From NCBI GenBank assembly GCA_027077325.1, contig JALTGF010000019.1, positions 1-38,954 of the forward strand: a stretch of 38,954 nt of DNA, written 5' to 3'. This document shows positions 1 to 38,954 of the stretch, one piece after another. Made by a program: the position numbers and the translations under genes. Below the pieces are notes generated by a model. It was not told the origin of the DNA. It was given only the letters and a program-made list of their open reading frames with translations, and did not search any database. Numbering within the stretch: the stretch's first letter is position 1; each line of letters opens with the position of its first letter. The DNA comes from an archaeon. GTDB lineage: Archaea > Undinarchaeota > Undinarchaeia > Undinarchaeales > JALTGF01.

Positions 1-311
1 CTAGAGGTTTCAGAAAATTTTGAAATAAATTCCTCTTTTGAGATTTCAATTGGCTCAATTTCAGAATCCAACAGTTTTAGGATTTTATCATATGTACAAT
101 TTTTCTGCGTTTCTTTTGTTAGTTTAAGGATTTTCTTTGAGAGATTAACTGCCTTTTCTTCATTTTCTAGATTAAGACCTTCTTCAACACCACCCCACAT
201 AGAAGATCCCCTAAATTTATTAATCTTTTGAAAAAGTTTGTCAACCTCATTTACATTTGATAATTTTTCAAAAAGGTCTGGGATTTTATTTGAAGTATAT
301 TTTAAGATCAT
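1..311 (-). CDS. hypothetical protein (C-terminus cut by the window edge)
   Basis: Minus-strand frame is open from the ATG at 311-309 (MILKYTSNKIPDLFEKLSNVNEVDKLFQKINKF...) to position 1. It is absent from the ORF track because it has no stop in the window. K/E-rich composition matches neighbouring genes. No family recognised. Confidence 0.4.
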   Translation of the reverse strand, partial: MILKYTSNKIPDLFEKLSNVNEVDKLFQKINKFRGSSMWGGVEEGLNLENEEKAVNLSKKILKLTKETQKNCTYDKILKLLDSEIEPIEISKEEFISKFSETS

Positions 312-347
312 TGGTGTGTTTATGAAAAAAGATGTATTTAAAAATAG

Positions 348-464
348 TGCCCCCGATGGGAATTTCAGCAAGCAGAGCGCTGATCGCGCACTCGTGCTCT
401 GCATTTGAACCCATGTCTTCGCCGTGAGAGGGCGAAATGATTGACCGGACTACACCACAGGGGC
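348..464 (-). tRNA. tRNA-Glu(CUC) interrupted by a 42-nt T-loop intron
   Basis: Minus strand: acceptor GCCCCTG/CGGGGGC (one G-U) plus discriminator A. D-arm GGTGTAGTCCGGTCAATCAT is the archaeal tRNA-Glu signature. Anticodon stem TCGCC/GGCGA, loop CTCTCAC (anticodon CTC). T-stem ATGGG/CCCAT closes only after the insert is removed from TTCAAA^...^T. ORF-track ORF 286..486 lies on top and is not coding. Confidence 0.85.
362..403 (-). other. tRNA intron, T-loop position 59/60, BHB-flanked
   Basis: T-loop TTCA pairs with intronic TGAA (4-bp helix). It is flanked by the 3-nt bulges AAT and ATT, with the T-stem on one side and an intronic GC helix on the other. Internal hairpin GCAGAGC...GCTCTGC. 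The boundary could shift by 1 nt without changing the mature sequence. Confidence 0.7.
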
Positions 465-684
465 AGCTGATGTCAGCTGGCACCATATACTGCGTTCCGC
501 TTGCCTTTAAGTTCTCCCGCGGAAGCAGTATTATTTTCTGCTTTTATTTTCGCCAACATTGAAATCTGATTTTCCTTCCCCATGCTTTCTTTTCTAAAGA
601 AAAGCTGTCTGTTTCTATTTGTGCCAACTTAGGATATTATCTACAAGTAGCAACTAATAAACTTTTCTTTTTTTGTAAAAGCGA

Positions 685-1983
685 TTATGGTCTGAAGCGT
701 TTCATTGTGCGCGGGAAGGAAATTGCATCTTTTATGTTCTTAAGCCCGCAAATCCACGAAATGACCCGTTCGACTCCAACACCATATCCCGAGTGGGGAA
801 CAGCCCCATATTTCCGCAGGTCAAAATACCATTCATAATCACCAGAGCCAGCCCCTTTTTTCTTTAGGTCCTCTTTCATTTGCTTTATGTCATTAGAACG
901 TTCTGAGCCACCGACAATTTCCCGATAGCCCTCCGGGGCAATCATATCAAAGCAAAGAGCAGTTTTTGGATCCTTTGGGTCTGATGGCTTGTAAAATGCC
1001 ATTATGTCCTTTGGATAATTTGTGACAACAACAGGGATTCCAAAATGATCTCCAAGAATTTCTTCCTCCTTTGTGCGGAGGTCCTTCCCCCAGGGGATTT
1101 TCATCCCTTTCTTTTCCAAAATTTTAAGAGCGTCTGTATAGGTGATTGTTGGGTATTCTGCCGTTGCATATTTCTCAAGTAGTTTTATATCCCTTCCAAG
1201 AATCTTAAGTTCAGGTTTGTTTTTTTCAAGCACTTTCTTAATTATAAATTTAATTTCATCCTTTGCAACCTCTGTTATTTCATCTAACTTCATCCATGCG
1301 GCTTCCATCTCGGCCATCCAGAATTCAGCAATATGCATTGCGGTTTTTGATGGCTCTGCCCTAAAAGTAGGTGCAACATCGTATATTTTTTCCAATGCAA
1401 AAATCCCTGCCTCTGCGTAAAGTTGCCAGGACTGCGTCAAATACATAATCTCGTCAAAGTACTTTACTTTAAACAAAGTCATTGTGCCCTCGCAGGCCGT
1501 TGGGGTAAGAATCGGGGGATCGAACTCATAATAGCCACGGCTCCTGAAAAATTCGTGGATTGCACCAAGAACTGTACTCCTTATTTTTAGGATTGCAATC
1601 ATTTTTTGAGAGCGAAGCCAAAGATGTCTTACATCAAGTAAGAATTCTTCACTTAGATCGCGGCCAATTGGGAATGGCTCGGCAAGCCCCACAATTTCCA
1701 ATTCAGAAATGTCAATTTCAAAGCCACCTGGAGCACGGGAGTCTTCGCGAACTTTTCCAGTTAGGGTTAGAGAACTTTCAATCGTAATTTTTTGCGCGTT
1801 TTTAAATGCTTTTTCTCCTTCTTTTGATACTGCCTGGATTATTCCTGAGGAATCACGAATCACTAAAAAAACCTTGTCTTTCAATTCGCGCTTTCTGTAA
1901 ACCCAACCCCGAATAGAAACTTCTTTTCCAACTTTTTCTTTGCTTAGTGTGTCTTTTATTGGGATAAATTTTTTTGCCATCAT
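685..1983 (-). CDS. asnS: asparaginyl-tRNA synthetase (class IIb Asn/Asp family)
   Basis: 432 aa. N-terminal OB fold (VSIRGWVYRKRELKDKVFLVIRDSSG). Motif 2 FRAEPSKTAMHIAEFWMAEME. DYEWYFDLRKYGAVPHSGYGVGVER and the C-terminal FPRTMKRFRP. AEFWM and WYFDLRKYG read as AsnRS rather than AspRS. Confidence 0.8.
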   Translation of the reverse strand: MMAKKFIPIKDTLSKEKVGKEVSIRGWVYRKRELKDKVFLVIRDSSGIIQAVSKEGEKAFKNAQKITIESSLTLTGKVREDSRAPGGFEIDISELEIVGLAEPFPIGRDLSEEFLLDVRHLWLRSQKMIAILKIRSTVLGAIHEFFRSRGYYEFDPPILTPTACEGTMTLFKVKYFDEIMYLTQSWQLYAEAGIFALEKIYDVAPTFRAEPSKTAMHIAEFWMAEMEAAWMKLDEITEVAKDEIKFIIKKVLEKNKPELKILGRDIKLLEKYATAEYPTITYTDALKILEKKGMKIPWGKDLRTKEEEILGDHFGIPVVVTNYPKDIMAFYKPSDPKDPKTALCFDMIAPEGYREIVGGSERSNDIKQMKEDLKKKGAGSGDYEWYFDLRKYGAVPHSGYGVGVERVISWICGLKNIKDAISFPRTMKRFRP

Positions 1984-2050
1984 AGGAGTATTAGAAATAA
2001 GGATAATATATAGTTAGCGCCATTAGAACAGCGATAACCAGATCGATAAT

Positions 2051-2689
2051 TTAACCAGCAGCAAGCGTCATCACATAGTTAAAAAATCGTTCTCCCAGGT
2101 ATGTTATAAAGAAAAACTGGATTGGAAACATAACCATCCCATTAATTAGTGCCATTGGGAGTGGCTCCCTTGCAAAAAATGGCAAGAAGATAATCATATA
2201 AACTACATAGATTCCTATGCTAAGCATATAAACGAATGTCAAATTGGCAAGCACATAATCCGTGCCAAGAATTCTGAAGATTGGAACTAAAGTTATGACC
2301 CATAAGGAAAAGTAAATAAACTGGGCAATTGAGCTTTGCACACCTTTAGTTATTGCAAAGTCAAATGGGGTTGGGCGTGTCGCTATTTGCAGATATATGA
2401 AAGTTGTTATTGCAATCATTATAAGAGCAGGTATTGCCCCAAAAAACAGTGTCACAGGAAACAAAATAAAAGTTACAAATCCAATCCCAACTTTTACTAA
2501 AATTGAAAGGCGGGTAAGGAGAAGCATTGTTGTAAGAATTGTTAAGCCAACCAGGGGGCTATTTTCATGTGGTGCCTTGAAAATTGTAAAAAGCATTATT
2601 GCAAGAAGAAACCCAAACACAAGGAAGATACTTAATATTATTTGAGCAGGAGACATCTTAAAGATGTAATCTTTAAATGATTTGGCCAT
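2051..2689 (-). CDS. polytopic membrane protein, unknown function
   Basis: 212 aa with about 6 hydrophobic helices and an ATG start. Same strand as its flanking genes. No recognisable motif. Confidence 0.6.
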   Translation of the reverse strand: MAKSFKDYIFKMSPAQIILSIFLVFGFLLAIMLFTIFKAPHENSPLVGLTILTTMLLLTRLSILVKVGIGFVTFILFPVTLFFGAIPALIMIAITTFIYLQIATRPTPFDFAITKGVQSSIAQFIYFSLWVITLVPIFRILGTDYVLANLTFVYMLSIGIYVVYMIIFLPFFAREPLPMALINGMVMFPIQFFFITYLGERFFNYVMTLAAG

Positions 2690-2728
2690 TCTAAAAAAAT
2701 ATCAGCGCAAGATGTATAAAAATATTCG

Positions 2729-5461
2729 CTATGACTTGAATGGCAAAGATAATACGTATTTACACCTAAGAGCAGCCCGCTTTAGATATTTTACACGACC
2801 AAACCCTTTTTCAGGATAAAGTGTGTTATAATATGCATGAATCCGGACCAAAGCATCTTGCAGTTTTGGATCAACGGTTACTGCATCCCACTCGAAATCA
2901 GCCTCTGCCCATTTGTCAAGAACTTTTACGAAGTTAAGGACTACATTGACATTGTGAGACAAGATTTCATCCTTACTTAAATCCTTGAGTTCTTCTTTAC
3001 GATCAACGGAAACATCCACTGACCATCTACGTCTTAATTTTTGAAGTTTTCTGAGTAAACTTATCGAGTTAGCTCCAAAAGTAAATTGGTCTGGAACCCA
3101 ATGTCTCCCTATTGAGAGGTACTTTGAGACAGAATCCAAGAGTACAATAATGACATCAATTATTTGTTGCGTCTTCTTTTGTAAATCCCAATAGGATTCA
3201 ATAGCATGCTGAACATTTCCATCAAATACCTTATCTAAGACTTCTTTAAGGTTATTTTTTACGAACAGATCACGGGTTATTTCATTAAAAGTGGCATCGG
3301 GAGGGATTCCAAGTTCAATACCAAATAACTGCAATAGCTCTAATTTTGCACTTTTCAAGCTTTTCTCCTGGCTCCAGAACAAAAGATTTCGTTTCTTTAT
3401 TGATGCCTTTACTACATCATTGTACCACTCTTTTGAGACTTCAAGAAAATTATCTACTGACTGAGAGAAGTATTTCACATTTTCCCCATATTGAATAGTT
3501 GCCTTAAATGTTTCAACAATCCCCAGACTGTGTAAACGATTGAGGACAACACGCCCCTGGGGGGAAAGATACCCGCCGCCCCGACTAGATGGAGCAATTA
3601 TCCCAGTTTTTCTTGCAATTTCAAACTTTCCAAGACCATGAGGCTCCTTAGCAAGAGCCAATATAATTTTCTCAGCAAAGGTCAATTCATTCTCTGATTC
3701 TTTTTTATTTACAAACGAAATTCTAGGGTATCCCCATGCCCTTAATGAAGGAAGGTAAACATCATAGTAAAATGAGCGCCCTTTACTTGTTACATAAAAA
3801 CCACGTTCTTTAACTACTAGCCCAGATTCCAAAATCCACTTATCTAGTCTGTACCTTTGCCAAGAATCTTTTTTATTTGCTAATTTCCAAGGGGTCCGAT
3901 TATTCGAAAGCAAAAACAAAAGATAAGCAATTTCATTTTTAGTAACAACATCAGATTGCTTAGTGAGGAAATACTTTTCAAAAAACGTGTCTAGGTCAAC
4001 TTTTAAGGCCTTTAACACCTTTTGAAGGGATTTCCAGATTTTGATTCCTTCTTGAGTAGCATATAATAATTTTAGAGATGAAATGTTTTTATCAATTTTT
4101 TTAGTGATGATTCCAGCATTTTCAAGCCGATGAACGCTAGTTAATAGTTGAGGCAACGCCTTCCCAAAATCAGTCATAAGCTCATTTGTGTACAATGGCT
4201 TTCCATTATTCTGTGCAATCACTACCTTATTTAGAACCCACAACAGATTTCTACAGCCAGAGCCCAAGTTTTCATTGGATGATTCAAAAAAATTATGTGA
4301 CTTTAATTGAGATATAAAATCAAGATAAAGGGTGATTATCTTTGGCTTTTTGTGTAAAAGATTGAGCAATGCCATTCGGCTCATAGTTCCCTGCAAGCCC
4401 TTTTGATTAATCTTTTTTAAAAGAGCATAATATTTTTTCCCTTTCTCTTGAGTTACATATGTTGTTTTAAGATGCTCGACAAATCCTATATGCTGAAATT
4501 TTCTAATTGCAAGTTCATGAACAGGGACGCTGTAATTTTTACACCACCCCCAAAGTTGTGGATGGTCTTTATCAAGTATCTTCTTTAAAGAAAAAACGTA
4601 TTCTTTCGTAAGTTTTTTTGAGCTAATTGGCCAATACTCCATTAGCAGCCTTAAGGTGCACATATCACCCGGTGAAATACGTTTCATAGTATTAGGGAGG
4701 TCTTTTGAGAGTTGCCCAAGGTAATAGTCAGGCTCTCGGTATTTGATAGAGTATGACCCATGCTCAGATTTGACAAGTAAGCTCCCTTTTTTAGAAAGCT
4801 GATAGTATTTTAAAACTTTAGGATTTATGTTTGGTGGCTCATAATTTTGGATGATGCCCCCATCCTTTAATGTTTCTAGCAGGGTAAACTTCCGTTTATT
4901 AATGCTATACATTGGTTTAACAAGAACTAGTTGTGGGAATAACTTCGTAAAATCTTCAAAAGGAAAAGGGTTTAATTCATGTTTCTTAAAATTATCTGAG
5001 ATTCGCTCCATAAACCCCAAGCGAGTGTGGCCGATCCCAAGATAAAAAAAGAGAGTTTCCCCATGAAGGCCTATAACATATCCGTTTATGCCTTGCCTCC
5101 AATTATCTATAAGATTATTCTGGAGGGGCAGCATTACTTTTTCTACAAAATGCTTTCCAAACCGGGTAAGCTCATAAGTTGTAGGGGGATATTTTTTTAC
5201 AAGCTTGTAGTCAGTTAAAGGAGCATACACTCTGTACAATGCAAGTGATTCAAGTGGCCTTGTATTAGTGATTGTACCTTTTTTATAGAGTTGCATTAAG
5301 AAATCCCATCGTTCATAAGATGCCAAAACAGAGTACAACATTATCTGGGCTTCTCTAAGAGTCCGTATTTCACTTAAAGGTTTAAATTCAAACGCCATTA
5401 GAATGGATTCCCTATAATTAATTAACCCATTAGATACACATATACATAAGATAAATGCCAT
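2729..5461 (-). CDS. large (about 890-910 aa) protein of tandem winged-helix-like modules, unknown function
   Basis: Long uninterrupted ORF. A recurring wing-like motif Y-x-[LVT]-[TS]-x-x-G occurs at about aa 96, 220, 335, 467 and 556. There is a clear MarR/TrmB-like wHTH at about aa 596-650 (EKIILALAKEPHGLGKFEIARKTG...VVLNRLHSLGIVE). No Walker A motif. Alternative ATG at 5398 (MAFEFKPL...) is equally possible. Confidence 0.7.
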   Translation of the reverse strand: MAFILCICVSNGLINYRESILMAFEFKPLSEIRTLREAQIMLYSVLASYERWDFLMQLYKKGTITNTRPLESLALYRVYAPLTDYKLVKKYPPTTYELTRFGKHFVEKVMLPLQNNLIDNWRQGINGYVIGLHGETLFFYLGIGHTRLGFMERISDNFKKHELNPFPFEDFTKLFPQLVLVKPMYSINKRKFTLLETLKDGGIIQNYEPPNINPKVLKYYQLSKKGSLLVKSEHGSYSIKYREPDYYLGQLSKDLPNTMKRISPGDMCTLRLLMEYWPISSKKLTKEYVFSLKKILDKDHPQLWGWCKNYSVPVHELAIRKFQHIGFVEHLKTTYVTQEKGKKYYALLKKINQKGLQGTMSRMALLNLLHKKPKIITLYLDFISQLKSHNFFESSNENLGSGCRNLLWVLNKVVIAQNNGKPLYTNELMTDFGKALPQLLTSVHRLENAGIITKKIDKNISSLKLLYATQEGIKIWKSLQKVLKALKVDLDTFFEKYFLTKQSDVVTKNEIAYLLFLLSNNRTPWKLANKKDSWQRYRLDKWILESGLVVKERGFYVTSKGRSFYYDVYLPSLRAWGYPRISFVNKKESENELTFAEKIILALAKEPHGLGKFEIARKTGIIAPSSRGGGYLSPQGRVVLNRLHSLGIVETFKATIQYGENVKYFSQSVDNFLEVSKEWYNDVVKASIKKRNLLFWSQEKSLKSAKLELLQLFGIELGIPPDATFNEITRDLFVKNNLKEVLDKVFDGNVQHAIESYWDLQKKTQQIIDVIIVLLDSVSKYLSIGRHWVPDQFTFGANSISLLRKLQKLRRRWSVDVSVDRKEELKDLSKDEILSHNVNVVLNFVKVLDKWAEADFEWDAVTVDPKLQDALVRIHAYYNTLYPEKGFGRVKYLKRAALRCKYVLSLPFKS

Positions 5462-5707
5462 ATAAAAGTCTTTTTACTGATATAAGATAAAAACCTTTAA
5501 ATACCTTTTAGAATTAATTAGAAGTATATAGCAATTTAAACTCACGCAAATCTTCATAAACCGCCAGCGGCAACTGGCAAATCAGATTTGCAATCGCGTG
5601 TATTTTTAGATAGCCCTATTCAGGAAATTATCCATCGATTTCTAAGAGGAAGTAATTCAAGGTAGTATAAAAATGTTTCGAAAATATAAAAATGGGAGGT
5701 TGAGTCG

Positions 5708-6835
5708 ATGGAGTTTACAATAGGAAATGCCATAAATGACCAAATTCCGGCAGAGGTTGTTGAAAGGCAAGAAAATAAAGTTGGCCGGGCAAGGATAGTT
5801 GTTATTGGAGCAGGTGGCGCTGGCAATAATTCAATAACTAGGCTAATGAATATGGGAGGCGTAAAAGGGGCTAAATCCGTTATTGTCAATACAGATATGC
5901 AACATCTTGAAATTTCAAAAGCAGATTCAAAAATATTAATTGGATACAACATAACTGAAGGACTTGGCGCGGGGGGGTTTCCAGAAGTTGGAAAACAAGC
6001 AGCAGAGTCTAGCAGAAAAGAGCTAAGAGAAGTCCTTAAAGGGGCACACCTAGTATTTTTAACATGTGGTCTTGGCGGCGGCACGGGAACTGGTTCACTC
6101 CCAGTAATTGCAGAAATTGCAAAAAAAGAAAAAGCAATTGTTGTTGCAACCGTTACAACACCATTTGATCTTGAAAAGGCAAGATTGGCAAAAGCAGAAG
6201 AAGGCTTGCTTGAACTAAAACAAAATGCAGACACTGTTATTGTAATAGACAACAACAAACTCGTAGATTACTATCCTAATCTTCCATTAAACCAAGCATT
6301 TGCGATGGCTGATGAATTGATTGCTAGCATGATTAAGGGGATTACTGAAACAATAACAGTTCCAAGTTTGATGAACCTTGATTTTGCAGATGTTAAAACA
6401 ATTATGACACAAGGCGGCGTTGCAATGATTGGCGTTGGCGAAAGTGACACTCAAAACAAGGTGCATGAAGCCGTTGAAAATGCGTTAAAGCACCCACTTT
6501 TAGATGTTGACTATCGGGGCGCAAACGGTGCACTAATTCATATAACCGGTGGACCAGAAATGACACTTGCACAGGTAACTGAAGCAGGAGAAATAATCTC
6601 AAATTCAATGAGCCCAGATGCACAGATAATTTGGGGCGCAAGAGTAGACCCGGATATGGGTGGAAAGATTAGGGTGATGACCATAGTAACTGGGGTTCAT
6701 AGCCCAAACATAATTGGAAAAAACAACGGCCTTGGGATAAAAATGATTAAAGCACAAAGCCCAAAGCAAATGGCCAGGGGTCTAGGAGGTGGAAAACCAC
6801 AAGCGCTAAGGGAACTTTCCATAGATTACCTGTAA
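5708..6835 (+). CDS. ftsZ: cell division GTPase FtsZ
   Basis: 375 aa. GAGGAGNN loop and tubulin signature GLGGGTGTGSLPVIAEIAKK. GGGAGGT Shine-Dalgarno sequence 7 nt upstream of the ATG. Confidence 0.95.
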   Translation: MEFTIGNAINDQIPAEVVERQENKVGRARIVVIGAGGAGNNSITRLMNMGGVKGAKSVIVNTDMQHLEISKADSKILIGYNITEGLGAGGFPEVGKQAAESSRKELREVLKGAHLVFLTCGLGGGTGTGSLPVIAEIAKKEKAIVVATVTTPFDLEKARLAKAEEGLLELKQNADTVIVIDNNKLVDYYPNLPLNQAFAMADELIASMIKGITETITVPSLMNLDFADVKTIMTQGGVAMIGVGESDTQNKVHEAVENALKHPLLDVDYRGANGALIHITGGPEMTLAQVTEAGEIISNSMSPDAQIIWGARVDPDMGGKIRVMTIVTGVHSPNIIGKNNGLGIKMIKAQSPKQMARGLGGGKPQALRELSIDYL

Positions 6836-6881
6836 CGCTTATTTCTCAAAAGGGAGTTCAGCCATATTACCACCCAAACGA

Positions 6882-6925
6882 CCGGGCCCAATCCCTCAGG
6901 GCCCGGCCCTCCCCTTTTAATTTTT
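6882..6925 (+). terminator. G+C-rich hairpin plus T-tract downstream of ftsZ
   Basis: CCGGGCCC (6882-6889) pairs perfectly with GGGCCCGG (6899-6906) over a 9-nt loop, followed by CCCTCCCCTTTTAATTTTT. It sits between the convergent ftsZ and the 6975..7577 gene, so it could act in both directions. Confidence 0.45.
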
Positions 6926-6974
6926 AAAAAAGATTTCAGAGATTAGAACAAAAATAAAAAAATTAAATTTAGGA

Positions 6975-7577
6975 TTATAAAGAGAGATTAATAGAGTGAA
7001 GCGCGGCGTTTTTAATTTTGTTCCACCACTGCTTGTGTATTTCTAAGACATTTTTATCGATGTGCTTTACAAATGCCGATTGTATGTCTTTTATTACAGA
7101 TGGCCCTATGTCAAAAAGATAACTTTCAATAGCTTGAAGAATTCTAGCATCGTAAAGATCTTGACGTCCATCAACTAATATAAATGGATAAAATATTTCA
7201 GGCTCAAGAGTGGGCAGTTCATTAGCAATGCCAAGCTCTTTTGGAGTTCTTCCCTGAACACTAATCTCAATTGGGGTATTACAGTTTTTAACTCGCTCGC
7301 CAGTAAATCCAGCACATAACTCATCAGGAAGGCCATCAACAATATCTTTAACAAATGATTCGTATTTCCTCAATGGTTTATCTCCTTTAATTCCAATCCA
7401 GACATCTATGTCTCCGGAATGCTTTGAAGGACGATTTACAGAACTCCCGACAATAATTGCATATGCAAACTCATCGCCAAGTTTTTCTTTAATACTTAAA
7501 ACAATTTTTTTAATCCTTGAAATTTCTAAAAATAACTTAGGGAACAACCCACTTTTTTTGGCAGTTTTTAGATCCAT
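6975..7577 (-). CDS. Pol-beta-superfamily nucleotidyltransferase domain protein
   Basis: 200 aa. Minimal NTase motif G-S-x(10)-D-I-D in IIVGSSVNRPSKHSGDIDVWIGI, with a helical C-terminal half. Substrate unknown. Confidence 0.55.
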   Translation of the reverse strand: MDLKTAKKSGLFPKLFLEISRIKKIVLSIKEKLGDEFAYAIIVGSSVNRPSKHSGDIDVWIGIKGDKPLRKYESFVKDIVDGLPDELCAGFTGERVKNCNTPIEISVQGRTPKELGIANELPTLEPEIFYPFILVDGRQDLYDARILQAIESYLFDIGPSVIKDIQSAFVKHIDKNVLEIHKQWWNKIKNAALHSINLSL

Positions 7578-7625
7578 ATGAAATAGTTGGAAGTTGGCTC
7601 ATAAATATGTTTTGATTTATTAGGA

Positions 7626-7647
7626 TTATTTTCCATATGGAAAATAA
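7626..7647. promoter_or_regulatory. 22-bp perfect palindrome, candidate operator upstream of the nucleotidyltransferase gene
   Basis: TTATTTTCCATATGGAAAATAA is its own reverse complement. It lies 49-70 nt upstream of the ATG at 7577, just distal to a TATA-like ATATTTAT. Confidence 0.3.
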
Positions 7648-7709
7648 AAGAAGAGCAACCAATCTAAGAGTTTTAAAAATAAAAAAAGAAAAGAAAAAGG
7701 GTATTTGCA

Positions 7710-8000
7710 CTATTTAGTTGATATTAAGTCACTTGCAATTAAGAATGCTCCAATAAGGAAGAGTATCCATGCGATTACTTCCCAGAGTATTCCTAAACCG
7801 TACTGTGCTTGGGCAAGGCTTGGCAATGCCCAGAAGCCGATTGAAGTCGCTGCATCTAAGAAGAGGAAGAAAATACCTGCTACAAAGAATCCAATCCCCT
7901 TCATAATCTTGTTCAGAAGTCCACTGTATTTTAGCAACACTAGGCCGATCAGGATAAATAGTGCGAGTTCGACCGATGGATTTGGTGCTAGTAGTGTCAT
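7710..8000 (-). CDS. small membrane protein (about 3 TM), unknown function
   Basis: 96 aa, strongly hydrophobic (GIGFFVAGIFFLFLDAATSIGFWAL...). TTTTTATATAGGG TATA-like box about 30 nt upstream of its ATG. Preferred over the overlapping ORFs 7705..8019(+) and 7729..8073(-). Confidence 0.5.
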   Translation of the reverse strand: MTLLAPNPSVELALFILIGLVLLKYSGLLNKIMKGIGFFVAGIFFLFLDAATSIGFWALPSLAQAQYGLGILWEVIAWILFLIGAFLIASDLISTK

Positions 8001-8203
8001 GTTGATCAGGACAAGATAAGGAAGCCCTATATAAAAACCTTTGTTTTAACTTTAAAGGGGTAAAAAACGGCAAATTCGCAATTAAATCGAAATCAAGAGC
8101 TAAATTTTTAATTATTTAGAAAAAGAAAAAGAAATTTTAAATTAAATTGAAAAAATATTCTGTGAAAAGCTTAAATTACTTAGAAGCATATAGATAATTA
8201 ACA

Positions 8204-9880
8204 ATGAAATATTCAGAAATAGTAAAACTTTACTCGGCCTTAGAAGCCACAACAAAGAAACTTGAAAAACGAGATATTCTAAGCAACTTTTTAAAAGAGG
8301 TTCCAGTGGATTTATTGCCAACTGTTGTCATTCTTTCAATGGGTCGAGTTTTTCCTGCATGGAAAGAAACAGAACTTGGGATTGCTGAGAATATTATGAT
8401 TAAGACAATTTCAAAAATTACTGGGATCTCTGAAACCAAGGTAAAAGAACAAGTTAGAAAAGCTGGGGATATGGGGATTGCAGTTAAAAATTTATTGGGG
8501 AAAAAATCACAAACCACATTGTTTAAAAAAGAATTAACCGTTGAGAAGGTATTTAAAAATTTAAATAAGATTCCAACCGTTGCTGGTTCTGGTTCTATCG
8601 ACAAAAAGATTGCACTTCTTTCAGAACTCTTAACTTCTGCAACTCCGGAGGAAGGAAAATACATAACGAGAACTGTTTTAGAGGAACTTAGAATTGGTGT
8701 TGGAGAAGGCATTGTTAGAGATGCAATTGCAAAAGCATTTAACGTGCCGCCAGATGTTGTAGAAACTGCGTACAGCGTTAGGAACGACTTTGGGGAAATT
8801 GCTCAAATTGCAAAAGAGAAAGGAGTTGAAGGGCTTAAAAAACTTGACCTAAAACTTGGAAGACCAATAAAGCCAATGCTTGCCCAGAAAGTCCAAACAA
8901 TAGAGGAAGGTCTTAAAGATATGGGAGGAATTGCTGCCTTTGAATATAAATACGATGGCATGCGCGCGCAAATTCATTTTGACCATGGCAAGGTTACGGT
9001 TTTCACTCGCCGGCTGGACAATGTGACAAAACAATTCCCAGAGATTGTAGAGTATGCAAAAGAGTGCATAGATGCAGAAAACTGTATAATTGAAGGAGAA
9101 GCAGTTGGCATTGACCCAAAAACAGGAAGGCCACAGCCATTCCAGCGACTTTCCCAAAGGATAAAGAGAAAGTATGGGATTAAGGAGATGATGAAAGAGA
9201 TACCTGTAGAGGTGAATCTTTTTGATATTATGTACTTGAACAATGAAAACTATGTTAAGAAACCATTTGAGGAAAGAAGAAAAACACTTGAAAGGATAAT
9301 TAAGGTGATTCCCAGAAAATTCCAGTTGGCTGTGCAGATAGTCAGTTCTGACCCAAAAGAAGTTTCTAAGTTTTACAAGAAATCGCTTTCCCTTGGACAC
9401 GAGGGCATAATGATAAAAAATTTAAAGAGCCCATACACGCCCGGCTCAAGAGTTAAACACATGTACAAGTTAAAGCCAGAAAAAGAAACTCTGGACTTAG
9501 TTATAATTGGGGCCATCTGGGGGGAAGGTCGCCGCTCCAAATGGCTTGGAAGCTTTATACTTGGCGCTCGCGATTCAGATACAAACCAGTTTGTTGAGGT
9601 TGGAAAGGTTGCAACTGGTCTCACAGACAAGAATCTAGAGGATTTGACAAACACATTAAAGCCACTGATAGTTGAAGAGCATATAAAAGAAGTAAAGTTA
9701 AAACCAGAACTCGTAGTCGAAGTTGGCTATGAAGAGATTCAAAAAAGCCCAACATACGAGAGTGGATTTGCGCTTAGATTTCCAAGAGTTCGGAGGATTA
9801 GAGACGATAAAGGACCTGAAGATGCAGATGATCTTGAGCGCATATCTATTTTATATGAAGCACAGAAAGGGAAGAAATAG
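8204..9880 (+). CDS. lig: ATP-dependent DNA ligase
   Basis: 558 aa. Adenylation motif I FEYKYDGMRAQIH. Also EGEAV, GHEGIMIK, LKPE...LDLVIIGA, and the OB-fold tail LRFPRVRRIRDDK. Confidence 0.95.
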   Translation: MKYSEIVKLYSALEATTKKLEKRDILSNFLKEVPVDLLPTVVILSMGRVFPAWKETELGIAENIMIKTISKITGISETKVKEQVRKAGDMGIAVKNLLGKKSQTTLFKKELTVEKVFKNLNKIPTVAGSGSIDKKIALLSELLTSATPEEGKYITRTVLEELRIGVGEGIVRDAIAKAFNVPPDVVETAYSVRNDFGEIAQIAKEKGVEGLKKLDLKLGRPIKPMLAQKVQTIEEGLKDMGGIAAFEYKYDGMRAQIHFDHGKVTVFTRRLDNVTKQFPEIVEYAKECIDAENCIIEGEAVGIDPKTGRPQPFQRLSQRIKRKYGIKEMMKEIPVEVNLFDIMYLNNENYVKKPFEERRKTLERIIKVIPRKFQLAVQIVSSDPKEVSKFYKKSLSLGHEGIMIKNLKSPYTPGSRVKHMYKLKPEKETLDLVIIGAIWGEGRRSKWLGSFILGARDSDTNQFVEVGKVATGLTDKNLEDLTNTLKPLIVEEHIKEVKLKPELVVEVGYEEIQKSPTYESGFALRFPRVRRIRDDKGPEDADDLERISILYEAQKGKK

Positions 9881-9970
9881 AGGATTAGATGTTATTACTG
9901 AAAAGGGATAACAAATATATACTACTTAATACAAGAAAATAGTAGAATTACGAGGATTTAGTAGGTAAGT

Positions 9971-10753
9971 ATGGGTAAGAAGGATATACTGAGCAATGAA
10001 GTTTTAGATTTGCTGGGGAGACTTGACTTAAATCAGTATGAGTCAAAGGTATATATGTCTTTACTTATTTCAGGGACTGCAACTGCAGGAGAGATTTCAG
10101 AGATTGCAAACGTTCCAAGATCGAGAGTTTATGATGTTTTAAATAGCTTAGAGAAGAAAGGTTTTGCAGTTGTTCAAGTGGGAAGGCCAGTCAAATATGT
10201 GGCAGTGCCGATTGAGAACTCTATAAAGCAACTCAAGATAAGATATGAGGATGAGTTTAACAAAAAACTTCAAAGCGTTGACAGTCTTGAGAAAAATCTT
10301 AGGTCAGTTTTTAATACATTTTCGAAAAACCAAGATTTCATAGAAAATGAAGCAATTCGTGTTATAAAAGGAAAGAGCAATTTATATGCACACATGAATA
10401 AATTAATTGAGAATTCAAACAACAAAATTTTAAAGATGACAAATTCATATGGTCTTTTAAACCTTGACAAACACTGCGGCAAGACTATTGAAAAGGCAAA
10501 GAAGCGCGGTGTTGAAACCAGAATTATAGCAAACATTAGCGAAAAACCAAAATTGAGAGTTCTTCACAAAGTTGCAAGTTTGAAAAAAGGGAATTTTGGA
10601 AATGGACGATTTATGATTTCAGACGGAAAGCATGCGATTATGTTAACAAGCCCGGATGATTCTGGGATATGGATCCACAGCCCATACCTTGCATCTTCAC
10701 TAGAGACATTATTTGAAACTGCATGGAATAAAAGCAAGCCAATTGAATTTTAA
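9971..10753 (+). CDS. TrmB-family transcriptional regulator
   Basis: 260 aa. N-terminal wHTH LNQYESKVYMSLLISGTATAGEISEIANVPRSRVYDVLNSLEKKGF, plus a C-terminal effector-type domain of about 150 aa. Confidence 0.8.
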   Translation: MGKKDILSNEVLDLLGRLDLNQYESKVYMSLLISGTATAGEISEIANVPRSRVYDVLNSLEKKGFAVVQVGRPVKYVAVPIENSIKQLKIRYEDEFNKKLQSVDSLEKNLRSVFNTFSKNQDFIENEAIRVIKGKSNLYAHMNKLIENSNNKILKMTNSYGLLNLDKHCGKTIEKAKKRGVETRIIANISEKPKLRVLHKVASLKKGNFGNGRFMISDGKHAIMLTSPDDSGIWIHSPYLASSLETLFETAWNKSKPIEF

Positions 10754-10758
10754 TTTTT

Positions 10759-11673
10759 TTAAGAATTTAGAGGTGGCAAGCTGGTAGAACCCTTTAATTC
10801 TTGCCCAAGACCAATCCCAAGAGAATAAAAAGCGCCGTCCATAGTTTTTCCGAGAATATTGCTGAGGAGATTTCCTTTCTCTTCAGTGAGAGTTACGGTT
10901 TTTCTTTTCTTTAACCCAGAAAGATTTTGAGCAAGGGCAATTGCATCATCTTCTGTTCCGAGTTGATCAACCAAACCATAATTGAGGGCATCTTTTCCCA
11001 GACAAGGTCGACCATCTGCAATTTTTTCAACGGCTTCCTTTGAGAGCCCACGATTTTGTGCAACCTCTGTAACAAATTGGTCTTGAACTTGATTAATCAT
11101 ATTTTGCAGGATTTGTTGCTCATTTTTAGTAAGCGGCCTGTAAGGGCTTCCAATATCTTTATAAGGCCCAGATTTAATTGCAGTGTAATTTAGTCCGACT
11201 TTGTTTAAGAAAACGCTCCAATCGCCAACGAGGGTGTACGCACCAATATTGCAGGTTAGTGAAAGAGGGTGGGCAACAACCTTATCAGCACTCGACGCGA
11301 TCCAATAAGCTCCAGAAGTGCCCATATCACCAATCCAAGCAACAGTAGTTTTATTAATTGACTTTACTTTTGCGGCAATTTCATCACTTGCAACCGCAGA
11401 ACCGCCAGGAGAATTTATTTCCAAGACAATTGCCTTAATAGAAGGGTCATTTTCTGCCTTGTCAAGGAGCCCAATTATGGAACTCGGCTGGACCTGGGAT
11501 GTTGGGATGATAGTATCTTGGGAACTTATTGTCCCAGAAATCCGGATAATTGCTATTTTATTAGAGATAATTTGTTGTGGATAAGACAAACTAACACCTA
11601 CAACAATAATAACAAATACAAGCAATGCAGCAAGTATTACATACAATGTTTTTTTAGGTTTTGACTTTGCCAT
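10759..11673 (-). CDS. sppA: signal peptide peptidase SppA (S49 family, short form)
   Basis: IKAIVLEINSPGGS and GDMGTSGAYWIASSADKVVAHP motifs, with an N-terminal TM anchor. ATG at 11673 (MAKSKPKK) is preferred over the TTG at 11694 used by the ORF track. Confidence 0.85.
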   Translation of the reverse strand: MAKSKPKKTLYVILAALLVFVIIVVGVSLSYPQQIISNKIAIIRISGTISSQDTIIPTSQVQPSSIIGLLDKAENDPSIKAIVLEINSPGGSAVASDEIAAKVKSINKTTVAWIGDMGTSGAYWIASSADKVVAHPLSLTCNIGAYTLVGDWSVFLNKVGLNYTAIKSGPYKDIGSPYRPLTKNEQQILQNMINQVQDQFVTEVAQNRGLSKEAVEKIADGRPCLGKDALNYGLVDQLGTEDDAIALAQNLSGLKKRKTVTLTEEKGNLLSNILGKTMDGAFYSLGIGLGQELKGSTSLPPLNS

Positions 11674-11712
11674 TCTCTTGAAAAGTAAATGCAAGATTGT
11701 TTAAATAACTTT

Positions 11713-11727
11713 TTATGGATTCCATAA
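11713..11727. promoter_or_regulatory. 15-bp palindrome abutting the elp3 TATA box
   Basis: TTATGGA-T-TCCATAA is immediately followed by TTTTATATAAAA (11728-11739), which lies 24-35 nt upstream of the elp3 ATG. Located in the sppA/elp3 divergent intergenic region. Confidence 0.3.
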
Positions 11728-11762
11728 TTTTATATAAAATGAGCTTTACAGAAACATAAGTC

Positions 11763-13331
11763 ATGAGTAAAGATTACTTGAGGGAGATAATTGAAACCTG
11801 CTTAAAAAAAGAAGTGTCCCAAGAAGAACTTGAAAAACTTAAAATCAGGATTAGCAGAGAGTATAGTTTGAATAGAGTCCCAAGAAACTCTGAAATTTTA
11901 GAGGCGGCTTCAAAAGAAGAGAAGAAAATTTTAAAGCACATTTTATTAAAAAAGCCAACCCGTTCAATTTCAGGAGTGTCTGTTGTAGCAGTTATGCCAC
12001 CTCCAGCTCCATGTCCTCACGGGAAATGCTCCTACTGCCCGCAGGGTCCAAATGCCCCAAGAAGTTACACTGGAAAAGAGCCAGCAACAATGAGAGCAAT
12101 TAGAAACAATTATGATCCCTACTTGCAAGTAAAAAACCGACTTGCTCAATTAAAGGCAATTGGGCACCCAATTGAAAAAGTTGAGTTGATAGTTATGGGC
12201 GGGACATTCACAGCCCAACCAGCAGAAAAACAGGAGGCATTTGTCAAGGGATGCTTTGAGGCAATGGCAGGCAGAAGATTTGAAACTTTTGAAGAGGCGA
12301 AAAAAGCAGTTGAAAAAACAGAGATAAGGCCAGTCGGAATTACTTTTGAAACGCGACCGGACTGGGCAAAAGAGGAGCAAATAAATGAGATGCTCAAACT
12401 TGGAGTCACAAGAGTTGAAGTTGGCGTTCAAAATCCAGATGATAGTATTTACAAAGCAGTTGATCGAGGGCACACTGTAAAGGATGTTATAGAGTCAACA
12501 CAACTTTTGAAAGATTCCGGACTTAAAATAAACTACCACATGATGTTAGGCCTGCCAGGAAGTGATGACCAAAAAGACATAAAGGCATTTAAGAAAATTT
12601 TTGAAGACCCAAACTTTAGGCCAGATATGATTAAGATTTATCCAACACTTGTAATTAGAGGAACGAAACTTTATGAGCAGTGGAAACGCAGAGAGTATAA
12701 GCCAATTACATCAGAACACGCTGCTGATTTAATTGTTGAAATTAAGAAGTTTGTTCCGAGATGGGTAAGGATTATGAGAATCCAGAGAGACATACCTGCA
12801 AACCTAATTGATTCAGGAGTTAAGAGAAGCGACTTAAGAGAACTTGTCAGAGAGAAATTAGTGGAAAAAGGAGTTGAGTGCAAATGCATAAGATGTAGGG
12901 AAGTAGGACATGTGTTTAGAAAAAGGGGATTATTACCCAAAGACATAGAAATTAAAACAATAGAGTATGAGGCTTCAGGCGGGAAAGAATACTTCATAAG
13001 TGCAGAGGACTTTGAGCAAGACATTTTAATTGGGTATCTAAGGCTAAGAATACCATCAAAAAAAGTTTTCAGGCCAGAAATAGATGATTCAACTGCAATT
13101 ATAAGAGAGTTACACGTATATGGCCCAGAGGTTGCAATTGGAAAATCCGCAAGTTCATTAGAATTTCAGCACAGGGGGTATGGGAAGCAGTTACTAAAGA
13201 AAGCAGAAGAAATTGCTCTTAAAAATAAAAAGGATAAAATCCTGGTATTGAGTGGGATTGGAGCAAAAGAGTACTACAGAAGTTCAGGGTATACTAATGC
13301 TGGGGCCTATGTTGGTAAAATGCTAAAATAA
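11763..13331 (+). CDS. elp3: Elp3-family radical-SAM/GNAT protein (tRNA U34 cm5 modification enzyme homologue)
   Basis: 522 aa. VAVMPPPAPCPHGKCSYCP with a C-x4-C-x2-C cluster. C-terminal acetyltransferase fold (FQHRGYGKQLLKKAEEIA). Confidence 0.9.
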   Translation: MSKDYLREIIETCLKKEVSQEELEKLKIRISREYSLNRVPRNSEILEAASKEEKKILKHILLKKPTRSISGVSVVAVMPPPAPCPHGKCSYCPQGPNAPRSYTGKEPATMRAIRNNYDPYLQVKNRLAQLKAIGHPIEKVELIVMGGTFTAQPAEKQEAFVKGCFEAMAGRRFETFEEAKKAVEKTEIRPVGITFETRPDWAKEEQINEMLKLGVTRVEVGVQNPDDSIYKAVDRGHTVKDVIESTQLLKDSGLKINYHMMLGLPGSDDQKDIKAFKKIFEDPNFRPDMIKIYPTLVIRGTKLYEQWKRREYKPITSEHAADLIVEIKKFVPRWVRIMRIQRDIPANLIDSGVKRSDLRELVREKLVEKGVECKCIRCREVGHVFRKRGLLPKDIEIKTIEYEASGGKEYFISAEDFEQDILIGYLRLRIPSKKVFRPEIDDSTAIIRELHVYGPEVAIGKSASSLEFQHRGYGKQLLKKAEEIALKNKKDKILVLSGIGAKEYYRSSGYTNAGAYVGKMLK

Positions 13332-13390
13332 AAACAGAAAGCTTCGGCTAAATAATAAAGCATAAATAAGAGTTAACTCAATTAATTTGT

Positions 13391-13786
13391 GTGATAATTT
13401 TGAAAAGAAAAACTAAGCGGATTCAAAAAGTTTTTAAGGAACTGAAAAAGAATGAAGAGGAACTTGGCGAGTTTTGCATAAACAAAGTAGCAGATGCATT
13501 AAAAGAAAATGGATACAATGATGCAAAACTCTGGGCAACAAACATATTGGCAGCTATGGCGGGGGATTTTGACACAATTGAAGAGTCATCAGATTTGGAG
13601 GATTGGCTCATTGAGTTAGAAGGTCCAGAGAGAAGTGCAGTTGAGGCAATGTATGAGGTTCTTTCTGACTTGGAGGATTCTGTGAGAGATGCCCACCCAG
13701 AAGATGTGAAAGATGCACTTATATACTCAATTTTAAAAACAATTGACAACATTGAAAAAAACAAGTACAAGCGACTTTACGGTTAA
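13391..13786 (+). CDS. acidic hypothetical protein
   Basis: 131-aa ORF whose only early start is GTG, with no SD sequence. Helical, D/E-rich. No family recognised. The antisense ORF 13423..13770 is S/F-rich shadow. Confidence 0.45.
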   Translation: MIILKRKTKRIQKVFKELKKNEEELGEFCINKVADALKENGYNDAKLWATNILAAMAGDFDTIEESSDLEDWLIELEGPERSAVEAMYEVLSDLEDSVRDAHPEDVKDALIYSILKTIDNIEKNKYKRLYG

Positions 13787-13850
13787 ATAACATTGAAGAT
13801 AACTTGTTTTACAGTTAATATTATATATTAATTAGTTTAATGCCCCTAAA

Positions 13851-14372
13851 ATGAGAGGCAAAACCCATAGCGCTTTTGGAATTGCACTTGCATTGATTTT
13901 GATTAGGTTAAATGCCCTTCCCCCAATTGGCATAAACCCTGGACATGGATTTCTTACATTTGTATTTATTGGAACATTATTGCCTGACCTAGACCATAAT
14001 GATTCAACAATTGGAAAACGATTTCCAATTATCTCATGGCTAACTGAGAAAATTCTCGGACATCGTGGGCTTTACCATAGCTTTTTTGGGTTGTTCTTTA
14101 CAACCCTTTTATTTTATTTATTTTTTAAAACATTAAGCATTGGCAGCTGGAGGATGCTTACATTTGCAGTAGGCCTAGGATTTGTAAGCCATCTGATGAC
14201 AGATTCAATGACAATACATGGGGTAAAATGGCTCCCACCATTTAAAGAATTTCACATAAAAGGACCGATAAGAACAGGAAGCACAATTGAGAGCATTATT
14301 TTTATATCGCTAATCTTGATAATTGGCGCATTACTTAGTGATTTTGGGTTTTCAATTTTAGGAGTAATCTAA
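13851..14372 (+). CDS. membrane-bound metal-dependent hydrolase (YdjM/DUF457-like)
   Basis: 173 aa. His/Asp motifs interleaved with TM helices, as in DUF457: KTHSAFG, LLPDLDHNDS, HRGLYHS, SHLMTDS. Confidence 0.65.
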   Translation: MRGKTHSAFGIALALILIRLNALPPIGINPGHGFLTFVFIGTLLPDLDHNDSTIGKRFPIISWLTEKILGHRGLYHSFFGLFFTTLLFYLFFKTLSIGSWRMLTFAVGLGFVSHLMTDSMTIHGVKWLPPFKEFHIKGPIRTGSTIESIIFISLILIIGALLSDFGFSILGVI

Positions 14373-15035
14373 CTAAAAATTTAGATTTTTAATTAAATTT
14401 TCTCGGGCTATTTTAAGTGGCTCAGGCACAAATGATTTCATGCATTGCCTTGTGATTTTAACTGAAGTTTCAAGAGTTATTTTATGACCAGGGCTTACAT
14501 AGAGCGGCATTGAGCCAGCTGATTTTTTTACAACCTGCGCAACTAAAGAATCGCCCTCAAAAACCAGTTCCTTGCCACCAATATTTTTTATCTTTCCTGC
14601 AAGCATATCTTTAGAAACTGCAATTGTACTAATGTCTAGGGCAAGACCAACATGGGAGGCAATACCAAATTTCCTAGGGTGGTTTATGCCGTGCCCATCT
14701 ATCATTAAAATGTCCGGCAAGTCAAAATCTTTAAGAATGTCACAGACCACTTTTCCTTCCCTAAAACCCTCAAAACTAGGGACTGCAGGAAAACTTGTTT
14801 TCTCAGAGATTATTTTTGAATCTTTCAACTTAAAAGTTTTAAGCCCAGGATCAACCTCAAAAAGATACACGCTTGCGTTTATTAGGTCATTGCGCGAGTA
14901 AAAAACAGCCCCGGCTATTGTTTTTATTTCGGCAGGGAACAAATCCTTTAAGACAATTTGCTCCGCAAATTTTTTTTGCAGTTCAGCTGCTTCAGTTATT
15001 GTAATCCCCGAAGGGAAGTAATTTTGGTCTTCCAT
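14373..15035 (-). CDS. nfi: endonuclease V
   Basis: 220 aa. IAGAVFY, MIDGHGINHPRKFGIASHVGLALDISTIAVSK, YVSPGHKI. Its stop abuts the stop of the convergent 13851..14372 gene with zero intergenic nt. Confidence 0.85.
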   Translation of the reverse strand: MEDQNYFPSGITITEAAELQKKFAEQIVLKDLFPAEIKTIAGAVFYSRNDLINASVYLFEVDPGLKTFKLKDSKIISEKTSFPAVPSFEGFREGKVVCDILKDFDLPDILMIDGHGINHPRKFGIASHVGLALDISTIAVSKDMLAGKIKNIGGKELVFEGDSLVAQVVKKSAGSMPLYVSPGHKITLETSVKITRQCMKSFVPEPLKIARENLIKNLNF

Positions 15036-15040
15036 TATAT

Positions 15041-15652
15041 TTAGATAGGTGGCTTGGTATGCTTGCTTACCTCTGCCCTTATGTCAAGAAGCTCAACCCG
15101 CGTGTTTTGGCATATGTCCCGTATGTCTTCAATAAGCGTTTCAAGCGCCTTTACAACCTGATTAGCCGCACGAGCCTTTATCATTGCTTTTTGACTTGAC
15201 TGATGTGAAAGGATGGTTAGGATCCAATTTTTGATAGAGGTCTTCTTTTTTTCTATATTAGAATATGCAGTTATAACCGTATCGATTTGACTCAAACTTG
15301 AATCAATGAATATTTTAAGTTTTTTGTAACAGTCCTGCTGGTTATTGTGAAATTCTCCAAGAAAATCAACAAGTGCAGAATCCCCTTTGTAACTATTCCT
15401 GATTATTTGAAATTTCTTTGCAAGTTTTCTTAATTCTGAGTTTAAATTTTCAATATCTGGCTTTAATTTTGAAACAGACCCCAACTCGGACTGCCCCACC
15501 AACGAAATCATTTTGTCAATCCTTGATTTTGAACCTGATGAAAGGTAAAGGATTTCAGACGCGCGCATTTTATCTAAGAAAGAAGATGCAGAATTGACAA
15601 GTCTTAAAATGTTATCTAGGTACTGTCTTTCAGACCCAAGGGCAAAGTCCAT
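15041..15652 (-). CDS. helical/coiled-coil hypothetical protein
   Basis: 203 aa, ATG start, ends 5 nt before the nfi start, so probably co-transcribed. No family recognised. Confidence 0.5.
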   Translation of the reverse strand: MDFALGSERQYLDNILRLVNSASSFLDKMRASEILYLSSGSKSRIDKMISLVGQSELGSVSKLKPDIENLNSELRKLAKKFQIIRNSYKGDSALVDFLGEFHNNQQDCYKKLKIFIDSSLSQIDTVITAYSNIEKKKTSIKNWILTILSHQSSQKAMIKARAANQVVKALETLIEDIRDICQNTRVELLDIRAEVSKHTKPPI

Positions 15653-15734
15653 ATTTTTACATATAGTTTTTAAGAATAAATACTTTATTTAGGCGATAGA
15701 AAGAGATTTAAGTTAAGAAATTAATAAGAAAGAT

Positions 15735-16370
15735 ATGGAAGAAGAGTTCGAAGAGATTGGATCTCCTGGAAGAGAAGACAAAGAGGTTATTGAAGAATTA
15801 GAAAAATATGTTGAAGAGGAGATTGAAGACATCGAAGCAATAGAAGATAGGGTTGCTCACGAAATTGCGATTCATCACAGAGACCTGCATACTTCAATCA
15901 AGACTGGCATAAAAAAACTCGAGAATGGACTTGAAAAGATAAAAGTTTTAGAGAGAAGCGATATTCCACAAGAAGAAGCAGTAAAGGTTTATAGCGAGAT
16001 TTTTGAGGATATTAGAAAGGTTGATGAAGAATTTACCATCACTATACTTACAACAATTGCAATTCTAAGATATGTTGCACAGTATTATCTCATTAGGAAG
16101 AAACTCAGTGAGTACTTTGAAAAAGTTGGAGAAAGTTTAGGGGAAGAAACTGCAAGAATTCGAGAAGTCGATGCAAGAATTAAGCAACAAGTAGATAGCA
16201 TAGTCATTCCATTAGCAAAAGCAACTCACAGTCACATACCTCCGGGCGCACTTATAAAAGCAGCACAGGCATTAGAGAGTATCCTTAAAGAAGAAGGCGT
16301 AAATTCATGGGTAACCAGGCGCCGTGCTGGGCTAAAGAAAACTGCCGCTAAGGAAGAGAGAATTGCCTAG
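15735..16370 (+). CDS. hypothetical protein with highly acidic N-terminus and one hydrophobic segment
   Basis: 211 aa. MEEEFEEIGSPGREDKEVIEELEKYVEEEIEDIEAIED..., a central FTITILTTIAILRYVAQYYLI segment, and a basic tail. Divergent from 15041..15652. Confidence 0.5.
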   Translation: MEEEFEEIGSPGREDKEVIEELEKYVEEEIEDIEAIEDRVAHEIAIHHRDLHTSIKTGIKKLENGLEKIKVLERSDIPQEEAVKVYSEIFEDIRKVDEEFTITILTTIAILRYVAQYYLIRKKLSEYFEKVGESLGEETARIREVDARIKQQVDSIVIPLAKATHSHIPPGALIKAAQALESILKEEGVNSWVTRRRAGLKKTAAKEERIA

Positions 16371-16401
16371 ATTTTTACAAAATAGGGGATGTCCTCAATT
16401 T

Positions 16402-17631
16402 TTATTGCGACTTTGCCTTTTTTGCTCCCTCAATTAATTCTTTGTAGAAGTCAACCTTAACTAAGTCGTCAAAGTCATCTGAAAGCCTTCCTCCACGGAG
16501 CCTAGTCATAACTTTTGCCTCTCCAAAGACAGTCATTATAAGTTCGGTTATCCCTAGTTTCATAATTAATGCAGCAAAGTAAAGCCTTAGCAAAGTTGTA
16601 AACAATGGGCTTTCAAGAATTAAATCGTCAATGTCTTTATCATCCTCTACGGCCTGGGCAATTATCTGCATTAAAGCGCTTTGAATTCCAACTAGATTGA
16701 ACGTGTTTTCTATCCCAAGCATACTTGAAAGTTCTATAAAGTCCTTGTTTTCTAAAACATCAGGATTTCCTTTCTTGGATAGGTATTTAGTGACAACATC
16801 GATCACTCCTTTTCCTTCTTCAACCCATACGTGACCATAAGTTCCTGCCGCATCAAGTATCTGTTGCTTCTTTCTGGTCATTTCAACATATGAGAAAGCT
16901 GCAGCGGCTGCTCTCTCCAAGAATGCCAGTAATTTTTGAGCAGAGCCCTTTGTGCCTGCGACATTTTTTTGAGTTTCTTTAAATCTTGCTTCAATTGCTT
17001 CTCTAAGTTTTTTAACTCCTGCTTCAACCTCAATTTTTCGCCCGGTTATGTTTTTGTAAATTCTGGCAAATTTTTCCCATTCGACCATATCTTCGTATTC
17101 ATCTTGAAGCCGTGAAATGTGATAACCAGTTGCAAAACCACGCTCTCCGAGAGTTGCTAGCAGTTGCTCTACAACTGCAAGTTCACCAATATACTCACTA
17201 AAGTAAAGCCTTACTAGTGTTATGAATACAGGATCTGCAAAGAGTTCTTTTCCCTCCCTTATATTTTCAGAAACATAAAGCACAATTGCATTTTCAAGAT
17301 TAACCAAATTGAAAATACCTTTTTTATCGCGTCCAAATTCACCAACTAATTCTGCTATTCTTGAGTCAGGCAAGATACCGCCTGAAACTGACTTAATTTT
17401 TTCTAAGAGTTTTTCTGCATCCTCTAGATATACCTTATTGCTGCCAAACAAAACCTTTCTTTTAATTGGCTCTTCTGGAACAACATAAGGTGAATCTACC
17501 TTAAAACTAGGAACTGACAGAGAAAGCATTGCTTTAGGACTAAGTTTTCCCTTAGCAACTGCGGGTATCCTTTCTAGGATAATATCCTCAATTTTGTTTG
17601 AAGTAAGCTTTAATGTTGGTAATTCTGGCAT
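16402..17631 (-). CDS. internally duplicated helical protein, unknown function
   Basis: 409 aa. Strong SD sequence (GGAGGGATTAAA-ATG). Two homologous halves: FNLV(107)...P.F.TL.RLYF(141)...LGE...RL.D..D.V and FNLV(311)...P.F.TL.RLYF(349)...FGE...RL.D..D.V. Confidence 0.65.
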   Translation of the reverse strand: MPELPTLKLTSNKIEDIILERIPAVAKGKLSPKAMLSLSVPSFKVDSPYVVPEEPIKRKVLFGSNKVYLEDAEKLLEKIKSVSGGILPDSRIAELVGEFGRDKKGIFNLVNLENAIVLYVSENIREGKELFADPVFITLVRLYFSEYIGELAVVEQLLATLGERGFATGYHISRLQDEYEDMVEWEKFARIYKNITGRKIEVEAGVKKLREAIEARFKETQKNVAGTKGSAQKLLAFLERAAAAAFSYVEMTRKKQQILDAAGTYGHVWVEEGKGVIDVVTKYLSKKGNPDVLENKDFIELSSMLGIENTFNLVGIQSALMQIIAQAVEDDKDIDDLILESPLFTTLLRLYFAALIMKLGITELIMTVFGEAKVMTRLRGGRLSDDFDDLVKVDFYKELIEGAKKAKSQ

Positions 17632-17677
17632 TTTAATCCCTCCGATATTATTTTAGTGAATTAATAAGTATTTAACC

Positions 17678-17929
17678 TTATCCCCAGCTAAACACTTTCT
17701 TCCAAATATAAACTGCAATTGCCGGCAGCACTATGAACACAATAGCAGGCCATCCACATTGCGTTACCATGCATGTAAAACTATTTACAAATTGCATTGC
17801 AAGGCTCGGCTTTTGCTGAGTTTGCGCCTCTTGTGGCCTTGCTGCAGATGCATAAGTTGAGATAATTAGGAATAGGAAAACTATGGTTAATGCCAAGACT
17901 TTTTTTGAGTCGTATCTTGTTGTTCTCAT
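17678..17929 (-). CDS. small secreted/membrane-anchored protein
   Basis: 83 aa. N-terminal signal-like helix ending ASA, a Q-rich linker, a CMVTQC pair, and a C-terminal TM plus KK. Its ATG overlaps the upstream stop (ATGA). Confidence 0.45.
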   Translation of the reverse strand: MRTTRYDSKKVLALTIVFLFLIISTYASAARPQEAQTQQKPSLAMQFVNSFTCMVTQCGWPAIVFIVLPAIAVYIWKKVFSWG

Positions 17930-18294
17930 TTTTCTACTTTTATGCTTTCTCCAATTATTATCAGGCCAATTCCAACGGCAAGCAGTACAAGGATTCCAAA
18001 CCAGGATTCATAGACTTCCAGGAACTGGAGCAAAATCCAGATTATTCCAACAGTAAGCGAAAACGCCCCGCCAATGGACAGCGCGTTCCACACCATTAGA
18101 TACCTTGACTTTTCAGATTCCCCGATTAGATACTCGCCAACAAGCACAAAGATTATACCCAAAACAATGAGCAATCCTGCGCCATATAGCTCAACTCCAA
18201 TGCTCATGCTGGCATACAAAAGCCCGAAGATTATTCCAACAAGTGTAATAAACCAGCCTGAAAATTCAAACACTTTCCAAACATGTCTTCTCAT
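17926..18294 (-). CDS. small 4-TM membrane protein with internal duplication
   Basis: Two halves each end ...VGEYLIGESEK / ...IIIGESIKVEK. The ATG at 18294 sits about 25-35 nt downstream of AAAATATATAAAAG, so it is preferred over the GTG at 18315 used by the ORF track. Confidence 0.55.
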   Translation of the reverse strand: MRRHVWKVFEFSGWFITLVGIIFGLLYASMSIGVELYGAGLLIVLGIIFVLVGEYLIGESEKSRYLMVWNALSIGGAFSLTVGIIWILLQFLEVYESWFGILVLLAVGIGLIIIGESIKVEK

Positions 18295-18410
18295 ATTGTT
18301 AGGATGAATTTGCACTTTTATATATTTTTCTAAACGGCAGAAGCTGCAGTTTAGGTATTAGTTTTCAAATCAAAAAAGATATTTAAAGAATAACCACAAA
18401 TAGACGCAAA

Positions 18411-19205
18411 ATGATATTAGTTGTTGTAACTGCAATACTCATATTTGTGATATCCCTGGTTTTTTCAATGTTTGGAAAGGGCGGGGGCGAGCTGTACCTT
18501 CCAGTTATGCTTATGCTCCTAAGCATTTCGTTCTATACTGCTGCCGGAGTTAGCTTGTTTTTAATATTTTTACAAAGCATTTCAATGATTTTTGTTTATT
18601 CTAGAAAACATCGGCTTATAGATTGGAAACTTGCAGTTATCCTTTCGATTATCGTAGGCGGCTCGTCATTTCTTGGGGGGTTTTTCTCAGTTGGAGTGTC
18701 TGCTCTGTATCTTAAGGTGGTGTTTGCAGCGTTTTTGATATTTTCCGCGTTCCTTCTTTTTTTAAATAAAAACAAAAAGGTAGAACTTGGAAAATTTGGC
18801 GTGTGGCACAGAGAATTTGGTGGCGGGCAGTACAATGTCCATATTTTGTACCTCATTGTACCGATTATGTTAGCAGCGTTCTTAGCGGGGATGATTGGCA
18901 TATCTGGCGGTGGTCTAATTGTTCCAATTGCTGTGCTTCTTGGAGGAGTGCCAATACGAATTGCAATGGGAACAAACACAGTTCTTGTTCTTGTCGCTTC
19001 ATCAATGGGATTTTTGGGGCATATGACAAACGGTAGCATTGACTGGAGGTTATGTATTTTGTTTGGTTCGGTGATCCTAGCTGGTTCTCAAATTGGAGCC
19101 CGCATGCATGCAAAAGTTAGTGAAAAAAACTTGAGGTTGGGGCTTGCATTAATACTCCTATTTGCAGCAGGATTAATGATACTAAAAACATTACTTATGA
19201 GTTAG
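18411..19205 (+). CDS. TauE/SafE (TSUP, DUF81) family anion exporter/permease
   Basis: 264 aa, polytopic. The two characteristic glycine repeats are present: FGKGGGELYLP and ISGGGLIVPIAVLLG. Confidence 0.8.
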   Translation: MILVVVTAILIFVISLVFSMFGKGGGELYLPVMLMLLSISFYTAAGVSLFLIFLQSISMIFVYSRKHRLIDWKLAVILSIIVGGSSFLGGFFSVGVSALYLKVVFAAFLIFSAFLLFLNKNKKVELGKFGVWHREFGGGQYNVHILYLIVPIMLAAFLAGMIGISGGGLIVPIAVLLGGVPIRIAMGTNTVLVLVASSMGFLGHMTNGSIDWRLCILFGSVILAGSQIGARMHAKVSEKNLRLGLALILLFAAGLMILKTLLMS

Positions 19206-19232
19206 GGATCCAAAAAATAAAGAGGAGTTGCA

Positions 19233-19556
19233 CTAGATTAGTTTTGCATTTTCAAGAAATTCAAGATATTTCTCTTTAGGGAGAGAGATAATAACCGGGT
19301 TTCCTTCTGCAGCATAGACACTAATGTCTTCATAAATGCCTTTTTTTAACAAATCTTTAACTGCACTGTTTTGGGATGAATTTAGCAAATCAACACAGAG
19401 CTCAAATTCATATTTTTTAGAACCGGAAACTTTTATAATGAGTTTGCTAAAATTTTTTAGGTCATCGCGAATTTTAAATGGGCCTACATTTTCCTTTGAA
19501 TTCACAAGCTTGTTTATTCTGTCTGCAATTTCCCTTTTTGGGCGTAAATCAGGCAT
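19233..19556 (-). CDS. hypothetical protein
   Basis: 107 aa from the ATG at 19556 (MPDLRPK...); the ORF track used an upstream TTG. TTTTTATATC box about 35 nt upstream. No family recognised. Confidence 0.45.
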   Translation of the reverse strand: MPDLRPKREIADRINKLVNSKENVGPFKIRDDLKNFSKLIIKVSGSKKYEFELCVDLLNSSQNSAVKDLLKKGIYEDISVYAAEGNPVIISLPKEKYLEFLENAKLI

Positions 19557-19590
19557 TTTTAACACCAAGGGGTATTAGTCTCTTTAGAGA

Positions 19591-19606
19591 TATAAAAAGA
19601 TTTTGA
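19591..19606 (-). terminator. oligo-T tract after the tRNA pair
   Basis: Minus strand reads TCAAAATCTTTTTATA immediately 3' of tRNA-Leu. Archaeal RNA polymerase terminates at oligo-T. Confidence 0.35.
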
Positions 19607-19788
19607 TGCGGGGGGCAGGATTTTCAGCCGCTACCGCGAATTTTAGTGGGGCTTCTGCCGAAGGCAGAACGCAAAGCTTTCAACAAGCCCCACGCTTACG
19701 CCCGCAGCAGCGGGCATTTGAACCTGCGAACCCACTAAGGGACAAGGCCCTAAACCTTGCGCCTTTGACCAGGCTTGGCAACCCCCGC
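19607..19788 (-). tRNA. tRNA-Leu(UAG) interrupted by a 96-nt T-loop intron
   Basis: Acceptor GCGGGGG/CCCCCGC plus A. Anticodon stem CAAGG/CCTTG, loop TTTAGGG. Long class-II variable arm TCCCTTAGTGGGTT. T-stem GCAGG/CCTGC closes only after 19621..19716 is removed. The 5' half matches archaeal tRNA-Leu (GCGGGGGTTGCC.AGCCTGGTCAAAGGCG). Confidence 0.85.
19621..19716 (-). other. tRNA intron, T-loop 59/60, 96 nt, highly structured
   Basis: BHB: TTCA/TGAA central helix with AAT and AAT bulges. Closing helix GCC(C)GCTGCTGC/GCGGTAGCGGC. Inner hairpin GTGGGGCTT...AAGCCCCAC extended by TCTGCC-TTC-GGCAGA. Confidence 0.7.
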
Positions 19789-19792
19789 AATA

Positions 19793-19907
19793 TGCCCCAG
19801 CCGGGATGTTCAGCCATGCTGAACGCACGAAGCGACAGCAACAGCATTTGAACCCGGGTCTCCGCCTCGAAAGGGCGGAATGATTGACCGGACTACACTA
19901 CCGGGGC
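19793..19907 (-). tRNA. tRNA-Glu(UUC) interrupted by a 40-nt T-loop intron
   Basis: Acceptor GCCCCGG/CTGGGGC (one G-U) plus A. Anticodon stem CCGCC/GGCGG, loop CTTTCGA. T-stem CCGGG/CCCGG closes only after 19807..19846 is removed. Lies 4 nt upstream of tRNA-Leu. Confidence 0.85.
19807..19846 (-). other. tRNA intron, T-loop 59/60, 40 nt
   Basis: BHB: TTCA/TGAA helix with AAT and CAT bulges. The intron also contains a competing hairpin GTTCAGC-ATG-GCTGAAC. Confidence 0.7.
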
Positions 19908-19971
19908 ATTTTTATATTGTGCCAGATTTGTACCTTTCTTTTGGGATATGCCATTAATAAATATTTGTATC

Positions 19972-21066
19972 TCACTCTTTTATCTTAAATCCGATAAGCA
20001 TTGCAATAAAAGCGATAACAGAGATTATTAAGATTGTAGCTCTAAAGCCAAAAAATAAAACAAGAAACCCAGAGAGAGGCGGACCAAGGATGACACCAAT
20101 GCTTCGGCTCGATTGCAGCAAGCCGGCAACTGTTGCTTTTTCCATATTCTTTTTTAAGAGGTAGGTATTTGAACCAACATAAAGAGTTCCCCAGGCAATG
20201 CCCAATAGGAAAAATATAGGGATTAACCACTGGAGGGAAGGAGTTATAGCCACAAGTATAAACACAAAGATTGAAACAACCAGACCAATCCTTATTAAAG
20301 TCGTATCTTTTAGTTTTGCCCTTGCAGACAGGTTCATCACAAAGAACTGCACAAAAGAATTTATGCCAAAAAGATAAGAAACAAAAGCCGCCGTCCCGCC
20401 CAAGAAAACAACATAAAGAGGCATAAGCATCCAAATTGCATGGGCAGCTAAATTTCTAAGGAGAAATGAAGTAAACAGGGCAGAGTTCTTTTTAATTAAA
20501 TTTATAGGAACCAAGGGGATTTTAATTTTAGAAATTTTTTCATAATGAATTAGTAATGAGATTATAAAAGCCATAAAGAAGGGCACTGAAAAAACTGCAA
20601 ATAGAAAGTTTAATGAAAAAAATCCTGTCAAATAACCGCCAATAAAAACGCCAGTCCCCCATCCCAAACTTTGAAAGCCAAGAAAACTTCCAACTGCCTT
20701 TCTTGAGCCAGTGCCCCCAACATAGGCAATCATTGGTCCGGTGTATAGCCCAATTCCAAGACCATACAGGATTCTGGCAAAAGTTAAGAATAAAAGCGAA
20801 CTTGCAAAGTAGTGGAGGATTGCTGCAAGAGTAACCAATGCAAGCCCTGTTGAAATTAGATTTTTTCTTAACGCTTTTGAATCGGAGAAATGCCCCGCCA
20901 AATAGAAAGTCAAAGCAGAAGAGATTGCATAAATTGAAACAATGAGCCCAATCAAACTATAATTTGCGCCCAACTTTTTTGCATAAAGAGGGAATAGCAA
21001 AAAGATTATACTGCTCCCAAATCCAACAAGGAACGAGATGAGATAACGTTTTGTAGATGATTTCAT
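19972..21066 (-). CDS. MFS transporter
   Basis: About 364 aa from the ATG at 21066 (MKSSTKRY...), with about 12 TM helices. MFS-like loop GHFSDSKALRKN after TM2. Substrate unknown. Confidence 0.75.
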   Translation of the reverse strand: MKSSTKRYLISFLVGFGSSIIFLLFPLYAKKLGANYSLIGLIVSIYAISSALTFYLAGHFSDSKALRKNLISTGLALVTLAAILHYFASSLLFLTFARILYGLGIGLYTGPMIAYVGGTGSRKAVGSFLGFQSLGWGTGVFIGGYLTGFFSLNFLFAVFSVPFFMAFIISLLIHYEKISKIKIPLVPINLIKKNSALFTSFLLRNLAAHAIWMLMPLYVVFLGGTAAFVSYLFGINSFVQFFVMNLSARAKLKDTTLIRIGLVVSIFVFILVAITPSLQWLIPIFFLLGIAWGTLYVGSNTYLLKKNMEKATVAGLLQSSRSIGVILGPPLSGFLVLFFGFRATILIISVIAFIAMLIGFKIKE

Positions 21067-21079
21067 TTTGAGCAAAAAG

Positions 21080-21177
21080 TGGGCCCGTCGAGATTTGAAC
21101 TCGAGACCTTACGCTTTCTCAGGCGTTGAAACGCCGCCATATAAGGCGTACGCTCCACCAAGCTAAGCTACGGGCCC
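21080..21177 (-). tRNA. tRNA-Ile(UAU) with canonical 24-nt intron at 37/38
   Basis: GGGCCCG-TA-GCTT...GAGC-G-TACGC-CTTATA^[intron]^A-GCGTA-AGGTC-TCGAG-TTCAAAT-CTCGA-CGGGCCC-A. Short variable arm, and GGGCCCGTAGCT.AG is the archaeal Ile-type 5' end. Perfect hBHBh': CTTA/TGAG central helix, bulges TAT and AAA, outer helix GGCG/CGCC. Confidence 0.85.
21116..21139 (-). other. canonical tRNA intron (37/38)
   Basis: TGGCGGCGTTTCAACGCCTGAGAA. The BHB geometry fixes both splice sites. Confidence 0.8.
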
Positions 21178-21178
21178 T

Positions 21179-21343
21179 TTATCGAGAGGGTTTGAGAACG
21201 CCCTTAACATAGTAATCCACATGACCACATGTTTGGCAGATATACGCGGTTACGCCTCCAATAGTTTCGCCTTCTTTAAACTCATAACCACCACATGAGC
21301 CACATCGGATATAATGGCCATGTTTATTTTTGAATTTAGTCAT
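21179..21343 (-). CDS. 54-aa zinc-ribbon protein (below the ORF-track size cut-off)
   Basis: MTKFKNKHGHYIRCGSCGGYEFKEGETIGGVTAYICQTCGHVDYYVKGVLKPSR carries two CxxC pairs. GGTGAT SD-like sequence 4-9 nt upstream. It fills the ileS-tRNA-Ile gap, starting 11 nt after the ileS stop and ending 1 nt before the tRNA. Confidence 0.55.
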   Translation of the reverse strand: MTKFKNKHGHYIRCGSCGGYEFKEGETIGGVTAYICQTCGHVDYYVKGVLKPSR

Positions 21344-21354
21344 AGTATCACCAT

Positions 21355-24282
21355 TTAAACCTTATTAAATGAGATTATTATGTCTTTCCCCTCAAAGTTT
21401 AGGGAGCCCTTGAACTCTCCTTTTGATTCTTCAGAGGAAATGTTTAGATCTTTTGCTCCAACCTTTTCAGCAATTTCCTTCCTAAACTTTTGCAAGGCAT
21501 CAACAATAGAGGAGTCCTTGCTTGAAACATTTAAAGATATTTTATCAGTAACCTTGAAATTGTTCTTTTTTCTAAGCACTTGGACTGCCCGCATTACTTC
21601 TCTTGCCATTGCTTCTTCGCGAATTTCTTGAGTTATTTCAGTATCAAGGTAAAGTTTTCCAAACCCAAACTCTTTTTCAACTCCCTTTGAATTGCCAAAG
21701 GTTAATTTCTTTACATTTGCCTGTTCTTTTATGATTTCATTAAAGGTTTCTAAGGCTTGCTTCACTTCATCGTCGCCATCCACCGCCAGTTCGTTTAGTG
21801 GCCACCTGAGTTTGATCTTTGCTTCTTCCCTTGCAAACCTCGAAGATTCAATAATGCTTCTTGCAATTGCCATATACTTTTCAATTTCAGGGTGAATTAA
21901 GTTTTCATCTGGCACTGGCCATTTGTACATATGAATTGACTCTTTGCTTTCCTTTTCAAATTTCCTTACTAGGTTTTGATAAATTTCTTCAGTATGGTAG
22001 GGAATTATAGGCACCGCCAGGAGTAAGAACCTCTTTAAGACATCATACAAAACCTTAAACGCGATTAGCTTATCCTCTCCTTTTGCAGAAACCCAGGTCC
22101 GATTCCTTATTAATTTTATGTACCATCGGGATAGATCTTCCACCAAGAAAACCCGCAGTTTTTCAGGAATTTCAGGGAACATATAGGACTCAAAAGCATG
22201 TGTTATATCTTGGGTTAGCGTGTTTATTCTTGAAAGAATCCATTTGTCTTCTGGTTTTAGCTTTTCTGGATCTAGAGAGAATTCCTCTGGATTGAAATCT
22301 TCAAGTTCCATATATTTTGAAAACTGAAAAGTGTTCCAAAGAGTATTTAGGGCGCGGTAGGACTCATCTAGGTCCTTCCAGTTAAACTTTAAGTCCTCAC
22401 CTGGATTTGCCGCCGCGAGGCAATATAAACGCCATCCATCTGCGCCAACCTTTTTAATTACCTCTTCAGGACTTACAATGTTTCCAACGGACTTGCTCAT
22501 TTTCATGCCTTTTTCATCTGCAACAAACCCATGCATATAAACAGACTTGTAAGGGGATATGCCGTGAGAAGCCACACTTAAGCACATTAAGGAGTTAAAC
22601 CATCCGCGGATTTGGTCCTTTCCTTCCGTAATGAAGTCTGCAGGCCACCACTTATCAAACTCTTCCTTGTTCTTTGGGAAACCAAGAGATGCCCAAATTG
22701 CAGCCCCGGAGTCAAGCCACACATCAAGAATGTCAGGAACTCTTTGCATTTCTTCTCCGCAAACATCGCATTTTAATTTTACTTGATCAATCCAAGGCCT
22801 GTGCAAGTCCTTAACTTCCTGTCCAAGTTCCTCGCGAGAGCCAATTACCTTGATATGCCCATTCTTGCATTTCCATATTGGGAGGGGAATTCCCCAAAAC
22901 CTCTGGCGAGAGATGCACCAGTCCTGCAAGTTTTCAAGCCAGTCCCTAAACCACTTAGATCCCGCCCATTCTGGAACCCACTTAACATTTTTATTTTCTT
23001 CAATTAATTTGTCTTTTAACTTAGAAACGCCGAGGTACCATTGATCAGTTGCCCTAAATATAACTGGGCTTTTGCACCTCCAGCAGTGTGGGTATTCGTG
23101 CTCGACCTTCGATTCAAAAACAAGTAGCCCTTTTTCTTTCAGATCATTAATGATTTTTCCGTCATCTTTTTTTGCCCTTAGACCAATATATTTTCCAGCA
23201 TCTTTTGTAAAGATACCATTCTCATCTACTGGACAAAATGCTGGAATATTGTAATGTTTTCCAACTTCAAAGTCCTCTGGGCCCGTTCCTGGCGCACAAT
23301 GAACACAACCAGAACCGGCACTTAAGGTTACAAAGTCAGGGAAGATGTCATCTCCAACTGTTAGGATTCTGTGAGCGTTTTCAATTTCACTTCTAAACTC
23401 CTTTTGCTTTGGAACTTCTTCAAGGAATGGATGAACATACCTGAGTCCATGCAATTTTGTTCCTTTAAATTCTTCAATTATGTGATATTTTTTTCCAATA
23501 ACACCAAGAAGCGCATGAACTAAACCTTTTGCCAATATCCATACCTCGTCTTCCACTTGAACGCGAACATAATCGAGGTCAGGATGAACTGCAACAAACA
23601 TATTTGAGGGCAGTGTCCAGGGCGTTGTTGTCCAAATTAAAACATACTCGTTTTCTTTTCCCTCAATTTTAAATTTAACAAATACTGAATTTTCTGAAAC
23701 AGTCTTGTAGTCAAGTTCGTGCTTTGCAAGGGCAGTTGCACATCTTGGGCACCAAGTAACAACTTTAGGCCCTTGGTAAAGCAATCCATTTTCATGTGCT
23801 TTTTTGAGAGACCACCAAGCGCCTTCGATATAAGAATTGTCAAGCGTTCGATATGGGTGCTTCCAATCCATCCACACCCCAAGCTTCTTAAATTGCTCAG
23901 CCATCATATCAAGATTTTTTAAAGCAAACGCTTTACACTTTTCAATAAAATTATCCATCCCAATTTTTTCAATAATCTCTTTTTTGTTCTTAATTCCAAG
24001 ATTTTCCTCAACTTTTACTTCAATTGGAAGTCCGTGCATGTCAAAGCCGGGCTGGTCGTGCACATTATAGCCCTGCATTCGCTTGTACCTTAAAAAGGAA
24101 TCTTTTAGGACCTTGTTCCAAGCCGTGCCTAGATGAATTGAGCCAGTTGTGTAAGGTGGCCCGTCATTAAAATAAAAGCGCTCGTCTGCTTCGTGCAGTT
24201 TCTTTACTTTCTCATAAATTGAATTTTCTTCCCAGTAGGAGGAAACTTTCTTTTCTATTTCTTGAGGATTAAATCTTTCCAT
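21355..24282 (-). CDS. ileS: isoleucyl-tRNA synthetase
   Basis: 975 aa. HIGH region PYTTGSIHLGTAW. KMSKS region GMKMSKSVGN. WCISRQRFWG and a CP1 editing insertion. Confidence 0.95.
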   Translation of the reverse strand: MERFNPQEIEKKVSSYWEENSIYEKVKKLHEADERFYFNDGPPYTTGSIHLGTAWNKVLKDSFLRYKRMQGYNVHDQPGFDMHGLPIEVKVEENLGIKNKKEIIEKIGMDNFIEKCKAFALKNLDMMAEQFKKLGVWMDWKHPYRTLDNSYIEGAWWSLKKAHENGLLYQGPKVVTWCPRCATALAKHELDYKTVSENSVFVKFKIEGKENEYVLIWTTTPWTLPSNMFVAVHPDLDYVRVQVEDEVWILAKGLVHALLGVIGKKYHIIEEFKGTKLHGLRYVHPFLEEVPKQKEFRSEIENAHRILTVGDDIFPDFVTLSAGSGCVHCAPGTGPEDFEVGKHYNIPAFCPVDENGIFTKDAGKYIGLRAKKDDGKIINDLKEKGLLVFESKVEHEYPHCWRCKSPVIFRATDQWYLGVSKLKDKLIEENKNVKWVPEWAGSKWFRDWLENLQDWCISRQRFWGIPLPIWKCKNGHIKVIGSREELGQEVKDLHRPWIDQVKLKCDVCGEEMQRVPDILDVWLDSGAAIWASLGFPKNKEEFDKWWPADFITEGKDQIRGWFNSLMCLSVASHGISPYKSVYMHGFVADEKGMKMSKSVGNIVSPEEVIKKVGADGWRLYCLAAANPGEDLKFNWKDLDESYRALNTLWNTFQFSKYMELEDFNPEEFSLDPEKLKPEDKWILSRINTLTQDITHAFESYMFPEIPEKLRVFLVEDLSRWYIKLIRNRTWVSAKGEDKLIAFKVLYDVLKRFLLLAVPIIPYHTEEIYQNLVRKFEKESKESIHMYKWPVPDENLIHPEIEKYMAIARSIIESSRFAREEAKIKLRWPLNELAVDGDDEVKQALETFNEIIKEQANVKKLTFGNSKGVEKEFGFGKLYLDTEITQEIREEAMAREVMRAVQVLRKKNNFKVTDKISLNVSSKDSSIVDALQKFRKEIAEKVGAKDLNISSEESKGEFKGSLNFEGKDIIISFNKV

Positions 24283-24456
24283 TGCTCATACATAGAGAGT
24301 TTTTATTTATTAACTTATAGACCTCTCGGTGCCCCATAAACTTTTCGAAAAGGAGCACAGAGGGCCAGCTGAAACTAATTTCGTATTATTATAGTTTCAA
24401 TTATTGTGCTCATTATCATAACAGAGCTTTGGAAGATATAAATAATTTTTGATTAT

Positions 24457-25749
24457 TCACCGTACCATTTTTAGCCTAGACATCACTTCGTACAATAGAA
24501 ATGCAAAAATCAAAAATATGAATCCATAAATAAGAACCTTTAACTCAATATAGGAAATCATAAAGAGGTTTATCAACAAGCCGAATACGGGCACCAGGGG
24601 AAGCCTCCCAACTGATAATGGAATTTTAAATGGTCTTGATGCATTTGGATGCGTAAACCTGAGCATTATAACACTGCCATTTATTATTATGAAAGTTATG
24701 AAAATTGCTAGATTTGTCAAATCTGCAATTGCCTCAAGCCCGCCAAAGAATAGGAACAAAATTGAAAATCCAGAAATTGCCAAAATTGTTGCCCAAGGAG
24801 TTTTTCTTCTTGGATGAATCCAAGAGAATATTTTTGGGAAAGAACCATCTCTTGCCATTCCATAAGCTAATCGAGAATTTGCTAATAAAATCAAAAGAAC
24901 CGTGTTTGAAGTTGAAAAAAGTGCTATTACTGCGATTATTGTAAAAATTTTTTGACCAAATACGACAGCAGCTACATCTGCTAAGGGGGAGGTTGATGCT
25001 CCAAGCTCTTGCCACCCAAGAACACTAACTGCCGCAAGCGCAACGAGAACATAAATAACAGTTGTGATTGCAATTGACAAAAGAACCGCAAGAGGGATAT
25101 TTCTAGTGGGATTCTTAACCTCTTCAGCCATATTTACTATTTCTTCAAAACCTATGTATGCAAAAAATATCAAAGCCGCTGCACTAAAAACACCCTTTAT
25201 TCCAAAGGGCATTATCATAAAGTTTATAGAACCAAGATGAGGCAGACCAATTGCGATTATTATAAAAAGGCCAGTTGCTTCAACCAAAGTAAAAAGGGCA
25301 CCAAGGCCTGCCGATTGTTTGACACCATAAAGCAAGATTGCAGTACAGGCAAGTATTAAAGCAATTGCTGTTGGAATAATAGGGGTGTGAAAGATTGCAT
25401 TGAAATATCCTGCAAAACCAAGAGATACTGCAGACGACGCGATAGTTATTCCTGAAACTAACAGAAATCCAACAAGAAATGCTGCATGCCTTCCAAATGC
25501 ATTTTCAGTATAAACATATTCTGCACCAGCGCGCGGAAACATTGAGGAAAGTTCAGAATAACTTAAGCCAGTAAATAAAGAAACAAGTGCTGCAAGAATG
25601 AAGGAGATCCAAACAGCATTCCCGGCAAGACCTGCTGCTTTTCCAACTAAAACATAAATTCCAGCACCGAGAACAATACCAACTCCACAAAGAGTTGCCT
25701 CAAAAAGCCCAATTGAGCGCTGAAGTTTAACTTGTTTTCCCTTTGACAT
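24457..25749 (-). CDS. APC-superfamily amino acid permease
   Basis: About 430 aa from the ATG at 25749 (MSKGKQVKLQRSIGLFEATLCGVGIVLGAGIYVLVG), with about 12 TM helices. The longer ORF-track start would overlap the end of icd. Confidence 0.8.
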   Translation of the reverse strand: MSKGKQVKLQRSIGLFEATLCGVGIVLGAGIYVLVGKAAGLAGNAVWISFILAALVSLFTGLSYSELSSMFPRAGAEYVYTENAFGRHAAFLVGFLLVSGITIASSAVSLGFAGYFNAIFHTPIIPTAIALILACTAILLYGVKQSAGLGALFTLVEATGLFIIIAIGLPHLGSINFMIMPFGIKGVFSAAALIFFAYIGFEEIVNMAEEVKNPTRNIPLAVLLSIAITTVIYVLVALAAVSVLGWQELGASTSPLADVAAVVFGQKIFTIIAVIALFSTSNTVLLILLANSRLAYGMARDGSFPKIFSWIHPRRKTPWATILAISGFSILFLFFGGLEAIADLTNLAIFITFIIINGSVIMLRFTHPNASRPFKIPLSVGRLPLVPVFGLLINLFMISYIELKVLIYGFIFLIFAFLLYEVMSRLKMVR

Positions 25750-25780
25750 AATTAGAGATAAATGAGAGAAGTTTATTAAT

Positions 25781-27022
25781 TTAATCCATATTATTGACAA
25801 TTTCTCTTGCAAACTCCGAACATTTCACTTTTGTCGCGCCTTCAATTTGCCTAGCCAAGTCATAGGTAACTTTTTTGCTTTTAATCGCACCTTCAATTCC
25901 TTTAATGATTAAATCACTAACTTCTGTCCAGCCAAGATACTGAAACATCATAGCACCAGAGAGTATCAGCGAACTTGGATTTACCTCATCCTTCCCGGCA
26001 TGCTTTGGTGCAGAACCGTGTGTTGCCTCAAAAATTGCCTTGCCATTTTCATAGTTTATATTTGCCCCCGGAGCCATTCCAAGACCGCCAACTTGAGCAG
26101 CGCAAGCATCACTTACATAGTCGCCATTTAGGTTTGGCGTTGCAATAACATCATACTCATTTGGTCTTAAAAGCAATTGCTGAAACATTGCATCTGCAAT
26201 TCTGTCTTTGATAACAATTTTGCCCTCTGCAGATGCACCATCCTTAATTTCTTTTTCAGTTACAGTTATACCAGAAAACTCATCTTTTGCAACTTCATAA
26301 CCCCATTCCCTAAAGGCACCTTCCGTATATTTCATAATATTTCCCTTGTGGACTAAGGTTACAGATTTTCGATTGTGCTTAATTGCATAATTAATCGCAG
26401 CACGGACAAGCCGCTTTGATGCGTATTCACTTATTGGCTTTATCCCAATTCCAGAATCATTTCGCACTTTTACATTCATCTCATTTTTCAGAAATTCAAT
26501 AACTTTTTTTGCTTCTGGCGTATCTTTTGCCCACTCAATTCCTGCATAAACATCTTCCGTATTTTCTCTAAAGACAACAATGTTTAGCAAGTCAGGGCGT
26601 TTCATAGGGCTTGGGACACCAGGATAATACCGGACCGGCCTAACGCAGCAGTATAAGTCAAGAACCTGCCTTAATGTGACATTCAAACTTCTATAGCCAC
26701 CGCCAACAGGCGTTGTTAATGGCCCTTTAATTGCAACTTTAAAATAGCTGATTGCATCAATTGTTTCCTGCGGCAAAGGGTCAAGGCCTTTTGCAATTGC
26801 CTCTTCACCTGCAAGGAGATCAAACCAAACAACCTTTCTTTTTCCGCCATATGCCCTCTCAACTGCTGCATTAAAGACAATCTCAGCAGCTGGGCTGATA
26901 TCAACACCAATTCCATCTCCCCGAATTCGGCAGATTATTGGATTATCTGGGGTGATTGGCTTCCCCTCTTTGAACTGAATTAGTTCGCCTTCTTCTGGCG
27001 GTTTATAAAGTTTGAATTCCAT
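25781..27022 (-). CDS. icd: isocitrate dehydrogenase (NADP-type, prokaryotic homodimeric family)
   Basis: 413 aa. [54 protein letters not shown]. Confidence 0.9.
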
Positions 27023-28952
27023 TATTATGCTTCCTCTTTGTGTAGTTTAGCAGTCCGCCCTCTAGGATTATTTCTTTCATCCTTTCACCTAGGTCAGGCT
27101 TGACTTTTATTTCAATGCCTTTTGTTTTATTCTTGATGATGAATTCAGAATCTCCTGTCTCAAAGTGCTTTCTAATGTCAGGAATTTCAATCTCATCGTC
27201 TTTATCGATTTGGTCATAGTCATTTTTATTAACAAATTCAAGCGGAACAATTCCAAAATTGATAAGATTTGCTTTGTGGATTCTGGCAAATGACTTTGCA
27301 ATAACTGCTTTAATGCCAAGATACATTGGTGCAAGAGCCGCATGCTCTCGGCTTGATCCCTGGCCATAGTTTTCCCCACCAATGATAAAGCCACCGTTGT
27401 TTTCCTTTGCCCTCTTTACAAAATCAGGGTCAACCCTTGAGAATACAAAATTACTTATTGCTGGCAAATTGCTTCTCAATGGGAGTATTTTTGAACCCGC
27501 GGGCATTATCTCATCTGTGCTTATGTCATCCCCAACCTTTATCAGAATTTTTCCAGATAAACTAACAGAAAGCGGTTCCTTTATAGGCAATGATTTTATA
27601 TTGGGGCCTCTTATGATTTTAATGTTTTCTCCATTTTCAGGAGGCCAAATAAATAAGGAGTTATCAATCTCAAATTTTTCTGGAAGCTCAACTTTTGGGT
27701 AATCACCAAGTGACCTAGGATCTGTAATCTTTCCATTAATTGCACAAGCAACTGCAGTTTCAACACTGCTTAGGTAAACTTGGTCGTCTTTTGTTCCAGA
27801 TCTTCCTTTAAAGTTTCTGTTAAAAGTTCTTACAGAAATTGCACCCGTTGGAGGGGATTGCCCCATTCCTATGCAAGGACCACAAGCACATTCAAGCATT
27901 CTCGCACCAGCTTCTAGGAAATAAACCAAGGCACCATTTTTAGTAATTTCTTCAAGCACTTGCTTAGATCCAGGGCTCACAGTCATTGAAACTTTGGGGC
28001 TAACTTTTCTCCCTTTTAGGATTTTTGCAGCAGTCATTAAGTCCTTAAATGAAGAATTCGTACAGGAGCCAACACAAACTTGTTGAACTTCCAAACCCTC
28101 AACTTCCTTCACAGGGACAACATTTCCTGGGCTTGATGGCTTGGCGATTAAGGGCTCAAGTTCACTTAAGTTGATTTCAATTATTTCAGAATATTCTGCA
28201 TCTGGATCTGCTTTTAACTCTTTCCAATCCTTAACACGACTTTCTTTTTCAAAGAATTCCTTAGTTATCTCATCTGATGGAAAAATAGAAGTTGTTGCGC
28301 CAGTTTCAGTTCCCATATTTGTTATTGTCGCCCTTTCAGGAACGCTCAAAGTTTTAACACCAGGTCCAAAGTATTCGAGGATTTTTCCACGACCCCCTTT
28401 TACACCTATTCTTCTTAAAATTTCGAGGATCACATCCTTTGCAGCAACCCAACCAGGTAATTTTCCAGTAAGTTTTACCCCAATGACTTCTGGACACTTC
28501 AAGTAAAAAAGGCCACCTCCCATTGCAACCGCAACATCTAAGCCACCAGCACCAATTGCAATCATCCCAACACCACCAGAGGTTGGAGTATGAGAATCAG
28601 AGCCAAGCAAAGTTTTTCCAGGGATTGAAAATCTTTCTAAATGCAATTGATGACAAATTCCATTCCCTGGTTTTGAGAGCACGAGTCCATACTTCGCAGC
28701 AACACTTTGGAGAAATCTGTGGTCGTCTGCATTTTCAAAACCAGTCTGCAATGTGTTGTGGTCTATGTAACTTACGGATAACTCAGTTTTTACTCTTGGG
28801 ATTCCAAGAGCTTCGAATTGGAGGTATGCCATTGTTCCAGTTGCATCCTGGGTTAAAGTTTGATCAACTTTTATTCCAATTTCAGATCCTGGCTTTAATG
28901 AGCCCTCCACAAGGTGTGATTCTAGGATTTTATATGCGAGTGTTTTTCCCAT
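27003..28952 (-). CDS. acn: aconitate hydratase (short, about 650-aa aconitase family member)
   Basis: 649 aa. Fe-S ligand regions VGSCTNSS and CGPCIGMG. Swivel domain [21 protein letters not shown]. Overlaps icd by 20 nt. Confidence 0.9.
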
Positions 28953-29081
28953 CTCTCAAGAAAACACTGTAGGTTTAGTTTATATATATTTTTGAACTTT
29001 CATTGCGAGACATATGAACTAGATAGTTCCACATATATGCATAAAAAAGTATATAAATAACAGAACTTAGAGATTAAGAGC

Positions 29082-29453
29082 ATGACAAGAGAATCGCTTT
29101 CAATACTTGGGGAGAAAGTAGAAGCAGAAGAAAACCCAAAGGAGCTTCTAAAGGAGATATTTAGGTTTATTAATTTTGAGCCTGCAAACATAGACATCTA
29201 CTTTTTATTTGTTGAAAAGAAAAGAGCACTTACAGTTAGGGAGATTTGCAATTCTCTAAAATATTCAGAAAGAACAGTTAGAAAATACTTGAAAGAACTC
29301 TTAGCGTTGGGGTATATAAAAAGAGTCAGCACAGTAAGGGAAAGACCGTGCTATGCGTATGTAGCAGTAAGCCCAAAAAAAGTCTGGCAAAAACTAGTAA
29401 ATCAAGTAAGGCAGATTAGAAAGAAAGCAAGCAAGAGAATTGCAAAAATTTAG
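29082..29453 (+). CDS. small wHTH transcriptional regulator (TrmB/ArsR-like)
   Basis: 123 aa. LTVREICNSLKYSERTVRKYLKELLALGYIKRV. Divergent from acn-icd and convergent with aclA (stop at 29453, aclA stop at 29454). Confidence 0.6.
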   Translation: MTRESLSILGEKVEAEENPKELLKEIFRFINFEPANIDIYFLFVEKKRALTVREICNSLKYSERTVRKYLKELLALGYIKRVSTVRERPCYAYVAVSPKKVWQKLVNQVRQIRKKASKRIAKI

Positions 29454-31286
29454 TTAGTCCTTTAAGTAAAGGATGTCATCCCAGGGATGCCTGTAAAGTC
29501 CTTGTCTTAACCTGTACTGGTCAAGGATGTGCCCAATCATCCCGATGCTTCTCCCGAGAACAAAGAAAGCATTTAGATACCCTTCGTTGACAATTTCATT
29601 TATTTCCTCTTTTGTAAATTTCCCACAACTTTCAAACAAGTCAAGGAACAAAACTGCAAGGCACCCATCAACGTTTAGGATTAGATTCCCTTTCTTTGCA
29701 GTAGTTATTTTTTCAACCTTTAAGGCAAAGTCCAGATACTTTGTTTTCTTGAAGTGCTTTCGTGCATATTTTTTCAAAATTTCAACTCGCTTGTCAGGGT
29801 TTTTCACGCTTTTTATTCGGTGACCGATCCCAGGGATATAGATCCCTTTTGCTTTCATATCGTCTACAAACTCTCGAGGGGTCATCCTAGAATCAACTGC
29901 ATGCTTAAAGTAGCGGGCAGCATCATTCAATGCACCGCCAAATCTTGGTCCGATTGTCAATATTCCTGAGGAAAGAGCAGCAGTAATGTCTTTTCCAGCA
30001 CGTGCTGCCACAATTGCATTGTGCGCCCCTGAAACCGCAGGCCCGTGGTCAGCAGTGATCATTATTGTCATTTCAATGAACTTTGAGGCATATTTTGGAA
30101 GTTTTTTCTTAAACCAAAGCAATGAGATTACATCACCGATAGAATATCCCTTCTTAAAGAGGTCACTCATTAGAACATTATAATAAGTTGGCTCCTCTCC
30201 GCGATCGTCTGAAATTGAGGAGACAATATTAGTTGGCTTTCTTACTAATCCCTGCGCAATTGCTTTTTTGTAATCCATTGGAACCTTTGGGATTTCCATT
30301 GGCTCTTTTACTTCCTTGATTTTTCCTTGCTTCTTTAACTTATTGTAAACCATTGCAATTTTTTCGCCAAAATCATCAAAGGAATTTGGAACAACTGCTC
30401 CGGCTTTTTTTAGTGCTTTATTTTTAGCATCTGCAGTCTCAAGTTCTGAACTGGCTTTTGCACCAGCATGCCCAAACTGGACAGAGGTCTTAAAAACTTT
30501 TGCACAAGTTCCGGTTACCCACATTACTAATGGTTTCTTTATTTTTCCAGATTTTAGGGCATCCACAATTTTGTACTCTTCAAGTCCCCCAAGCTCGCCA
30601 AGACAAACAAGCATTTTTATTTTTGGATTTGCCTCAAACCTTAGCAAATGGTCAAGCAAAGTTGAACCAGGATAAACATCCCCGCCAATTGCAATACCCT
30701 CGTAAATGCCATCAGAGTTTCTTGCAATAACATTTAGCATTTCATTTAGCATCCCGCCAGATTTTGAGACAAAACCAACAGAGCCAGGCCTGTAAAGTTT
30801 TGAACCAATTATGTTTTCAATTGTCCCTGCAGCATTTCCAATTTTAAACCTGCCCGGAGCAATGCCGCCAACTGTCGCAGGCCCAATTATCACTTTTCCA
30901 AGTTTCTTTGCTTCTGCTGCAAGAATTCGCTCTTTTCTTTCTGGAACTCCTTCCGCAATTATTGCAATTGTTCTTATGCCCTTCTTTTTAAGAGCACTCA
31001 TCGTTGTTGGAAATGCCGACCTGAAAGATGAGAAGTTAATCACAACATCTGCATTGGAATGCTTTTTCACAGCTTCATCCAAGGTTTTATACATAGGAAT
31101 CAAAATTTCCTTTTTCCCAAAAAAGGCCTTCACATATCCCGCGCGATTTGGATTTATGACACAAGCAACACTTGGTGTTTTTCTTTTGCAGACATAATCA
31201 AAGTCAAGCATTCTTTGGATTGCTTTTTTCTGATTTCCAAACACAATTGCTTGCGTTTTTTCATTAAAGAGTTCATATGTGTTCAT
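29454..31286 (-). CDS. aclA: ATP-citrate lyase, alpha (large) subunit
   Basis: 610 aa. SucD-like domain with phosphohistidine loop SVQFGHAGAKAS. Citrate-synthase-like C-terminal domain (ITADHGPAVSGAHN, IPGIGHRIKS, GLYRHPWDDI). Confidence 0.9.
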   Translation of the reverse strand: MNTYELFNEKTQAIVFGNQKKAIQRMLDFDYVCKRKTPSVACVINPNRAGYVKAFFGKKEILIPMYKTLDEAVKKHSNADVVINFSSFRSAFPTTMSALKKKGIRTIAIIAEGVPERKERILAAEAKKLGKVIIGPATVGGIAPGRFKIGNAAGTIENIIGSKLYRPGSVGFVSKSGGMLNEMLNVIARNSDGIYEGIAIGGDVYPGSTLLDHLLRFEANPKIKMLVCLGELGGLEEYKIVDALKSGKIKKPLVMWVTGTCAKVFKTSVQFGHAGAKASSELETADAKNKALKKAGAVVPNSFDDFGEKIAMVYNKLKKQGKIKEVKEPMEIPKVPMDYKKAIAQGLVRKPTNIVSSISDDRGEEPTYYNVLMSDLFKKGYSIGDVISLLWFKKKLPKYASKFIEMTIMITADHGPAVSGAHNAIVAARAGKDITAALSSGILTIGPRFGGALNDAARYFKHAVDSRMTPREFVDDMKAKGIYIPGIGHRIKSVKNPDKRVEILKKYARKHFKKTKYLDFALKVEKITTAKKGNLILNVDGCLAVLFLDLFESCGKFTKEEINEIVNEGYLNAFFVLGRSIGMIGHILDQYRLRQGLYRHPWDDILYLKD

Positions 31287-32515
31287 TTTTTCCTCAAAGC
31301 CATTGAAACAATTTTTGTCATATGTGTTTCAGGACCATAAACCTCAATTGGAACTTTTATTTCATCCCCAAGTTTTCTCATTTGAGCAAGGCCTTCTTTA
31401 TAATTTGGCCCACCGCGCCTTACATAAATTTTAACTTTAAGCTTTCTTAACTTTGGAGCAAACTCGTGAAGCGCCATGATTATTCCCTTAAATGTTTTTG
31501 CAACATCAGTAAAATTGGCAATACCACCACCAATTATGAGGATTTTTCCAGGCTTATTATCGCGAGTCATTAAATCAAGAACGGTTCTTGCATATTCATA
31601 AGTTTCCGCAGTGCTTGGGTTTCCACTGTATTCTCCATAATTTGCAAGCTCATTCCCATAACCAAGATCTGTTATAGTATCCGCATAAATGACACTTGCA
31701 CCTCCGCCGGCAACCAATGTCCAAATTTTTCCATGCGGGTTTAAGATTGTCAGCTTTAATGAGGCCCCGCTCTTTTCATCCATACCTTTTATATACTGCT
31801 CTTCCTTTGAGAAAGTTCTTCCAAATGGCACTGGAAACTCAATGTTTCCCCATTTTGACTGGTTTTCAAAAGCAGAGGTGTCATCAAGTTTTGCAACCAG
31901 GTCAAGAGGGATTATCTTTCCATTTTCAAATGCAAAAGGATTAATCTCGAGATAGGTAAATCCAAGATCCACATAAAAATTATAGAGTTTTTCAATAAAG
32001 TTAACAAGCGCTTCTTTATTTTCAATATTTGGAAGCTTAGACTTTACAAATTTTCTATTAAATTTCTCAAGTATTGGAATTCTTATTTCAATCACCTTAT
32101 TCCAATTCTCTTCAATGTTAATTCCGCCTTCCAAAGAGAAAAAGATTGAGTCATACTCTCGCGCAGATTTTATTGCAACATAGTATTCTTTTTTATGAGG
32201 CACAAAAGGTTCAATTAGGAAGTGAGTCAATTTTCCAGTAGCCTTTCCAATTTTGACTTCTTTCCCCATTTGCTGTTTTATAAATTTTTTTGCATCTTCA
32301 AAGGTTGCATTTAATAAAACAAGATTGTGCTTCCCTCTTTTTCCAAAAAGCTGGTCTGGTTTTACAACAAGTTTTTTATACCTAAGCCATTTGTGCTTTT
32401 TTGAGAGAGAATTTAGATTTGTTTTTGGAGTAACTAAGACACACTTTAAACCTAGGTGTAGGTACTTTGAAAGCAAATGCTTTGCATCATATTCACGAAT
32501 TCCTCTTTCTGCCAT
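31283..32515 (-). CDS. aclB: ATP-citrate lyase, beta (small, ATP-grasp) subunit
   Basis: 410 aa. LVVKPDQLFGKRGKHNLVLLN, FLIEPFVPHKKEYYVAI, VAGGGASVIYADT, ANYGEYSGNPS, VRRGGPNYKEGL. 4-nt ATGA overlap with aclA. Confidence 0.9.
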   Translation of the reverse strand: MAERGIREYDAKHLLSKYLHLGLKCVLVTPKTNLNSLSKKHKWLRYKKLVVKPDQLFGKRGKHNLVLLNATFEDAKKFIKQQMGKEVKIGKATGKLTHFLIEPFVPHKKEYYVAIKSAREYDSIFFSLEGGINIEENWNKVIEIRIPILEKFNRKFVKSKLPNIENKEALVNFIEKLYNFYVDLGFTYLEINPFAFENGKIIPLDLVAKLDDTSAFENQSKWGNIEFPVPFGRTFSKEEQYIKGMDEKSGASLKLTILNPHGKIWTLVAGGGASVIYADTITDLGYGNELANYGEYSGNPSTAETYEYARTVLDLMTRDNKPGKILIIGGGIANFTDVAKTFKGIIMALHEFAPKLRKLKVKIYVRRGGPNYKEGLAQMRKLGDEIKVPIEVYGPETHMTKIVSMALRKK

Positions 32516-32533
32516 TTATTTACACACCTGTTG

Positions 32534-32562
32534 AATCTAAAATATGGTTTATATTTTAGATT
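32534..32562. promoter_or_regulatory. 12-bp perfect inverted repeat over the aclB promoter region
   Basis: AATCTAAAATAT-GGTTT-ATATTTTAGATT, 19-47 nt upstream of the aclB ATG and 17 nt downstream of the stop of 32579..33190. Confidence 0.35.
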
Positions 32563-32578
32563 TTGCATTATCGCAACC

Positions 32579-33190
32579 CTACTCTAAGTAAAGCTCATAC
32601 GCATGAGGACTATATAGTTGCATTCCGAAAATCGAGGAATATGCCTTTGAGGTCCCAATTATGAGAGTAATATTTCCTTTTAAGTCATATGGCACTCCAC
32701 TAAATAGGATATAACCAGAACGTTCTTCTCCAGGTGTTATATTTATCCCATTAAAAGTTCCACCACTATAATTATATTTTTGATTGGGGATTACTCGTAT
32801 AAAGGCATCTTCTTGCCTAAATGTTTCTAAGTCGTGGCCAGCATTTTTAACCCAGATGTCAGCCCTGAATTTTAATCCATCAGGAGTTTCAAACCAGCCA
32901 ACACGGAGTAGTTTTGTTTCAAAAAGCCCAAAATTGTTGCTCATATTTAGGTATTGGGAATTGTCTAAGTAAACTTGCTCGGGGTTTGGTTTTTCAACTG
33001 GCTTTGATTTATTAACAATAGCAGGTTCACTAGCATTGATTGGCGAACTTGGTTCAGTTTTAACCACTTGTGATTGTTCTTTAACTCCAAAATCATTTTT
33101 AAGCAAGTTAAAATGAACCGCAAAAAGCAGCAATGAAACTAGGATAATTAATGAGACAAGTAGAACAAATGAAACTTTAAGTTTACTCAT
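32579..33190 (-). CDS. signal-anchored extracellular protein (DUF4352-like beta domain)
   Basis: 203 aa. N-terminal TM, a P/E/K linker, and a C-terminal beta-rich domain (ADIWVKNAGHD...INITPGEERSGYILF). Confidence 0.5.
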   Translation of the reverse strand: MSKLKVSFVLLVSLIILVSLLLFAVHFNLLKNDFGVKEQSQVVKTEPSSPINASEPAIVNKSKPVEKPNPEQVYLDNSQYLNMSNNFGLFETKLLRVGWFETPDGLKFRADIWVKNAGHDLETFRQEDAFIRVIPNQKYNYSGGTFNGINITPGEERSGYILFSGVPYDLKGNITLIIGTSKAYSSIFGMQLYSPHAYELYLE

Positions 33191-33313
33191 AATAATTGAT
33201 AAGGATTTTTAGTATTTAAAGTTTAATTGAAAAAACCGTCTTTAATAATCAGTTCAAAAGCCAATTAGAAACTTTAAATAGATTGAAGTGGATAAATTAA
33301 GTGAGAGGTTAGG

Positions 33314-34024
33314 ATGAATAATATTAAAAAACCACCATCTATAATTTTATCTTTAGACCTGCCAATTGAAAATGCTGTAAACCTTGTTAAAGATCTAAAA
33401 GAAGTCTCTGCTAAAATTGCAGCCCTAAAAGTCAGTTCATTGCAAGTGATGGAAGTAGGAATTAAGGGAGTTGTTTCAGAATTAAGGACTTTTACAGACT
33501 TGCCAATAATTTATGACCACCAGAAAGGCTGCACGGACATCCCTGCAATAGTTGAAAGGCAGGTAAATGCTTCTGCAGAAGCAGGCGTTGATTTTTTAAT
33601 AGCAGTTCCACAAGGCGCTGGGCCAAAAAGCTTAGAATCCTTTGTAGATGCTTGTAGGAAAAAAAGCGTTGAGCCGATTGTTTTGCTTGAAATGACACAC
33701 GAAGGCGCAAATGAGTACATAAAAGAAGACACATCCAAAAAGATTTTTGAGAAAGCCATTGAATTAGGAGTTAATTATTTTGTAGTTCCGGGAAATAAAG
33801 TAGAGAGCATACAGATGTATAAAGGATGGGCCGAAGAAACAGGCAGAGATATTAAGTTTATGAGCCCTGGAATTGGGGCACAAGGTGGCTCTGCAAAGGA
33901 AGCTGTGCGCGCCGGAGTAGATTACCCAATAGTAGGAAGGGCGATTTATCAAGCTGAAAAACCAATTGAAATAGTAAATAGGATGTATGTAGAATGCTTG
34001 GAGGGCTTTAATGGCAGGAAGTAA
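33314..34024 (+). CDS. pyrF: orotidine 5'-phosphate decarboxylase
   Basis: 236 aa. IILSLDLP, LKVSS, IIYDHQKGCTDIP, SPGIGAQGG, PIVGRAIY. GAGAGGT SD sequence upstream. Confidence 0.8.
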   Translation: MNNIKKPPSIILSLDLPIENAVNLVKDLKEVSAKIAALKVSSLQVMEVGIKGVVSELRTFTDLPIIYDHQKGCTDIPAIVERQVNASAEAGVDFLIAVPQGAGPKSLESFVDACRKKSVEPIVLLEMTHEGANEYIKEDTSKKIFEKAIELGVNYFVVPGNKVESIQMYKGWAEETGRDIKFMSPGIGAQGGSAKEAVRAGVDYPIVGRAIYQAEKPIEIVNRMYVECLEGFNGRK

Positions 34025-34631
34025 GTTTGACATTTTAATTAGTAGAATAAAACTTAAAGAAGCCATAGAAGAAGCTAGACTCGTTACGGAAACAGAAGTA
34101 AAGCAACTGATAAAAAATGTAGACCTTTCAAAAGAAGAAGCCAAACTAATTCTTGGAAAGGAGAGGTACAAAAAGGCAATAAAAACGAAAGTAATTGAAG
34201 ACGGATTGTTTGAGGATACCAAAAAGTACATTGATAAGAACTTACTAATTTCAGAAATTGCAAATTTAATTTTTGAGACATTAGAGAATATGACTTTTGA
34301 CGAAATGAAAGAGAGGGGGTATCTAATTTGCAGGGCTAGTAAAGTAGGCAAAGCGGAAAAAGCAAAGGGGGGAGGCCCCCCTGCACTCATAGAGTATAAT
34401 ACTGTAAAGGAACTTGTTAAATCCTCAATAAGAGAATTAAAGAAAAAAGACCCAAATGGGATACTAGTTGTAGGGATTCTCCCGTTTAACAAAAAAAGAA
34501 AAGTGATAGGAACTAGCGAAAAAATATTGGGGGGATACCTAATAAGTTTACTTCCTAGCGAAGTTAGGTATGGTGTTGTTGAAGATTTGGGATTTAAGAT
34601 ATATCAAGATTTAAAAACCGTAAAAATATGA
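34011..34631 (+). CDS. hypothetical protein embedded between pyrF and pyrE
   Basis: 206 aa, K/E-rich. GGAGGG SD sequence 5-10 nt upstream, inside the pyrF 3' end. 14-nt overlap with pyrF and ATGA overlap with pyrE. No family recognised. Confidence 0.55.
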   Translation: MAGSKFDILISRIKLKEAIEEARLVTETEVKQLIKNVDLSKEEAKLILGKERYKKAIKTKVIEDGLFEDTKKYIDKNLLISEIANLIFETLENMTFDEMKERGYLICRASKVGKAEKAKGGGPPALIEYNTVKELVKSSIRELKKKDPNGILVVGILPFNKKRKVIGTSEKILGGYLISLLPSEVRYGVVEDLGFKIYQDLKTVKI

Positions 34632-35227
34632 CCTTTGAAAAAATCTTTTGGGACACAAAAGCAATCTCAATAAATATTGAGAATCCTTTTAAGCTTGCTT
34701 CTGGAAAATTAAGCCCAATTTATATTGACTGCAGAAAACTAATTTCATACCCGCAAATTATGGATTTAATTGCCAAGGAAGCCACACCAATCATAGAAAA
34801 AATAAATCCAGATGTAATTGCAGGCGGGGCAACCGCAGGCATTCCCTTTGCTGCGTGGATTTCAGCAAAAAAAGGTTTGCCAATGATTTATGTAAGAAAA
34901 GAACCAAAAGGGTATGGAAAAAATGCGCAGATAGAGGGTGTTTTAAAAGAAAATCAGAAAGTCCTTCTTGTTGAGGATTTAATTACAGACGGTAAAAGCA
35001 AATTGAACTTTATTAATGGAATTAGAAACACAGGGGCAATTGTTGAAAATTGCTTAGTAGTTTTTGACAGGGAGCAAGGCGGAAAAGAAACCTTAGAAGA
35101 GAATTTAGTTAAGTTGCACAGTTTAGCGACATTGTCTAAAACCCTAGGATATGGCCTAGAAAATGCATTGATTTCAAAAGAAGAGTTTGAGAAAGTTAGG
35201 GAGTGCTTAAAGAGAGAGTCCAAGTGA
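34628..35227 (+). CDS. pyrE: orotate phosphoribosyltransferase
   Basis: 199 aa. PRPP-binding loop VLLVEDLITDGKS. SPIYIDCR and GGATAGIPFA motifs. Confidence 0.85.
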   Translation: MTFEKIFWDTKAISINIENPFKLASGKLSPIYIDCRKLISYPQIMDLIAKEATPIIEKINPDVIAGGATAGIPFAAWISAKKGLPMIYVRKEPKGYGKNAQIEGVLKENQKVLLVEDLITDGKSKLNFINGIRNTGAIVENCLVVFDREQGGKETLEENLVKLHSLATLSKTLGYGLENALISKEEFEKVRECLKRESK

Positions 35228-35245
35228 ATAAGAGAGGAAACCTTT

Positions 35246-38200
35246 TTAATATACCCTGCGCTTAACAAGATATACCTGGAAGTAGAGCACAGATACAAAT
35301 ATTAGAACTGCAATTCCAAAAAGTAAGAGAATGGTGTAAAAAGAAACACCTGTTGGCTGTTCTTTGGTTGGCTCTACGACAGGAGTTGGTATCACTCTTT
35401 GCTTTTTTTCCACAACAGAAGGGATTATAAGGATAGTTGTATCCGAAGCTCCTACAAGGTTATTTGCATCCTTGCCAATTATAGTAAGCTTATAGTTACC
35501 GCTGCTTAGGGTATTAATCCCCTTTAGGTGTACTGAATAGTTTAAGGATTCACCGGGTGTTAATGACTTTGCGCTGGGAACAACAGAGTAGGTGATATTA
35601 TCAGGCAAACCAGTTACGGTTAAATAAACATCTTTTAGAGTCACTGAGTCTAAATTTTGAACTTCTACTAAGAAAGTTGAGTTAGTTGTATTTTCTGGGG
35701 ATGTCACATAAAATGTTGGACCAGTCCTAGCGCTTTCTGCTGCACCGCCCCCAGAGGAAGTTGAGGAGGAAGTTTTAGGAAGGGTATATGGGACTAGAGG
35801 TGCATAATCCCCACCAACAGAAATGTGCCCTTCTGATGTATAAGGAACCACATCACCAATTCCATCGCCATTTGTGTCAGTTCCATTATAATCGCTCCAG
35901 TAATTTCCTGCAATGTATGGACCACCTAAAATATTAGTGGAAGGTGTTTTTGTCACATTCCAATTGTTTTGGCCTTCAGCATCAGGATTGTAAGCATTTG
36001 TTTGATTATTATCGGCAATGTAGTTGTTATAAATTGTATTGTTGTATGATGAGTAAAATGTGTTATTTGCATAGAAATTGTCAAAGTCACCTGACAATGT
36101 TGGATGAGCACTATAAGATCCTATGAAAAGATGTACATACTGGTCACTGCTTACCCAGGAAGCTTTAGATGAATTAAAAGTGCCGTTTACTACCAAATGC
36201 CAGCGATTAGCAGAGTTATCCCAGTAATAACAACTGTAATTATACATTTCACCTATGTGACTTCTAGTTATTCTGAATTTTCCAGAGGTATCTGATGATG
36301 CTTTGAGTTTGTATTTTGCATAATTGTTTATTACAGCCCAGTATAGCTGATTATGACAACAATAATCCCTGGTTATATAAGTCACATGGTCTTCTGTCAA
36401 TTTATTCGGCACAACCTCAATGCCAAATTCTGGGTCTTCAACATTAGGGATACTTATGTTTGAGAAATCCACTTGAACATCAAAATCACCCCTAACAGCA
36501 AAATCAGATGCAAGAGCATATCCAGTACTTCCGAGAATATTATCTGTAATAGCAAAATGCGCCTTTCCAGGGGTAGTTACATTTATATCCGACAAAGCAC
36601 CAGTAAAACCTTGAACATATTCAGGGGTCCACTTTAGAGTATCTCCCTTTGAGGATGTATTTGTGAAGTTATCCGTGATATTGCTACTGGAGTTATAAAC
36701 GAATATTCCATAAGTGTTATTTGTCACATTGTTGTTGATTATTGTGTTATTACTTGAGAAGTATAACAGGATACCATATCCATTATCCAAAACAGTTTCA
36801 TTTGAGATTGTGTTATTATTTGAGGTGTGAAGGTAAATTCCAGCAAGAGTGTTGTTTACTTCTGTATTTTCAGACAAGGTGTTACCATTTGAAGCGTAGT
36901 ACAAGTAAACACCATTTCTTGAATTAGAACTGATGTAATTATTTTTAATCGTAGTGTTATTTGAGGAATCATATGCATAAACGCCGTCTAATGCATTAGA
37001 AGAGATTGTATTTCCCACCAAAAATGTGTTTTGAGAATTGATTAGGAAAACACCATCTTGAGAATTTGATGATATTGTACTTCCAGTTATGTTTATGTTT
37101 CCAGTGTTATTAAATAAGTAAATCCCATGGTGAGTGTTCAAATTGAAATCACTATTTGAAATTGTGACATTTTTGGAATTTATAATATTTAAGCCCTGAG
37201 AGTTATTCGATGAATCAACAGAGTCAATGACAGTATTGTTTGAGTAAAATATTTGGATTGGGTCGCCCCCAGAAGTATTCAAGTTTTTGAGCGTAAGATT
37301 GTTGGAATATGCTGCAATGATACATTTTGTGGGATTTGAATTTCCATCAAAAGTCACGCCAGAGGTATTAAGCAAGTAGTAGATAGGGAGGCCGTTTGCC
37401 CTGTTTGTGGTGTTAATGGTTTGATTATAATAAGTTAACTTATAACAATCAGAACATTGATAGTTGATAAAGATGCTATACCACCCATTATTATTAAATG
37501 AATTATTCTCAAACATATTTTTAGATGACCTGTACAATCTTACACCATAATCAAGGTTAGAGTTAATGGTATTGTTTAATACACGATTTTGAGCAGATGC
37601 ATCAAATGATATTCCAGACACATTGTTGGAGGATAATGTGTTGTTTGAGATATTATTATAGGATGACTGAGACCACAGAGCGATACCAGAACGATGGTTT
37701 GAATTGACGATATTATCAACAATATTATTATGTTGAGATTTTTTTAGTACAATCCCAGACTTTGACCTACTGTTGGCAACAACATTACCACTAACATTAT
37801 TGTAGTTTCCATAGGTAAATCGGATACCATACAAATTATATTCAACAGTATTATTTGCAATAAGATTATAACGAGATCCCCCCTGTAAGTATATACCCTC
37901 CTCAGAATTTGAGATGATTGTATTGTTTAAGATGACATTGTTATAACTGGGATTTACCCAAAATCCTTTGGAGTTTCCAGAAAACGTGTTATTGAAGATA
38001 TAAGAATTATGTAATGTGCCGTACCCTATTCCCTGCTTGTGGTTATTTGAAATGGTGTTATTTATGAGATTTAAGTGGTAGACACCATCAGTATAGATGC
38101 CTTCATGATGATTTGAACTTATATTGTTATTATCAGCAGTGAGATCATGTACTCCTCCTTGTAAGTATATCCCTTGGTAACTATTGAGAACATTAGAATA

Positions 38201-38954
38201 TTCTATTTTGCTATAATTTGTAGAAATTAGGCCAATGCGGTCTCCACTGTTGATATTTACATGAGAGATTGTGATATTTTTGCAGTAAGCAGCCGTTATA
38301 TGTTCTGTTTTATTGCTAGCATTGACAACAACATCTGAAACATTGAAAAGATAGATAATAGGGAAGTTATTTACTCTATTTGAAGGAGCCACAGTAACAT
38401 TATAATCTTTGCTATTGCTTCCCAAAACCATAAAGTTTATGCCACTGTTATTGTAGATAGAGTTGTTCGTGAGGCTTACGTGATTCCCAGCCCACCCTAT
38501 TTCGATACCAAATCCATGATTTGAAAAAACAGAATTGTTTTCTATATTTGTTTTAGAGGCATAATCGTTAATGAAGATACCATTTACATTATTATATATC
38601 TTATTGTGGATGATATAGGACGGCTGCCCAAAATAGACATATATGCCATAGGATGAACCATTAGCAATAGTGTTGTTAATGACATTAGTGCTATATACTT
38701 TGTTGAGATCTATATTTTTATCACTACTCTGAGAAATAGTATTATTTACAATTGAGACACCAGATGTGTAATGATAAACATAAACGCCCTTCTTGTTTGA
38801 GTAAATTCTATTATTAGTTACATTGCCATAAGAAGAGTATTTCAAAGCCACCCCACTGCCACCATTTGATTCAAAAGTGTTATTTTTAATTGAAGCATAT
38901 CTGCCATAGTAGGCAGAGATACCACTGCCGCCGTTATGGTTTATAGTTGAGTTT
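35246..38954 (-). CDS. giant cell-surface protein with parallel beta-helix (NosD/PbH1-like) repeats and a C-terminal TM anchor; N-terminus beyond the window
   Basis: The frame stays open to the window edge (...NSTINHNGGSGISAYYGRYASIKNNTFESNGGSG-VALKY...), so the GTG start in the ORF track is an artefact. Two beta-helix modules each begin N-R-x-N-x-x-P-I-x-Y-L-x-N. A beta-sandwich-like insert follows. NosD-type tail GNYWSDYNGTDTNGDGIGDVVPY. Then an S-rich linker, an Ig/CARDB-like domain, a TM helix and KRRVY. Confidence 0.8.
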   Translation of the reverse strand, partial: NSTINHNGGSGISAYYGRYASIKNNTFESNGGSGVALKYSSYGNVTNNRIYSNKKGVYVYHYTSGVSIVNNTISQSSDKNIDLNKVYSTNVINNTIANGSSYGIYVYFGQPSYIIHNKIYNNVNGIFINDYASKTNIENNSVFSNHGFGIEIGWAGNHVSLTNNSIYNNSGINFMVLGSNSKDYNVTVAPSNRVNNFPIIYLFNVSDVVVNASNKTEHITAAYCKNITISHVNINSGDRIGLISTNYSKIEYSNVLNSYQGIYLQGGVHDLTADNNNISSNHHEGIYTDGVYHLNLINNTISNNHKQGIGYGTLHNSYIFNNTFSGNSKGFWVNPSYNNVILNNTIISNSEEGIYLQGGSRYNLIANNTVEYNLYGIRFTYGNYNNVSGNVVANSRSKSGIVLKKSQHNNIVDNIVNSNHRSGIALWSQSSYNNISNNTLSSNNVSGISFDASAQNRVLNNTINSNLDYGVRLYRSSKNMFENNSFNNNGWYSIFINYQCSDCYKLTYYNQTINTTNRANGLPIYYLLNTSGVTFDGNSNPTKCIIAAYSNNLTLKNLNTSGGDPIQIFYSNNTVIDSVDSSNNSQGLNIINSKNVTISNSDFNLNTHHGIYLFNNTGNINITGSTISSNSQDGVFLINSQNTFLVGNTISSNALDGVYAYDSSNNTTIKNNYISSNSRNGVYLYYASNGNTLSENTEVNNTLAGIYLHTSNNNTISNETVLDNGYGILLYFSSNNTIINNNVTNNTYGIFVYNSSSNITDNFTNTSSKGDTLKWTPEYVQGFTGALSDINVTTPGKAHFAITDNILGSTGYALASDFAVRGDFDVQVDFSNISIPNVEDPEFGIEVVPNKLTEDHVTYITRDYCCHNQLYWAVINNYAKYKLKASSDTSGKFRITRSHIGEMYNYSCYYWDNSANRWHLVVNGTFNSSKASWVSSDQYVHLFIGSYSAHPTLSGDFDNFYANNTFYSSYNNTIYNNYIADNNQTNAYNPDAEGQNNWNVTKTPSTNILGGPYIAGNYWSDYNGTDTNGDGIGDVVPYTSEGHISVGGDYAPLVPYTLPKTSSSTSSGGGAAESARTGPTFYVTSPENTTNSTFLVEVQNLDSVTLKDVYLTVTGLPDNITYSVVPSAKSLTPGESLNYSVHLKGINTLSSGNYKLTIIGKDANNLVGASDTTILIIPSVVEKKQRVIPTPVVEPTKEQPTGVSFYTILLLFGIAVLIFVSVLYFQVYLVKRRVY

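Follow-up and report, generated by a model that had tools for sequence, protein, structure and literature searches.

The tRNA-Glu(CUC) gene at 348-464 of the stretch of DNA analysed here (the window, 38,954 nucleotides, which is contig C19 in an assembly, labelled G000, of 769 kb and 186 contigs that is approximately 76% complete) is of the archaeal type, lies on the minus strand and is interrupted within its T-loop by an intron of 42 nt that falls between tRNA positions 59 and 60. The sequence-only reading had described such an intron at this locus, and both its coordinates and its motif string proved exact when the sequence was read directly. We consider it highly probable that this intron is a lineage-specific gain that would be removed by predicted bulge-helix-bulge (BHB) splicing, with an alpha4-type EndA endonuclease and the RtcB ligase as the enzymes, and that its junctions are set by the T-arm, by base pairing and by the strict motif. 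From the anatomy of the gene and the enzymes encoded alongside it, we infer that the intron is spliced in the cell.

In reverse complement, the 5' exon reads GCCCCTG TG GTGT AGTCCGGTCAA TCAT T TCGCC CTCTCAC GGCGA AGAC ATGGG TTCAAA, and the junctions read ATGGG-TTCA-AA^T-GCAG...TTGC-TGAA-AT^T-CCCAT, followed by CGGGGGC and A (Table 1). Together, these form a perfect 3-4-3 BHB (hBHBh') in which every pair is standard: the T-stem ATGGG/CCCAT is the outer helix, TTCA/TGAA the central helix, AAT and ATT the two bulges, and GCAG/TTGC the inner helix, which closes a G+C-rich hairpin (57% GC versus a genome average of 37.5%). A cut after the second bulge nucleotide on each side joins ...GGGUUCAAA to UCCCAUCGGGGGCA and restores the T-loop TTCAAAT, and excision of the intron in silico gives a canonical cloverleaf with its four stems and conserved nucleotides intact. 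The mature tRNA is 75 nt long with CCA not encoded (the 76 nt given by ARAGORN count one flanking base). Inspection by eye found no C box in this intron or in that of tRNA-Leu(UAG), and exact-word scans of metagenome contigs matched no environmental variants of the locus.

Table 1 Features of the window, T-loop introns elsewhere in the genome and mini-elements. Positions without a contig name are those of the window; C52, C12 and the like are other contigs, of the same assembly (G000) unless the row names the sister-genus genome G001.
Feature	Location	Strand	Details
tRNA-Glu(CUC) gene	348..464	-	117 nt including intron; tRNA-Glu(ctc) by in-silico splicing and ARAGORN
Glu(CUC) 5' exon	404..464	-	tRNA positions 1-59
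Glu(CUC) anticodon CTC	428-426	-	anticodon loop CTCTCAC
Glu(CUC) T-stem 5' strand ATGGG	414-410	-	pairs with CCCAT
Glu(CUC) T-loop TTCA	409-406	-	5' strand of BHB central helix
Glu(CUC) intron	362..403	-	42 nt, positions 59/60
Glu(CUC) intron TGAA	367-364	-	3' strand of central helix
Glu(CUC) 3' exon	348..361	-	starts with T60
Glu(CUC) T-stem 3' strand CCCAT	360-356	-	
Glu(CUC) acceptor 3' strand CGGGGGC	355-349	-	partner of GCCCCTG
Glu(CUC) discriminator A	348	-	
Hairpin GGTGCCAGCTGACATCAGCT	465..484	-	adjoins 5' end of tRNA-Glu(CUC); copy of mini-element terminal hairpin
tRNA-Leu(UAG)	19607..19788	-	96-nt intron at 59/60, 19621-19716
tRNA-Glu(UUC)	19793..19907	-	40-nt intron at 59/60, 19807-19846
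tRNA-Ile(UAU)	21080..21177	-	canonical 37/38 intron, strict BHB, 24 nt, 21116-21139
Phe(GAA) T-loop intron	C52:4226-4266		41 nt; central helix TTCA/TGGA
Ser-type class II tRNA T-loop intron	C12:2913-2932		20 nt; strict motif
Ser(UGA) T-loop intron	C52		42 nt; one U.U mismatch in central helix
Pro(UGG) T-loop intron	C181		30 nt; 58/59 register only; GTTC/GAAC helix, 5-nt 3' bulge
Mini-elements, G000	C182:~120-345, C52:~6830-7100, C181:~10915-11000, C104:~3300-3420, C113:~10040-10110		
Mini-elements, G001	C6:~8800-9040, C16:~200-300		

Unspliced, the gene reaches 20.9 bits in Rfam against a threshold of 29, by way of a false acceptor pairing, and ARAGORN misses it outright. A decayed tRNA pseudogene that carries a chance insertion could score in this way, yet we regard that reading as scarcely credible and close to refuted, given that the stems and conserved nucleotides are intact once the intron is removed, that the BHB is perfect, that six further genes of the same build exist in the genome and that this is the sole gene for the Glu(CUC) isoacceptor in the assembly (approximately 76% complete). 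Comparison with an order-level relative (G008) also speaks against decay. The tRNA-Glu(CUC) gene of that genome has no intron and shares 89% identity with the 5' exon, and at pairs 6:67 (U.G/G-C), 7:66 (G-C/A-U) and 50:64 (U-A/G-C) both sides have changed, the 3' partners lying beyond the intron; compensatory changes across the intron indicate selection on the spliced product. The remaining tRNA genes of the window fare little better with the same tools: tRNA-Ile is the sole report of Rfam, whereas ARAGORN truncates its calls of Glu(UUC) and Leu(UAG) and mistakes tRNA-Ile(UAU) for His(atg). Genome-wide, approximately one quarter of the tRNA genes are unseen by Rfam or mis-called by ARAGORN, and inferences about codon usage or 'missing tRNAs' in such small archaeal genomes will be wrong unless prediction is BHB-aware.

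The split arrangement of tRNA-Glu(CUC) is not a product of chance. When 34,375 strict-BHB candidates from the whole genome were spliced in silico and passed to ARAGORN, 16 yielded a tRNA, all of them at real tRNA loci. The window holds four tRNA genes, three of which are split in the T-loop (tRNA-Ile(UAU) being the only one that is not), as the sequence-only reading had stated, and the intron lengths of 42, 40 and 96 nt and the shared junction GGTTCAAATGC...GCTGAANNTCC that it gave are likewise exact. The literal pattern that it proposed for a genome-wide scan matches these three loci only, and structure-aware scans add four T-loop introns; the literal pattern therefore under-counts, and structure-aware scans are needed. 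By our curated count, T-loop introns interrupt 7 of the approximately 30 detectable tRNA genes (three of them in the window, the other four elsewhere in the assembly) and anticodon-loop introns approximately 10 of the same approximately 30, so that some 17 of 30 are disrupted overall. The strict motif is present in five of the seven T-loop introns, and those of Ser(UGA) and Pro(UGG) are relaxed. A further scan, for split T-arms with an acceptor match, returned 20,679 matches, mostly due to chance, and was dropped.

Several other tRNA genes of this genome are unusual in their own right. A class II tRNA gene on the minus strand at ~C12:2899-3007 has an acceptor stem and T-arm identical to those of tRNA-Ser(GCU) in the sister-genus genome G001 and a discriminator G, but its anticodon loop, CUGAUGA, yields the isoleucine anticodon GAU; it also holds the 20-nt 59/60 intron. 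A tRNA that mis-decodes, a decoy, a pseudogene and a fault of the assembly are all conceivable readings. Two tRNA-Thr(UGU) genes (C40:1124-1323 and C52:34183-34382) carry 126-nt canonical introns that are identical at 125 of 126 positions, with unrelated downstream flanks and one copy at a contig end. The canonical intron of tRNA-Gly(GCC) on C182 is also 126 nt long and is unrelated to them in sequence. There are, moreover, two distinct tRNA-Phe(GAA) genes, one without an intron on the 1.8-kb contig C8 (591-666) and one with the T-loop intron (C52:4212-4326); the small contig may represent contamination or a strain variant.

Genes for both splicing enzymes are present. A single EndA gene on contig C3 encodes 177 amino acids (PF01974 at 109.7 bits) with the catalytic triad Y113/H123/K154 intact, and aligns over its full length with the alpha4 enzyme of Methanocaldococcus jannaschii, PDB 1A79 (130 bits). 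The alignment is gapless from the catalytic Tyr to the catalytic His, and in the N-terminal part, the region of L1 and L2, no indel exceeds one residue (loop positions L1/CSL, L2/ASL and L3/NEQ-type were taken from PMC3488258 and PMC5829648). As there is no gap between the catalytic Tyr and His, the L3 loop is absent. Judged by its sequence, the enzyme is of the loop-less M. jannaschii alpha4 type, without L1, L2 or L3, for which a tetramer and the corresponding substrate range are predicted. Searches with tblastn found no second EndA subunit or paralogue in G000 (approximately 76% complete) or in the 858-kb genome G001; one weak match on C132 (E = 0.22) was rejected as a repetitive membrane-type protein. 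Across the phylum, EndA is single-copy and approximately 175-200 amino acids long in 14 of 17 genomes, with no match in the other three. The RtcB ligase gene is split over two contig ends (PF01139 at 301 and 229 bits). Approximately 60 nt downstream of the EndA gene, at C3:626-676, lies a 17-residue copy of the C-terminal end of the protein (94% identical), a 3'-end duplication that resembles those found at tRNA genes (see below).

Alpha4 endonucleases need a strict 3-4-3 BHB (PMC3239211, PMC5829648). The mechanism that we propose is as follows. In the precursor, the T-stem ATGGG/CCCAT would serve as the outer helix, U54-A57 of the T-loop would pair with UGAA near the 3' end of the intron to form a 4-bp central helix, AAU and AUU would form the two 3-nt bulges, and GCAG/UUGC would begin the inner helix. 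A single alpha4-type endonuclease would then cut after the second nucleotide of each bulge, and RtcB would join the exons to give the T-loop UUCAAAU. A loop-less alpha4 enzyme should tolerate the strict 3-4-3 motif only, and we infer such strict specificity for this EndA from its likeness to the known type. Selection by the host endonuclease, which had been offered earlier as one explanation for the recurring arrangement, gains some support from the sole EndA being a loop-less alpha4 type; the relaxed motifs of Ser(UGA) and Pro(UGG), which a truly strict alpha4 enzyme might fail to cut, cast some doubt on such strictness.

That the junctions look alike is mostly a consequence of where the introns lie. 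On the exon side, GGTTCAAAT and TCC are the consensus T-arm (the genome has 11 occurrences of intact GGTTC[AG]A[AT]TCC), and pairing with TTCA requires TGAA, so that the near-invariance noted earlier, exact though its strings are, is for the most part forced by the T-arm consensus and the pairing rule. We scanned all GTDB species genomes for GGTTCAAATGC-N(12-42)-GCTGAANNTCC and obtained 91 stretches; among the 80 of these that were listed and analysed, 45 of 50 archaeal stretches were spliced into valid tRNAs (at least 25 identities), compared with 0 of 30 bacterial ones. The valid instances come from Micrarchaeota, Woesearchaeota, Aenigmatarchaeota, Nanoarchaeota, Asgard groups, Thermoproteota and Nitrososphaerales, and the module is thus general to archaeal 59/60 introns. 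One element of the junction is left unexplained by the BHB rule, that is, the G-C/C-G clamp with which the inner helix starts in five of the six strict T-loop introns that G000 and G001 contain versus 1 of the 15 canonical 37/38 introns of the two (Fisher p ~0.002). When 251 archaeal genomes were searched with a pattern that did not prescribe the clamp, 18 candidates from 11 families had an inner helix paired throughout; the GC..GC start was the commonest (10 of 18), other pairs were used in 7 of the 11 families, and the clamp clustered by lineage.

The distribution among relatives places the introns late. In G001, which belongs to a sister genus of the same family and whose whole genome was fetched, ARAGORN directly finds 40 tRNAs, among which Glu(UUC), Leu(UAG), Pro(UGG), Ser(UGA) and Ser(GCU) are uninterrupted. 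The Glu(CUC) gene of G001 is interrupted in its anticodon loop, by an intron of 187 nt. The one 59/60 intron of G001 lies in tRNA-Asp(GUC) and has the same module (CTGGA-TTCA-AAT-GCG..CGC-TGAA-AAT-TCCAG); tRNA-Asp is uninterrupted in G000. The tRNA-Glu genes of G002 and of the order-level genomes have intact T-loops, and one order-level genome (G004) has a 21-nt 59/60 mini-intron. As the seven T-loop introns described here are absent from the sister-genus orthologues, they are labile, lineage-specific gains, and the comparison with related genomes that the sequence-only reading had called for thus comes down on the side of gain within the lineage, the orthologues in G001, G002 and the order-level genomes being without them. 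With seven T-loop introns in this genome and one in that of the sister genus, the pair offers a recent and tractable case of archaeal tRNA intron gain. Unusually long anticodon-loop introns of 117-187 nt occur in several tRNAs of G001, including Glu(CUC) (C18:7470-7732, C2:108815-109070 and C1:107968-108204).

Such a recent origin raises the question of whether the T-loop introns are copies of one young lineage that spread by insertion, in which case common ancestry would also explain the junction, in a manner compatible with the splicing model. The clamp is what one would expect of such copies, given that it is not obligatory among archaeal families and follows lineage, and the absence of the introns from the sister-genus orthologues fits as well, as do their clustered lengths (four are 40-42 nt long). 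The introns of Glu(UUC) and Phe(GAA) are, in addition, identical at 28 of 41 aligned positions (68%) and share the same predicted hairpin with one pair changed on both sides. For their interiors, 37 of 20,000 shuffles reach the observed score (p ~0.002 uncorrected), which becomes ~0.04 after correction for 21 pairs; the other 20 of the 21 interior pairs among the seven T-loop introns, including all those with Glu(CUC), show no significant similarity. G-C-rich closing pairs could also simply be favoured beside a weak UUCA/UGAA helix. A further hint comes from an unrelated small archaeal genome (G154), in which three near-identical 59/60 introns of ~40 nt (C14:814-870, C36:2953-3009 and C36:3726-3782) constitute a clear intron family at the T-loop site. 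We know of no mechanism for intron transposition of this kind, which we count against the idea. The intron family proposed in the sequence-only reading therefore keeps the clamp, one similar pair, the clustered lengths and the absence from the sister genus in its favour and has the lack of significant similarity in 20 of the 21 interior pairs against it, and we hold it as a tentative possibility that we would not ourselves favour.

As a footprint of integrating elements, we took a near-exact copy (17 nt, at most two mismatches) of a tRNA 3' end. In G000, 4 of 30 tRNA genes have such a copy at a distance of 59-260 nt downstream, as do 8 of 40 in G001, and none was found upstream in either genome. 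The repeats begin in the T-loop at approximately positions 57-60 and reach up to 18-26 nt into the flank, and tRNA 3' ends are thus targeted for integration in this lineage. The 59/60 intron site falls at the left edge of the att-like repeats, and these repeats bracket conserved mini-elements that end in the hairpin GCTGRCCACAGC. These mini-elements, of ~75-100 nt, lie between the tRNA gene and a second T-loop-to-3'-end copy, with repeats of up to 36-43 nt, and matched no family in Rfam. A second element family (CTGGAGGTGTCGGAACCGG...) is common to Phe(GAA) of G000 and to Arg(UCU) and Ser(CGA) of G001. The hairpin that adjoins the 5' end of tRNA-Glu(CUC), of the form GGTGCCAGCTGAC..CAGCTG, is identical at 18 of 20 positions to the element copies of G001, a score reached by 0 of 2,000 shuffles. 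An identical variant of it occurs at C3:46662 of G001, and a TATA-like GTATATGG is located just upstream of it in the window.

According to the integration-avoidance idea (Randau and Soll 2008, as relayed in PMC4090602), which the sequence-only reading had extended to the present locus, the introns would be kept since they disrupt the T-arm that integrating elements aim at and so protect the tRNA genes. It is in keeping with this idea that tRNA 3' ends are indeed targets here, in the downstream orientation alone, that the repeats begin at the very site of the introns and that Glu, Leu and Asp tRNA genes serve fuselloviruses as attachment sites (PMC4090602). Footprints or a mini-element are, however, associated with three of the seven genes that bear a T-loop intron (Phe, Ser(UGA) and Pro(UGG)) versus two of the approximately 23 others, and their presence at intron-bearing genes argues against a protective role. 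The Phe repeat, moreover, takes in the last five nucleotides of the intron, which means that the insertion entered a gene that already had its intron, and the intron leaves the repeated core, exon 2 with its flank, in one piece. We thus think protection improbable as the reason for which the introns persist.

Alternatively, the 59/60 introns could be scars of the mini-elements, in which the T-loop-to-3'-end segment was duplicated, the first copy decayed and a remnant that folds into a BHB was kept. The shared left edge of repeat and intron, the enrichment of footprints at intron-bearing genes and the element hairpin that abuts the Glu(CUC) gene would all be accommodated by this scenario, but that hairpin is 5' of the gene and outside its intron, the introns have no sequence similarity to the elements, and among 44 T-loop-intron genes of other archaea only three have an exon-2 copy downstream, two of which are neighbouring tRNA genes. 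We consider an origin as scars very unlikely. Also unlikely, though a little less so, is a combined scenario in which the 59/60 introns form a young and still-spreading family whose insertion site is set by the T-loop-to-3'-end attachment segment of the mini-elements. Were it true, the gain of introns and the integration of elements would both result from a single recombination process at tRNA T-loops, and a plain alpha4 endonuclease would let only strict-BHB survivors persist.

BHB introns at 59/60, a listed non-canonical site of tRNA introns (PMC4090602), have already been described in Thermoproteales and in ARMAN-2, and the new twist of the present case is a modest one: many 59/60 introns occur together with an endonuclease of the loop-less alpha4 type. 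ARMAN-2 (Candidatus Micrarchaeum acidiphilum) has 59/60 introns in tRNA-Cys(GCA) and tRNA-Pro(GGG) (Fujishima et al. 2011, PMC3239211). It resembles the present archaeon in its small DPANN-type genome, in the 59/60 position (with a strict hBHBh' motif in Pro(GGG)), in the disruption of over half of its tRNA genes (56% versus ~17 of 30 here) and in the canonical intron of tRNA-Ile(UAU) (25 nt versus 24 here) (PMC3239211). It differs in that its endonuclease is a three-unit epsilon2 enzyme with a specificity loop and many of its introns are relaxed (PMC3239211), whereas here a plain 177-amino-acid enzyme of predicted alpha4 type without L1, L2 or L3 accompanies T-loop introns of which five of seven are strict. 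In Thermoproteales, non-canonical introns including those at 59/60 are known, and transposition has been proposed (Sugahara 2008 and Fujishima 2010, as summarized in PMC4090602); the position, the BHB logic and the rapid lineage-specific increase described there are shared with the present case, as may be the occurrence of similar introns at the same site of unrelated tRNAs (Fujishima 2010). The Thermoproteales enzymes belong, by contrast, to the (alpha-beta)2 class, with a Crenarchaea-specific loop, and the members of their intron families, as far as the same summary describes them, plainly resemble one another in sequence; here, detectable similarity is confined to one pair. In a distant archaeon, a tRNA-Glu (L014, G028:C1:~329700-329824) has an insert in its T-stem/T-loop at a different site (GGGTGATAAACTATAAGTTTATCCGGGATTTCAAATCCCGG).

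As for the enzyme, the EndA of this genome, known from its gene, shares with M. jannaschii EndA 1A79 its length, the Tyr/His/Lys triad and the lack of an insert between Tyr and His. Kaneta et al. 2018 linked an L3 loop to those DPANN alpha4 enzymes that cope with disrupted tRNAs (PMC5829648), and the present enzyme is unlike these in being without one. If its predicted specificity holds, many introns at non-canonical positions can pile up under a sole loop-less alpha4 endonuclease as long as the motif stays strict, and the reported link of tRNA gene disruption to broad-specificity enzymes would be refined by this loop-less alpha4 case.

Follow-up and report, generated by a model that had tools for sequence, protein, structure and literature searches.

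A lineage-specific archaeal protein that appears to carry six divergent winged-helix modules, encoded beside ftsZ in a Candidatus Undinarchaeota genome

A minus-strand gene that adjoins ftsZ in a metagenome-assembled archaeal genome encodes an orphan protein of approximately 890 amino acids, whose N-terminal ~660 residues appear to consist of six winged-helix modules (M1–M6) in tandem, each MarR/PadR/Lrp-like but very divergent. We regard this protein, with modest confidence, as a lineage-specific multivalent nucleic-acid-binding protein, most likely a binder of DNA, composed of the six-module array and a C-terminal part. This reading is preferred because the closest matches in sequence and in structure are heads that bind DNA. 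The window (the whole 38,954-nt stretch of DNA analysed here, contig C19) belongs to a 769-kb genome that is approximately 76% complete. The closest relatives by AsnRS identity (75%–81%) are Candidatus Undinarchaeota MAGs, including Ca. Naiadarchaeum limnaeum; the host is a DPANN archaeon.

The gene is real and native-looking. As the first-pass annotation had reported, a frame of 910 codons (910 aa at most) is open at positions 2729–5461 of the minus strand. The probability of such an open frame arising by chance at 36% G+C, computed from base composition, is approximately 1e-29, and no overlapping ORF of at least 80 aa was found on the opposite strand across this interval. Codon usage (25th percentile of the genome), G+C content (0.362) and GC3 (0.327) were all ordinary for the host genome. 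Furthermore, another assembly, an 83-kb scaffold with 99.94% identity, shares the gene and the gene order; it differed from the window by nine SNPs over 15.4 kb, none of them inside the orphan ORF, where only ~1.6 were expected. We infer that Met22 (position 5398) is a more likely start than Met1, because the first ATG (5461–5459) overlaps a TATA-like sequence, TTTTATATG, and some of the 63 bases that precede Met22 can be aligned with the asnS start region of relatives. Met22 is also the start picked by the gene caller. The coordinates of the gene, its proposed modules and its neighbours are listed in Table 1.

Table 1. Features of the orphan locus within the window; residues are numbered in the 910-codon frame
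Feature	Residues	Position	Strand	Remarks
asnS, asparagine-tRNA ligase		685..1983	-	TATA-like box in the 67-bp gap upstream
Polytopic membrane protein, 212 aa		2051..2689	-	39 bp downstream of the large ORF; unnamed order-wide family
Orphan CDS, putative multi-winged-helix protein, Met22 start		2729..5398	-	889 aa plus stop; version in the public protein collection (P0005)
C-terminal region	681-910	2732..3421	-	Basic; helical only in a low-confidence model
Putative module M6	592-680	3422..3688	-	LTFAEKIILALAK...FEIARKTG...VLNRLHSLGIVE...KYFSQS
Putative module M5	497-572	3746..3973	-	WILESGLVVKERGFYVTSKG
Module M4	398-484	4010..4270	-	VHRLENAGII...LLYATQEG; module with a confident winged-helix model
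Putative module M3	262-352	4406..4678	-	IRKFQHIGFVEHLKTTYVTQEKG
Putative module M2	150-236	4754..5014	-	LLETLKDGGII...YYQLSKKG
Putative module M1	28-112	5126..5380	-	Wing YELTRFG at aa 96
Possible 21-codon N-terminal extension, MAFILCICVSNGLINYRESIL		5399..5461	-	Probably untranslated
Divergent spacer to ftsZ		5462..5707	.	246 bp
ftsZ, FtsZ1-type copy		5708..6835	+	Divergent from the orphan gene

The case for a repeated fold begins with a wing signature. The first-pass annotation had described a periodic motif, Y-x-[LVT]-[TS]-x-x-G, and cited five strings for it. Each of these strings was found exactly where it had been placed (YELTRFGKHF, YQLSKKGSLL, YVTQEKGKKY, YATQEGIKIW and YVTSKGRSFY at aa 96, 220, 335, 467 and 556, respectively), but the strict expression fits only two of the five. 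Even so, two matches compare with 0.07 expected from shuffled sequences (P = 0.003). A second pattern, which spans the end of helix 3 and the wing (G-[LIVF]-[LIV]-x(3-16)-Y-x(1-2)-[TS]), occurs at six sites compared with 0.5 in shuffles, and a count of six was reached in 0 of 5000 shuffles; this six-site pattern and the module boundaries were chosen post hoc, with the sequence already seen. The modules M1–M6 were defined from these sites and recur with a period of ~90–130 aa.

Searches against curated families yielded matches that were consistently below threshold and consistently of one type. No significant match to a curated winged helix-turn-helix (wHTH) family was obtained, all matches of the orphan protein in Pfam and NCBIfam being below gathering scores. 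The best Pfam match, HTH_45 at aa 320–353 in M3, reached an E-value of 0.022 and 15.2 bits against a cut-off of 25.5. The other weak matches were to the HVO_A0261_N wHTH family in M1 (E 0.037), PadR at aa 193–227 in M2 (E 0.28), PaaX and ArsR in M4 and HTH_IclR in M6 (E 0.053). Thus, the best weak matches of these five modules were all to wHTH families, and they aligned over helix 3 and the wing. M5, searched by itself, matched no family and no PDB entry. Within M6, the MarR/TrmB-like wHTH that had earlier been called clear (aa 596–650) is plausible; its clarity did not stand, as the only match there was the sub-threshold one to the IclR-type HTH.

Profiles built from the modules gave a similar picture. 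No single module had a significant match in the PDB: M2 alone matched nothing, and the top four matches of M1 were all members of the MarR family at a weak E-value of ~0.3. When the six modules were combined in one HMM and compared with all PDB sequences, 19 matches were obtained at E ≤ 10, of which approximately 17 were MarR/SlyA/PadR-type regulators; the best E-value was 1.5e-3, and the alignments covered helix 3 and the wing. The signature (helix 3, a Gly-hydrophobic strand and the wing Tyr-x-Thr-x-x-Gly) is present in every proposed module, and the module HMM retrieves wHTH proteins of solved structure. Against the six-frame ORFs of the host genome, the module profiles found wHTH proteins of the PH0730/CggR-like, MarR/DUF7343-like and Lrp/AsnC types. 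The best module-profile match in a relative was an Lrp/AsnC regulator in which RLENMGII mirrors the RLENAGII of M4.

Similarity among the modules themselves was barely above noise, with z-scores of at most 3.3 in pairwise local alignments compared with shuffles. Because leave-one-out HMMs never recovered the module that had been left out, common descent of the six modules is not demonstrated. Recent internal duplication was considered and ruled out: no internal repeats were found in the ORF at the DNA level, and the modules are therefore not recent duplicates.

Structure prediction provided the most direct support. With the other five modules serving as the alignment, AlphaFold2 modelled M4 with a pLDDT of 85.1 and a pTM of 0.73, in the topology H1-b1-H2-H3-b2-wing-b3-H4, which contains the wHTH order (H1-b1-H2-H3-b2-W-b3). 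A Foldseek search with this model retrieved MepR, MarR, AF1382 and SlyA at TM-scores of 0.72–0.80 and rmsd values of 1.7–2.4 Å. M4 is thus confidently modelled as a winged helix. For M1–M3, M5 and M6, the signature, its register and the weak profile matches suggest the same fold. The repeated winged-helix modules proposed in the first-pass annotation are accordingly supported: directly for M4, by the AlphaFold and Foldseek check it had recommended, and by signature and weak profile evidence elsewhere. Full-length AlphaFold2 prediction without an alignment was unusable (pLDDT 36.8). The C-terminal region of ~230 residues proposed earlier is present and matched no family, but its helical character was seen only in a low-confidence model.

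Set against known systems, the protein represents a new architecture for a fold that is itself very familiar. M4 resembles the MarR/SlyA/MepR regulators (MepR 5ffx/4ld5, MarR 3bpx, SlyA 1lj9 and AF1382 2qvo; rmsd ~2 Å over the range of TM-scores given above), with which it has the helix-3/strand/wing signature in common, and the six-module profile aligns with them over the same elements. However, those regulators are proteins of 90–150 aa with one head that form homodimers via N- and C-terminal helices, whereas the orphan protein has six proposed heads on ~890 aa and no recognisable ligand-binding or dimerisation region. Nor does it belong to the MarR family proper (~140 aa, one wHTH), since neither PF01047 nor PF12802 was matched. 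The likeness to Lrp/AsnC lies in the segment RLEN-GII...Y-T-G of M4, which is almost identical in the regulator of the related genome. The likeness to PadR lies in the PadR chains among the six-module profile matches and in the helix that follows the wing in the M4 model, as in PadR. In contrast to both families, the orphan protein has no AsnC-type ligand domain, its matches to them are weak, and it is built as an array of repeats, not as a regulator with one domain.

Arrays of winged helices on a single chain occur elsewhere: RPC82 of RNA polymerase III has four extended winged helices, the recognition domain of FokI has three winged-helix-like subdomains, ScpB has two winged helices, and the ESCRT-II subunits have two each. 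Like these, the orphan protein appears to have winged helices in tandem within a single polypeptide, and the array contains no enzymatic domain. It differs in that they have two to four modules and known partners, whereas its proposed modules number six, its C-terminal part is unrelated to theirs and none of its partners is conserved. Neither sequence nor profile comparisons detected a relationship to RPC82, FokI, ScpB or ESCRT-II.

The protein is a sequence orphan. It matched itself alone in a word-indexed search of 5.8 billion proteins and in an exhaustive phmmer search of 1.84 billion representatives. No match was found in 60 related genomes, no paralogue among the six-frame ORFs of its own genome, no homologue among IMG/VR viral contigs or by tblastn against phages and plasmids, and no match in PHROGs or PADLOC. 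The module profile likewise revealed no multi-module ORF in the genomes of the order. The first-pass annotation had held that absence from all relatives would count against its reading and suggest a fast-evolving orphan; by that standard, the protein is a lineage-specific or fast-evolving orphan, in a single uncultivated lineage.

Such isolation raises the question of whether the gene has any function. It might be a transient orphan with little or none, either cargo left behind by a mobile element or virus that has since been lost, or regulator genes that fused and are now decaying in a variable slot. Its singleton status in all of the above collections and the presence of a spacer of just ~270 bp at the same place in relatives, in a slot that varies between lineages, speak for this explanation. 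However, stop codons would soon break up a 2.7-kb frame in AT-rich DNA if selection did not keep it intact, and two strains with SNPs elsewhere have the same sequence here, where few SNPs would be expected in any case. Moreover, codon usage and G+C content match the host genome, a recognisable domain fold is retained in M4, and the locus has no integrase, flanking repeats or adjacent tRNA. We therefore consider a functionless orphan unlikely, if the most serious of the alternatives.

Multivalent nucleic-acid binding is the reading that we prefer. The six winged-helix modules would act as heads that each read nucleic acid and are joined in one polypeptide; a single molecule could then engage DNA at multiple sites or along an extended stretch, in an architectural or regulatory role, and the C-terminal part might mediate self-association or binding of a partner. 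The protein is predicted to be soluble and basic (pI 9.6, net charge +47), with no transmembrane segment, and each module is basic as well (pI 9.0–9.9). This basicity is weak evidence for nucleic-acid binding, because the proteome has a median pI of 8.7, with values of 9.6 or more in 17% of long ORFs. The earlier observation that enzymatic and NTPase motifs are absent held: motif, Pfam and NCBIfam searches revealed neither a P-loop nor a CxxC motif, and they matched the protein to no enzyme family. No candidate array of binding sites was found near the gene.

Winged helices also serve as protein–protein or RNA-binding modules, and the array could instead be a set of protein–protein units in a scaffold or adaptor, comparable to the ESCRT-II subunits, cullin/APC2 or the kleisin-clamping kite proteins ScpB and MukE. 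Tandem winged helices are often interaction modules, as in ESCRT-II, ScpB and RPC82; the modules have no significant match to families of DNA-binding regulators; and the C-terminal region has a very weak match to the kleisin N-terminal family CNDH2_N (E 0.046). Nevertheless, Pfam searches of the orphan protein gave no ScpB or ScpA match at E ≤ 1, no SMC or kleisin family was found among the genes called within ~10 kb, and ESCRT-II families (Vps22/25/36, EAP30) were matched neither at E ≤ 1 nor among solved structures. No adjoining partner gene is conserved, every module is basic, and the closest matches are the DNA-binding heads of MarR, PadR and Lrp proteins, including complexes with DNA. A scaffold role thus seems doubtful, and the scaffold, chromatin-wrapping or segregation-type function put forward in the first-pass annotation is no more than speculation.

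A more specific version of the DNA-binding reading can be proposed, as a speculation to which we give a low probability. The protein could be a single-chain, six-headed winged-helix nucleoid organiser that wraps or bridges DNA or reads up to six half-sites, and that arose by fusion and divergence of MarR/PadR/Lrp-like genes in one DPANN genus. One polypeptide would then do the job that oligomers of small wHTH chromatin proteins or regulators do elsewhere. If functional, the protein would be a rare natural case of a chain with six winged-helix heads; it would help to show how fusion gives rise to multivalent DNA readers and how genome-reduced DPANN archaea invent lineage-specific DNA-binding proteins. 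The weight of the case is limited by its being a singleton in one metagenome-assembled genome, with no homologues.

The position of the gene beside ftsZ had suggested a functional tie. The shared divergent spacer, put earlier at ~250 bp, was confirmed in size, and the same-strand order of the large ORF, the 212-aa membrane ORF and asnS was likewise correct. Gene order in the relatives tells otherwise about the tie itself. In four of them (G001, G002, G005 and G008), asnS lies directly opposite ftsZ; in G001 and G002, which belong to the same family as the host, asnS is 80%–81% identical and faces ftsZ across ~270 bp. The same adjacency is probably present in G012, where it rests on an adjacent 429-aa ORF of presumed identity, and G004 has two different genes between ftsZ and asnS. 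As judged by these comparisons, the place that the orphan gene takes up between ftsZ and asnS is a variable slot, a mere ~270-bp spacer in relatives. From ~5475 onward, the spacer aligns with the asnS–ftsZ spacer of relatives, the ftsZ-proximal part being conserved and containing a nested hairpin (5546–5591) and a TATA-like box upstream of ftsZ. By this alignment, the divergent promoter region of the orphan gene is the ancestral asnS–ftsZ spacer.

Given the variable slot and the direct asnS–ftsZ adjacency in relatives, the nearness of the orphan gene to ftsZ is a matter of position, without functional meaning. A role in cell division or chromosome segregation, under joint control with ftsZ through the common spacer, is accordingly very improbable for the protein. 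The divergent arrangement exists, and a DNA binder with many heads might in principle tether the nucleoid at the site of division, but the synteny largely contradicts such a role: the arrangement is found in this genome alone, asnS is the neighbour that ftsZ keeps in relatives, the hairpin and TATA-like box occur where there is no orphan gene, and all relatives have FtsZ yet not the orphan. Because the adjacency is not conserved, the orphan protein has no bearing on FtsZ-based division. Large ORFs near asnS in relatives were also considered as counterparts and proved unrelated (an FG-GAP protein and a papain-like protease).

On the other side of the gene, the TATA-like box upstream of asnS is a putative asnS promoter, and co-transcription of the three same-strand genes is therefore not required. 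A conserved two-gene module with the membrane protein was considered and rejected, the gene having unrelated neighbours elsewhere; the membrane protein is not a conserved partner of the orphan protein. In three metagenome contigs, no large ORF was found upstream of the membrane gene, and the gene that follows it immediately is asnS in the longest of them (L133). Across the order, homologues of the membrane protein adjoin RtcB, a Na/H exchanger, TrkH, RNase J and other genes, and the family has up to three copies per genome.

The content of the slot between asnS and ftsZ differs among the genomes compared. The two genes directly adjoin each other and are divergently oriented in four related genomes (G001, G002, G005 and G008), the slot in G004 holds a gene for an AsnA-like protein (tRNA-synt_2) together with a small ORF, and that in the window genome is occupied by the orphan and the membrane protein gene. 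The 212-aa polytopic membrane protein matched no Pfam or NCBIfam family; its homologues (23%–57% identity) were found order-wide, with up to three copies of the family per genome. In three metagenome contigs, the membrane protein gene was located directly upstream of a gene identified as asnS in the longest of them (L133). Several relatives carry, immediately upstream of asnS, a truncated class-II synthetase paralogue that is AsnA-like (tRNA-synt_2, 287–319 aa). In L133, this paralogue was followed by a tRNA_bind protein, and an AsnC-type regulator was encoded divergently upstream.

The spacer upstream of ftsZ contained a nested G+C-rich hairpin with an outer stem of GCAAATC/GATTTGC and an inner stem of GCCAG/CTGGC, preceded on the plus strand by a TTTAAATA box. 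The hairpin was also retained in the asnS–ftsZ spacer of two genomes from another genus, with a compensatory change from G-C to A-U at one pair of the inner stem. It matched no Rfam family and could represent a small RNA or an ftsZ leader element.

Nine SNPs separate the window from the second assembly (L034), and five of them were packed into 23 bases within the elp3-like gene. This local clustering points to either a patch of recombination or a variant present in the population.

Coordinates of the features and regions compared
Feature	Coordinates	Location or comparison
212-aa polytopic membrane protein	window 2051-2689	L036-L046 and L133-L137
asnS–ftsZ slot	window 685-6835	compared with L024, L025, L029 and L058
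Nested hairpin	window 5546-5591	spacer between big ORF and ftsZ
SNP cluster	window 13087-13109	elp3-like gene, 11763-13331; window versus L034
AsnA-like synthetase paralogue region	L133 348-2211; L058 4908-5771	other archaeal contigs

Follow-up and report, generated by a model that had tools for sequence, protein, structure and literature searches.

Organisation of the locus

The window, by which we mean the whole stretch of 38,954 nt that was analysed, belongs to a MAG of a DPANN archaeon of the Undinarchaeota. Three open reading frames, all on the minus strand, lie between positions 16402 and 18315. Gene 1 (17926–18294) encodes a 4-TM protein of 122 aa, gene 2 (17678–17929) a bitopic protein of 83 aa with a signal peptide and one TM helix, and gene 3 (16402–17631) a cytoplasmic, all-alpha protein of 409 aa. 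The position of gene 3 is referred to below as slot 3, and its occupant in the window as cassette type A. The stop codon of gene 1 (TGA, 17926–17928) and the start codon of gene 2 (ATG, 17927–17929) overlap as ATGA, and a 46-nt gap separates the stop of gene 2 (17678–17680) from the ATG of gene 3 at 17631, with a Shine-Dalgarno-like GGAGGG (17638–17643, minus strand) placed 6 nt upstream of this ATG. The co-orientation, the overlap, the gap and the GGAGGG are all present at the junctions, as given in a preliminary description of this DNA, and the order 4-TM protein, ~80-aa protein, helical protein was conserved across the loci compared.

The preliminary description was right about the reading frame of gene 1, and less so about its beginning. 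The frame runs on to a GTG at 18315, which had been taken as the start. Since all orthologues are 122–125 aa long and share the N-terminus M-K-x-H-[IV]-W-K, the start is most likely the ATG at 18294 (MRRHVWK..., 122 aa). An A/T-rich, TATA-like stretch, AAAAATATATAAAA (18316–18329, minus strand), read from the sequence as a putative promoter, adjoins GTG 18315. Its centre precedes ATG 18294 by about 28 nt, a spacing to be expected if the archaeal transcript were leaderless.

The two membrane proteins

The product of gene 1 has a predicted N-in/C-in topology. It had been proposed to be a tandem duplication, and this held: an internal 2+2 duplication is found by single-sequence comparison (E 0.003, a weaker signal than in the 409-aa protein), and a Gly-Glu closing both halves is invariant in 9 orthologues across the phylum. 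The invariant residues are F11/G13/W14, G53-E54 at the end of TM2 and G115-E116 at the end of TM4. Gene 1 had no match in Pfam, NCBIfam or the PDB, and comparison of the 9 orthologues with Pfam revealed no consistent weak family. Kinship with a subunit of an ATPase complex, which would have spoken against the preliminary description, was not found either: PF00137 (ATP synthase proteolipid c subunit) was unmatched in the 9 orthologues at E up to 1. The A/V-type ATPase proteolipid (PF00137) likewise consists of two hairpins with a conserved Glu in each second helix, but the Glu residues of gene 1 are at the cytoplasmic helix ends, not mid-membrane, and no ATPase genes are nearby.

The product of gene 2 starts with a Sec-type signal peptide, with a probable cleavage between ASA and A near aa 29–30, followed by a short ectodomain that ends in C-x4-C-G-W-P, one TM helix and the cytoplasmic tail WKKVFSWG. 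The last three codons (Ser-Trp-Gly) occupy 17681–17689 on the minus strand. Its score against the Pfam family Phage_coatGP8 (PF19199) is 21.2 bits (E 3e-4), below the gathering threshold of 24.6 bits, and PHROG 1646 (major coat protein) is matched at E 0.006.

Genomic evidence comes entirely from MAGs, with a phylum set of 17 genomes. Gene 1 and gene 2 are each present, and adjacent, in 16 of these. The named public records carrying gene 1 are MAGs of Undinarchaeota or of an unclassified "archaeon", plus two that are otherwise labelled.

The 409-aa protein

The internal duplication of the 409-aa protein, already noticed in the preliminary description, turned out to extend further than first reported. 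BLASTP aligns aa 107–184 with aa 311–391 (30 % identity, E 1e-11), and self-comparison of the family profile with hhalign widens the span to aa 51–201 against aa 249–409 (probability 98.8 %, E 5.6e-17), which defines repeat unit 1 (17029–17481, minus strand) and repeat unit 2 (16405–16887, minus strand). Unit 2 contains an invariant GIQSA and a long hydrophobic helix, FxTLLRLYFAALIMKLGxTE. The protein has no signal peptide, and its most hydrophobic 19-mer (KD 1.72) includes the invariant K358 and E363. An AF2 model was 72 % helical, with a pLDDT of 80.8 and a pTM of 0.86; the pTM points to a globular, compactly folded pseudo-dimer and speaks against an extended coiled coil.

Only 7 relatives were retrieved when 1.84 billion representative proteins were searched exhaustively with an HMM. 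Type A orthologues, in genomes G005, G012 and G013 and in metagenome contigs, are 38–50 % identical and occupy the same slot. Membership of type A was defined by full-length similarity to alignment A1/A2, a tandem double unit, and a position downstream of the 4-TM/80-aa pair, all of which are found for the window protein, the seed of the family. Identity among type A proteins follows that among the 4-TM proteins only weakly (Spearman 0.31, not significant).

One slot, several types

Slot 3 always holds exactly one gene, on the same strand and 20–140 nt downstream of the pair (255 nt at one locus), and the proteins that it encodes are cytoplasmic, with neither TM segments nor Pfam domains; ten alternative slot-3 proteins were also searched against Pfam, with no domain found. 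Both modelled types, A and C, are all-alpha. The occupants fall into at least seven type groups (A/B, C, D, E, F, H and I), between which no similarity is detectable, and the types are mutually exclusive, one per genome. Type A was found in 4 of the 17 genomes, type B in 2 and type C in 4, while types D, E, F, H and I were defined from individual loci. The 409-aa family was initially viewed as the dedicated partner of the small membrane proteins. This view had to be given up, because it is only one of at least seven interchangeable types sharing the slot and reaches 4 of 17 genomes, against 16 of 17 for the membrane pair.

Slot-3 proteins exist either as a single unit of 150–200 aa or as a tandem double, the window protein being a type A double. 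Both forms are known for type D (a double of 466 aa, a single unit of 201 aa) and type H (a double of 410 aa, a single unit of 180 aa, E 8e-17 and 1e-15). Types A and B are homologous (hhalign probability 97.7 %, E 2e-12); among the other pairs of families and single units, hhalign connected D1 with D2 and gave C with E a probability of 20 %. A motif picked by eye, G-h-x-x-A-h ... h-R-h-Y/F-h, had suggested a single slot-3 family. It was dropped because the other types failed to outrank the decoys when the A+B unit HMM was run on them together with 692 decoy ORFs of the same genome. Distant homology between the type groups may or may not exist.

Convergent with the operon, on the plus strand (15735–16370), lies a gene for a helical protein of 211 aa that has an acidic N-terminus with an HHRD motif (alignment A6). 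It occurs in 8 of the 17 genomes, frequently beside slot 3. In G006 it is gone together with the type A cassette. An earlier genome pattern, in which this neighbour and type B appeared strictly exclusive, is refuted by locus L067, where both occur. It is uncertain whether this gene is part of the module.

Cassette exchange and the tail of gene 2

Congeneric genomes carry different slot-3 types between flanks of 82–89 % identical DNA. Between G005 and G006, where flank identity covers this whole range, similarity breaks at the slot-3 start codon; the 4-TM proteins are 97.6 % identical, the 80-aa proteins 87 % and the nfi products 87 %, and the slot-3 proteins only 26 %. In G009 (type B) and G010 (type H) the flanks share 82 % identity, and the slot-3 ORF marks the break. 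When G012 and G013 (type A) are compared with G011 (type E), the break is found 23 nt before the stop of the 80-aa gene. Speculatively, such a pattern of exchange resembles what diversifying or balancing selection on a gene would produce.

Over about 25 loci, the last three residues of gene 2 co-vary with the slot-3 type. The tail is [SA]WG with type A (5/5), SWG with type B (5/5), SLG with type H (4/4) and HVF with type E (2/2); type C goes with SVF or SLW, type I with SVG, type D with SIG or VVG, and type F with RLGI. The association was tested prospectively: type H was predicted for G010 from its SLG tail, and slot 3 there does contain type H. G008, examined after this prediction, also combines an SLG tail with type H, and the SVG tail, not seen before, accompanied the new type I. 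The preliminary description had proposed a coupling of the helical protein to the small membrane proteins; this part gains support, since the tail of gene 2 follows the slot-3 type, even though the 409-aa type is not the exclusive partner. Part of the association could result from hitch-hiking of the end codons of gene 2 with the cassette, and the G011/G012 breakpoint does fall within the gene 2 tail. The tail "code" is also short, as no more than one or two residues distinguish the tails of A/B, H, D and I.

Searches for relatives

When the three operon proteins and two neighbours were scanned against Pfam, NCBIfam, PHROGs and PADLOC, no match exceeded the threshold, and searches of PDB sequences, with single-sequence and profile queries, gave nothing below an E value of about 1. 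Foldseek was run with the type A model against the PDB and BFVD, and with the type C model (pLDDT 70.5) against the PDB; no match had an E value below 0.08, and the best TM-scores were at most 0.18 for type A and at most 0.41 for type C (7dgy, a de novo designed helical protein). The statement that the 409-aa protein bears no nucleotide-binding, catalytic or cytoskeletal signature therefore stands, no such family being found by sequence or by fold (Foldseek, PDB and BFVD). PspA_IM30 and Snf7 (PF04012/PF03357) were unmatched in Pfam at E up to 1, and no ESCRT-III or PspA structure was among the Foldseek matches of the type A or type C models; similarity to other remodelling families was likewise absent. 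PADLOC-DB v2, which includes Kiwa and Zorya models, gave no significant match with the three operon proteins at E up to 1; the single row for gene 1 was Hydrolase-TM (E 0.34, 8.9 bits, non-significant).

Further candidate identities were discarded. Alpha-pore-forming toxins (alpha-PFT; ClyA/Hbl/MakA) were considered for type A, where MakA, SmhB, AhlB and NheA appeared at E 0.4–1.7, with probabilities of at most 0.09 and TM-scores of at most 0.16. A Foldseek cluster of CorA/Mrs2 cytoplasmic domains with type C was also weak, and both clusters were judged to be noise. One type C protein bears the automatic JGI name Phasin, and no Pfam phasin match was found at E up to 0.1.

Relatives were also absent from 50,697 phage records, queried with the 4-TM and 409-aa proteins, and from IMG/VR contigs. 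In the keyword-matched passages of the paper describing the Undinarchaeota (PMC7414124), the locus is not mentioned. No system resembling two membrane proteins with an exchangeable helical partner is known to have been described.

Discussion

We tentatively propose, at slightly less than even confidence, that this Undinarchaeota-specific three-gene operon encodes a small membrane complex whose cytoplasmic subunit can be exchanged. The slot-3 protein, as a dimer or pseudo-dimer, would dock on the cytoplasmic C-terminal tail of gene 2, which would place it on a platform made of the 4-TM and 80-aa proteins, where the paired Gly-Glu motifs of the 4-TM protein would be turned towards the cytoplasmic surface of the membrane. 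The conserved pair could act as anchor or effector, and the polymorphic subunit could provide specificity, as a sensor or adaptor. Polymorphic pherotype and specificity loci are known elsewhere, such as comQXP of Bacillus and the half-size and full-size HsdS subunits. They likewise have conserved flanks, a sharply bounded divergent cassette and matched partner residues, and single-unit dimers alternate with tandem-double pseudo-dimers. The Undinarchaeota proteins differ from these in being unrelated and archaeal, and their matched element is a three-residue tail on a membrane protein, known from sequence alone.

The cassette polymorphism favours a role in specificity or conflict over a housekeeping scaffold. 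More speculatively, it suggests that the function is not housekeeping membrane architecture but conflict or partner interaction, with a virus, a mobile element or a host of the presumed symbionts. The pair itself, near-universal and present as a single copy, is strongly conserved in genomes of very small size, a picture that is unusual among conflict systems and agrees with a core function. We consider it rather unlikely that docking is of a lock-and-key kind, with the platform recruiting interchangeable conflict-facing proteins through a three-residue C-terminal code, whether these sense viruses or mobile elements and trigger the 4-TM effector, or are cargo and effectors passed to the host cell.

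A housekeeping scaffold or remodelling system, in which the helical protein polymerises on or coats the membrane, the small proteins anchor it and its diversity reflects weak sequence constraint, is also unlikely in our opinion. It would account for a pair that 16 of 17 genomes retain at a syntenic core locus, for all-helical slot-3 proteins in the two modelled types, A and C, and for the long, partly hydrophobic helix of type A. PspA/LiaH with PspB/PspC or LiaI offer a precedent, as small membrane anchors are likewise encoded there beside an all-helical peripheral cytoplasmic protein. Yet the slot-3 protein has no similarity to PspA/LiaH in sequence (PF04012) or fold, Snf7 and ESCRT-III-like matches are equally missing from Pfam and Foldseek, and type A is modelled as a compact pseudo-dimer (see pTM above), not as an ESCRT-III hairpin or an extended coiled coil. 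Moreover, the slot-3 protein is swapped among type groups with no detectable relationship, and its discrete replacement between congeners whose flanks remain 82–89 % identical is unlike gradual drift.

An abortive infection or defence system, following the logic of RexA/RexB of phage lambda or of Kiwa (KwaA/KwaB), would make the 4-TM and 80-aa proteins a membrane-depolarising effector and the variable protein a virus sensor. These systems also join a small 4-TM protein to a cytoplasmic partner, a possible specificity element; here, a hypervariable, laterally exchanged partner accompanies a conserved membrane part, and a pore could be lined by the paired Glu residues close to the membrane. We nevertheless find this explanation quite improbable: no PADLOC match is significant (Hydrolase-TM being the only row) and there is no PDB similarity, the Undinarchaeota operon adds a third, bitopic subunit, and no defence genes neighbour it in the window. 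Such systems are normally patchy, on mobile islands, whereas the membrane genes are near-universal in one phylum, at a fixed core locus.

It is more doubtful still that no functional triad exists, genes 1 and 2 forming a pair and the site downstream being a recombination hot spot that collects unrelated orphans. An argument for this is the lack of detectable homology between type groups, together with the SD sequence of gene 3, its 46-nt gap and absence of translational coupling, and the gain and loss of the acidic neighbour gene. A mere hot spot accords poorly with a slot that always contains exactly one same-strand gene, 20–140 nt downstream (255 nt at one locus), whose product is free of TM segments and Pfam domains, with the single/tandem-double pattern recurring in several type groups, and with a gene 2 tail that tracks the type, one prediction having been borne out. 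Finally, a remnant of an integrated inovirus-like filamentous virus, with the 83-aa protein as major coat protein and its neighbours in morphogenesis, is effectively refuted: gene 2 does resemble inovirus g8p in size, signal peptide, short ectodomain, single TM helix and short basic C-terminal tail, and scores with Phage_coatGP8 and PHROG 1646, but the Pfam score (21.2 bits) stays under the 24.6-bit threshold, other viral genes are absent, the phage and IMG/VR searches were empty, and throughout the phylum the chromosomal locus keeps its synteny and is vertically conserved.

The tiny genomes of DPANN archaea contain many lineage-specific orphans, and the interactions of these archaea with hosts and viruses are largely obscure; to our knowledge the Undinarchaeota have no cultured member. 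The locus described here is a phylum-wide, single-copy membrane module, all of whose proteins lack detectable relatives. Its evolutionary signature is unusually clear, with sharp swaps between congeners, repeated single-to-double transitions and a matching three-residue tail, and makes a possible protein-protein recognition code cheaply testable. If the polymorphic subunit is a sensor or effector, the module would give a handle on symbiont-host or symbiont-virus conflict; if its role is housekeeping, it would represent a new membrane complex, probably with one or more new helical folds.

Organisation of the operon and of its products

The contig, C19, was taken whole (38,954 bp) from a MAG of 0.77 Mb, 76 % complete; named relatives of its proteins are labelled Candidatus Undinarchaeales, Undinarchaeota or Naiadarchaeum. 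Region 16402-18315 is filled by three ORFs, all on the minus strand, encoding a 4-TM protein (17926-18315), an 83-aa protein (17678-17929) and a 409-aa protein (16402-17631). Direct reading of the junctions agreed with the preliminary description: an ATGA overlap joins the first two genes, and a 46-nt spacer precedes the third, with GGAGGG (17638-17643, minus strand) 6 nt before its ATG. ATG 18294 is the most probable start of the 4-TM gene, for a product of 122 aa: all orthologues are 122-125 aa long and open at the equivalent Met. The alternative start, GTG 18315, directly abuts a AAAAATATATAAAA element, whose centre lies ~28 nt upstream of ATG 18294, a distance that would fit the expectation for a leaderless archaeal mRNA.

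Both internal duplications proposed earlier were recovered. The halves of the 409-aa protein align with 30 % identity over 82 residues (E 1e-11), and a family profile widened the repeat to aa 51-201 and 249-409 (probability 98.8 %, E 5.6e-17). Those of the 4-TM protein align weakly (E 0.003), and a Gly-Glu pair recurs in both across nine orthologues. It closes the second helix of each half (G53-E54 and G115-E116) and is invariant in these phylum-spanning orthologues, as are F11, G13 and W14. The positive-inside rule predicts an N-in/C-in protein, which would place both Gly-Glu motifs at the cytoplasmic membrane face. The 83-aa protein opens with a Sec-type signal peptide; a short ectodomain, closed by C-x4-C-G-W-P, leads to a single TM helix and then to an 8-residue tail, WKKVFSWG. 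In the order to which the window belongs, the C-x4-C-G-W-P motif (17740-17770 in the window) is directly N-terminal to the TM helix, with C-x3-C in one genus; three distant families retain the cysteine pair and lack G-W-P. On the outer membrane face, this pair is a possible disulfide or metal site.

Searches against Pfam, NCBIfam, PHROGs and PADLOC left all three proteins without a match above threshold, the sole near-miss being the 83-aa protein against an inovirus coat family (21.2 bits, cut-off 24.6 bits). PDB sequence searches were likewise empty. Relatives were not found in phage records or IMG/VR contigs, and we rejected the reading of the operon as a viral remnant. For the 409-aa protein, word-indexed searching of 5.8 billion proteins yielded five relatives, and seven real ones came from an exhaustive profile search across 1.84 billion representatives. 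Its AF2 model (pLDDT 80.8, pTM 0.86, 19 helices, 72 % helix) is confident for a prediction from so shallow an alignment, and Foldseek found no match to it in PDB or BFVD (best E 0.08, TM-scores ≤0.18).

A conserved pair followed by a variable gene

The data are drawn entirely from MAGs and metagenome contigs. Sixteen of the phylum's 17 species-level genomes carry the 4-TM gene, and sixteen the ~80-aa gene, the two always lying side by side. Conservation of the three-gene order, a check proposed in the preliminary description, was seen: a same-strand gene lies downstream of the pair in every locus (20-140 nt away, except 255 nt in L068). Its product varies, and the 409-aa family, type A, occupies this third slot in just 4 of the 17 genomes. 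Type A (409-465 aa) was found in G000, G005, G012, G013 and locus L066; type B (370-405 aa) in G006, G009, L067, L072 and L073; type C (150-165 aa) in G007, G014-G016 and metagenome loci; type D in G002 and G001 (201 and 466 aa); type E in G011 and L068 (335 and 388 aa); type F in G003 (500 aa); type H in L061, G008, G010 and L069 (180-181 and 410 aa); and type I in L076 (166 aa). In whole-genome profile searches, types A, B and C were confined to slot 3, never two per genome; the other types were seen in slot 3 only. No Pfam domain, TM-like segment or signal peptide was detected in any type. The type C model is likewise all-helical, with no PDB match. One type C protein, P0055, bears the automatic JGI name “polyhydroxyalkanoate synthesis regulator phasin”; it has no match to any Pfam phasin family, and the name looks unfounded.

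Types A and B are homologous over their full length (hhalign 97.7 %, E 2.4e-12, 314 columns), and D1 and D2 are related to each other. Apart from a weak hint of a link between C and E (probability 20 %), neither profile-profile comparison nor a rank test against 692 decoy ORFs connected further types. A size pattern is common to three independent groups, a single 150-200-aa unit or a tandem double: A and B are double throughout, D measures 201 or 466 aa, and H proteins have 180 or 410 aa, each half of the longer one matching the shorter (E 1e-15 to 8e-17). This suggests that single units may act as dimers and doubles as pseudo-dimers, an arrangement that would mirror the 2+2 pseudo-symmetry of the 4-TM protein.

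Replacement of the third gene

In the congeneric genomes G005 and G006, DNA is 82-89 % identical on either side of the slot; similarity ends at the slot-3 start codon and returns about 2 kb later. Protein identities are 86.8 % for DHH, 97.6 % for the 4-TM protein, 87.2 % for the 80-aa protein, 94.0 % for the 203-aa neighbour and 87.3 % for nfi, against just 26.0 % in slot 3 (type A versus type B). Likewise, G010 carries type H where its congener G009 carries type B; the flanks are 82 % identical, and the stretch that cannot be aligned matches the slot-3 ORF. In the genus of G011 (type E), G012 and G013 (both type A), similarity is lost inside the 80-aa gene, 23 nt short of its stop codon. Among type A proteins, identity follows that of the adjacent 4-TM protein only loosely: G012 and G013 share 77 % (4-TM) and 42 % (type A), G000 and G012, from different families, 61 % and 47 %, and over 21 pairs the correlation was not significant (Spearman 0.31). 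Slot 3 is thus either very fast-evolving or laterally exchanged, with strong purifying selection acting on the membrane pair.

The final three residues of the ~80-aa protein track the slot-3 type: [SA]WG with type A (5/5), SWG with B (5/5), SLG with H (4/4), HVF with E (2/2), SVF or SLW with C, SVG with I, SIG or VVG with D, and RLGI with F. The pairing holds within genera (FFSWG and type B in G009 versus YISLG and type H in G010; SWG and type A in G012 and G013 versus HVF and type E in G011) and spans lineages whose 80-aa proteins otherwise differ (SLG and type H in G008, G010, L061 and L069). Type H was foretold from the SLG tail of G010 before its slot 3 was seen, and the DNA confirmed it; G008, read afterwards, repeated the pairing, two further SWG loci carried type B, and a tail not met before, SVG, went with a new type. 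Part of this signal could come from last codons hitch-hiking with the cassette. No other evidence points as strongly as this co-variation to a possible contact between the slot-3 protein and the cytoplasmic tail of the 80-aa protein.

Genomic neighbourhood

The usual arrangement, found in most relatives, has a DUF359-DHH fusion gene ahead of the operon and, past slot 3, an optional convergent gene for a ~200-aa acidic helical protein, a gene for a ~203-235-aa helical protein, and endonuclease V. The fusion (~500 aa) joins DUF359, GTP-dependent dephospho-CoA kinase-like, to DHH/DHHA1; also upstream in most relatives read are a MobA-like NTP-transferase/SWIM protein and, often, CDP-alcohol phosphatidyltransferases. 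The window has a divergent TauE/SafE exporter gene (18411-19205, plus strand) in place of these upstream genes, indicating a local rearrangement (compared with L006, L007, L008, L066-L068 and L072-L076).

The acidic protein of the window (15735-16370, plus strand, 211 aa) runs from an acidic N-terminus to a basic tail and carries a conserved H-[HK]-[RK]-D motif. Eight of the 17 genomes have its gene, as a rule convergent with slot 3, though G007 and G011 have it elsewhere in the genome; in G006 it was lost along with the type A cassette, and in L067 it is present with type B. The 203-aa helical orphan (15041-15652, minus strand) ends 5 nt before endonuclease V (14373-15035, minus strand). This pair is kept near slot 3 in those loci of this order for which enough downstream sequence was read (G005, G006, G007, G009, G010, G014, G015, L061, L067, L069, L075 and L076), the orphan of L067 bearing a ~120-aa Pro/Glu-rich N-terminal extension. 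In G010, masked (N) bases break the endonuclease V gene into two ORFs (L070, 1720-2455); this is probably an artefact of assembly or masking, not a pseudogene. In one metagenome relative (L068, 5579-7369), an RHH/PIN toxin-antitoxin pair follows the type E gene, and beyond it begins a 4159-aa beta-helix/NosD/Laminin_G giant, likely a surface protein.

Discussion

The operon is phylum-specific and combines a conserved membrane pair with a polymorphic, exchangeable cytoplasmic third gene. Among the rival readings, slot 3 might simply be a recombination hot spot, with the pair upstream unrelated to what it holds. A Rex/Kiwa-like abortive-infection logic is a second rival, and a housekeeping scaffold, along the lines of the preliminary description, a third. 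The near-universal, syntenic conservation of the membrane pair argues for a core role, and the cassette dynamics disfavour a simple structural role for gene 3. We favour, with some reserve, docking of the third protein, as a dimer or pseudo-dimer, onto the tail of the bitopic subunit. More tentatively, the polymorphic subunit might provide specificity, as a sensor or adaptor, in a conflict or partner interaction, for which the 4-TM/80-aa complex would serve as anchor or effector.

Follow-up and report, generated by a model that had tools for sequence, protein, structure and literature searches.

Are two neighboring tRNA genes whose T-loops are each interrupted by an insert still functional, and if so, how is the insert removed? 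The question is raised by the minus strand of positions 19907-19607 in a 38,954-nt stretch of archaeal DNA (the whole of which is called the window below). Read directly, this sequence holds a tRNA-Glu(UUC) gene followed by a tRNA-Leu(UAG) gene. Our data make it very probable that both are functional and probably cotranscribed tRNA genes, each with one intron of the bulge-helix-bulge (BHB) type at nt 59/60.

The ORFs of the window are archaeal according to Pfam (Elp3, ATP-dependent DNA ligase, TrmB regulators, FtsZ, IleRS, and AspRS, together with an ATP-citrate-lyase, aconitase, and IDH cluster). The MFS transporter and IleRS have their closest homologs, 62 to 69% identical and syntenic, in Candidatus Undinarchaeota/Undinarchaeales MAGs. 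Judged from these homologs, the host, with a low G+C content of about 37%, would be an Undinarchaeales-like DPANN archaeon.

Two tRNA genes with an insert in the T-loop

The locus is made up of the following features, whose central-helix and bulge elements are taken up in the next section.

19907-19793, minus strand: tRNA-Glu(UUC), whole gene including the 40-nt insert
19907-19847, minus strand: tRNA-Glu(UUC) 5' exon, nt 1-59, 61 nt (a sub-threshold Rfam match begins at 19907)
19852-19849, minus strand: tRNA-Glu T-loop T54-A57 (TTCA), 5' strand of the 4-bp central BHB helix
19846-19807, minus strand: tRNA-Glu(UUC) T-loop intron, 40 nt, at nt 59/60, missing in the ortholog at L003 7283-7357; the 5' bulge takes its third base from intron nt 1, and intron nt 2-34 are the inner helix h' with its hairpin
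19812-19809, minus strand: TGAA of the Glu intron, 3' strand of the central helix
19808-19807, minus strand: CA of the Glu intron, in the 3' bulge
19806-19793, minus strand: tRNA-Glu(UUC) 3' exon with T60, the 3' strands of T-stem and acceptor stem, and A73
19792-19789, minus strand: spacer TATT, 4 nt, from the Glu gene to the Leu gene
19788-19607, minus strand: tRNA-Leu(UAG), whole gene including the 96-nt insert
19788-19717, minus strand: tRNA-Leu(UAG) 5' exon, nt 1-59, 72 nt with a long variable arm
19716-19621, minus strand: tRNA-Leu(UAG) T-loop intron, 96 nt, at nt 59/60
19626-19623, minus strand: TGAA of the Leu intron, 3' strand of the central helix
19620-19607, minus strand: tRNA-Leu(UAG) 3' exon
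19598-19594, minus strand: T5 run, 9 nt past the tRNA-Leu 3' end

In both genes, the insert lies between nt 59 and 60 (T54 T55 C56 A57 A58 A59/intron/T60), and CCA is encoded by neither. A preliminary description of the locus had claimed two minus-strand tRNA genes 4 nt apart, and its coordinates, strand, anticodons, and spacer all match the sequence, as do, exactly, the intron lengths of 40 and 96 nt and the junction strings that it quoted. Its further claim that the cloverleaf closes once the T-loop insert is removed is borne out by ARAGORN, which draws flawless cloverleafs of 75 nt (Glu) and 86 nt (Leu) from the spliced forms. The predicted exon junctions read ...GGTTCAAA/TCCCGG... for spliced Glu and ...GGTTCAAA/TCCTGC... 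for spliced Leu. The spliced forms keep U8, A14, G18G19, U33, G53-C61, T54-A58, and A73, and all of their stems are intact.

That routine annotation overlooks such genes, as had also been suggested, holds for both programs that we used. Against the Rfam tRNA model (threshold, 29 bits), the unspliced genes reach 21.2 (Glu) and 18.5 bits (Leu); neither is detected at the gathering threshold, and a permissive alignment pushes the 3' T-stem and acceptor onto intron sequence. ARAGORN, given the unspliced DNA, finds the right anticodons but shifted, wrong boundaries (19832-19902 and 19700-19790). As proxies for the quality of the spliced forms, we used the Rfam score of an intron-less ortholog (see below) and a scaling of the ARAGORN thresholds. 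Upon scaling, ARAGORN kept the spliced forms up to 122% and 116% of the default thresholds and genuine intron-less relatives up to 120% and 114%, compared to limits of just 104% and 102% for the unspliced genes.

Since the TATT spacer contains no T-run, the two tRNAs would be transcribed as one dicistronic precursor. The T5 run at 19598-19594 is likely the archaeal oligo-T terminator of this unit; T-runs like it also come after other tRNA genes that we examined.

The bulge-helix-bulge motif and its predicted processing

Closer inspection of the inserts revealed a strict 3-4-3 hBHBh' motif in both, in which the T-loop TTCA pairs with an intronic TGAA that stands 2 nt before the intron 3' end. 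In tRNA-Leu, the bulge of either strand reads AA^T; tRNA-Glu has AA^T in the 5' strand and CA^T in the 3' strand. The outer helix h is the 5-bp T-stem, which directly adjoins the bulges in both genes. The inner helix h' (GCTGT/ATGGC in Glu, GCC.GCTGC... in Leu) is present in the MFE structure and also forms when the intron is folded by itself, and the G-C-rich intron hairpin begins right after the 5' bulge and stops right before TGAA. Indeed, when each intron was folded alone, exactly the first base and the last six bases were unpaired, as the motif demands. The central helix is weak and A-U rich and is absent from the strict MFE structure; the fold in which it is forced lies 0.3 kcal/mol above the MFE, and its pairing probabilities in the folded precursors are 0.35 to 0.61 over both genes (0.58 to 0.61 in Glu). 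The 4-bp TTCA/TGAA helix with two 3-nt bulges at nt 59/60, as first described, can be read from the sequence and fits a fold close to the MFE.

Chance is a poor source of such a motif, which appeared in register and in strict form in just 0.11 to 0.13% of shuffled introns (~1.2e-3 per insert). Furthermore, a purpose-written scan for a T-stem with a TTCRA loop, a strict BHB, and a paired acceptor over both strands of the window and 141 other loci (941 kb) matched only three genes of this lineage, the third of which is introduced below, and one AT-rich false positive. The geometry at 59/60 equals that of the anticodon loop at 37/38: a 5-bp stem, a 7-nt loop, and an insert after the sixth loop base. 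A stem, four loop bases in the helix, and a bulge of two loop bases and one intron base are the arrangement described for 37/38 (PMC4090602). Because the geometry is the same, 59/60 is a recurrent intron site. The Leu intron has an unusually stable fold (z = -3.25); the possibility that it is a known RNA was set aside, as it matched no Rfam family at E ≤ 10 and no C box (UGAUGA) was found on reading its sequence.

In our model, UUCA (nt 54 to 57) of the precursor would pair with UGAA near the intron 3' end. A58-A59 and the first intron base would form one bulge, the last two intron bases and U60 would form the other, and the motif would be framed by the 5-bp T-stem as the outer helix and the G-C-rich intron hairpin as the inner helix. 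Following established archaeal tRNA splicing, EndA would cut either bulge between its second and third base, which gives ends with a 2',3'-cyclic phosphate and a 5'-OH; the exons would be joined by an RtcB-type ligase, and the excised intron might be circularized. Splicing would have to precede the T-loop/D-loop contacts of the elbow as well as T-loop modification, and CCA would be added after splicing. By shape alone, strict 3-4-3 motifs should be accepted by any EndA type. A Pfam scan of all sizeable ORFs of the window found neither EndA (tRNA_int_endo) nor the ligase among them.

Other tRNA genes of the population and intron states in relatives

A third gene with a T-loop intron and a gene with a canonical intron were found elsewhere in the window.

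464-348, minus strand: tRNA-Glu(CUC), a GC-rich island with the same TTCA/TGAA strict BHB
464-404, minus strand: tRNA-Glu(CUC) 5' exon
403-362, minus strand: tRNA-Glu(CUC) T-loop intron, 42 nt, at nt 59/60
361-348, minus strand: tRNA-Glu(CUC) 3' exon
21177-21080, minus strand: tRNA-Ile(UAU)
21139-21116, minus strand: tRNA-Ile(UAU) intron, 24 nt, canonical position 37/38, strict BHB

Unspliced tRNA-Glu(CUC) scores 20.9 bits in Rfam and is unseen by ARAGORN; its ortholog in a sister genome (L010, 6329-6403) is intron-less. In the same sister genome, the 3' end of tRNA-Glu recurs as att-like repeats. The idea of a viral attP was set aside, as no viral contig of IMG/VR exactly matched the 3' end (23 nt) of intron-less tRNA-Glu. 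The tRNA-Ile(UAU) gene stands beside the IleRS gene and has a 37/38 BHB intron of 24 to 105 nt in all eight related lineages examined. These introns indicate that this genome makes use of BHB splicing, a standing function of the clade. Some of the related tRNA-Ile introns have an A-G mismatch in the central helix. With an intron-less tRNA-Gly(UCC) on the extra 8.4 kb of the 83-kb contig of this population, five tRNA genes have been seen, of which four are interrupted, three by a T-loop intron and one by a canonical intron.

The three T-loop introns have only their ends (TGC...GCTGAA) in common, with the junction AAA/UGC...GCUGAAnn/U in all of them. Their cores are unrelated: pairwise core alignments compared to shuffles gave z values of 0.2, 1.1, and -1.6, with no similarity beyond the BHB ends. 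A transposed intron family of the Thermoproteales type (Fujishima et al. 2010, as cited in PMC4090602) was ruled out on the grounds that the cores are not alike.

Could the introns be real but leave in another register or by another route, that is, by cleavage at 60/61, by relaxed hBH/HBh' recognition, or with trans-acting guide RNAs? A T is duplicated at both junctions, so that excision at 59/60 and at 60/61 gives the same product, the central helix is thermodynamically marginal, and the A-G mismatch in related tRNA-Ile introns hints at a tolerant enzyme. However, three of three genes show an exact 3-4-3 geometry along with the two flanking helices, the cuts would fall after the second bulge base as in canonical introns (PMC4090602, PMC3239211), and no feature of the sequence demands another mechanism. 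We therefore regard this alternative as improbable and retain excision of strict BHB introns at 59/60 as our model.

The most direct view of the Glu junction comes from an uninterrupted tRNA-Glu(UUC) gene (53.5 bits in Rfam) in L003 (GCA_964574035.1) at 7283-7357. It is identical to the predicted spliced product at 71 of 75 positions and throughout from the T-stem to A73, so that the splice product equals the uninterrupted ortholog at the junction base for base. The gene order there (IleRS, tRNA-Ile, MFS, tRNA-Glu, and a 111-aa gene) is syntenic with the window; a homolog search with the 111-aa gene next to tRNA-Glu returned just the gene itself. The tRNA-Glu(UUC) gene is likewise intron-less in L008 and L140, carries an intron of ~98 nt at 37/38 in L005 (GCA_046483005.1), and has a 37-nt D-loop insert in L141; one orthologous gene thus exists in four different intron states in a single order. 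In 11 genomes whose tRNA-Glu(UUC) has the same first 30 nt, no T-loop intron was seen; the intron at 59/60 is therefore derived and lineage specific. As judged by these comparisons, the introns are apparently recent, lineage-specific acquisitions.

For tRNA-Leu(UAG), a pattern of D-arm and anticodon loop found no ortholog in the genome collection. In metagenomes, a shorter D-arm pattern matched at least 120 archaeal tRNA-Leu genes, with no close ortholog and no T-loop intron among the matches listed. The nearest intron-less tRNA-Leu(UAG) among them, a metagenome locus (L055), is identical to spliced Leu at 76 of 86 positions, and most of the differences are paired changes in stems. The predicted Leu splice junction is taken solely from evidence internal to the gene.

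The Glu-Leu locus recurs on the 38.9-kb contig of the window, on the 4.5-kb contigs L001 and L002, and on the 83-kb contig (L145), which comes from a different sample. Together with tRNA-Glu(CUC), it is identical in assemblies from SAMN12239303 and SAMN12239305 save for one 1-nt indel. This sole polymorphism is a change in the length of a G-run in the Leu intron (95 versus 96 nt) that leaves the motif unaffected, and the exons are 100% conserved between the two samples.

Decaying pseudogenes, out of use and with arbitrary DNA in the T-loop, would, like both genes in their encoded form, also score below the tRNA threshold of Rfam and could have uninterrupted or differently interrupted copies in sister lineages. 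Against such decay stand the stems and invariant bases of both tRNAs, which are all intact, and the conserved exons with an exclusively intronic polymorphism, as well as an in-register strict BHB, present in ~0.1% of shuffled inserts, three times in one window. In addition, DPANN genomes normally have one gene per isoacceptor, which counts against genes out of use; we consider this explanation highly unlikely. Chimeric joins within tRNA genes, through faulty assembly or binning of what are, after all, metagenome assemblies, can practically be dismissed, given that the same sequence stands on the window contig, L001, L002, and L145 from a different sample and that the removal points of the inserts restore precise tRNA junctions.

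With functional, intron-containing genes as the preferred reading, the origin of the introns can be considered. It is conceivable, although we hold it to be rather doubtful, that one Undinarchaeales population gained its three T-loop introns in a recent burst that was restricted to this lineage and specific for the site. Behind this idea are the common site at 59/60, the same junction, the unrelated interiors, and the differing intron state of tRNA-Glu(UUC) in sister lineages. Such a burst might have come about by reverse splicing, with loops that resemble the anticodon loop as targets. More speculatively, T-loop introns might be kept because they break tRNA 3'-end sites used by integrating elements.

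Significance and comparison with known systems

In sum, the T-loop intron layout is real but already known in other archaea, and it leaves the known splicing mechanism unchanged. Our analysis extends strict BHB introns at 59/60 to another DPANN lineage; in the literature searched, no paper describing tRNA introns in Undinarchaeota was found. Standard finders overlook three of the five tRNA genes or give them wrong boundaries, and the genes for both Glu isoacceptors that were seen are among the three. Since the three genes are missed, Undinarchaeales MAGs would seem short of essential tRNAs, and routine annotation of such MAGs would skew inferences on completeness or codon usage. The model also predicts an EndA in this lineage that can act on BHB motifs beyond the anticodon arm. 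The four intron states of one orthologous gene in one order provide useful material on how archaea acquire tRNA introns, and three introns at an identical site, combined with positional turnover in one gene, are mildly interesting in the same respect. If the idea of a burst is true, the clade would be a natural system for catching gain and loss of BHB introns in the act.

Position 59/60 is a known non-canonical intron site in Crenarchaeota, Nanoarchaeota, and ARMAN-2 (PMC4090602, PMC3239211). The statement in the preliminary description that T-loop introns are known from Thermoproteales and ARMAN-type archaea thus agrees with the literature, which records 59/60 there (PMC4090602, PMC3239211); the Thermoproteales/Crenarchaeota introns at this site were reported by Marck and Grosjean 2003 and Sugahara et al. 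2008, as summarized in PMC4090602. The crenarchaeal 59/60 introns and those described here share the site, the T-stem as the outer helix, and the protein-dependent logic of BHB splicing. In both cases, several tRNA genes per genome are disrupted and intron positions vary among close relatives. However, the host here is a low-G+C (about 37%) DPANN archaeon rather than a hyperthermophile of the TACK group. Many non-canonical introns of Crenarchaeota have relaxed hBH/HBh' motifs, but the three described here all have the strict hBHBh' form, and they lack the mutual similarity that points to transposition in Thermoproteales families.

Closer to our case is ARMAN-2 (Micrarchaeota), also a DPANN host but from another phylum. 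Fujishima et al. 2011 (PMC3239211) describe a 59/60 intron of the strict hBHBh' type in its tRNA-Pro(GGG); its tRNA-Cys(GCA) has a 13-nt intron at 59/60 that is cleaved in vitro by the ARMAN-2 epsilon2 EndA (PMC3239211), and its tRNA-Ile(UAU) has a strict canonical intron of 25 nt (PMC3239211), which is closely paralleled by the 24-nt intron at 21139-21116. In the present case, T-loop introns interrupt tRNA-Glu(UUC), tRNA-Glu(CUC), and tRNA-Leu(UAG), and they are 40 to 96 nt long, compared to the 13 nt of the tRNA-Cys intron in ARMAN-2.

With the canonical 37/38 BHB intron, the T-loop introns share an identical 3-4-3 motif, an equivalent insertion point, and, presumably, the enzymology. Unlike 37/38 introns, they would block the T-loop/D-loop elbow until spliced, and tRNA finders that allow introns in the anticodon loop alone fail on them. 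Non-canonical positions are tied to (alpha-beta)2 and epsilon2 EndA and, in DPANN, to alpha4 EndA with an L3 loop (PMC3239211, PMC5829648). The link between such introns and an EndA of relaxed specificity, as drawn in the preliminary description, stands as far as the literature ties non-canonical sites to certain EndA types, but strict motifs, by their shape, need no such enzyme. In DPANN genomes, increased disruption of tRNA genes is tied to loop inserts in EndA (Kaneta et al. 2018, PMC5829648), and, compared on tRNA genes alone, the population described here, with four of its five tRNA genes interrupted, fits this trend.

Intron states of the tRNA genes

Close to one end of the window lies a third hidden tRNA gene, which was not detected by ARAGORN and scored 20.9 bits in Rfam, below the threshold.

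348-464, minus strand: tRNA-Glu(CUC)

Its intron of 42 nt (403-362) forms a strict bulge-helix-bulge (BHB) motif at the 59/60 T-loop site, as in tRNA-Glu(UUC) and tRNA-Leu(UAG). The orthologue in the sister-lineage locus L010 (6329-6403) is without an intron. For tRNA-Glu(UUC), four intron states were found among orthologues inside one order.

Intron states of tRNA-Glu(UUC) in the window and in loci of related lineages
No intron: L003 7283-7357; L008 2319-2393; L140 14142-14216
Intron of ~98 nt at 37/38: L005 6782-6955
D-loop insert of 37 nt, putative relaxed motif: L141 ~10800-10911
Intron at 59/60: window

Furthermore, tRNA-Gly(UCC) is interrupted at 37/38 by an intron in L010 (2827-2940) and has none in the window's own population (contig L142, 15043-15114).

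Within this population (window, L001, L002, and L145, the last from a different sample), the exons at the Glu(UUC)/Leu(UAG) locus did not vary. The sole difference at the locus among the assemblies compared is a G-run in the Leu intron, in the region of window position 19694, that varies by 1 nt (GCGGGCG versus GCGGCG; also L002 and L145).

Many archaeal tRNA-Leu genes with the same D-arm, among the metagenome matches listed, have introns at non-canonical positions (L023, L027, L028, L037, L068, L071, L092, L096, and L110). These are located in the anticodon stem, in the variable region, or before the T-stem, and the tRNA-Leu of L037 appears to have two introns. None of the metagenomic tRNA-Leu genes among these matches has an intron at 59/60.

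Repeats at the tRNA-Glu loci

In L010, an exact 27-nt direct repeat (6107-6133 and 6314-6340, spacing of 207 nt) is made up of the final 12 nt of tRNA-Glu(CUC) and 15 nt of its trailer. This repeat has the appearance of an att-like trace left at the 3' end of the tRNA by integration or excision. In L005, which belongs to the same MAG, a 25-nt duplication (6665-6689 and 6774-6798) comprises the leader and the first ~14 to 17 nt of tRNA-Glu(UUC); the duplicate copy precedes the genuine gene by 109 nt. The sequence between the duplicates is similar to the region that lies upstream of tRNA-Glu(CUC) in L010, which suggests that the two Glu loci of this MAG have recombined. Direct repeats of ~170 to 180 nt with 79 to 93 % identity (5819-6002 and 7106-7281) are also present in L003; they contain short tandem units (TAAATGGTAGATAG...) and flank an MFS transporter gene that sits between tRNA-Ile and tRNA-Glu.

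A tRNA-Glu followed by a 3'-end repeat similar to that of L010 was seen in a Methanosarcinales contig (L012).

Other features of the window

6845-6915, plus strand: GC-rich island directly downstream of ftsZ
25781-32515, minus strand: contiguous cluster of isocitrate dehydrogenase, aconitase, and two ATP-citrate-lyase subunits

The island reaches a G+C content of 65 % versus 37 % in the genome, forms nested hairpins (GGGAG...CCGGGCCC-loop-GGGCCCGG...CTCCC), had no Rfam matches at E <= 10, and may be a small RNA or terminator-like element. The ATP-citrate-lyase subunits of the cluster are of the citrate-binding/ATP-grasp and the CoA-ligase/citrate-synthase type; for a DPANN genome, this is a notable portion of central carbon metabolism.

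tRNA-Ile(UAU) next to IleRS

21080-21177, minus strand: tRNA-Ile with the UAU anticodon encoded in the genome and a 24-nt BHB intron at 37/38

This gene, wrongly labeled tRNA-His(atg) by ARAGORN, is also present in L003 (5633-5813), L005 (5377-5489), L137, L138, L140, L141, and L008, and the IleRS gene is directly upstream of it in 8/8 Undinarchaeales-like lineages examined. Across the relatives, the 37/38 intron ranges from 24 to 105 nt, and the central helix of the BHB has an A-G mismatch in some of them. The 24-nt intron of the window closely resembles the case of ARMAN-2, whose tRNA-Ile(UAU) has an intron of 25 nt (PMC3239211).
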